Shown here in pieces: positions 1-34,859 of a DNA stretch of 34,859 nt. The DNA comes from Octopus sinensis (Eukaryota): assembly GCF_006345805.1 (NCBI RefSeq), contig NW_021828051.1, positions 1 to 34,859 on the forward strand. The letters are read 5' to 3'. Position numbers and translations under genes: made by a program. Position 1 is the first letter of the stretch, and every line of letters starts with the position of its first letter. Below the pieces are notes generated by a model that worked only from the letters and a program-made list of their open reading frames with translations, was not told the DNA's origin and did no database searches.

Positions 1-656
1 ATATACATAAATCCTCAATATTTTTCAAGACAGGAACTTTTTTTTCCGCGAGTTTGATCTGCAGCGCCCGACCATTTGGCGATGCAATAGAATGGTGACA
101 TGACAGAACTGAAATACGAGTTGATATTATTATTCCTACCGAATAAAATATCCAATATAACAAGGCGGATTTATACGACAAAAAATCAAACCAGATATGG
201 CTAATAGAGAAGCAGTTGAAGTTGAAAACACATAAATATGATTTTGTGGCAAGTGAATTTTAAATAATTTACAAATTAAAAATATTTCCGATTGTCATTA
301 CCTGGGATGCGATCGCCTTCAAGTATTATAAAATATACATGGATTGGCATTAAAGACAATATTGTGTAGTACATCCAAACAATTGCATTAAAGAAGACAT
401 TATAAAGTATGTTCGTAGAATATAGTTCGAACCGTAATTACTAAAGCATTGATTCTTAACAAAAATTAGACAGTGTGGAACACTCATCAAAATGGAAATA
501 ATTAAAAGATGAGAAAACATGAGGTGACAGAAAACGAATACTCTAAAGAAGGGCAAAATAATAACAAAAAGATCAAAAAAGTTGATGTCCATGTTCAGGG
601 AGGACCAGTAAATTAAAAATTCAACTAATCTAACTTTTAATTTTTTTGTTAAAAGT

Positions 657-797
657 CAACTCCTCACCGCCATTGGTAGAAAAATCTCCACAAAAACAAA
701 CGACCGGAGGGAGACGAGCTGGCTGTTCCAGCGAATCTCGGTTGCTGTGCTCCGCGGAAACTGCCACTCAATACGCAGCGCGGCATCGTTGAGCTGA
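657..797 (+). mobile_element. 3' end fragment of a CRE-like (restriction-like endonuclease) non-LTR retrotransposon
   Basis: Translates LLTAIGRKISTKTNDRRETSWLFQRISVAVLRGNCHSIRSAASLS*, near-identical in pattern to the C-terminus of ORF 24624-25085 (ETSWLFQRISFAILRGNCLSI). Confidence 0.8.
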
Positions 798-955
798 CCC
801 TCAGGGCCTCGACAATTCCCTTAGCCACCCAATTGCTTACTTTTTTCTTCGTTTTATAAATTTTAGAAAGTTAAATTTTTTTGTTTAAATAGAAAAAGTG
901 GTAATTTAAATTATACAAATCTAATAATTATATATTTAATTTATATTGCAAGAGT

Positions 956-1447
956 ATGTGGTTCACTGCCCCTCTAGTATATGCTATACTGTTAATGTAC
1001 AAAAAACACGTGAGTCCGTTCATTGAAAGAGTGGCGAAAAAAGTGATGCAAAGACGAGCAAAATACTGGCAAGTCACTGAGGAGTTGACTAAACTTCGTA
1101 AAAAATGTGAGTCCTTCAAACTGCCTCGTGATTTGGTGGAGCATTCCCTAACAAACAGACAAATCCACAAAACAAGAAAAGAAAAAGAAAATATAGGTTC
1201 GCCACTATAAAATTAATTATAGATAATATTATTAAAAATAAACTTAAAAAAATCAAATCCTTTTTTGTGTATTTTAACATCGTGTTAGAGGTGAGTTCCC
1301 AAAGTTTATTTGAAGGTGATTATTCCTCTAGTGCTGGTCAGTGAGTCACCTTCCTTGCACAAACTGTTCTGGCCTTTCTCAGGGTTCTGTGATTCGTTGG
1401 CTTGGCTCGGGATTTGCAGAGTTGCTATTTTTAATTTTTATATTTGA
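956..1447 (+). CDS. GET1: GET1/WRB-like tail-anchored protein insertase subunit, 146 aa, 3 exons (956-1196, 1223-1290, 1316-1447)
   Basis: Removing GT-AG introns of 26 nt (1197-1222) and 25 nt (1291-1315) gives an open frame: N-terminal TM, coiled coil (EELTKLRKKC...RDLVEHSLTNRQIHK), KIK plus TM2, and TM3 (LAWLGICRVAI). This matches WRB architecture as recalled. Confidence 0.7.
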
Positions 1448-1516
1448 ATATTTTTTTTGTTAATTAAAAATAAATTTTTTTAATTTGGTGTCTTGTGGAT
1501 ATACTTTGCTAGACTA

Positions 1517-1980
1517 ATGAAAGGAGACCAGAACAGTCTAAAGAAAAAAAATATTGACTTTTTTAAAGAATGTGAGAAAATAGGGGACTCTCTCCTCTCA
1601 TTAAAGTCTGAGGCAGTGGACGTGGACAAACAACGACACAGAAATCGTGAAGCAATTCGGTTACCCCATTAAGTATCATTCCAGTGCTTTAAAAGCACAG
1701 AAAACATGGATGTGGTTCAACAACATTTTTATCAAAACAGAAACAAAAGCAGCTGTGGACCGACTGTGGGGAGGTTGGTTTATTTGGTCTCCTCTCAGAC
1801 CAGACCTCGTTAGACCGAAGGATGTGCCACATTCGGAAAGAAATGAAAGGACATGTGGGCAGACTGAACGACCTTGGAATAGTCGATGACTGTCCGTTTT
1901 ATTCCGGGTTTGACCTCTCTCCTCTGTCCTCCTCTGATCTGAGACACGTCCATTTTAATTCACTGTTCGATTATACTTAG
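1517..1980 (+). CDS. PDRG1: PDRG1 prefoldin-like protein, 3 exons (1517-1659, 1685-1773, 1799-1980)
   Basis: Two 25-nt GT-AG introns (1660-1684, 1774-1798). The spliced protein contains VDVDKQRHRNREAIRAL, WFNNIFIK, DQTSLDRRM and GFDLSPL, matching recalled PDRG1 motifs (VDLDTKRNQNREGLRAL, FGNMFIK, DQDHLD, GFNLNPL). Confidence 0.85.
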
Positions 1981-2068
1981 TAGTAAATTTCTGTTTACAT
2001 TTCAACACGGCAGTTAAGCTATTCTATTACTTGGCTGGGTGACCGCCTGAGAACAGACAGTGTCTTGC
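1965..2068 (+). pseudogene. Degenerate 5S rRNA-like copy overlapping the PDRG1 stop codon and 3' UTR
   Basis: Aligns along its length with the reverse complement of 11065-11180 (ATACTTAGT..., AACACGGCAGTTAAGC, TACTTGGCTGGGTGACCGCCTGAGAAC). It has box A/box C-like segments and an internal deletion of about 9 nt. Confidence 0.7.
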
Positions 2069-2724
2069 TATTCATTGTTATAAAGTGTTTGTTGTGTGAC
2101 TAACAGGGGGATATTTCAATATAGAGAACAAGTTGTCGACATTGACAGTTGGAGGGGACTAAGGAGGTCACCCGGTCCACTTATACAAGTGTCGTTTATT
2201 TCAGTCGATACTGGCTGTAGTCTTTTTAAGTGGTTGAGCATTTCGAGGGAGTTGAGGGCGAGTAGAGTCCTCGGGGATGCATGAATGTTTTCAGACAGGC
2301 TTTCATGAATAATATTCCTTTTTACACATTCATTAGGTAAATATCAAATATTTAACTTTTGTTTTAATTCATTCGGAAAATATAGAAAATTGTGTTGCGG
2401 CTAATCCTAATTCTTCAGGAATATTTGCGAATAGAGATGGAGTGTCCGACCGTCCTCCAATACAATTCCTGGGAGAAATAATTTCTTTGGCTTTTCTCTT
2501 TCCATACGTGATCTCTCTGGGGTCAGCCGGAGTCCAAATATACGGCTCAATTGACCAGCATTTCTTTTTTGGATTTTAAAAAAGTTGACTCTTTGTGGTT
2601 TCGCTACTTTTTATACTCCCGTAACACTCAGACCAATGCTACAGTTATTAGATTCATAGAAGGCAATTTTAACGAGGCGGATCGACTTTTTAGAGATTCT
2701 GGGTTTGAAATCATCCGAGTTTGG

Positions 2725-3336
2725 TAGATAATAAAACAGAAATATGTAATCTCTTTGAAAATATTTTTTATATTATTGGTTCTCCAATTATTTTGCAAAC
2801 CGACAGTGGAAAAGAGTTTAACAGTTCATATATAGAACGAGTTATTTGATGAATTGAATAGACATTATTAAACAAATTACTTATGACTACAATAAGACGG
2901 TCCATGCAACCACAAAGCATAGTCTATTTAATATTTTTATGAATTTTGGAAGTGATTTTATACAAAATATAAAACAACTTGAAGGACTAATAATTTTTGA
3001 AGCAGAAGATGAAAACGCGGAAATTTGTTATCAAACAAAGTCGGATAATATTTCACCTGAAAATTTTGTTTGAAAAATATCACAAAAGCAGGAGAGAAAA
3101 TGAAAAGTAGAAGAAAATGGAGGTACGATAAAGAAAATATAAATATCGGGGATCATGTCATTATTAAACATGACATCGATGCTAATATGAACAATCAAAG
3201 GTTTTCCTTATCTGATAATGTCGATACAACAAAATATAGAATTATCGAAAAAAATAATTACAACTATTCTTTGGAAGATAAAAATGGAAATGTTCATAAG
3301 AATATTAACATTTCTAAAATAAAAAAGTTCACGTAA
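2725..3336 (+). mobile_element. Decayed retroviral-type integrase (rve) transposase remnant, Ginger/Gypsy-integrase-like
   Basis: Motifs SPIILQTDSGKEFNS and YNKTVHATTKHSLF, then a C-terminal ORF 3070-3336 (INIGDHVIIKH) paralogous to 16988-17302. Contains stops and frameshifts. Confidence 0.7.
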
Positions 3337-4624
3337 CTTTAAAATTCGCGGCCGTAGGCCGTATAGGGGATTAGTTGAATTTTTAAATCAAACCTTTTTG
3401 GGTTAGGAATGTTTTTATTGACCTGTCAAGCTGATAAGTCATCACCCTGGTCGCTAGTGTGGGTCATCACTGCAACATTTGTCATTAATTATTCATTTAG
3501 ATTAATAACGTCATTTTTTTCCTATTCTCTAATAACTGACTCGATCCATAACATTTCTGTTAGAAATGATTATATTTGAGTTGTCTCATTTAATTATCCA
3601 AGATTGCATGTCAGCTTGTATGTTCTAATAACGTTTGTTCTGTTTTATCACGTCTGTTCCGTTGGAGACTGCAGAATTGTTGAAGGAATCACTTATGAAC
3701 TCGATGAATTTGAAAAGGTTCTCCGAAAGACTCATTTTTAATCTGTTTCATTCTCTAAATTTTAGCTACAATTTCTTTAGTCTTAAAACAACCAAAATCG
3801 CACAAATAATATAACTGTTAAAATTAATTGAGAAATTAGTTACGAACCCACAAAAACAACAAACTGGCAATGGTATCTTGTTTCAGATTGAATAAAAAGA
3901 ACAGATGCGTCAAGTCTTTATAAAAAGCAGTTCTAATGACTAATTGAAATCACTGGTAGTCCAATCTGGTGAGTGGAATATGTGATGTACTACAACGACT
4001 GTGTGTCGGACGTAGTAAATGTGACTGAATTTGGCTTCTGCGACTTGAGGTGCAACATAACCCAGAAAATAGTTATTTCGGGTCCAGCGTCGATTGCCGG
4101 TGTGGTCATGTTGGGAGTGTCCGTGTACTGGAGTGCGACTATTTACGAGGCATTTACAGTAAACCAAATAACGGGTCCCAGAGATGCCTTACGTCGGTTT
4201 GACGCTCGGTTTGACATCGTTGTTGGTTTCCCTTGCATTCCTCTGCGCTCCTATCATACCGGCAAATCGACTTTGTCACAATGATCAGTATTGTGGAAAA
4301 AGTGGAGAAATCTGCTTTGTATTTAATGTTGGATTCGTTCCCCCCTGCTCTCGTATTTCCCACAATATCAATATATTTGGGTCGACTGTTGTTTAGTGGG
4401 ATGCATTCAGGCAGACTATTTTGGTTGGGTTATGAGTATTGATATCCGAGGGTGGACTTGCCTTTCTTGTAGCAAGGACTCTCATAAAGACGTATTATCG
4501 TCGTTTAATGCGCCTCAGACGGGACATGAGATTTATTGTTAATTATACAGAAATTTAATTTTTTGAGCAGATTTGTTTATTTATATCAAGCCTAATAATA
4601 TATCGTTTATGAGATAATCTATAC

Positions 4625-5210
4625 CAGAGGTTGTCAAACGGTGTGCCGCGAGACGATTTCTATACCATTTCCCATACTAAATGGGATTAATATCAAACTA
4701 AGTGGGATTAGCAAAAAAACTAAATGGGAAATACACAAGTAAAAAATCTCATCCTGAATTTATTTTTCAAATAAAATTGTTTATCATCCTCAAACTTGAA
4801 GAATTCATACGATTTTCTGAGTCTATATTTTTGCCTTTTAGGAATTTGACAATATGGGATTAATAGCAATTTGCATGGAAGTCTTGGCAAATGATGCTAT
4901 GGTTCCTAGCAAACTAAAAAGACATTTTACTTCCAAGCATCCGCACTATTTCGCAAAATCTGTGGATTATTTTATCCATTTGAAAAAACAATTTGGAAAA
5001 AAGTGATATTGATGATATATGTAACAACAATAATAATTAAGATTTGATTTTCAGTATTAATAAAAATTTGGGCATTAAATTACCAATTTTGTACTTAGTT
5101 TTACATATCTTAAAAATTTATTTTTTTTTATTTTTAATGTGTGCCGTGGATTATTTTTTTAAGATTAGTGTGCCGCGATAATTATTTTTAAAAAGCTTTG
5201 ATCTATACAC
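4625..5210 (+). mobile_element. Non-autonomous hAT (Buster/Charlie) remnant
   Basis: Starts CAGAGGTTGTCAAAC, has repeated subterminal GTGTGCCG(C/T)G at both ends, and carries an internal BED zinc-finger fragment CMEVLANDAMVPSKLKRHFTSKHP. The right TIR is degenerate. Confidence 0.7.
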
Positions 5211-6470
5211 TAAGAGGGAAAAGAGCGCTCCTTTTGTGGAGATCTATCTCAGAAATAAGAAAATGTTCACCTTTGTTTGGCCAATATTTGAAAGTTTAGA
5301 TTAACTCAGAATAAAGTGAATAACAAGTGTTACAAAATTTGAATCGTAAATTTGATTTCTATTCTTATTAAAGATGAACAAATTTTGTGGTTTGTTTTTT
5401 GTTTTTATGAACATTCTGGTCTTGACTAAGATTGTTCTCAATGAGTTTTTTGACAATTTTTAATTTACGACACAACTAAACAACTTGATTGTGTCTTCAC
5501 ACTTTCCTGGTTATTTTCCGTATCCTCAGTTGTCTCAGAGTTGTCTAAGATATTAAATGTAGGCGAATTAAAATATATGATACAATTCCTCAAATTAAAT
5601 GGTTTACTAGTGCATTGTAAAGAAGAACTTTCTTTTTCACGTCAAGTTTTCATTGGTTAGAATTATTATATTTGGAATTCCTATCTATACTTTTTCATCA
5701 ATTTTGACCGAATTAAAAATTCTCGAATAAACTTCAAACCTGTAGCGTATTCTATTCAACTCTGATTTTAAAGCACATTTTCGAGGATATCTCATTAATC
5801 GTAAGCCCCACGAACGCCGATACTTTACAGTCACCACTTTCTTTGCAGAGAATTACAGCGAAAAAATTAAAAAATTTTTTTTCGATAATGTCTGCACACG
5901 TGTCGTCCGAAACTAGCAACTTCAAACTCAAGACGGGAAAACTAATAATTCCACCACTGTGTTTCCTAGCGTACCTAAGAAGTTTAACTACATGTCTGAA
6001 AATTGAAATTACAACGATTTCTAAAGATTTATTGTTCCCCTAAACTTATGTATTTTAAGAAAGCAAAATTCCATTATCCGAGAAATGGAATAAGTTTCCG
6101 AAAAAGCCGTATGAGAGCAAAACTTAAATTATTGACAATAAAAGTCTGGACTATACGGACGTCAAAGAGACAGCTAAAAATGGTCCAAATAGATCTTCCT
6201 GCAGAATTATTAATTGGCACGTATATTCGAGACGGTGCTTTGAAGTTTTGATTTACAAATTTGAATGTGCGTAGCTTTTATAATTATAATAGATTCAAAT
6301 TAAATGAAAAATTGATTTGAATTTAAATTGGAGACCAAAATATAAATCAATTTCTATCAAAGACAATATGAGGCACATTTACAATTCGATTAATATAAAA
6401 GTCCAAAAATAATTAAAAAATAATTTGCTGTCCATTAAACTGTAAAAGATGATACAACTTAATCATATAG

Positions 6471-7190
6471 TCAGGAAATGCTGTCATTCCTCCTGCTAGT
6501 TCTCTGCCTTCTGTTAGAAAACCAATTGCGTATTGTGTCTTCTGTCTTGTCAAGATGAGTGGCCGTCATTTGAATGATATGTCTGTCAGGCCTTCTTGTA
6601 GTTTGAAAAATTAGTTCCAAATATGCTATATCATTCTCCATGAATGTTGTACGCCTTTTCCGATTCCTAAAACGCCTTGGATAGTGTTTGTCAGGGAGAC
6701 GGGAAAAGTCTTCACTGCGGACGGGATTGGCCGAATTGAGTATTTGTCGGTCGAGGATTTCTGCCAGACTGACCAGACTCGAATAGCCAAGTTTGCAGGA
6801 CTCGAATCTGCATATTGTAGTTTGTGATATTGTATTTCCGCCCTCATTTAATATTTCTGAAACTGTTTTTTGAGTTAATCCCATTTCCGTTCGTCGTATT
6901 CTAAAATCTCGACAAAAATTAGATATTAAAACATAACGCGACGACAATTCCGACGGAAAGTGATACTCCCGTCCTGTCTCAGGGATCTGTTGTCTAATAA
7001 AATGACATACATTTCCCCCCGTCTGATTCATCTGGAAGTATTGATCTGATCTTGACACATCACCTCTGTTGGGGATATTTGTGAAGGAAGAAAGATATCT
7101 CTGATTTGTATATAAATTGGAATTCCCTACAGAAGAGACATTTAGTGAATTATTAGGCAAGTTGTGGTTATAATGAGGGTTGTTGGCCAT
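6471..7190 (-). CDS. Divergent POU-domain homeobox transcription factor, 239 aa, no introns apparent
   Basis: POU-specific domain (FRIRRTEMGLTQKTV...SQTTICRFE) followed by a homeodomain (RKRRTTF...RNWFSNRRQR). Confidence 0.93.
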   Translation of the reverse strand: MANNPHYNHNLPNNSLNVSSVGNSNLYTNQRYLSSFTNIPNRGDVSRSDQYFQMNQTGGNVCHFIRQQIPETGREYHFPSELSSRYVLISNFCRDFRIRRTEMGLTQKTVSEILNEGGNTISQTTICRFESCKLGYSSLVSLAEILDRQILNSANPVRSEDFSRLPDKHYPRRFRNRKRRTTFMENDIAYLELIFQTTRRPDRHIIQMTATHLDKTEDTIRNWFSNRRQRTSRRNDSIS

Positions 7191-7318
7191 TGCCTGTCAA
7201 TTTGCAATGACTGGGGGAATTATACGCATTCGTCAATTTATACACATTTGTCCACTAATTTAATAACACGTTAATTCTAATCAGGAATACTGCTTTGATG
7301 TTAGCACAAATTAAGTGG

Positions 7319-9671
7319 TTAGTGAACTGCCTTCTCATTCTGGCGATGAGCTCGGACACAGCGAGACATGACAGGTGAATTGCGACTGATGGAATCGGTC
7401 ATGAAATAGTCACTCAATTTATTCAATCGACACTCAGGCAGTCTCCCCTCCACCCTTCTCTACAACTCACCAACACACCTCACAGTCTCACACATCTGCG
7501 ACACTATCGAATGGAAAGACGTGGTCATTGGACGACACTCCATCTGGCCTATCCCCGGACATAACTCGCCTATTCGCTGCCGGACTCCCCCCAATGTCTC
7601 ATAGGGCAGGTCCACACCCATCACCTCTGCCAGTGCCCGTACCACCAAAAAGTCCTCCCTCGCCTCTCCTGGAGCACTCACCCCCGGCCGACACTCCTGG
7701 TAACGCCCCTCCATGTTCACATACGTCCCCCTCTTCTCTGTATACGCTACACCAGGCAGAATGACGTCAGCAATCTCCGCTCCTCTGTCGCCATGGCAAC
7801 CTCACAATATATAAAGCAATCCAACCGAGGTACACAACCATACAATCATCAGGCAGCCCATCTCGTGTGGTGATGACGTCATCAGCCCCAGAGAGAAAGA
7901 GCAGGCGAAGATTGCCTCGATCAACAAAGTGATTGAACCCTCGATAGCCCAAGTCGAGTGCCCCAACCTGACTGGCCCTCTGCAAATAAGGAGAGGAATG
8001 CCTGCCTGGTGGACAAGGTTGAAAGCACAGGAATGACTGGAGGAGAGAGAGGCCAGTTTAAGTGAGAGAGAATACAAATCACGTGCAGTATTCTGGTCAT
8101 GTTGGAGAAGAGAAGAACCAAGCAAGACGACAGGCATTCGGGCATTGCGAAACCTGTGAGAAAAGGGGTGGTTTCCTGAGGCAATGTGGTGGAGAATAGT
8201 AATGGAATCCCCCAAATACTGCAATGACAGACCACCCAACCTCATACTCATAGTTCAAGTCCACCCTCGACCCCACCACGGCCACATGCGAATCCCCAGT
8301 CCTCCAACTTGTGCCATTAACAGTCAAAACAACCCCTTGCGGATACGACAGTTGAGGAGAGGGGCCTCCAGACGGGGATTGAAGCCCACAATGAGCACCA
8401 AGTCTGCCCTCTCGACTCCCTCTATGCCCACATTGAGGACATAACTCTCCCGGAAGTCAGCACTGCAGGGCAAACACTCTTCCGTGTACAAATTGTCACA
8501 GTCCAGTCGATTAAAGAGGTCTTTGAGGACAGCGAGTGTCTCCAAATCAGTAAATCTGCCGGCCAAAACAGCCATTTGGTGAGGGGGTGATTGAGTGGCC
8601 TGAAATGTGTGGAATGGGCACCCTGAGTGAGATGAGTTGGAGGACGTGAGGCCAGTGGGAGGGGCAGTGGGCTGTCATAGGAGTGACCAGTCGTTGGTGG
8701 TGGAGTGCGTCGTGGGCAAAACGAGCCTTGTCGTCCAACCACTCCTCGTTGATCTCCTCATTGAGTCTGGGGAGGATTCTGTGGACGACATGAGAGCGAG
8801 TATAGAGGAGAATATGAGAGCCGACAGCGTCCATAACGTCGATGGTCTCCACCCGTCTGGTGTAGTGGTGTGACATACCTCAACTCCCAGGGACGAGCAC
8901 GGAATGAGTGGGGGAGGGAGGTGAGTGCCCCCACTGGACATATGTCGATCAGGTTCCCCGATAGCTCGGAGGACAGGAGGGTGTGGACATACGTGCCTAT
9001 CTCCATGTCCCCACCTCGCCCTGTCGTCCCCAAGTCCTCCATTCCCCCTATTTCACTTGCAAATCTATTCATTAGCTAATTCTGTGACCGAACACATCTC
9101 GTGCAGTGAATACACCGAGTCATCACTGTCTTGACCAGAGGACTTATCTCCTTGTCCTCCACAGCCCTCTCATATCACCACACACTCACCTCTTTCTCTC
9201 ACTCATTCTACTTCTGTCACACCCGTACCCCATCGACTGGTCTTGCAGGTCACATTCCCCCGCCTGGTCACATATTGGACAGTCCAATGGGTGGTTCGCC
9301 AGGATAAACTCCATCACCCCCTCTCTTCCTTTATTTACACTTTCTACCTCGCTTCTTTCGTCTTGGAAGAATTCGTCAGCACACGCATTCCCTCACTCGC
9401 AGGCATGGCACACGACGCCACTGGTTTGGCACTCTTTTCTACTTCCACCAGGCACATTCGGCAGTTCCCCGCTATCGACAGGCGCTCGTGGTAACAGAAG
9501 CGGGGGATGTCCACGCCTGCCGCTGTGCACGCCTGCAGGATTGTGCTTCCCTGGGGGACTTTTACTGCTCTCTCGTTTATGAACAGTTCGATTTGAGAGG
9601 GCAATGTTGAGTATTCTAGTTTTAATACTTTTTCATTCACTTTTTCGCAAATGTCGTAATAAGCTTCGCAT
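7319..9671 (-). CDS. NDUFS1: NADH:ubiquinone oxidoreductase 75 kDa subunit, about 696 aa, 12 exons and 11 introns of 22-26 nt
   Basis: Start [14 protein letters not shown] is targeting-peptide-like. Motifs [54 protein letters not shown] and [10 protein letters not shown] are present. Introns: 9640-9616, 9347-9325, 9189-9167, 9088-9065, 8878-8857, 8621-8600, 8333-8308, 8240-8219, 8005-7980 (GC-AG), 7825-7801, 7483-7460. The spliced length, 2091 nt, is divisible by 3. Confidence 0.97.
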
Positions 9672-10559
9672 ACACCACAACACCAGCAATAGTTAAGAGA
9701 GTTGAAAAAATTAATGTCGTCAAAATTAATTTAAAATATTATTTAAAGCTGTAAATAACTAATAAATTATCTCGATATTTCGGACAGGTGTTTAAATTTA
9801 AAATCGTCACAATAGCTATTTTCCCTAAAAATTATTTAATTGAAATCAAAGTTAAATAAATGTCACAAGTAAACCTTGGCTTTGTTAGTTTTATTATTTG
9901 CGGTTGTATACTTCAAAGAATGGCTGCATGGAAAGTCACTAAAATTCTTCAAAAACATTCTAGAAAAATATATATTGATACAAATAAAGCAATCACATTT
10001 TAAGTAAGTTTCAACCTTAAAAATATAATAATTTAATAAAAAACATCAATTTCAAAAATCAAGTCAAAACAACAAATTAAACATATTTAAGCGAAACCAA
10101 CAAAAGAGTTTAAAAAACCAAAAAACTAAGAAAAGCTATTTTTTAAGTAGCTGGAGGATCGTCTAAAATATAATTTTATTTTTGTCCAAAAAACCGTTTT
10201 TACCATCTTTTTTGTAACCTTTTGATCTCCATTGCATCATTCTTGATCTTTTTCTTGGTTTCGAAGTGCAATTGGGCAATTGAATTTTTTATTTCTCGAT
10301 GTCCTCAATGTCCAATCACGTTTTTTGATTTTTTCAAATCCACGTATCGAGGGGGATCGGGATAAGCTTTTGTGCGGACCTGGTTCTCCCCTTTCTTCTT
10401 TTTTCCAATTCAGCCTCCATGAATTCTGTTAGAGATTTCGCAACGTGGCAAACCTCCGATCATTTTTATTAAATTTTTTGTGACTTTTTTGTTATAGTAT
10501 TTACGTGCTAAACCGGATTAGGTGGGGTGTTTGAATGAAAAGTAGCAGATTTGTGGGTT

Positions 10560-10770
10560 TTTGGCTTTTCATACATCAAACTATTCATGTACAGAAAGTC
10601 TTGCAGATTTTGAAGCTGTTTGATCTGTAGTCAATCGAGGTGATAAATTCAGTCCACTTGTAATCTGCGTGCAGATTATTGACAGCGGTGATTTGTTTTA
10701 TGCTCCTCAGTTCGATATAGGAGTTGACAGAGTCCCCCGTTATCCGTTTTAGCTTGTGGCGAATTTTAAT
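10560..10770 (-). mobile_element. Possible LINE ORF2 fragment (endonuclease-RT linker)
   Basis: Reads ...LHADYKWTEFITSIDYRSNSFKICKTF, resembling the W..F...L....S..W pattern upstream of non-LTR RT domains. Weak. Confidence 0.3.
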
Positions 10771-11062
10771 GAAAGAATTATTTTGTAGCTGTAACTTGGG
10801 TGAAACTTTTTAATTGTTCTTTGAGGGATAAAATTTTTTAAATTGAAAATAAAAGCATTAAGGTAATCATTCGAAGAATTAGAGCAAGGCGGTATTCGTT
10901 CAAAAAAGCTCTTTTGTAGTTAAAGTAAAAGTGGCGTTGTTGGTCACTGTTAGATTTCAGAAAATTCTTAATCCGGTTTAAAAAAGGGTATCTTTTGTAG
11001 TTAATTCGACAAAAAGGTACCATTTGCCACCATAAGAAAATAATTAACATAGACAAATAAAA

Positions 11063-11181
11063 TTGTACGATACTGTTTGTTCCCATGCGGTGACCCAGCC
11101 AAGTACTTGAACAACCTGTAATCGCTTAACTGCCGTGTTCAGATGGAAGGGTATTACCTACCACTAAGTATGATCGTACGT
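11063..11181 (-). rRNA. 5S rRNA gene, divergent solitary copy or young pseudogene
   Basis: About 118 nt with a terminal helix GTACGAT/ATCGTAC, CATAC after helix I, box A-like CAGTTAAGC, box C-like AGTACTTGGCTGGGTCACCGCATGGGAA, and an AATTTTATTT T-run immediately downstream. Confidence 0.75.
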
Positions 11182-12137
11182 TTTTTATGTTTTTGGAATC
11201 TAATTTAGTTATATTTACTTTCTTTATTTTTAGACTATCGAAAACCACCACTAAAATTTTCAACGAAAATTCTTTTTGTTAAGTACTGCAACAAAGTCAT
11301 AAATAGGCAATAATATAAATTATATATCGTTTTCCATTATTAAAATTTTTTAGTTCCTAAATACTTTACTTTTCAACAGTTTCTAAAACTTAAAAATATC
11401 ACGATTAGAGGTATAAGGTGAACCATCTCAAATTGGCCAAACAAATCGACCCTTCATAATTTACTTTTATATTAGGAGAATTTCGCGTTTATTACAAGAC
11501 CTGTCAGAGTCCTTAACCTTGTGATGATGACGAGTTTTACTTTTTATTAAATGCGGTCGTGTCTGATGGCAATGATAAAGTTGATTTGTTAAGCCATTTA
11601 CTAGTGTGCCTATTCGCTATTTGTGACTCTTTACATGACATGGGTCCAGAATCCAGTCTCATTGGTCTTGCTCTGCTTTCTTACAAGGAATTAATAACAC
11701 GTTTTATTCATTGTGGAGTCCATGTTTGTCTCCTGACTGTTATTTAGTGCTATCGTGGAAGTGATTTGAAGTTTTTTTAGACGTCGACAAACTTGTCCAA
11801 TTATTCGAATTGCCTGTGTTTGTATTTAAGGAGTATGTGGACTGTAATTCGTGTAGACCTTAGGCTTAAATTGGTCAAGTCTTGTAGAATTGGGTCTCCT
11901 TTGAAATGTCTCTACGGTTTTTTGATGCCACAGACAAAATCTTTTGATACTCTTTACAGGCGATTGCAGTGTGTTCCACAGAATATGTCATCAGATGTTC
12001 CTGGTAGCGTTGATTCTGTAGAAATTGACTTTGACCAGCTAAAAAACATTTTCTATTTTCTAAAGATTAACGGACTTTAGTATTATTTTTGTGGAGAGTT
12101 TATTTTTCATAGAAATAGTTCTGCTTCTCATTTAAAA

Positions 12138-12470
12138 GGCCTCGTATGGGATGCAACTCGCTGGGACACCTTTTCTGCTGCTTCATCATTAACTTCGTGT
12201 GCTCTGGAGACTAAATCTGCAGCTAAGGAGGCTGAAGATTTAAAGCTATATCAAATATTCTGCTCTCTCGTCGAGGAGTTTTCCGTGGTGCCGATCGCGG
12301 CGGAGACGTCGGGTGCTCTCGGTCCAAAAACTGAAAAGTTCCTTCGCAAGCTCGGAGCCAAAATCTCAATGCGCCCCTCATGATCTTCGGTAGGCGGACT
12401 GGCTAATGCAACGGTTCTCGATTGCCATTATCCGGAGAAACAGTTTGTGGCAATCCGCCAGGCTACATAT
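12138..12470 (+). mobile_element. CRE-like non-LTR retrotransposon 3' fragment, a more divergent subfamily
   Basis: LVWDAT..DTFS...VVPIAAETSGALGPKTEKFLRKLG...WLMQRFSIAIIRRN, with frameshifts. Confidence 0.8.
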
Positions 12471-12784
12471 ACAGCGATACAAATAAACACGGCAAACTCA
12501 TTTTCTCCTCGATTTTTTCTATTGAATGATTGATTTATTTTAACAAAAATAGAATTTTTAGAAGACAAACATAACTTTAGCCTTTAAAAAAAATAAAAAC
12601 ACTTATATTTCGGACCGTAATTAAATCCAGTTTTGTCCAAACAAAATAAAAAGAGAACAAAATAAAATTCTCTATTTTTACAGAATTTTTTAAACCATTT
12701 TTTATTTTATTACACGTGTTGATTCTTGTTACATGGTTTTACAACTTACATTACAAGAAAAAAGCAAAATTATTACGTATTATA

Positions 12785-13135
12785 AAGTCGGAAAGTCATA
12801 TCGGGAAATAAGAAATTTGACCGGAAGATCTCTGAGTGCCATCTCGAGTCATTCGAAACTTTACCATGAATGATTCCTTCCAGAGAAAAAAAGGCTCAGG
12901 ACGAAGATTTAAACTTAACTCTGATGATCTCGGAATAATTCAACGTGAACAAAAAACTGACGTTGATTTCAATTCCGTAAAATGTGTTTGGAAATTTTAC
13001 GTTCTGAAACGGGAACTGCTGTCACATCAAAGATCACAGACAGTGAGGACTATTTGAAAAGACTGGACATATCGACGTTTCAGCCTACGAAAAGGCCATA
13101 TCTGTCGAAAAACACAAAAGACTAGACTTTCTCAT
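12785..13135 (+). mobile_element. Tc1/mariner transposase N-terminal fragment
   Basis: GKSYREIRNLTGRSLSAISRVI...RKKGSGRRFKL (HTH plus GRPR-like motif) and KRPYLSK. No DDE domain follows. Confidence 0.7.
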
Positions 13136-13915
13136 CATAAACATAATAAACATAATGCTAACTAAATTATCGATCTTAATTAAGTTATCAAAAAAAAAGT
13201 TCTTATGATGTAAAAGTAGCAAGTAGTATTCCGATAAGTATTGACTTTACATTCAGTAGGTCAATATCACGTGTTCTTACTAACATGGATAACTTAGTTA
13301 ACCAACATGTCGTTATGTGTTTCAATTTTAACGGAAGTCGCGTCTAGCGCTCGGTAACCGGTAGCGCCTGTGACATAATAAGGTATTTGATTTTATGTAT
13401 CGGTAAAGTTTTATTCCAGTTAACTTTACTCTCCGATTTTTAATAGCTCTCTACACGTCGTCCACATCTAGGGTCTCCGTTTGGATTGTCTTTTTGATGA
13501 GGGTGAACACAGTCTGGGAAGCTTGTCAGTAAAGATTAGAATTATAACTAATTGTTGGTGGAAAATCAAGACGTAAATGCACAAAAGGACAGTTGAAATA
13601 AGTAGACGAAAAAAAAGCACTTTTGAATGTCACGAATGCGAATGAGTGCTGTTATCAGGCCAAATTGGCCACAAAGGAGTATAAGTCCCACCGCATATAA
13701 GTGATTAACGAAAGTTTGAATAATTTAGCCCACTCAAGGTGTACTAATCTAATCTGAGAATTTTCAATGTTTATAAAAATCCAACCATGATCTAAGTTGA
13801 ATAAAGCCGTTTGAATTAGACAATTATTAGCATTGGTTTGAACATGGCGAATACTTTAACGTAGTTGTCCTTGATTATAACAGAGTACAAGATTTTCAAC
13901 CTAAACTTTCATAAC

Positions 13916-14289
13916 TTAGTAGAATTTATTGTTTACAACTGTCTATATATCAAAATAATATAAAATTACCTTTACTATATTCTTGCCTGCCTCATTCTTC
14001 ACTCCTATGGTATGACTGTATCCTTCCTCATTCGACCAGTCATCACTCCTATACTCTTGTGACCGCCCAGGTTGTTCTCTGAAAATGACTTGTCTTCATT
14101 TGGCACAACGTTTGTTTTTCCACTCACCCAGTCCCCCGGCTTGTTTTTATTTATGTGGTTTACTCCTATACTTTTTCGGTCTCCCGACTTGTCCTCATTC
14201 TTCACTACTATAGTCTTGCTGTCCCCAGGATGACATATAAAAAGTAAAACAATTAAATTAATAGAAATCACAAGCCAGCTTTTGCCGAT
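13916..14289 (-). pseudogene. Pseudogene of a small secreted repeat-containing protein
   Basis: Signal-peptide-like (I/M)GKSWLVISINLIVLLFICHPGDS with ATC where ATG is expected (14289). It has repeated (S/T)IGV(K)NE units, an apparent 1-nt deletion near 14043, a 27-nt GT-AG intron (13969-13943) and a stop at 13918-13916. Confidence 0.5.
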
Positions 14290-14529
14290 AGATTAAGAAA
14301 TTGTCAAAAAAATAATAGAGTTTTTCTAAAATGATTTTGTATATTTCTAAACGTACATTCAATGATAGAATGGTTTGAAAAAATAATAAAATATTAATTC
14401 TTGACATAATTATTAAATTGAATTCTTGATGAGGCTAACTATTTTTGGGTCATTTTTCTAACATATATTTGTGAACCTTTAAAATTCAAATCAAAGTCGG
14501 CAAAAAAGAACAAATTTAACTAGTTTATA

Positions 14530-15600
14530 TGACACGAAAAGTAATCAGCGATGGGAAGAGTTCACTAAAAAATTTGGTTAGCACCTAAAATATACAATTT
14601 TAGCAAAAAAATACAATCAGACAGAGGTGTTAAAAAGACGCCGTATTTTTCAAAATAATTTGGTTCTGATTGATAGACACAATTTGGACTTTAAAAGAAA
14701 TGCAACGTCCTTCCAGCTAGAAATAAACTCGTTTGCAGATATGGTTTTTTGTGCTAAAAATATTCCCAGACTGAGGATGAACTTCCAAAGCTACAAAAAT
14801 TAAATTATTTCGACACAAAAACATCTTTTTTCTCAGAAAACGAAAGAGATTTTTCGGAAAAAATATGACTTCCAATATCTTTTGACTGGAGAGACAAAAA
14901 TGTAGTCACAAACGTTAAAAATCAGCTTAATTGTGGATCATGTTATATATTGGGCACAGTTTGTAAATAAATAATTACTCTCCAGATTGCCAGTTTAGAA
15001 AGTATATATGCGATTAAGCATGGAAGCTGGTTAGTTTTAGTGAACAAAACGTGCTTGATTGCTGTGAGTATTGTGATGTAAAGGCGGAAAGGAAGTTACG
15101 TTTTTAAATATATCATTAATAATGGGGGAATCAGCACAACTGACGACGAGTACCCTTATCTGGATGAATTTATATGAAACTGTACTTTATAATAGAAAAA
15201 AGAATGCAAATATAAAATCAATCCAATAGTACTCACAAGTTATGTTAATACTTACTATCCGAATCAAAGGCATTAAGAACTTTACTGGAAATTGGTCCTA
15301 TTGTATTGGATTACACTTTGTATTCCAAAATATTTGGATTTTTATTCAGGAGGTATAAGTATGTAGCATTATAGGAATCTTTGATGATCCTAAATGTGAA
15401 TACTTACATTTAATGTGTCTCTCGTTGGATATGGGATAGATAATGGAAAAGAATACTGGATCATAAAAAACAGGTATTAAAATTAAATGTAAAAATAGTT
15501 GGGGTCGTGCTTGGGGGGAACATGGATACATCAGAATCGTAAGGAACATAATTTGCCAGTCGTGCTTGGAAATTCGACTTGATTATCCGCTTCTTGCTTA
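14530..15600 (+). pseudogene. Cathepsin L-like (papain family C1A) cysteine protease pseudogene
   Basis: I29 propeptide (RRIFQNNLVLIDRHN, INSFADM), FDWRDKNVVTNVKNQLNCGSCY, LVGYG and KNSWGRAWGEHGYIRI. It has a short GT-AG intron near 14963-14985 and several stops and frameshifts. Confidence 0.9.
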
Positions 15601-15649
15601 ATTAACTAAAAATAAGACATCCTTTGTTAAAATTTTAATTCGCATCATG

Positions 15650-15830
15650 TGACTAAGTCTTAGCAATTTGGTAAGACAGTCTAGGTGTGTTTGGATTCTA
15701 ACTAGGCATCGGTAATTTGCCGATGTGTTTAAATGCCTTACTGATGTCTATTGATGCCAGGATTGTTCTTTGGGTGAAGTGTAATTGTTTAGTTCATCTG
15801 CGCTGTAATCCGTTAGAGTCGTGGCCTAAT
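15650..15830 (-). mobile_element. Short non-LTR reverse transcriptase fragment
   Basis: ILASIDISKAF motif on the minus strand. Confidence 0.5.
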
Positions 15831-16159
15831 TTCTTCAAATCGCCTTAATTCTTCACGTGGTATATACAGAGGCCATCGGCTTGGCGTGCGAGTATTTAGT
15901 ATTTTTGATCAGCTCATATATATTATGTCACGGTCGGCTCATATGGGTGGGCGACACGTATGGCTCTACCCATTTATTTTTTAATTTTGATCGGCAAATA
16001 TAGTATTAAATATTAATACAATATTAATTTTAAAATATTATGGCAAACCATCAAGTTGCATCATATTTTTTCAATCCTTTTCCTTTTTGTTATTTAAGTG
16101 CTATTGTGATTTTTAAATAGAATTTACTATTATCCATAAATATGATCAACCGCTGACAT

Positions 16160-16450
16160 AGTATAGTATGGAGTTATGGGTGGCTAACGGCCATATTTCA
16201 GAAGTACAAGACTCTTTGAGAATTGTGCGTTTCCTGCTAGCTGATACAAGTCTCGTAGTGGAAATGAGGAGACACTATTCGGATAAATTTTCCACCAGGA
16301 TTAATACTCCTTAAGAGGACTCTCTTTCGGCAGTTCTCCTTACAATCTATTTGAAAGTCGAGTTAAAGGACGTTAGAAAAGAATTGCATCACTTTAATAG
16401 TCACTTTGGGCTGACGACATCAATTTTGTAGGATGTGGAAATTCCGGCAT
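16160..16450 (+). mobile_element. Non-LTR reverse transcriptase fragment
   Basis: RIVRFLLADTSLVV...EDSLSAVLLTIYL...WADDINF corresponds to degenerate PQG-SLSP and YADD regions. Confidence 0.65.
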
Positions 16451-16987
16451 TTTTCCTATGGCTCAACTCACTTGTTTTTTGGAGACAAAATCGTCTTTTT
16501 AGTGGCAGGTTTACAGAAAAGGATCCTTGTTGAAAAATTTCTTTTTGCCCTTACAATTGACGAGCTGAAATAATACAGATTGACGACATTAAATGTTATT
16601 TATTTTATTTTTTAAATGTTTTTAATTTATCGAATTAACTACAATAAATTATTACGCACGTTATATTATTTTCTTTTGTTATGCATGTATGCAGTTAATT
16701 CTTATTTTATTTTTTCGTGCTTTTATGTTTTAATTTTATATTTTTTGTTTTTTTTATTTGTTGACTATTAATTAAATTGATTACTGGTAAAATATCTTGG
16801 CATAAAGTATATTTTCAGTGAATTTGTATTCATTTTATCAATTAATTAATATACATTCATACAGACTTTTTTAAATTTATTTCTTTCTAGTATTTTATTG
16901 TTTATTTTGATTTTTTTATTATTTCGATTCTTTTCTACTATTCTGATTTTTTAATACACTCAACCGTTTCAAATTGGGCATTTTTGG

Positions 16988-17302
16988 TTACTTCAATTTT
17001 GTTGGCCAATTAGATTTAAAAATCGATAATCGTATAACCAAAATTTTTTTTATTTGAGAAAAATGTAAATTTTTAATTTCTCCATTATCACTATTTAGTT
17101 TCATGACCTCATAATAGTCGCCATTTATTGAGATGATTTTGTATAAAGATGTGTCGATATCGTCATACAAAGGTATATGACGGTGGGCCGGATTGCCATT
17201 ATTGTCATGTCTAACTACAACATGATTGCCGATTGCTAGGAATTCCTCGTCGTTTGGCCATTTTCTTTTTTGAGACATTTCTAAAGCTGCTCGAAGTGAC
17301 AC
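16988..17302 (-). mobile_element. C-terminal part of an integrase-type transposase
   Basis: KRKW...LAIGNHVVVRHD...DDIDTSLYKII...SQIKK aligns with 3070-3336 (RRKW...INIGDHVIIKHD...DNVDTTKYRII...SKIKK). Confidence 0.65.
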
Positions 17303-17519
17303 ATGTCAGAGCCGGACGCGTTACACTTGTGGACTTAGAAAAAAATTGAACAAAAAATTCAACTTTAATTTCTCAGGTCATTTTGTCAATAAAAAATTTA
17401 TAAATTGATAAATACCGAAGAGAGAGAGTTTATTGTAATTAACAGAGAAAGTGGCAGGAATTGAGGACGATGATAGGACGAGACTGATGCCAAGGCAACT
17501 GAACTCTTCTGAGCTTGTG

Positions 17520-18387
17520 TCCAATTCATCTGTCGTGAGCCAGAGTTGATAAAGCCGTAATCAGCCGTGTCCGGACATTGGCTGATCCTGAGTTGCCAAT
17601 TTTTTCGATATGACTATGGGTTCTTTTCCACGATATTGATTTGCTCATAGAGAAATCCATAATTAAAATATCATCTGCGTAAATGACCATCTCCATGTTA
17701 GGGAGATCCACTTGAGGAATGTCGCACTACATATTCCCTCAGCCTTTTCCAAGAGAGGTCCTTGGATCGCGACAGATCCGTAACCAATATGTCGTCCGCA
17801 TAGATAATTAGTAGACTCTCCGGATTTTCTGGTTTCGGGATGTCGGCAACGTATAAGTTGAAAAGTAGAGGGCTCAGGACCGACCCTTGATGCACTCCTC
17901 TCCTTAGATTGATTGTATCCGAGGTCCGGTTACCACATCTGATAAAAGACTTTCGCATGTGTAAGAAATTCTCTACCCATTTAACAGTCCTTTGCCCCGG
18001 ATGGATACTGATGATCCTTTCCAGGAGGCCTAGGTGCCAAACGCTGTCGAACGCCTTTGAGATGTCCAGACAAACAGCTGTCATCCCCATCTTGTGTGTA
18101 AGGGCCCTCGAGATTTGCGTTTCCAGTTGGGCAAAGCAGTTTCCACAGGACTTCCCACGTCGGAAACCCCATTGTTCTTTAGCCAGGTAACCTGACTCCT
18201 CCACGAGAATAGATAATCTGTTAAAGATTATACGTTTTATGATTCTTGATATGGAGCAGATGAGACTTATGGGTCGGAAATTTTCTGCACGGTCTTTAGG
18301 TTTCTCTGCCTTTGGAATCATTCGTACCACGGTTTTCTTTTTCTTTCTTCCTTCATTCGGGACGTATCCAGTCTCCCAACTGGGCAT
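17520..18387 (-). mobile_element. Non-LTR (Jockey/I-like) reverse transcriptase remnant made of two joined fragments
   Basis: FRPISL, EQWGFRRGKS, LDISKAFDSVWH, GVHQGSVLSPLLFNLY and YADD, followed by a second YADD-containing piece (17526-17711). Confidence 0.92.
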
Positions 18388-18389
18388 TG

Positions 18390-19350
18390 AAAAGTATCGT
18401 TATTATCTTGACTAGGCTTATCGGGGCCTTTGTTTCAAAAAACCCTTTTACTACGGAATATATTGACATTCCAGTTGTACAGGTTTCCAATAATTCGACA
18501 AACAATAAATCCTCATTTAATACACATTCATTATCGAAATACTAAATTTTATTAAAACTTCGAAAATCTCACAAATCCCATTAAAACAGGTTTACTATCT
18601 ACAATGACGCTTTCATCAATTTGTAATGAAAACTTACTTCGCTTCAGTCTTTCAATGAGGATTTCCTTTACATTGTCACCCATTTCATCAATTCTTCGAC
18701 GAATCGGATCATTGCTATGCATTGCATACATCCGATATTATTACTTCCAGTGATGGAATTATTACATTTTCTGCGATAGTATGAGAACTGGAAGTTTTCG
18801 CAATAATTTCAGCAATTTTATAAGAAGCGATGTGCGCACCACAACTACATTAAATAAATGTTAAATAACCACCATGTACTGGCTTTGTGAATAACGATTT
18901 GATCGTTTTCTTATTTTCAAAATTGTATTTTAAATTTTGAAAATATTCAATCGGCTTTGACATTTTTATCCGGGTGCTTGCGTTTTAGATGATCCTGTAA
19001 TCGTGATGGCTTCATCTCCTCATTTGAAAGAAGAACATGAAAATAAGACAATAAGGCTGTTTTGTATCTTCAGTACTTTGAATAAAACCATATTTTAAAT
19101 ATTCGTTTTGATAATGACGACTTTTCTTATTGGAGCGAGAAAACATCTTATACTTAAAGAAAACAAGAATGTAAAAACAGCCTGCTATTTTAATATAAAA
19201 TTTAAGGATAAACACTATAGAAAAATATTAATAAATCTGAAACATTATTAAAATTAACATGTATAAATACTTGTATTATATTAAATTCGAATATTTTATT
19301 AAATGTATTATCGCCCCCCTGTACAAAATTTTCGCCCCTAGGGGGGCGAT
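18390..19350 (-). mobile_element. hAT Buster/ZBED5-like transposase remnant, 3'-truncated
   Basis: YQNEYLKYGFI, EEMKPSRLQDHLKRKHP, ASYKIAEIIAK..HTIAE and FSLQIDES, plus a subterminal GC palindrome CGCCCCTAGGGGGGCG near 19332. Confidence 0.85.
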
Positions 19351-19699
19351 TCAAAAATCTAAATGCTTCATAATTTATTAAAATGTCAAAACAAGAATCT
19401 TCTGAAGAGAAAGCCTGTCTGCACAGTTCATTTGTTTTCTTGATGATTAGAAGAGCTAATTTTAGAGATTGAAACGAGAAATAGCAATGAGATCTGTCAA
19501 TTATTACCTTCCCCCTCACAACCTAAACCAAAATTTTCTACCTCCTTAAATAAAAATAAATTTTAAAAATTTTATCCTCCTTAGATCTATCAAATCTATA
19601 TCTGATATCTTTAATTTGGAAGATTTGCAACATATGATTTTGCTCATCGCCAACCTTTAATGGTGTGGAAAAACGGCACACTTCCACATCTGACACTAC

Positions 19700-20340
19700 T
19701 TTACGAATAATTTCCCTTTTTATTCCGAAGTAATGCGCATGAAATGGTATTCCATGTTGTCTGTGGAAATAACCAGGTTACAGAATCGTCGTCGAAAGCC
19801 AACAAGTCTTGATAATCTTCAAGGCAAACTTCATTCGGATATTTGGCTCCGATAAAAATTTCGAATGGTATTTTTCTTGTTGTCTCGTGAATGGTGTTGT
19901 TGTACATGAAAACAATTCGTTTAAGGCAGGTTAAATACTGCCAATTTATTCTCTGAAGCATTGTGTTGACGAAATCCACCTTTTTATTGATTGATTGAAT
20001 CTTAATGTTAAATTACCTTGTATCTACCTTTCACTTGACCTTGTATCCAAGGGGCACGAGGTCTAACCAAATATCTGTTTAGTGCCGAACTCGATGCACA
20101 TCGCATGCATTTTAGAATTTTTAATTCTCTACCATTGTCGGTATGCAGAATTGTTGGTGGTTGATATGCATAAAAATTTTCCGAAACAATTCAGTAATCT
20201 CTTCTTCATGTTTTGTCTTTGGCAATATCAACAATTCCAAATTTGGAGAATGAGTCAATGACCACAAGAATCCATTCATTAATTTATGATTCTTACCCAA
20301 GAATAACCATCATTTTTTGAAGAATACCGCCTAAGATCTA
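19700..20340 (-). mobile_element. Integrase core (DDE, rve) remnant, Ginger/Gypsy-integrase-like
   Basis: WILVVIDSFSKF, PPTILHTDNGRE, RPRAPWIQG and MYNNTIHETTRKIPFEIF. Confidence 0.85.
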
Positions 20341-20518
20341 TTAGATCCGCGATATATCTATCGCGCGATTTTTATACTAATTTCTTAAACAACTCAATTG
20401 ATTGGCTTTAAAATATCCCTATGCGGGATTCCCCCGTAAAGTAACCAAAAAATGCTCAGTTTTAATTTTTTAGTCAAAAATCAGTAAGTTTTTAATTTCG
20501 ATAATCTTGACATGTGTA

Positions 20519-21716
20519 CAGTGGGCGGCAAAAAAAAATCCGGTTTTCTTATTTTTCGAATTTTTCAATATAAATTTATATTATTTTTTTTTAATTTAGT
20601 ATCATTTTGAAATGTAAATCGAGTATGTTTTTAATTTTAAGTATTTTTTTATTTTTCATAGAGATATCTTGAATTTAATTTTAAAATGCGCAAAAAAAAC
20701 TCGGTTTTTTTAATTATTGAGTCTTTTTATTCTCAAAAATTTGAAATTGTTGTCATTTTTGTTGTTGTTGGATGTCGTGTATTTCGTGTATCGTCTCAAA
20801 CGAACAATTGGGAATTATCTGAAACAAAAGGAAATATATTCACGTGTGTGTCAAAAAAAACCGTATCTGTCTAAAATTAATATCGAAAAACGATATTCCT
20901 TGTCAAAAAAATTTATCGCACTGAATGACGTCATGGAAATCAACTATTTTTAGTGATGAATGCTGTTTCGAATTTTTAATCACAAAAAAAAGGAATTTTG
21001 TTATAGGAAAAACAACACACGTCTAGAAAAATCGCACTTATCTCCAACTGTTAAATTTGGAGGGGGAAAAATAATGGTGTGGGGATGTTCGGGTATTATG
21101 GAGTAGGCAATCTAGTATTTATAAATGGAACTAACTATGAACTCAGCAACTTATGTGAACATATATCAAATAATCTGTGGGAGTCCGCTGCGAAAATGTG
21201 CTTGAATGAATTCATATTCCTCACAAGACATGGCTCCTCCCACACATCAAAGATCACGAAAGATTTCTTTGCCGAAAGAAGCGTCAAACTATTGGATTGG
21301 GCACCGCAATCGCCAGATTAAATCCAATAGAACATCTTTGGGCATATTTAAAAGTAAATTGTACGAAATCCTCCAAAAAATATGCATGAGCTGAAAGATA
21401 AAATTATCGAAATTTGGGAATAATGCCGAAAGATCTAATACAGAACTCATAAACAGCATGCCGAGAAGGGTGTACGATGTTTTATTTGCTAAAGGACGGC
21501 ATATTAAATATTATTTGACATTTTTTTTAAAAAACCGGGTTTTTTTTGCGCATTGTAAATTTAAATTGGAAAAATACTCTTGAAAAAATAATGAAAATAA
21601 TCAAAATAAAAAAATAAGAGTTACTTTTCACTAAATTTTAAGATTAAAAAAATATTATATCGCACAATATAAAAAATAGAGAAATTAGAAAACCGGATTT
21701 TTTTTGCGCCCCACTG
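20519..21716 (+). mobile_element. Tc1-family DNA transposon (IR/DR type), defective
   Basis: TA target duplications at 20517-18 and 21717-18, about 30-bp TIRs CAGTGGG(C)G(G)CAAAAAAAATCCGGTTTTCT, and inner repeats near 20688 and 21530. Transposase motifs IFSDE, VWGC and WAPQSPD..NPIE are frameshifted. Confidence 0.95.
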
Positions 21717-21837
21717 TATGCCAAGGAAGGACGGACGACAAACATCGTTTATCAACAGGCGATAGAATAGGGTTACATTAAACCAGTAGTTTTATACATT
21801 CTACATAAACTTATAGTTGTTTGATGAAACAGGCCTC

Positions 21838-21882
21838 CGCAGGAGCTAGGTCGCGGTGAGCGAAGGGAGCTGCCGAGCTAGT
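21838..21882 (+). mobile_element. Candidate Helitron-like 3' terminus
   Basis: GC-rich hairpin TCGC-GGTGA-GCGA shortly upstream of CTAG followed by T. Confidence 0.3.
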
Positions 21883-22508
21883 ATTTGTATATTTACAAAA
21901 GTTTTATAGACCCGCTTATTCCATATATTTAGATGATAATAGACTAAGAAGCTTATCTCTACCAAAATGGTTAGAATTGTGCTCAGCCTTAAAATTCTAA
22001 TCAATAAGTTTACCTCAGTAGTTTTCATCTTTAATTCAGCTTCTTCAGTAGCAAAGAACCTCAAAAGATTCCCTTTTTTAAAATAAAGACTTTTTCTCGG
22101 TCAAATTGCAAAATCTTTGAGAAGCTTCTGATGCGAAACCGTTCTTTCTTTGATAGTCCTTCGTGTAAGCAGGCGGAATCTTTATAAATTTTAATTTTTA
22201 AAAGCATTTCTTTTGAAAATCCAATAAAAACCATTGTAACGTGCGATTTATTTATAATTAATTTTCCAATGAAAATTAAATCAAAAAATTGTTTTATTAA
22301 AAATAACAACTTGGGTCCCGGCTCCGGCGTGGTTCTGCCTCTTACCTGTCACAAACTTATCTTCAACAAAAAGATAAATTTGACACATTTACCGAAATGT
22401 ATCTAAAGAAAGCGACATGCTAATGGACGAAAATATTTTCAATCGGAACTCAACGTAATGGCATCTTTCAGGTGGAATAAACAATGTCATCGACTTCGAA
22501 GAGTTGAT

Positions 22509-22655
22509 AAAATTTCTTTAAATTGAGAACTATGGCGGATTCGTTAACAAAAATCTGGCGGATTCGAGAATTTGTAGGATTCGAGAAATTTTCTTAGTGA
22601 AAATGGCAGATTGGAGAATTTATTGGTTATAATTGACAGATTCGAGAAATGAGCA
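22509..22655. repeat. Dispersed repeat, copy 1 (GATTCGAGAA subrepeats)
   Basis: About 100-145 nt shared in direct orientation with 23711-23820. Confidence 0.85.
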
Positions 22656-23710
22656 CAAATAATTAGAAAACGTGGTTATTGGCACAGCACTATCCACACG
22701 CCACCTCATCGAGGTGAGTCGGAAGGTTGGGGACTGTCAGATGATTATCGACTAACTAAACGGGAGTAATCAACTTTGAATTGTTCTGGTTTTTTGACAT
22801 TTTTTTAGTATTTGGGTTATTTAGCTTTGCATATATTTATGGACAAAACTTTTAAAATATACGATTTGGAATCTCTGTGGGGTCCGATTATGAATCCCTG
22901 GGAATTCAAAAAGACTGATCAAAATTTTTACGAGTACGATTTCTTCCTGAAATATTAACTTTTTTAATTTTTTGTAATCTTTAAGAGGTGTAGATTTAAT
23001 GAGTTATTTTGCAGATGTAAAGAGAAATAGTACAAATTAGAGTAATTTGACTTTATAATAAAAAGATACCTTTTGATGATTTTTTTAGTCTGTTGGTAAA
23101 ATTAGTGATTTCTAATTGTCTAAACCAATATTATATGTACTGTGCATTACAGTCCTGAATATTTTCGAATTGCTATAAAGGCCGGATGTGGAATAAGGCA
23201 ATGATCAAAAACAAGTTGAACATCACAACCAAATTAGTCTTATTTTCTTGTTATTTTTTGTATCAATTACAAAGTGTGCTGTAAAATAGGTATTCCTATT
23301 AACTATGAAATAAGTGACAAATCTATAAGCTAAATCCTCCTACAAATCAGTGTCACATTTAGTAATTAAACAAAATTTATAAATTATTAAAGACCCTCAA
23401 AATAATAAAAATAAGTGTACGCCAGAAAGTCTCCAACGAGATCATTAGCTCTCACTACTTTTTATTGTTGAGAATTAAATTAATAAAATGTGTTTTAATT
23501 CATAAAAGTGGTTCTAGGTAGCATGCGGGTTTAAATAATTTAATGAATATTTTAAATGTTGCAACCTAGTGAGTGATTCCAGTTTTTAAATGCTTAAATT
23601 TCAACTCGCTTACTTGTCTTCTCCAGACAAATTCTAAAAAATTTGTTTTAATTGTTTCTACCAGCAAACTATGATTTCATAAAGTAACGCGCGGCACCTC
23701 TCTGTATTTT

Positions 23711-23820
23711 AAAATTTCTTTAAAATTGATTAGAGAATTTGTAGGATTCGAGAAATTTTCTTAGAGAAAATGGCAGATTAGAGAATTTATTGGTTATATA
23801 ATTGATAGATTTGAGAAACT
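23711..23820. repeat. Dispersed repeat, copy 2 (internally deleted)
   Basis: TTTGTAGGATTCGAGAAATTTTCTTAG(T/A)GAAAATGGCAGATT(G/A)GAGAATTTATTGGTTATA is shared with copy 1. Confidence 0.85.
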
Positions 23821-23831
23821 TTATTGTATTT

Positions 23832-24092
23832 TTAAGAGACATCTGCATTGATCGGCCAGGGTAGTAATAATATGTCTTGTTTTCTGAAATAGAGATTTTG
23901 TGGCATGGATAAGTCTTGTATTTCGTGGAGGAATTGTAGTTTTCTCATAACCAAAAGATCTTTGACCGGAAGGATACAGGATTTCAAATGAAGATAATCG
24001 ATGGAGTGTGGGCTAGGCAGCCAGTTATTGTGCGAAGGCCTGAATTTTTGATTCTTCGGAGTTTTTGAATATTTGATAAAAACATGTTTCAT
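23832..24092 (-). mobile_element. Possible LINE ORF2 C-terminal fragment
   Basis: HSIDYLHLKSCILPVKDLLVMRKLQFL resembles the post-RT thumb region of non-LTR elements. Weak. Confidence 0.3.
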
Positions 24093-24284
24093 GACTATGC
24101 CGGACTACCGTAGTTCATTGATGTTCTAACAAATTGTTTGTAGACCAGAACGAGAAAATTAATAAGTTAATAGAAAAATGATCTTAGTAATTCAACACAA
24201 TTTTTTTAAACAACTGGATTCTTTAAATAAAAGCAAATTTAAATTTAGTAAAAAAATAATTCAAAATTCCGATTTATTCGCATT

Positions 24285-25928
24285 TTAACTGTTTTTGTTT
24301 ATTTTATTAAAACTTGGAATTAAGAATCTAAATTTTGAAACTATCACTGGAATTGGGAATGATATAATTAATATTCCAGAAAGAGAGCAGAAACCTGCCA
24401 CATAAACTCCAATGGCTGCTTATCCAACAGTTTTAATTGTAATAATAGCCCATCAAAATGCATCCGGAATGTTTACTGAGTTAATATTAACATTGGTTAA
24501 TTCTGCATAATAAATTAACGACAAATAAAAGAGAATTGCAGATGTGGACAACTCATTGACAGGAGAGGTTTACACCCTCTCTCTTGTCGCATCAGTGCCG
24601 GCAGGATCCCCAGGCACGCATCATTGAATGAAGTTGTAAAGCGCGCGCTTAACGCCGCTGGATTTCCCTCGATGTTAGAACCGATAGGACTAGACCGTGG
24701 AGATGAAAAACGCCCTGACGGGTCGACCTTATTCCCGTTCAGGAAGGGAATGGCACTCGTGTGGAATGTTACCTGCGTAGACTCATTTTCTTCATCATCT
24801 TTGGTTGACTCCGCTTCTCGTCCTGGATCTGCATCTGCCCTTGCCGAATCTAGGAAAACTGCTAAATATGCCTCTTTGACCGATACCTGCTGCTTCATTC
24901 CCCTGGCTTTCGAGACCAGTGGGATAATTGGACCCAAAGCCCTCAAACTCCTCTCAGAGATTGGTTTAATTATCTCGAGGAGGAGTCACGACAGTCGTGA
25001 AACGAGCTGGCTTTTTCAGCGGATATCGTTCGCGATATTACGTGGAAATTGCCTGTCCATCCGCTCGGCGACTCATCTAAATTAGTTAACTTCTCTATTT
25101 TACTTGTTATTTTACTTTAAAAAAAAGTCAAAAAAAAATTGTGATAATAAAATAAACCACCACTAGCGTAAAACAATCAAGTGAAGAAAAATAGATTGTC
25201 TCAGTATTTTTAGACAAGTTAAATTACTTAATAGCTTGAATATTCGAAATATTTGGATTATTAAACAAATCTAGTTAATCGTCTACAATATACTGTGTTT
25301 GATTAATCCATATAACTTCAAATAGAGTTTGTATGTATAGCGGTGAAATGTTTAAAAGTCAACTATAAATTTTCCAGAAAAACATTCGGAAATAATTTTA
25401 CAAATCAAAAATAAGCGAATTATCATTTCAATTGTAAAATATGTTGTATACAGAACTTTAGTTGCAAAAATATAATTAATTTTGGAAAGACTTTCCATGC
25501 TTATATCATTGTGTGGATAAGTTGTAGATATTTGCAAATTTTCAATGGAAAGCAAAATTAAGATTTGAAAATATTTGAATAATTTTTCCAGTGATAGAAA
25601 AATTAGGAAACTTTAAAGTCATCCACATAAATCTCAAAAAAAATTTCTGGGATATTTATTTCATAATATGGATCAGCATACATATTTTCGATGGATCGAC
25701 GATCAATTTCAAAAAATTCTACTTCTCTTGTAAATTTGTTTATATCGACGTTTCCTGCTTTTTTTGTTTGCGTCATTTTAGTAATAATTTATAATTCCTT
25801 CAAAACTGTCTCAATGTCGGTCAAAAAAATATTCGTTTTTAGTCATATCAAAATATTCGTTTAATTTCAAAAAATTTGTCAAGTTTGAATTTTCGTCTAC
25901 TGATGTTAATAGAGACTATATCTAGCAT
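24285..25928 (-). pseudogene. Shaker-like voltage-gated K+ channel (Kv) pseudogene, split by a retroelement
   Basis: T1 domain (VSINIS, KNEYFFDRH*DSFEGIINYY, NVDINKFTREVEFFEI), pre-S1 WMTLKFPNFS, S2 YFTIEMIIRL, S4 IFRIFKLL, pore IPDAF*WAIITIKTVG* and S6 GILIISFPIPVIVSKF. Contains stops, frameshifts and a deletion after TVG. Confidence 0.9.
24539..25136 (+). mobile_element. 5'-truncated CRE-like non-LTR retrotransposon with A-rich tail and candidate 5-bp TSD
   Basis: ORF contains RHASLNEVVKRAL, KRPDGSTLFPF, LVWNV, FIPLAFETSG and WLFQRISFAILRGN. AATTG flanks it at 24534-38 and 25137-41. Confidence 0.9.
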
Positions 25929-26783
25929 TCTTTATTATATTTAATACAAGCTATTATTAAATTGATGCTTCATATGTATTAGCGTCAAAACGCTATAGTA
26001 ACTGTCAATCAATAATTAATAACCCTAAAGTCAACATATTTACCAAGGAGATGAATAATACTCAATTGGTTTCCAGATATCGATTTCAAAAACTGGATTT
26101 GCCTTAATGAGTAAAAAATTAAACTTTATTAAAACAAAATTTAATTAAGGTTACACTATTTAATTGAAATTTTTCTCTTCCTTTTAAGGGAATAATTTGC
26201 TACTAGCTCTTCATTCTCTATCTTTCTGTCAGATAAAGTTGTTATATGTACCATAGCTTTAATTGAAGTGCCCGAAAGCATGGCAGTTCAAAAATTGCTC
26301 AGAAGTGTATTTTTCCTCAGATACCCTCGTCCCATGCTTGTGTTTAATTAACATACTTTAAGAGTCTTTTTTAGTATAAAAGATTGACCACTTAAAAATA
26401 ATGCAATTTATCATGGTTCTGGTCATCTTTTAATAAAATTTCAAAAGCTAACAATCTGTTATTTCTATTGATAAACACATTTAACTCAAGAATTGAGTAT
26501 TCGCATTGTAAAATTTGTCTTCACAAAGATTTTTTGAGAATCTATTTCTACTAAAAAAGTGACCACTTAATTAATTAATAAGCTCTCGTTGGAGACTTTG
26601 TGGACACGTCCCGAGGAAAGACTCAACATCCCCCAATGGAGGATTACTATCCCTTCTCTAATGAGGACACTACCCTCCCAATTGTTTTACAAAGTTCTCT
26701 GCACAACAATAAATATTATGGCTATCGTGAGAGTGCTAATAATTAATCAAATAATAATCGAACAAGCTGAGTATTAGACAGTC

Positions 26784-28427
26784 TTATTTCCCGCCCATAG
26801 ATTTGACAGTAATATTCCCGCCAACATCAGTAGTGACGTAGACAACCTCGGACGTGGCAGTCCACTCCCCCAGTCCTTCCAACCCCCACAGTAAACCACT
26901 CCCCTACCTCATCCCAGTACGACACCAACGGAGACACCTCCACCACTCTCGGCACACTCTCACACCCCTTTTTCCCCACCAAATACTTCCTGCTCAAAGC
27001 AAGGAAGGCCTCCCTCGCTGTGGACGGGTTCGCCGTCTCCGCCTTCCAACTGTTCTTCAACGGGGCAAATTCCTCTTCACGTGACACCTCCCAAACAGCC
27101 AACCGCCTATCATTTTCCCGCCAAAAATAAAACCGCGCGAAAGGCACACAATCAAAAATAAACTTTTCTAGTTTAATTCCGTTGGGGGTGTCGGGGATTA
27201 CTCGGAGACCGTCCTCGTCCACGAAGGGGATCTTCTTCCGTGCCACATGGTAGGGCAACTCATTCCTACCAATCACACAAAACACCACGTGAGGGTCGCC
27301 ACGATAAAATCCACAGTAAATAAATGCATACAAATATTTCCCGCCTTAAAATACAATGACCCATCCTCTGATCTCCTTCCTCGGTCAAAGTCAGAGATCT
27401 CGCTATATTCCACTATTCCGTAGGTCCCCTCTGCTGTCTTGCAGACTGACCCCAAAGCCTCCTGTGCCTCCCTTCTCTCAATGACCTTCACCCCACACTC
27501 GGCACCCCTCCTCATGAAGTACCCCAGGAAGACGGGATCCCCCACCTTGGCCAGAATATTGTCCACACAAAACACGTGCAAGTACTTCACACCTGTCTGG
27601 GTCATTTTCTCCACCAGGCCGTTCTCTTCAAGGGCGCGAAAAAAGTCGCCATTGCCATCTGTTTAATATTCCCGCCATTGGAGTACTTGGACTCAATGCG
27701 AGACTGTCTTTCCTGTCCAACAATAATTTCCCGCCAAAATCAAAGGCGGGAAAAAGCTGTTGTTCGAAAATAAAGACTTGAGAAGGCTTGAGTTGGAAAT
27801 AGTTGTTTTCCTCGAAATATAATTTGGTGAGTTCGTTGGTGAACTCGCTGGTCATGATGAACCAGGGAATGGAGACCTCCTTCCCGCCAAAGAGGTTCGC
27901 CAGTCGTTCCAGGCGGAGGATCCTTTCTGAGTGGAGTTGGAAGAGGGATTTGTTGGAAGGAAGGCCCACGTTGAACATACCTTTGGGGTAATCCACCCCT
28001 AAACGGGTCCCTTGGCCTCCTGCAAGAAGAGCAATGGCCACCTCCCCACTACATATTGCAGATAGACCTTAAATGTATTATTTTTTTAAATAATTATTAT
28101 GTAAATATTAATTAATAATTTTGTATAATTAATAAAAGTAATGATTTTAAATTAATTACCCATTTTTTTGTATTCCTCAATTTGCTGAGGAGTGGACTGA
28201 AAAACTCCACTCCATTCGTCGTGGCCCAAAGCTTGCAGGCCAGAATATGTTTTTTGTGAAAATTTAACAGCGTTTTGAAATTGTTGGTTTAATTCACTTA
28301 AATTTAAACTTTTTATTTGTGTAAATAAATTGTGCTTTTCTGTCTCTGACAAATCATTGTAGAAGGACAAGACATGTGCCTGGTTATTCTTTTCTAGGTC
28401 AGCCAACAAATCCTCTTTTGAAACCAT
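26784..28427 (-). CDS. UAP1: UDP-N-acetylglucosamine pyrophosphorylase; last exon frame uncertain (stop between 26774 and 26829)
   Basis: Motifs LLAGGQGTRLG, YPKG, IPWFIMTS, NGNGD, CVDNIL, VEYSEI, AGNI, KLEKFIFD, EFAPLKN and EVSPLVSY. Introns at 28159-28068 (92 nt), 27686-27659 (28), 27288-27266 (23), 27133-27107 (27) and one near 26907-26876. Confidence 0.95.
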
Positions 28428-28557
28428 ACAGAACAGAACTATTATATAATAAATTCAAATTTATATTTATTAAAAAATAAAATAAAAAAATAAATAATTA
28501 TATTTATTCAGGTGGTGCCTAATTACTATTCAGTCAAACACGTCATCAATTAAATAA

Positions 28558-29913
28558 TCAATATATATTATATTTTCCCTCCCCGAGTCTCCACAGTCGT
28601 TCGACCTGCTTCCTCCATGTGGGCACACTCCGGGGGATCCTGTCCACTGGACTGCTCTTCTGGGCACCCCTCCTCAGCCTCTCCTTCACGACCTCCTCCC
28701 CCAATTCCCTCCTGTCCTTATAACTATCCAAATATCTACAACAATCACACTCCTCTCACTTCCAGAATGACTTTTTGGCGGGAAATGACTTTTGGGGTGG
28801 TTGGTGGATTGGCGGGAAATCATACTCGTACACAGGCTCAGGCAACCCGAGTGTTTGGTGGAAGAAATCCCTCACGGACAAATCCCAGCACGTTTGGTGG
28901 AATGCCAACCCCACGGGACTCATCTCCTGGTATTTCTCCACCAACTTTTTTGAACAAAAAACACGTTTTTTAAGTAATTCACTTAAATATATAAATATTT
29001 ATTTACCGCCCTTTTTGGTTAACCACATCAAAGCGCGGGAAATCGATTTTTGAGTTATGTCGGTAGAGGACGTATACTATTCTGTGGTACCCTGTTCCAC
29101 GAGCTGGAAATGGAGGACAATAAGGCACAACTGATATCCCAGAGTTATTACTCTCAATATTTGAACTAAATATAATATATTAAAATTAATATATTATTTG
29201 TTAAATATATTTAAAAGTAATAAAATAATATTACTTTATCCAGTGGAGGACTTGTGTGTCTGTGCCTTCCAATAAATTACTGTCAAGTGAGGTCATAACC
29301 AGAGTGAAGAAATTGCCTAAATGTCCATATTTGGCCCAATCTATGCTGAAGAGTGGCTCAAACTGACACTACGAGTACTCAATCCTCACAAAGCCACCTC
29401 AGATGCCTTAATATAATTCCCGCGCTCCACTTTGAGTGCATAATTGTCATCAATCCTGTACTTGACAGAGATAGGCACACATGGAATGAATCCCGAGTCC
29501 CCGTACAGCCCCTTGAAGACGTCGTAGTGCAGTGCCATTGTGTGCAGCCTAGACAAGTCATCCTCTAAAGTTCCCGCTTATTTATAAAATCACGTGTTTT
29601 ACTCAATTCACTATTTTTTGGCGCAATTTTTGAATCACGTGTTTCACTTAATTCATTGTTTTTTGGCGCCATTTTTGATTGAGTGGGGAATGAATTGGTA
29701 ATGCCGATGTTATTGTAGACTGTGTTTTGGTGGGGGTATATTTCTGAGTGGTGAGTGGGGGGTACTTTCGAGTTGGTCTTGGAGGGAAGGGTCCCCTTCG
29801 TCCAGTAGAGTGTCACGGTATGAGGGACGGATTAGTCGGCCGAAATAGGAGACATTTCGATAACGAGACAGCACTCCTGATAAATGCACAGAATATGTCA
29901 CACGTAAAACCAT
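28558..29913 (-). CDS. MRPL38: Mitochondrial ribosomal protein mL38 (PEBP fold), 7 exons
   Basis: Spliced protein contains HYDVFKGLYGDSGFIPCV, FTLVMTSLD, VLHW, PYCPPFPARGTGYHR, PVGLAFHQTCWD, LPEPVYEY and KYLDSY. Introns are 22, about 29 (donor ambiguous), 29, 69, 25 and 24 nt. Confidence 0.9.
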
Positions 29914-29945
29914 TTACAATAAATATATATTTTTTTAAATAAATA

Positions 29946-31003
29946 CACCCCTCGACATTAAACTCTGGAAAATTAATAAATCGTCATTTTTATTATCAAA
30001 TTTAGAAAAAAACTTTTGACCATAATATTTTTTTCTATATTTATATATTTACAAAAGTTTTATAGACCTCGCTCTAGAAATGGAAGCCATCACTCAAAAA
30101 TCAATTTCCCCGCAAACAATGACCCGCAATTTAAATAAGAATGGTTTAATTGGAAGAGTAGCAAAGAAAAAACAATTGCTAAGTAAAAAAAACATACTCA
30201 AAAGATATGAAATATCGAAAATATTCGTTGGTATGTATGATGAAGGATGGAGATCAGTCATTTTTTCAGACGAGTGTACTTTTGAAGTGTATTATGCACC
30301 AAAAAGAAAAATAATATACCGAAAAAGGGGGAAATGAATTCAAAAATTCAAATTATCATCCAACTGTTAAGTGTGGTGGCAGCAAAATTATAGGGATGCT
30401 TTTCATATTTTGGAATGGGTTCGTTATGTTTCATCGATGAAAAAATAAACTCAGGAAAATATATAAACATTCTTGCTAACAATCTGGAAAAATCAGCCAT
30501 TAAAATGGGATTAAACAGCTTCATATTCCAGCATTTTCCTGCAAACAAAATAAATTTACTCGATTGGCCGGCACAATCCCCCGATATAAATCCCATTGAA
30601 CATATTTGGTCAAAAATTAAATATGAATTATCGAGGGATGATACAGAAAATCGACCAAAAAATAAACATCAACAAAAGGATAAAATATTAGAAATTTGGA
30701 ATAAAATTCCAATTGATTTTATTCGAAAATTAATAAATTAGATGAAAACTCGTAGTTTAGAGTTATATAAATCTAGAGGAAAGCATATTCCTAACTGATA
30801 TTTTATTTTTGACATTTGTCCGGAATTTTGTGTCTTAAAAAAATCGGTTTTTGCTTTATTCTCAATATTTTAAAAAGATTTATGATAAATATTATAAAAT
30901 TAAAAAATATAGATGATATTAGCATGGTTAAGTTTTTAATTTCGTAAAATTGATAATAAAAATGACGATTTATTAACTGTCCGGATTTTAATGTCGAGGG
31001 GTG
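29946..31003 (+). mobile_element. Tc1-family DNA transposon, defective, N-terminally deleted
   Basis: TA TSDs at 29944-45 and 31004-05, TIRs CACCCCTCGACATTAAA...AATAAATCGTCATTTTT, and transposase motifs WRSVIFSDE and WPAQSPDINPIEHIW. Confidence 0.95.
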
Positions 31004-31190
31004 TATATAACAAATAGTTTTCTGTATATTTTATTATTTTTATAACAAATCGAGTAACCTGTTAATACCTATATTATCACACAAGTCAGCTGTGTGCCTT
31101 CATTAACTGATTAATGTCAGTTATTGACACATTTGTCCTAATAAAGTGTGATAATCCTCCAGTTATTATTACAGTAAAAGAAAAGGCACA

Positions 31191-33660
31191 TTATTCAATC
31201 AAAAGTTCATCATTTTCATCAATAGTATTCCCGTCGATATCCCTACCAATATTAATATATATAACTCGATTGTAAAGGCAGGCCGAGAGTAATTACTAAA
31301 ACTGGCATTGTTGAAATCCCTCATAAGCCTGTCCATTGAGTTATCCTCCCACACTACCACTGGCAGGTGGACTGGCTGGGAATGCAAGGAAGGGGGATCC
31401 ACACTACCCAATCACACATAACTCAACTCGTAGTCCAATCCTTCAGGGTAGCACATCCCTGGCACAGAAGACGGGAAAATATGGTGGGCATGTGAAATGA
31501 ATAATTCAATAATATTGGTAATATCATTATAAAATTGCCTCTCAGATTCAAAATAGGAGTTGAAGAGCATTCCAAACACAGTCCCCAGGTTTTTACTGGT
31601 CATTTCCCCCACGGACGAATTGTCGGCCACCCTAAAGTGACCCTCTCTCCTTACTCTGCAAGAAAATGGAACAAATATCTCAATCTAAGCCAGGCAGTGC
31701 GGTCAAGTGACCACACAATCTCTCTGATCTGCCCGACCGAGTCATCCTTGAGGACTGTGGCCATATCCTTGAAGGTGGAAAGAGGGATGGGGGGTGTCCT
31801 GAACCCCCTGAGGTATGCCTTGAAGACAGAGGCATAAGTATTGACATTGGAGTCCTCCCACTCAATGCCTCCAATGGTGAGGGGGAGTACCTCCCTCGAG
31901 ACAGGCCATCATTCTGGCCACTTTTTTCTGTGCTCCGGGAATGCGGAAGAGTCCCTTCGAACTGATGCCCAGTCTCCTGATGTGTTTGATACAAATGAGC
32001 ATGACTGGGTGGATATCCTCGTTATTACACTTCTAGGAATCACTGGGTGGAGTACATCCTCGATCTGTCCTTCAAACATTAGGAATTTGGCAGTCCCCAT
32101 CCGGCGGCAAAGATCAAAGAGGGAGTCAAAACGGGATAATGAACTGCACTCATTAATCCCATTCCTCACCTCGATAGTTCGGGGATGACGTCATAGTCAC
32201 GTGCTATGATTATTGAGTATATTTTTATTTCATAGTCCAGTTTAGTGAGGTACCACTGAGTGGAGAAGAGGTGGAAGTAGGCTCTCCCGTAGTTTCTGAG
32301 CAATTGGAGCACACTGGCATTGTTTGTGTTCTCTTTAAAGGATTTTAGAGAACTTTCGAGAGTAACAATTTCCTATAATAATTAATTTGTATATTTTATA
32401 AGTATATAAAAATATATATTTACATTTTGTTCTTTATTTAAAAATTGAATTCTTAGACTTTTAAGCAACCTGACTTTATTGCCCATCTCCTTGGTCAAGT
32501 CGGCGAAGGATTCCTGAATGTTCTACCACGTTAAACCACAAGACCACTTCCAGGGATATTGGCGGGATTTCATAAGCCTCAAAATGTATTGGCGGGAAAT
32601 CCTCACTGTCGAAACCAGCCGAGAAACAGGCATCAAGGGAAGCCCTCGTCAGCCCATTAAAGGACACATGTTTCTGAGTGGTCTCAAAAATGGTGTCAAC
32701 AAGCCCGGAGACCTGTTCCCGCAGTCCAGTGTTGATTAACTGACCAATAATAATATATTCCCACATTTAATAGACTGGTGAAGCATTTGGTCTTGTAGTA
32801 CGTCAGGAGGTTGTTTAGACTGAATGTTGTGATTGCACATTTTATGTAATGTTCTAGAATTTTCCAGTTTGTGCTCGTCAGTTTAATTATAATCTAAATA
32901 TTCCCGCCAATTTACTTTTTTATTTTTTTGGTCATCCAATGTAAATTTTTGTCGATAACGATTAGAAGTGGCCATCAAATGAGTGCAGTTTTGAATGTTC
33001 TACACATAGACATGCCACAATACATCATCGAGTTTCTTAATGTTGGAAATAATTTCCATCCTGGCCATGTCAGTCACATCGGTGACCTAATTTGAGTGAA
33101 AAGTGACCCACAATGTCCTGGATGATGGATTGGTGTTCCACCAGCACGTGCAAATGGTCCCCGATTGGCTGAATGCACTCCTTCAACAACTTGGCTTCCC
33201 TTTCGTACTTTTCGACAGCAAAGTTGGTCATGAGGACTCCAATTTTGGAGAATTCAGGGGACACCTCGCTGTTTCGACTGGAATATACTTAGGGGACTAC
33301 TAGTCATCAGCCACCAGGTCTGAGGGGGAGTAGTTCTTAATGTTCAGAAGTGACTTTAAATAGTCCTGGCTGCGCTCACTCAGGCTATTTAAGGCACATT
33401 TCCACTGATCACCGATTTTGATGACCCAGTCCACCTTACTGCACAGATATTCGTGCATGTTGTCCATTTTCCCCACGTTTACTGTTGTTTTCTGCCCCAC
33501 CAGGAATACCTTGGGATATGCCTTGTATTCTCTTCACGTCTGACCTTCCAAACGACTGCATGCTCTATCCAATTGCGCTGTTTATTCTTATTTATACCTG
33601 CGGTTATTAATACACATTACCCTCTTCTGCTTTTAATTCAATTAAAATATTTCCTATCAT
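31191..33660 (-). CDS. RhoGAP-domain protein with an N-terminal helical (possibly BAR) region; many 22-25-nt introns; start codon tentative
   Basis: GAP motifs KGLFRIPGA (arginine finger), YASVFKAYLR, LRYLFHFLAEV and MTSKNLGTVFG. Upstream exons join in frame through tiny GT-AG introns, for example 32915-32894 and 33300-33278. Confidence 0.85.
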
Positions 33661-33807
33661 TATTTCTACACTTTAAATATATGTAATATTAATGTATATA
33701 TTTTTTTAATTTATATTATTTTTAAAAAAGTACCTTTTCGTTGACCTTGGTTGGAGAGGTATCTAATTGCCTAAGAAAGCAAAGCCAGTTTATTAACATA
33801 AAAATAA

Positions 33808-34859
33808 TCATTGATCGATCGTTAAGTGTCTAATTAATATTCTGCATTTTTCTCTCATTTCATATATTTCCTGTCTTATCACAGCCGCCTGCTCATCCAA
33901 CTAGAACTATAAATTGCCACTTGCCTTATTAGATAGGCCACTCTTTTCTATTTCCGACTCCATTCTGACTGCCTCTATATTCCTAACGTGACTAAACATG
34001 CTCAGACAAACCTCAATTTTGAATTTTTACTTTTTATGTTCAGCAATAAAGACTTGACTTGTTTATAGTTGATTGGGCAGTGGAGGTCAGTAGAGACGTC
34101 AAAGTACTGCCTGGGGGTAGGCCGTTCCCTTAAATTAAGAAATATTAATAGTTACTTGGGAATAATTGATAAATTAATTTCAGTTTGATTAATACTAGTT
34201 TTATTTTATTATTTTACTTTTCTATATTTTTAATAAATTTTAAATTCGAATTGTTTGTTGTGGTGTTTTGTTGTAACTCGACACTATTTATTACTTAGAC
34301 TACATTTCTAACTCTAAATGACTATTTTCTGTATTTTTATCAACTTTTTTGACCTTTGATCTCCACTTTTTAATCACCATTCGACTCAGTCTTTCAATTT
34401 TGTCATCTGTCTATCAAAAAGTTAACATTTAGTCAAAATACTTGTTTTTTAGTCCTCAATATGAACTCCTGTTTATATTTAGTCACCGTCTCAGAGTAAT
34501 TAAGCCATTTCACTGAGCAAGAACATCTAAGCCAATCCAAATATGTTTTCTGGGCATTTTTCCGAGCCAGTTTTTTATTTCTTTTTAACTCGACGTGACT
34601 TTTCCAGGAATTAAAAGCCTGGGTCATAAAAATAGTTCATTTGGAGACCTTTCCTGTCAGTTTGTTCCCCCAATGGTAAAATGCTGTGTTCTGAGGGCCG
34701 TTTATGGCCTGTGCGTTCTCGAATGAGTACTTCCAGCGGATTAAAGTCTTTGAAAATACAAAAAATCTTTTAATTTGCTCGCTTTGGTTAATTAGAGACT
34801 ATTTTTGTTTTGATATAAATTGATTTTATACTTTTTTGTGTGTTTTAGTCACGTGGTGT
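33808..34859 (-). CDS. Protein with Sfi1-like (centrin-binding) repeats; 5' end outside the window; some junctions unresolved
   Basis: Segments AFYHWGNKLTGKAFNSW and AQKTYLDWLRCSCSVKW fit the AX7LLX3F/LX2W spacing. There is a 30-nt GT-AG intron and a 24-nt AAG|GCAAGT GC-AG intron (33924-33901). The stop at 33810-33808 is followed by AATAAA. Confidence 0.5.

Follow-up and report, generated by a model that had tools for sequence, protein, structure and literature searches.

Why would three neighbouring housekeeping genes carry copy after copy of one short DNA word, on both strands and mostly within the gene bodies? In the window, i.e. the whole 34,859-nucleotide stretch of DNA analysed here, exact TTCCCGC/GCGGGAA cores occur 16 times, all inside 26788-32907, while a scan of the first 26.7 kb found none. 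The sequence-only reading had reported this cluster, its absence from the first 26.7 kb including NDUFS1, and the placement in gene bodies in both orientations, all of which exact scans and gene maps of the block bear out. Its further statement, that the motif is confined to one gene block, is literally true but weaker than its wording, since outside the block the window consists mostly of transposon debris, and only a POU-homeobox gene and NDUFS1 can be recognised there as coding for protein; three of the five recognisable genes carry the motif.

The block consists of three head-to-tail minus-strand genes, namely a RhoGAP-domain gene, mL38 and UAP1 (Table 1). A search with the hand-spliced UAP1 protein gives 939 UAP1 homologues (E <= 1e-20), each with PF01704, mL38 shows in addition a weak Pfam PBP match on one exon, and the RhoGAP gene matches PDB RhoGAP domains (E=1.7e-07), its N-terminal half falling into no family class. 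Introns measure 19-37 nt, and only ~130 bp separate the mL38 stop codon from the UAP1 start codon; as judged from its sequence, the genome appears to resemble that of a dicyemid mesozoan. Between the RhoGAP gene and mL38, a degenerate Tc1/mariner insertion splits the array, and a scan of this recent insertion found no core, as expected if selection on the host sequence maintains the copies.

Table 1. Features of the motif-bearing block (positions in the window; cores are on the plus strand unless marked -).
Feature	Position	Strand	Evidence or remark
UAP1 (UDP-N-acetylglucosamine pyrophosphorylase)	26787..28427	-	tblastn of homologues vs window
UAP1 exons	~28427-28161, 28047-27688, 27656-27303, 27264-27136, 27105-26908	-	plus C-terminal tail or 3' end to ~26787
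UAP1 cores	26788, 26815, 27115, 27338, 27669, 27728, 27746(-), 27881		exact match
Direct site doublet, 27 bp apart	26788..26821	+	3' end of UAP1; sequence
UAP1 intron, 27 nt, GTTTTATTTTTGGCGGGAAAATGATAG	27107..27133	-	core 27115 at centre
UAP1 exon core, AAG GCG GGA AAT ATT (K-A-G-N-I)	27338..27344	+	homologue alignment
UAP1 intron, 28 nt, GTACTCCAATGGCGGGAATATTAAACAG	27659..27686	-	core 27669 at centre
Inverted site pair TTTCCCGCC-N9-GGCGGGAAA	27728..27752	.	UAP1 exon; encodes F-P-A ... F-G-G-K
UAP1 exon core, TTT GGC GGG AAG (F-G-G-K)	27881..27887	+	variable surface stretch
TTTCGCGC variants, UAP1	27135(-), 27634(-)
mL38 (MRPL38, mitochondrial ribosomal protein, PEBP family)	28561..29913	-	phmmer vs human mL38, E=2.7e-39, residue-level alignment
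mL38 coding segments	29565-29398, 29368-29240, 29125-29009, 28941-28759, 28731-28561	-
mL38 5' exon, tentative	~29710-29913
mL38 cores	28778(-), 28812(-), 29035(-), 29417, 29571		exact match; exonic: 29417 (E-R-G-N), 29035 (D-F-P-R), 28812 (D-F-P-P-I), 28778 (S-F-P-A-K)
AT-rich intron or 5' region of mL38	29566..29700	.	core at 29571
45-bp tandem repeat, 2 copies	29588-29678		TRF score 147, 89% match
TTTGGCGC variants	29617, 29662
Tc1/mariner insertion, degenerate	29940..31009	.	70-nt terminal inverted repeats, 89% complementary; broken transposase ORFs
RhoGAP-domain gene, ~10 coding segments	31265..33470	-	three-frame map; Pfam RhoGAP E=9.9e-06, one exon
RhoGAP-gene cores	32592(-), 32716, 32901		exact match; D-F-P-P-I-H (exon), L-R-E (exon), intron
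TTTGCCGC variant, RhoGAP gene	32104
Near copy ATCCCGCCAAT	32562		E-I-P-P-I; 30 bp from 32592; PWM scan
RhoGAP-gene intron, 22 nt, GTAAATTGGCGGGAATATTTAG	32894..32915	-	splice sites and motif, little else

Could the cluster have no function and simply reflect local composition or codon bias, some quirk of mutation or gene conversion, or a faulty assembly? The evidence comes from a single locus of 7 kb, and words containing CpG respond to regional mutation regimes, both of which favour such a view. That said, dinucleotide shuffles of the whole window give 1.9 expected cores and at most 5, and local shuffles in 200-bp blocks, which keep exon-level GC, give 0.38 for 26787-32910 against the 16 observed, 0.28 for 26787-29600 (13 observed) and, for 31200-33600, 0.13 (3 observed). 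NDUFS1, equally GC-rich and with a similar CpG ratio (0.60 vs 0.69 in the block), has no core where block shuffles predict 0.15. Neither is the density a property of UAP1 loci in other organisms: 65 such loci, 362 kb in all, hold 0.22 cores per kb and no more than 5 in any 2.8 kb, and the word TTCCCGCCAA, the top over-represented 10-mer of the block with 8 copies inside it and none elsewhere in the window, is found there only once. What is more, the copies are not a dispersed repeat, since their flank similarity ends at ~13 nt, nor is the block a misassembly, since its genes are unbroken and agree with their homologues. The clustering of cores is real and robust.

The same question can be put to the codons. 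With the proteins held fixed and synonymous codons permuted or resampled, 1.2-1.3 in-frame copies are expected and 12 are observed (0/1000); in NDUFS1 the same test gives none, with 0.1 expected. Dinucleotide and codon controls, which the sequence-only reading had proposed as a check, thus all lie far below the observed counts, and the by-product view is largely refuted and, in our opinion, scarcely credible. The in-frame copies fall into three codon registers (TTT-CCC-GCC, TTC-CCG-CCA and GGC-GGG-AAx / GCG-GGA-AAx) on both strands, and several spell residues that homologues avoid. In particular, the inverted pair in UAP1 places F where homologues have L in 97 of 120 and F in just one, and G where they have D, E or N (53, 37 and 15) and G in only 2 of 120; at 27881, F is found in 0 of 116 homologues and the first G in 2 of 115. 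The motif-encoding residues of the mL38 copies likewise differ from human mL38 in the alignment, while the copy at 27338 needed synonymous choices only, since A-G-N is conserved. The doublet at the 3' end of UAP1 would either supply the final codons (..DVGGNITVKSMGGK*) or lie in the 3'UTR, depending on the frame chosen.

Further copies lie at the centre of three tiny introns, whereas the others inspected, in NDUFS1, mL38 and elsewhere, hold none. Splicing out the 28-nt intron fuses ...DSLALSP with NGNGDFFRAL... in one frame, giving the conserved UAP1 P-[DN]-G-N-G signature. Removal of the 27-nt intron, whose adjoining exon edge carries TTTCGCGC, yields ...KFIFDCVPFARRLAVWEVSREEEFAPLKN, with a homologue match (tblastn) up to ...CVPFAR and a downstream part which we take to match human UAP1. 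In the RhoGAP gene, removal of the 22-nt intron unites two open frames into ...FTLDDQKNKKIIIKLTSTNWKILEHY..., a part of the protein lacking homologue support. In mL38, the core at 29571 directly precedes the ...CTTTAG 3' splice site. Copies are thus written both into codons and into 22-28-nt introns, and the array is selected at the DNA level, beyond the coding sequence; the sequence-only reading was right that this is no protein by-product.

Might the selected element act in RNA, enhancing splicing or binding an RNA-binding protein, and so aid recognition of ultra-short introns and their exons? The three mid-intron copies all stand in the GGCGGGAA sense orientation, and the sense transcript has 11 of the 16 cores as GCGGGAA. 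However, the sense strand of tiny introns holds little C (56/457 nt), which by itself forces a G-rich orientation; in the transcript the other five cores read UUCCCGC, among them three of mL38's four exonic copies, and the inverted pair 27728/27746 lies within one exon. Most tiny introns in the window, moreover, splice-model well without the motif, and agreement with a protein site on double-stranded DNA, flanks included, would become coincidence. We consider an RNA element very unlikely.

Which protein, then, would read such a word? The reading TTCCCGCC holds for 12 of the 16 cores, and the consensus of the array, (A/T)ATTTCCCGCCAA(A/T), is identical to the DNA of the E2F8 crystal, TTTTTGGCGGGAAAA, and to the optimum that SELEX gave for E2F2-DP1, (T)TTGGCGGGAA(A) (PMC4686757). 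Other TTTSSCGC variants, which have no 7-mer in common with the core, co-cluster with it independently: five in the block, where 0.24 are expected (0/400), and one outside, control words such as TTTWWCGC showing no enrichment in the block. The related sites TTTCGCGC and TTTGGCGC listed by the sequence-only reading are among those present, UAP1 alone bearing two of the former beside its 8 cores. The sites vary only as E2F specificity permits. An alternative is that another sequence-specific protein with an E2F-like consensus, such as a lineage-specific zinc-finger or a domesticated transposase, uses the motif to label DNA for a chromatin state, for genome defence or for programmed rearrangement. 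The ends of the piggyBat transposon bear TTTCCCGCCAAAATAT, TTTCCCGCGCAAAAT and TTTCCCGCAATCC boxes (PMC13405395), so non-E2F proteins may use such words, and three copies (26815, 27669, 32901) carry the sub-consensus GGCGGGAATATT, slightly past the usual E2F flank preference. Yet the sequence-specific CRD domains of piggyBat bind left-end palindromes only, no role being stated for the TTTCCCGC boxes (PMC13405395), and ORF surveys of the window, general rather than transposase-specific, showed no piggyBac-like sequence. An unrelated binder would also have to copy the co-clustering of TTTCGCGC, TTTGGCGC and TTTGCCGC, which E2F degeneracy predicts. We regard this alternative as unlikely.

The reading that we favour, at about an even chance, is that the block holds a homotypic array of ~21 predicted high-affinity E2F-family sites, which we infer an E2F protein of the host would bind with transcriptional output. 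The factor would be an E2F-family winged-helix protein, either a typical E2F/DP heterodimer or an atypical E2F7/8-like one with two DNA-binding domains, with TTTCCCGCCAA as its predicted target word. As there is almost no non-coding DNA, cis-regulatory sites would be placed wherever they fit: within codons, where synonymous choices and some replaced residues make room for them, and midway through tiny introns. With the factor bound along the block, expression of all three genes would depend on whether the cell proliferates: E2F activators would act while cells divide, and repression of the Rb/DREAM or E2F7/8 type once they are post-mitotic. If this is true, the regulatory sites have been forced into the gene bodies of a compact genome. 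Against this stands the fact that UAP1, mL38 and RhoGAP do not belong to the classical cell-cycle genes. Characterised systems, moreover, have small numbers of E2F sites close to the transcription start, whereas most sites here lie hundreds of bases into gene bodies, at about one per 215 bp. A literature search returned no paper naming Dicyema together with E2F, and the text supplementary files of PMC6736024 contain no E2F entry.

The same E2F-type sites could instead serve putative DNA replication or copy-number control. The sequence-only reading leaned this way, proposing among others a replication or amplification origin, a retention or elimination signal, or a germline licence. E2F/Rb works with the origin recognition complex (ORC) at Drosophila chorion amplification elements. 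Here, a block-wide E2F/Rb-type complex would recruit or restrain ORC, and the gene island would be selectively amplified, or protected or retained, during the somatic rearrangements that have been reported for dicyemid genomes. The density, about one site per 215 bp, and the spread through gene bodies suit a domain-wide landing pad better than a promoter, and the array ends at transposon-rich flanks; work cited in PMC6543705 describes elimination of chromatin, and selective amplification, in the somatic cells of dicyemids. On the other hand, GC skew shows no switch beyond that explained by gene strand, the dicyemid identity of the genome is itself presumptive, and the array string is absent from one text supplementary file on Dicyema circular DNAs, whose motifs are given as figure logos. 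We find replication or copy-number control quite unlikely; shared transcriptional control through gene-body E2F sites is plainer and fits at least as well as a replication, amplification or retention signal.

How does the array compare with known systems? With the CDE/CHR elements of DREAM-bound late cell-cycle promoters, whose canonical spacing is N4, it shares one detail: each copy of the 45-bp repeat has CACGTG, then TTTTTTGGCGC and, 4 nt on, TTTGAA or TTTGAT, so that GGCGC, 4 nt and TTTGAA stand at 29617-29634. However, only one of the two copies has the canonical CHR, the remaining sites have no CHR partner, and the match may be chance, since the AT-rich window holds as many as 80 copies of TTTGAA. 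Chorion elements such as ACE3/ori-beta are intergenic and are not arrays of optimal E2F sites in coding sequence. Like them, with their E2F/Rb and ORC, the array would be a domain-level, non-promoter signal, and selective amplification is reported for dicyemids (PMC6543705). The sub-terminal TTTCCCGC(C/G) boxes of piggyBat have an 8-12-nt word in common with the array, including the CCGCC/CCGCGC alternation, but they lie within 100 bp of TTAA-flanked ends (PMC13405395), an architecture that sequence reading and repeat scans did not find in the block. To the promoter sites of E2F/DP and E2F7/8 (TTTSSCGC; optimum TTTGGCGGGAAA) the array is the same to the base, down to T-rich/A-rich flanks and S-S variation, and its sites, too, are often paired at short range (18, 27, 30 and 34 bp). 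Cell-cycle promoters, as is generally known, have few such sites near the start, whereas the array has ~21 over 6 kb, mostly in coding exons and 22-28-nt introns, with some copies replacing conserved residues and with host genes that are not classical E2F targets. Finally, the array resembles homotypic clusters of transcription factor sites in having many copies of one site in a regulatory domain, and exonic sites ('duons') in overlapping codons and constraining synonymous positions. It differs from both, and from anything that our literature search yielded for E2F, in its extreme density in coding sequence, in the conserved residues sacrificed, and in whole introns pared to splice sites plus one site.

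Searching both strands of the window, we recovered 16 exact copies of the core word, TTCCCGC/GCGGGAA, all of them within 26788-32907, the first 26.7 kb being free of them; dinucleotide shuffles of the whole window give an expectation of 1.9. Since the exons of the block in which the copies lie (26787-32910, three genes and a Tc1/mariner insertion) are much richer in GC than the rest of the window, the enrichment test was repeated with dinucleotide shuffling in 200-bp blocks. Here, 13 cores were seen in 26787-29600 where 0.28 were expected and 3 in 31200-33600 where 0.13 were expected, and the NDUFS1 gene, which has the same composition, contains 0 against an expected 0.15. Chance and composition are ruled out as the source of the cores by both kinds of shuffle, and the 16 cores that a sequence-only reading had counted in the block were all recovered, far above the local expectation. 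That reading had also described them as confined to one block, which is true of the window but carries limited weight, because the window holds only two other recognisable protein-coding genes.

The motif is longer than its 7-nt core. Namely, 12 of the 16 cores read TTCCCGCC, the form TTCCCGCCAA occurs 8 times in the block and not once elsewhere in the window, and a matrix (PWM) built from the oriented copies has the consensus (A/T)ATTTCCCGCCAA(A/T). In the alignment of oriented copies similarity does not extend beyond ~13 nt; the surrounding sequences differ from copy to copy, which identifies a short motif and speaks against a dispersed repeat or MITE; repeat finders run over the window returned the terminal inverted repeats of the mariner element, one 45-bp tandem repeat and nothing else. 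As for known RNA families, the only Rfam match in the window is a 5S rRNA gene away from the block (full-length, 11062-11181, minus strand, RF00001, 61 bits, E=1.3e-10), which stands alone in AT-rich DNA full of transposon sequence. Sites occur in the block at a density of one per ~215 bp. In the UAP1 loci of 65 other organisms (362 kb), cores are found at 0.22 per kb, with a maximum of 5 per 2.8 kb, and TTCCCGCCAA is found once. Spacing was also considered as a signal: there are 6 doublet gaps of 18-35 bp, against ~3-4 by chance on a rough hand estimate (~18 sites in 2.9 kb), and we make no claim from it.

The window is animal DNA of 36% GC, with GC-rich exons, very AT-rich spacers and many transposon fragments, and its GT...AG introns include tiny ones of ~19-37 nt alongside long AT-rich ones. 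Among animals, introns shorter than 30 nt are known in dicyemids and in myxobolid myxozoans and in no other group (PMC13644364); the median intron of Dicyema sp. is 27 bp (PMC6543705), and the tiny introns of the block agree with Dicyema lengths (see also PMC13644364), while the genome of Dicyema japonicum has 36.7% GC and 49% repeats (PMC6736024). Given that the mix of tiny and long introns, the 36% GC and the high repeat load all fit Dicyema japonicum, we infer that the source genome, listed as Octopus sinensis, is of dicyemid type. Elsewhere in the window, an uninterrupted 239-aa ORF (6471-7190, minus strand) resembles by eye a POU-specific domain followed by a homeodomain (…WFSNRRQR…); it has no motif copy, and what the PWM matches there, at 6835 and 7013, is weak. 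Retroelement debris occurs at several places: two diverged ORF copies (3070-3336, plus strand; 16988-17302, minus strand), ending in ...KNLHFSQIKKI and ...KNINISKIKKF, may represent an integrase C-terminal region, a reverse-transcriptase fragment lies at 17698-18387 (minus strand), and an overlapping antisense ORF pair at 24515-25085 is typical of a decayed non-LTR element. A Tc1-like fragment related to that of the block lies at ~20700-21400.

The three genes of the block are arranged head to tail, with only ~130 bp between the mL38 stop codon and the UAP1 start codon. The best identity in protein searches with UAP1 was 54%, searches with mL38 and RhoGAP for orthologous or same-genome sequence gave no matches, exact-protein look-ups led to no contig, and a metagenome scan returned only distant UAP1 genes. 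For the RhoGAP gene, RacGAP1 is one weak match among those to many RhoGAPs; neither this gene nor UAP1 nor mL38 belongs to the cell-cycle/DNA-replication regulon. The transposase frame of the Tc1/mariner element is broken by stops, and this recent arrival within the block contains 0 motif copies.

Genes, motif copies and predicted motif introns of the block (window coordinates)
Feature	Position	Strand	Details
RhoGAP-domain gene	~33470-31265	(-)	unclassified RhoGAP
Degenerate Tc1/mariner element	29940-31009		between RhoGAP 3' end and mL38 5' end; 70-nt terminal inverted repeats, 89% complementary
Mitoribosomal protein mL38 gene	~29913-28561	(-)	E=2.7e-39 vs human mL38
UDP-N-acetylglucosamine pyrophosphorylase (UAP1) gene	28427 to ~26787	(-)	homologue matches
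UAP1 coding cores	27338; 27728, 27881; 27746		K-A-G-N-I; F-G-G-K (both); F-P-A
mL38 coding cores	28778; 28812; 29035; 29417		S-F-P-A-K; D-F-P-P-I; D-F-P-R; E-R-G-N
RhoGAP coding cores	32592; 32716		D-F-P-P-I-H; L-R-E
Terminal doublet	26788, 26815		either final UAP1 codons or UAP1 3'UTR
mL38 5' core	29571		AT-rich 5' region of mL38, directly ahead of 3' splice site
UAP1 intron, 28 nt (predicted)	27659-27686	(-)	GTACTCCAATGGCGGGAATATTAAACAG, motif at centre
UAP1 intron, 27 nt (predicted)	27107-27133	(-)	GTTTTATTTTTGGCGGGAAAATGATAG, motif at centre
RhoGAP intron, 22 nt (predicted)	32894-32915	(-)	GTAAATTGGCGGGAATATTTAG, motif at centre
TTTSSCGC variant TTTCGCGC	27135, 27634		
TTTSSCGC variant TTTGGCGC	29617, 29662		
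TTTSSCGC variant TTTGCCGC	32104		

Ten of the cores fall in coding sequence whose frame is open or backed by homology, 4 each in UAP1 and mL38 and 2 in RhoGAP. Directly downstream of UAP1, a short GC-rich stretch with plus-strand open frames (26589-26777) may belong to a convergent gene as its final exon, which may place the terminal doublet between the ends of two genes. Could the copies simply follow from the proteins encoded here or from biased codon usage? With the proteins held fixed, synonymous-codon permutation and pooled-usage resampling gave 1.2-1.3 in-frame copies against 12 observed (0/1000), each block gene being significant on its own and NDUFS1 being as expected; together with the other-organism UAP1 loci, these tests rule out such an origin. 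Moreover, the copies occupy different codon registers and both strands, and consequently no single peptide motif accounts for them. The residues at the sites are unusual as well. In particular, within the inverted pair 27728/27746 the window has F where, among 120 aligned UAP1 homologues, 97 have L and 1 has F, and G where the homologues have D, E or N and only 2 have G; the copy at 27881 encodes F-G in a stretch where aligned homologues never have F and have G twice. A similar tendency is seen in mL38, where, relative to the human protein, the motif coincides with R for C, P-R for S-E and D-F for V-R. On these grounds the motif is a DNA-level signal, as the sequence-only reading had suggested. 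As a separate observation, the hexapeptide D-F-P-P-I-H is identical in the unrelated mL38 (28809-28826, minus strand) and RhoGAP-domain protein (32589-32606, minus strand), coded by nearly the same 18 nt around the motif (GATTTCCCGCCAATCCAC and GATTTCCCGCCAATACAT), and 30 bp from it the RhoGAP gene has a similar E-I-P-P-I (ATCCCGCCAAT, at 32562).

Three further copies lie within tiny introns that are predicted from sequence and agree with the dicyemid type, being GT...AG, ~20-30 nt long and frame-restoring: excision of any of the three yields a continuous frame. Removal of the 28-nt UAP1 intron brings back, on either side, the junction that is conserved in the family, while for the 27-nt intron the junction was compared with homologues on the upstream side only. 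The motif is not a general feature of tiny introns, as comparable ones without it are found in NDUFS1, mL38 and, for the most part, RhoGAP. NDUFS1 itself (7400-9640, minus strand) is interrupted by several GT...AG introns of 23-29 nt, poor in C and rich in G, T and A, e.g. GTGAGTGTGTGGTGATATGAGAG. All three intronic copies have the same sense orientation, which might suggest that the motif acts in RNA. However, this uniformity is explained by the C-poverty of the tiny introns of the window (~12% C on the sense strand, 56/457 nt, against ~23% in exons), 5 cores appear as UUCCCGC in the transcript, and an inverted pair occurs within one exon, so that a role in RNA is unlikely. A 37-nt UAP1 intron, GTGGCGACCCTCACGTGGTGTTTTGTGTGATTGGTAG (27265-27302, minus strand), contains the E-box CACGTG and may house another regulatory word. 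As a signal of the block, the E-box was set aside: its 7 occurrences there, against 8 in the other 28 kb of the window, are a mild enrichment explained by exon GC content.

What kind of protein would read such a signal? The consensus is identical, base for base, to the preferred E2F site, namely the (T)TTGGCGGGAA(A) favoured by E2F2-DP1 in SELEX and the E2F8 co-crystal DNA TTTTTGGCGGGAAAA (both PMC4686757). The sites conform to TTTSSCGC or to the SELEX optimum TTGGCGGGAA, and their flanks are rich in T and A. For an independent count we took the other words permitted by TTTSSCGC that have no 7-mer in common with the core. Five are found in the block against 0.24 expected (0/400 shuffles) and 1 outside it, although two of the five lie inside one tandem repeat and the number of independent events is therefore four; TTTWWCGC and similar control words are not enriched in the block. 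In other words, the sites vary as E2F specificity allows, free at the S-S positions and fixed at CGC. The E2F-like specificity proposed from sequence alone is thereby supported, and the related TTTCGCGC and TTTGGCGC sites that accompanied the proposal are present. The tandem repeat (29588-29678, 2 copies, 89% match) adjoins core 29571 in the 5' region or an intron of mL38, and each copy carries CACGTG and TTTTTTGGCGC. Copy 1 reads GGCGC, exactly 4 nt, then TTTGAA, and copy 2 has TTTGAT instead; CDE-N4-CHR is an arrangement of DREAM-regulated promoters, and copy 1 has that spacing.

The best explanation in our judgement, about as likely as not, is that this one locus is an array of E2F-family sites coupling its three genes to proliferation state, which binding along the array would bring about. 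That the sites are found in gene bodies would then reflect a genome with hardly any room for them elsewhere. Sites 28778 and 28812 fall within the final exon of mL38, ~350-385 bp ahead of the UAP1 start codon, and could therefore act as UAP1 promoter sites; 29571, 29617 and 29662 are in the 5' region of mL38. That said, the ~215-bp density, the 8 sites located 0.5-1.6 kb inside UAP1 and the presence of the array in genes that are not of the cell-cycle kind fit a plain promoter model poorly, and for this reason the domain mark suggested by the sequence-only reading stays alive. The array would then act in cis on a whole domain, as a signal for the programmed remodelling of the somatic genome in differentiated dicyemid cells, where gene islands coated with E2F sites would be selectively amplified, or spared chromatin elimination, via E2F/Rb-ORC-type replication control, a signal important enough to overwrite conserved residues and to shape ultra-short introns. 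By analogy, E2F/Rb work together with ORC at the amplification elements of Drosophila. Reports of chromatin elimination and selective amplification in dicyemids (PMC6543705) speak for such a mark, which we nevertheless consider improbable. A link to the 12-20-bp signals of Dicyema circular DNAs, which are shown as figure logos, was set aside; the motif string is absent from the one supplementary file in text form. Finally, a non-E2F protein may read the motif, given that the ends of the piggyBat transposon carry the same boxes (PMC13405395); however, the piggyBat structure paper places the sequence-specific contacts elsewhere, and nothing resembling piggyBac stood out when the window was surveyed for ORFs. 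Transposase boxes of this type were set aside, as nothing beyond the shared word supports the link.

If an E2F-family protein binds the array, the block would show how far regulatory code can invade coding sequence when non-coding DNA is nearly absent: conserved enzyme residues would have been replaced to make sites, and introns reduced to two splice sites around one site. This would provide a concrete reason for the persistence of some ultra-short introns, namely as carriers of a regulatory word, and nature would have supplied a compact case for testing how protein and regulatory codes overlap. If, on the other hand, the array marks an amplification or retention domain, dicyemids would have a first candidate for a cis element behind their somatic genome rearrangements, which are poorly understood. 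In the literature, we did not find described either an array of optimal E2F sites in coding sequence that costs conserved residues or introns cut down to splice sites and one binding site. The motif word is that of known E2F sites, as is its degeneracy, and neither homotypic clusters of sites nor sites within exons are new as concepts.

What the first reader, a model, noticed from the sequence alone, without database searches (positions are those of the whole stretch)
27338..32722. The motif appears written into protein-coding codons, possibly at the cost of amino-acid changes
Exonic copies use consistent codon combinations: F-P-A, F-G-G-K (twice) and A-G-N in UAP1; D-F-P-P, F-P-A-K, D-F-P-R and R-G-N in MRPL38; D-F-P-P-I and I-P-P-I in the RhoGAP. 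Against recalled human sequences, UAP1 LPAMSFDGKI reads FPAFDFGGKL here and MRPL38 IDFSED reads IDFPRF, so some substitutions create the motif. This resembles dual-coding duons or the protein footprint of bacterial DNA-uptake sequences.
Basis: partly seen in the sequence, partly recalled or inferred. Interest (0 to 1): 0.7.

Follow-up and report, generated by a model that had tools for sequence, protein, structure and literature searches.

The report
E2F-type motif embedded in exons
Three neighbouring animal genes carry a dense array of E2F-type DNA-binding sites inside their exons, their 22-29-base introns and their untranslated ends, and the codons, and probably a few amino acids, have been bent to spell the site.

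Summary
GGCGGGAA/TTCCCGCC occurs 12 times in the window (0.42 expected), and every copy lies in 26788-32908, in three tandem minus-strand genes (RhoGAP, MRPL38, UAP1).

Shuffling synonymous codons gives 0.3 expected copies in UAP1 against 4 observed (P<=1e-4). MRPL38 has 4 cores against 0.3-0.7, and RhoGAP 2 against 0.04-0.15. An NDUFS1 control gene has none.

Orthologue alignments show that G150, A197, G201 and K321 in UAP1, and P193/R194 and A271 in MRPL38, are lineage-specific and complete the motif. The neighbouring residues (GK, P, AGN, RGN, FPP) are conserved. The amino-acid signal is modest: the motif ranks 2nd and 5th of 168 composition-matched control 8-mers.

The extended consensus WTTGGCGGGAAAW is the published E2F/DP preference, and TTTCGCGC and TGGCGCC variants co-occur with it. 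Orientation relative to transcription is mixed, so the signal acts on DNA. Two further copies sit in ancestral introns of 27-28 nt.

The best reading is a homotypic E2F-type site array under DNA-level selection that overlaps coding sequence. No binding data exist, and no second locus of this genome could be examined.

The parts
26827..28427 (-). UAP1 (UDP-GlcNAc pyrophosphorylase) coding region. It has 5 exons. The introns are 28159-28068 (92 nt, AT-rich), 27686-27659 (28 nt), 27288-27266 (23 nt) and 27133-27107 (27 nt).
   Evidence: Model built. It gives E 5e-120 to human and mouse AGX1 over residues 5-428 and 47% identity to 120 orthologues. All four intron positions are shared with Owenia UAP1.
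26788..26822 (-). Two GGCGGGAA copies (26788-26795 and 26815-26822), 27 nt apart, starting 5 nt after the UAP1 stop codon (3' UTR or downstream).
27107..27141 (-). The 27-nt UAP1 intron 4, GTTTTATTTTTGGCGGGAAAATGATAG, holds TTTTTGGCGGGAAAA. Directly upstream lies an exonic TTTCGCGCGG (F-A-R; TTCGCGC at 27135-27141).
   Evidence: The 15-mer is identical to the preferred E2F8 DNA used for the crystal structure (PMC4686757). Removing the intron restores the FA(R/K)(R/K) alignment to AGX1.
27338..27345 (-). Exonic copy AAG GCG GGA AAT (K321-A-G-N). A-G-N is conserved, and K321 supplies the 5' G.
   Evidence: 36 of 120 orthologues are compatible at this site.
27634..27640 (-). Exonic TTTTCGCGCC (F-F-R-A), a classical TTTSGCGC-type E2F variant.
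27659..27686 (-). The 28-nt UAP1 intron 2, GTACTCCAATGGCGGGAATATTAAACAG, carries the motif at 27669-27676.
   Evidence: The intron is required to keep the reading frame, and its position is shared with Owenia.
27718..27762 (-). An imperfect palindrome in UAP1 exon 2 made of two inverted copies: TTT CCC GCC (F195-P-A, 27745-27752) and TTT GGC GGG AAA (F200-G-G-K, 27728-27735). It encodes EQQLFPAFDFGGKLLL.
   Evidence: I6, 18-nt arms. As RNA it folds at -22.3 kcal/mol, z = -6.2. A197 and G201 are lineage-specific.
27881..27888 (-). Exonic copy TTT GGC GGG AAG (F149-G150-G-K). G150 is not Gly in any of 120 orthologues.
28558..29913 (-). MRPL38 (mL38) coding region with 6 exons. The introns are 29765-29565 (201 nt), 29397-29369 (29), 29234-29166 (69), 29006-28982 (25) and 28759-28736 (24).
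   Evidence: Model built. It gives E 2e-41 to human mL38 over residues 58-287. The N-terminal exon is supported only by its presequence-like composition.
28775..28820 (+). Two identical TTGGCGGGAAAT 12-mers, 34 nt apart, in the penultimate coding exon of MRPL38 (28981-28760). On the sense strand they read D-F-P-P-I and S-F-P-A-K. They lie 350-385 nt upstream of the UAP1 ATG.
   Evidence: (D8).
29035..29041 (+). Exonic GCGGGAA core, on the sense strand GAT TTC CCG CGC TTT (D-F-P-R-F). P193 and R194 are novel or inserted relative to orthologues.
   Evidence: 0 of 94 orthologues compatible.
29417..29423 (-). Exonic GCGGGAA core, GAG CGC GGG AAT (E-R-G-N). G and N are conserved, and R is the commonest residue in orthologues.
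   Evidence: 28 of 94 compatible.
29565..29765 (-). MRPL38 intron 1. It holds a 45-nt tandem duplication (29588-29677) in which each unit has CACGTG plus TTTTGGCGC(A/C)A, and AAGCGGGAAC (29571-29577) next to the acceptor.
31413..32766 (-). RhoGAP-domain gene (tentative model, seven exons, tiny introns of 22-26 nt plus one of 102 nt). The 5' and 3' ends are uncertain.
   Evidence: model. Pfam RhoGAP E 3.9e-26 over residues 193-327. The N-terminal exons have no alignable orthologue.
32559..32599 (+). TATTGGCGGGATTTC and TATTGGCGGGAAATC, 30 nt apart, in the first modelled RhoGAP exon. On the sense strand they read E-I-P-P-I and D-F-P-P-I.
   Evidence: (D2).
32716..32722 (-). GCGGGAA core in the RhoGAP first exon (CTG CGG GAA, L-R-E).
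32900..32910 (-). TTGGCGGGAAT in AT-rich sequence 135 nt upstream of the modelled RhoGAP ATG.

Best explanation
The motif is a binding site for an E2F-family (E2F/DP or atypical E2F7/8-like) winged-helix factor. About 20 such sites form a homotypic array over two sub-regions, MRPL38+UAP1 (26788-29670) and the RhoGAP 5' end (32560-32910).

The genes are packed head to tail, with only about 130 nt between the MRPL38 stop and the UAP1 ATG. Their introns have shrunk to 22-29 nt, and the flanking DNA is AT-rich and full of transposons. The sites have therefore been placed wherever the sequence could take them: 3' UTR, ancestral tiny introns and exons.

In exons they were installed on peptides that were already almost compatible (G-K, P-x-F, A-G-N, R-G-N, F-P). 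This was done by choosing particular synonymous codons and, at several sites, by one amino-acid replacement.

Shown: the enrichment, the clustering, the codon-level bias, the lineage-specific residues, the match to the E2F consensus, and the mixed orientation. Inferred: that a protein binds, that it is an E2F, and that the array regulates transcription of these genes. For example, the MRPL38 3'-exon copies may serve as UAP1 upstream elements, and the RhoGAP copies as a promoter-proximal cluster.
For: - Enrichment and clustering. TTSSCGS has 35 hits against 14.2 expected, and 31 of them lie in the cluster.
- Consensus WTTGGCGGGAAAW. It equals the E2F2-DP1 SELEX preference (T)TTGGCGGGAA(A) and the E2F8 site TTTTTGGCGGGAAAA (PMC4686757).
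- The two other known E2F site types, GGCGCC and (T)TTCGCGC, occur in the same cluster and nowhere else in the window.
- No similarity beyond about 12-16 nt between copies, so this is not a transposon.
- Both orientations relative to transcription occur (8 G-rich sense, 4 C-rich sense among the 8-mers), so the element acts on DNA, not RNA.
- Codon-level excess and the permuted-motif control.
- Amino-acid footprint.
- Copies in two ancestral introns of 27-28 nt.
- Roughly twice the density in non-coding as in coding parts of the cluster: my estimate from the positions and the models is about 5 copies in 1.3 kb against 7 in 3.6 kb. This is as expected if coding constraint limits placement.
- A second factor-like palindrome, TGACGTCA, is also embedded in exons of NDUFS1 and RhoGAP. 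This suggests that exon-embedded sites are a habit of this genome.
Against: - There is no binding, expression or transcription-start data.
- The presence of E2F/DP genes in this genome is untested.
- Ten sites lie 550-1640 nt downstream of the UAP1 ATG, which is not where E2F sites usually act. No downstream same-strand gene was found to claim them.
- The three genes are not classical cell-cycle targets.
- Only one 35-kb window was available, so it is unknown whether the motif marks promoters genome-wide.
- The amino-acid-level signal is modest once composition is controlled.
Confidence: 0.55

Rival explanations
1. The array is a DNA-level signal for something other than transcription. It could be a replication or amplification control element, a chromatin-domain or insulator array, or a tag linked to the somatic genome rearrangement and extrachromosomal circles reported in dicyemids. 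It would be read by an E2F-like or an unrelated protein.
For: - The sites cover whole gene bodies and a 3' end rather than promoters.
- The three genes are functionally unrelated.
- Tiny introns, 36% GC and high repeat content fit a dicyemid.
- Dicyema circular DNAs are reported to carry recurrent 12-20-bp 'signal' motifs roughly once per 874 bp (PMC6543705).
- From general knowledge, E2F-RB is known to cooperate with ORC at Drosophila chorion amplification origins.
Against: - The sequences of the Dicyema circle motifs are given only in a figure and could not be compared.
- The organism is not identified.
- Nothing in the window marks an origin or a breakpoint.
- The RhoGAP sub-cluster looks like an ordinary 350-nt promoter-proximal cluster.
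Confidence: 0.2
2. The copies are by-products of a sequence-specific mutational or insertional process rather than selected sites. Candidates are footprints of a mobile element, templated repair or biased gene conversion.
For: - Local clustering next to a Tc1/mariner insertion (29940-31009).
- A 45-nt tandem duplication carries two sites.
- An extended palindrome at 27718-27762.
- The MRPL38 D-F-P-R-F site lies in a short insertion relative to orthologues.
Against: - The UAP1 exonic copies and three of the four MRPL38 exonic copies align to orthologues without indels and differ by point substitutions.
- The transposon's 70-nt terminal repeats lack the motif.
- Copies share only the 12-16-nt core.
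- The intron copies sit in ancestral introns.
- A neutral process would not keep a CpG-containing 8-mer in CpG-depleted exons (o/e 0.52-0.66).
Confidence: 0.08
3. The motif works in the RNA, for example as a splicing enhancer for ultra-short introns, a protein-binding site or a hairpin.
For: - Seven of eight UAP1 copies are G-rich on the sense strand.
- Two tiny introns carry the motif centrally.
- The inverted pair folds into a -22.3 kcal/mol hairpin.
Against: - MRPL38 and RhoGAP carry the opposite strand in their mRNAs.
- At least nine other tiny introns of the same genes lack the motif.
- One copy lies upstream of the RhoGAP ATG in AT-rich DNA.
Confidence: 0.05
4. The pattern is chance plus codon usage or amino-acid composition.
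For: Composition-matched control 8-mers also show some excess of compatible peptides in these proteins.
Against: Dinucleotide shuffles, synonymous shuffles, permuted motifs, the NDUFS1 control and unremarkable G/P/A codon usage.
Confidence: 0.02

Closest known systems
E2F/DP and E2F7/8 binding sites (TTTSGCGC; (T)TTGGCGGGAA(A))
   Same: The core and flanks are identical, including an exact TTTTTGGCGGGAAAA. The GGCGCC and TTCGCGC variants co-occur. Copies come in pairs, inverted or direct, 17-34 nt apart.
   Different: Classical sites are one to a few copies within about 200 nt of the start of cell-cycle genes. Here about 20 sites spread over 1-3 kb of gene body, tiny introns and 3' end of UAP1, MRPL38 and a RhoGAP.
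Duons / exonic transcription-factor sites and exonic enhancers (Stergachis et al. 2013, recalled from general knowledge; plant examples PMC6790085, listed but not read)
   Same: A factor recognition motif overlaps codons, and codon choice is biased towards the motif.
   Different: Duons were defined by footprints and by weak genome-wide statistical trends. Here a single motif is repeated many times in single genes, with a strong local signal and visible amino-acid replacements, but no occupancy data.
Proteome footprint of bacterial DNA uptake sequences (PMC2817400; listed, abstract only)
   Same: A short DNA motif selected for a DNA-level function is accommodated in coding regions by particular peptides and reading frames, preferentially at tolerant positions.
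   Different: Uptake sequences are spread genome-wide, serve DNA uptake in competent bacteria and have a preferred orientation. This motif is confined to 6 kb of an animal locus.
Homotypic clusters of transcription-factor binding sites
   Same: Many copies of one site lie within a few kb.
   Different: Such clusters are normally non-coding. This one is more than half exonic.

Membership tests
E2F-family binding site | Sequence matches the experimentally defined E2F/DP or E2F8 preference | tested here: met
   There are 12 GGCGGGAA copies, and 9 match TTGGCGGGAAA with at most one mismatch (0.68 expected). One copy is an exact TTTTTGGCGGGAAAA. The consensus comes from PMC4686757.
E2F-family binding site | The site variants known for the family (GGCGCC, TTTSGCGC) are found with it | tested here: met
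   TTGGCGC(C) at 29618 and 29663, and TTCGCGC at 27135 and 27634. The only GGCGCC in the window is in the cluster.
E2F-family binding site | Promoter-proximal position in cell-cycle or growth genes | tested here: inconclusive
   The RhoGAP copies lie at -135 to +205 of the modelled ATG, and the MRPL38 copies at +250 to +500. Ten UAP1 copies lie at +546 to +1639. Transcription starts are unknown.
E2F-family binding site | Occupied by E2F/DP in vivo, and E2F/DP genes present in the genome | not testable with these tools
   Only a 35-kb window is available. No close relative is in the protein collection.
Duon (dual-use codons) | A factor motif overlaps codons of a verified reading frame | tested here: met
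   The UAP1 and MRPL38 frames are verified against solved structures. The codons are listed.
Duon (dual-use codons) | Codon choice departs from synonymous expectation in favour of the motif | tested here: met
   4 against 0.3 (P<=1e-4), 4 against 0.3-0.7 (P<=5e-4), and 2 against 0.04-0.15.
Duon (dual-use codons) | Protein footprint on the DNA (DNase or ChIP) | not testable with these tools
   No functional data.
DNA uptake sequence | Genome-wide, roughly even distribution in a naturally competent bacterium | tested here: not met
   All copies lie within 6.1 kb and none in the other 28.7 kb. The host is a metazoan with spliceosomal introns.
Transposon-, MITE- or introner-derived repeat | Copies share extended sequence, terminal repeats or target duplications, and intron copies are novel insertions | tested here: not met
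   Similarity is limited to 12-16 nt. The motif-bearing introns are at positions shared with an annelid.

The most novel reading that the evidence does not exclude
In this ultra-short-intron animal genome, cis-regulatory or other DNA-level signals are systematically housed inside exons. A locus-scale array of E2F-type sites is imposed on whole gene bodies of unrelated neighbouring genes, strongly enough to change conserved amino acids. It might act as a domain-level control element, for example for selective replication or amplification, or for retention during the somatic genome rearrangements described for dicyemids, rather than as ordinary promoters.
Probability: 0.12. Interest if true: 0.85.

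Novelty: new variant of a known kind. Interest (0 to 1): 0.58.

Why it matters
Whether transcription-factor sites inside exons are really selected, and whether they constrain proteins, has been disputed since the duon proposal, because the genome-wide signals in mammals are weak. Here one recognisable motif is repeated so densely in single genes that the effect is visible gene by gene. Codon choice is shifted more than tenfold, and residues that are otherwise nearly invariant (UAP1 Cys197 to Ala, Asp/Glu201 to Gly) are replaced by exactly the residue that the motif needs.

If this pattern is general in this genome, which has 22-29-nt introns and transposon-rich AT-rich spacers, it would be a natural system for measuring the trade-off between regulatory and protein coding. 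It would also show how regulation is organised when non-coding space around genes collapses.

Tried and rejected
- Looking up the source genome or relatives by exact protein failed. The best UAP1 relative is 47% identical, and the MRPL38 and RhoGAP word searches gave one hit each. No sister-species DNA could therefore be compared and no genome-wide test run.
- The RhoGAP N-terminal exons could not be aligned to any orthologue. Pfam found nothing in them or in upstream ORFs. The RhoGAP amino-acid test was dropped and the position of its 5' end remains uncertain.
- The site-by-site orthologue compatibility is not used as proof, because sites were chosen for having the motif.
- The compatible-peptide count looked decisive until the permuted-motif control showed similar excesses for a few other G-rich 8-mers. 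It is reported as modest support only.
- CACGTG is enriched in the window but not beyond synonymous expectation in the CDSs.
- Literature searches for the motif string and for exonic E2F sites found nothing about such arrays.
- The Dicyema circle motifs are not given as text.
- Rejected ideas: a transposon-derived repeat, an RNA-level element, and novel motif-carrying introns.

Full report
**What is in the window.** The window is animal DNA. It has GC-rich exons (about 47-55% GC) in AT-rich, transposon-laden spacers.
- On the minus strand it encodes a POU protein (6474-7196) and NDUFS1 (about 7400-9730).
- At the right end are three tandem genes: a RhoGAP-domain gene (about 32766 to 31413), MRPL38 (29913 to 28558) and UAP1 (28427 to 26827).
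- A Tc1/mariner-like element with 70-nt terminal repeats (29940-31009) separates RhoGAP from MRPL38.
- Most introns are 22-29 nt, and a few AT-rich ones are 69-201 nt. Introns this short are reported only for Dicyema japonicum and myxobolid myxozoans (PMC13644364).
- The GC content and repeat load fit D. japonicum (36.7% GC, 49% repeats; PMC6736024). The absence of any relative closer than 47% fits too. The organism is nevertheless not proven.

**The motif.** 'The motif' is GGCGGGAA/TTCCCGCC.
- It occurs 12 times against 0.42 expected. The 7-mer core occurs 16 times against 1.9. Every copy lies between 26788 and 32908.
- It is the commonest GC-rich 7-mer and 8-mer of the window.
- Aligning the copies gives WTTGGCGGGAAAW, with no similarity beyond 12-16 nt, so it is a short site rather than a repeat element.
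- This is the published preference of E2F2-DP1, (T)TTGGCGGGAA(A). The copy at 27113-27127 is exactly the E2F8 crystal DNA TTTTTGGCGGGAAAA (PMC4686757).
- The other known E2F site types occur in the same cluster. TTTCGCGC-type sites are at 27135 and 27634. TTTTGGCGC(C/A)A occurs twice in a 45-nt tandem duplication in MRPL38 intron 1, next to CACGTG boxes.
- With the degenerate pattern TTSSCGS, 31 of 35 window hits fall in the cluster.

**Where the copies sit.**

| Gene | Location | Copies |
|---|---|---|
| UAP1 | Exonic 8-mers | 27881, 27745, 27728, 27338 |
| UAP1 | Exonic TTCGCGC variants | 27634, 27135 |
| UAP1 | Introns of 28 and 27 nt | 27669, 27115 |
| UAP1 | Just after the stop codon | 26815, 26788 |
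| MRPL38 | Exonic 8-mers | 28811, 28777 |
| MRPL38 | Exonic 7-mer cores | 29417, 29035 |
| MRPL38 | Intron 1 | Three E2F-type sites |
| RhoGAP | First modelled exon | 32591 (8-mer), 32561 (one mismatch), 32716 (7-mer) |
| RhoGAP | 135 nt upstream of the ATG | 32901 |

UAP1 exon 1 and intron 1 have no copy.

All four UAP1 introns are at positions shared with the annelid Owenia fusiformis. The motif was therefore written into ancestral introns that have since shrunk. It was not brought in by new insertions.

**Is the exonic presence more than chance?**
- I held each protein fixed and randomised synonymous codons three ways: own-gene permutation, NDUFS1 usage and pooled usage, 20,000 replicates each.

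| Gene | Observed | Expected | P |
|---|---|---|---|
| UAP1 (8-mers) | 4 | 0.28-0.31 | <=1e-4 |
| MRPL38 (7-mer cores) | 4 | 0.32-0.67 | <=5e-4 |
| RhoGAP (7-mer cores) | 2 | 0.04-0.15 | 0.0004-0.004 |
| NDUFS1 (529 verified codons) | 0 | 0.02 (8-mer), 0.19 (7-mer) | - |

- Of 168 permutations of the motif's letters, the real one occurs 7 times in the three CDSs. The runner-up occurs 3 times and the mean is 0.28.
- General codon usage for Gly, Pro and Ala does not differ from NDUFS1. Both CCG and both CGC codons of MRPL38 are inside motif copies.

**Amino-acid level, UAP1.** Against 120 UAP1 orthologues:
- G151, K152, P196, G202, K203, A322, G323 and N324 are the conserved residues.
- G150 is T/Y/F/C/H elsewhere.
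- A197 is Cys in 106 of 120 and Ala in 10.
- G201 is D/E/N in 113 of 120.
- K321 is N/S/R elsewhere.
- These four are lineage-specific, and each is the residue the 8-mer requires.

**Amino-acid level, MRPL38.** Against 94 mL38 homologues:
- R-G-N and F-P-P are ancestral-like.
- P193/R194 and A271 are novel.

**Amino-acid level, the pattern.** The motif was installed on nearly compatible conserved peptides by one replacement each.

**Amino-acid level, how strong the signal is.**
- An unbiased count of motif-compatible peptides gives 5 in UAP1 against an orthologue mean of 1.06 (1 of 120 reaches 5). MRPL38 has 6 against 1.37 (0 of 94).
- A control with permuted motifs shows that a few other G-rich 8-mers have similar excesses. 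The real motif ranks 2nd of 168 in UAP1 and 5th of 168 in MRPL38, about +2.6 sd in each.
- I therefore rate the amino-acid footprint as real but modest, and partly confounded by composition.
- The site-wise orthologue compatibilities are ascertainment-biased and only illustrative.
- No functional cost has been shown.
- The RhoGAP sites could not be tested, because that region has no alignable orthologue.

**DNA or RNA?** The G-rich strand is the sense strand in 7 of 8 UAP1 copies and in the copy upstream of RhoGAP. The C-rich strand is sense in MRPL38 and in the RhoGAP exon. At least nine other tiny introns lack the motif. This argues for a DNA-level function.

One peculiarity remains. The inverted pair in UAP1 exon 2 is part of a longer imperfect palindrome (27718-27762) that would fold at -22.3 kcal/mol in the mRNA (z = -6.2).

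**Mechanism.** The best-supported reading is a homotypic array of E2F-type sites maintained by selection on the DNA. It spills into exons because the genes abut (about 130 nt between MRPL38 and UAP1), the introns are minimal and the spacers are AT-rich transposon debris.
- The RhoGAP sub-cluster (350 nt around the modelled start) and the MRPL38 intron-1 and exon-2 sites look promoter-proximal.
- The two copies in the penultimate coding exon of MRPL38 (28777, 28811) lie 350-385 nt upstream of the UAP1 ATG and could be UAP1 upstream elements.
- The ten sites 0.55-1.6 kb inside and just beyond UAP1 are not explained by any neighbouring start I could find. This is the main weakness, and it leaves room for a non-transcriptional, domain-level role.
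- Motif density is about twice as high in the non-coding as in the coding parts of the cluster. This is my estimate from the positions and the gene models. It is as expected if coding constraint limits placement.
- Exons are CpG-depleted (o/e 0.52-0.66) while spacers are not, yet the CpG-containing motif persists. This also argues for maintenance.

**A second exon-embedded motif.** The CRE palindrome TGACGTCA occurs 4 times against 0.27 expected. Three copies are in exons, encoded as (x)-D-V-I: NDUFS1 at 7762 and 7874, and RhoGAP at 32186. The synonymous expectation is 0.39 (P = 0.004). Exon-embedded factor-like sites may therefore be a general habit of this genome.

**Comparison and novelty.**
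- Functionally this is a case of dual-use codons, with the kind of proteome footprint described for bacterial uptake sequences (PMC2817400).
- It is not an uptake sequence: the distribution and host tests fail.
- It is not a transposon-derived repeat.
- As an E2F site it passes the sequence tests. Occupancy and the presence of the factor are untestable here, and the positional criterion is only partly met.
- I file it as a new variant of a known kind: an unusually dense, more than half exonic, locus-scale E2F-type array with a gene-by-gene visible coding footprint.

**Verdict.** Confidence in the E2F-type regulatory array is 0.55. Interest is 0.58.

Noticed in passing
27107-27133, 27266-27288, 27659-27686, 28736-28759, 28982-29006, 29369-29397, 31632-31654, 31869-31890, 32005-32030, 32144-32169, 32523-32547: These are GT-AG introns of only 22-29 nt, next to a few AT-rich introns of 69-201 nt. 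Introns this short are reported in animals only for Dicyema japonicum and myxobolid myxozoans, which narrows the source organism.
   Followed up: partly
7762-7769, 7874-7881, 20926-20933, 32186-32193: The full CRE palindrome TGACGTCA occurs 4 times against 0.27 expected. Three copies are in exons, encoded as D-V-I (two in NDUFS1, one in RhoGAP), against 0.39 expected from synonymous shuffles (P 0.004). This may be a second exon-embedded site.
   Followed up: partly
whole window, e.g. 27078, 27286, 27573, 29591, 29636, 32198, 33145, 34850: The E-box CACGTG occurs 15 times against 2.85 expected, with 8 copies in the last 8 kb. It is not beyond synonymous expectation within the CDSs.
   Followed up: partly
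29588-29677: A 45-nt tandem duplication (89% identical) lies in MRPL38 intron 1. Each unit carries CACGTG and TTTTGGCGC(A/C)A.
   Followed up: yes
29940-31009: A Tc1/mariner-like element with 70-nt terminal inverted repeats (89%) and a broken transposase frame is inserted 27 nt upstream of the MRPL38 ATG. The MRPL38 promoter must lie within the element, beyond it, or inside the gene.
   Followed up: partly
27718-27762: A coding-exon palindrome extends beyond the two motif copies (outer arms CAACA/TGTTG). The predicted mRNA hairpin folds at -22.3 kcal/mol, z = -6.2.
   Followed up: partly
28160-28427 versus 26827-28067: UAP1 exon 1 is only about 33% GC and carries no motif. The remaining UAP1 exons are about 50% GC.
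   Followed up: no
exons versus spacers, per-kb table: CpG observed/expected is about 0.4-0.8 in gene-rich kilobases and about 1.0 or more in AT-rich spacers. This could mean gene-body methylation or codon-level CpG avoidance.
   Followed up: no
12081-12380, 17701-18399, 19541-20309, 21055-21580, 24519-25082: Transposon-derived ORFs are present: a reverse transcriptase, integrase-like pieces, a second Tc1/mariner transposase, and two copies of a Cys-rich element-associated ORF. About half of the window appears to be repeat-derived.
   Followed up: no
33073-33533 and 26571-26774: Exon-like ORFs have no detectable domain. The first pair lies upstream of the modelled RhoGAP start and may be further 5' exons of that gene. 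The second is a plus-strand ORF convergent with the UAP1 3' end.
   Followed up: partly
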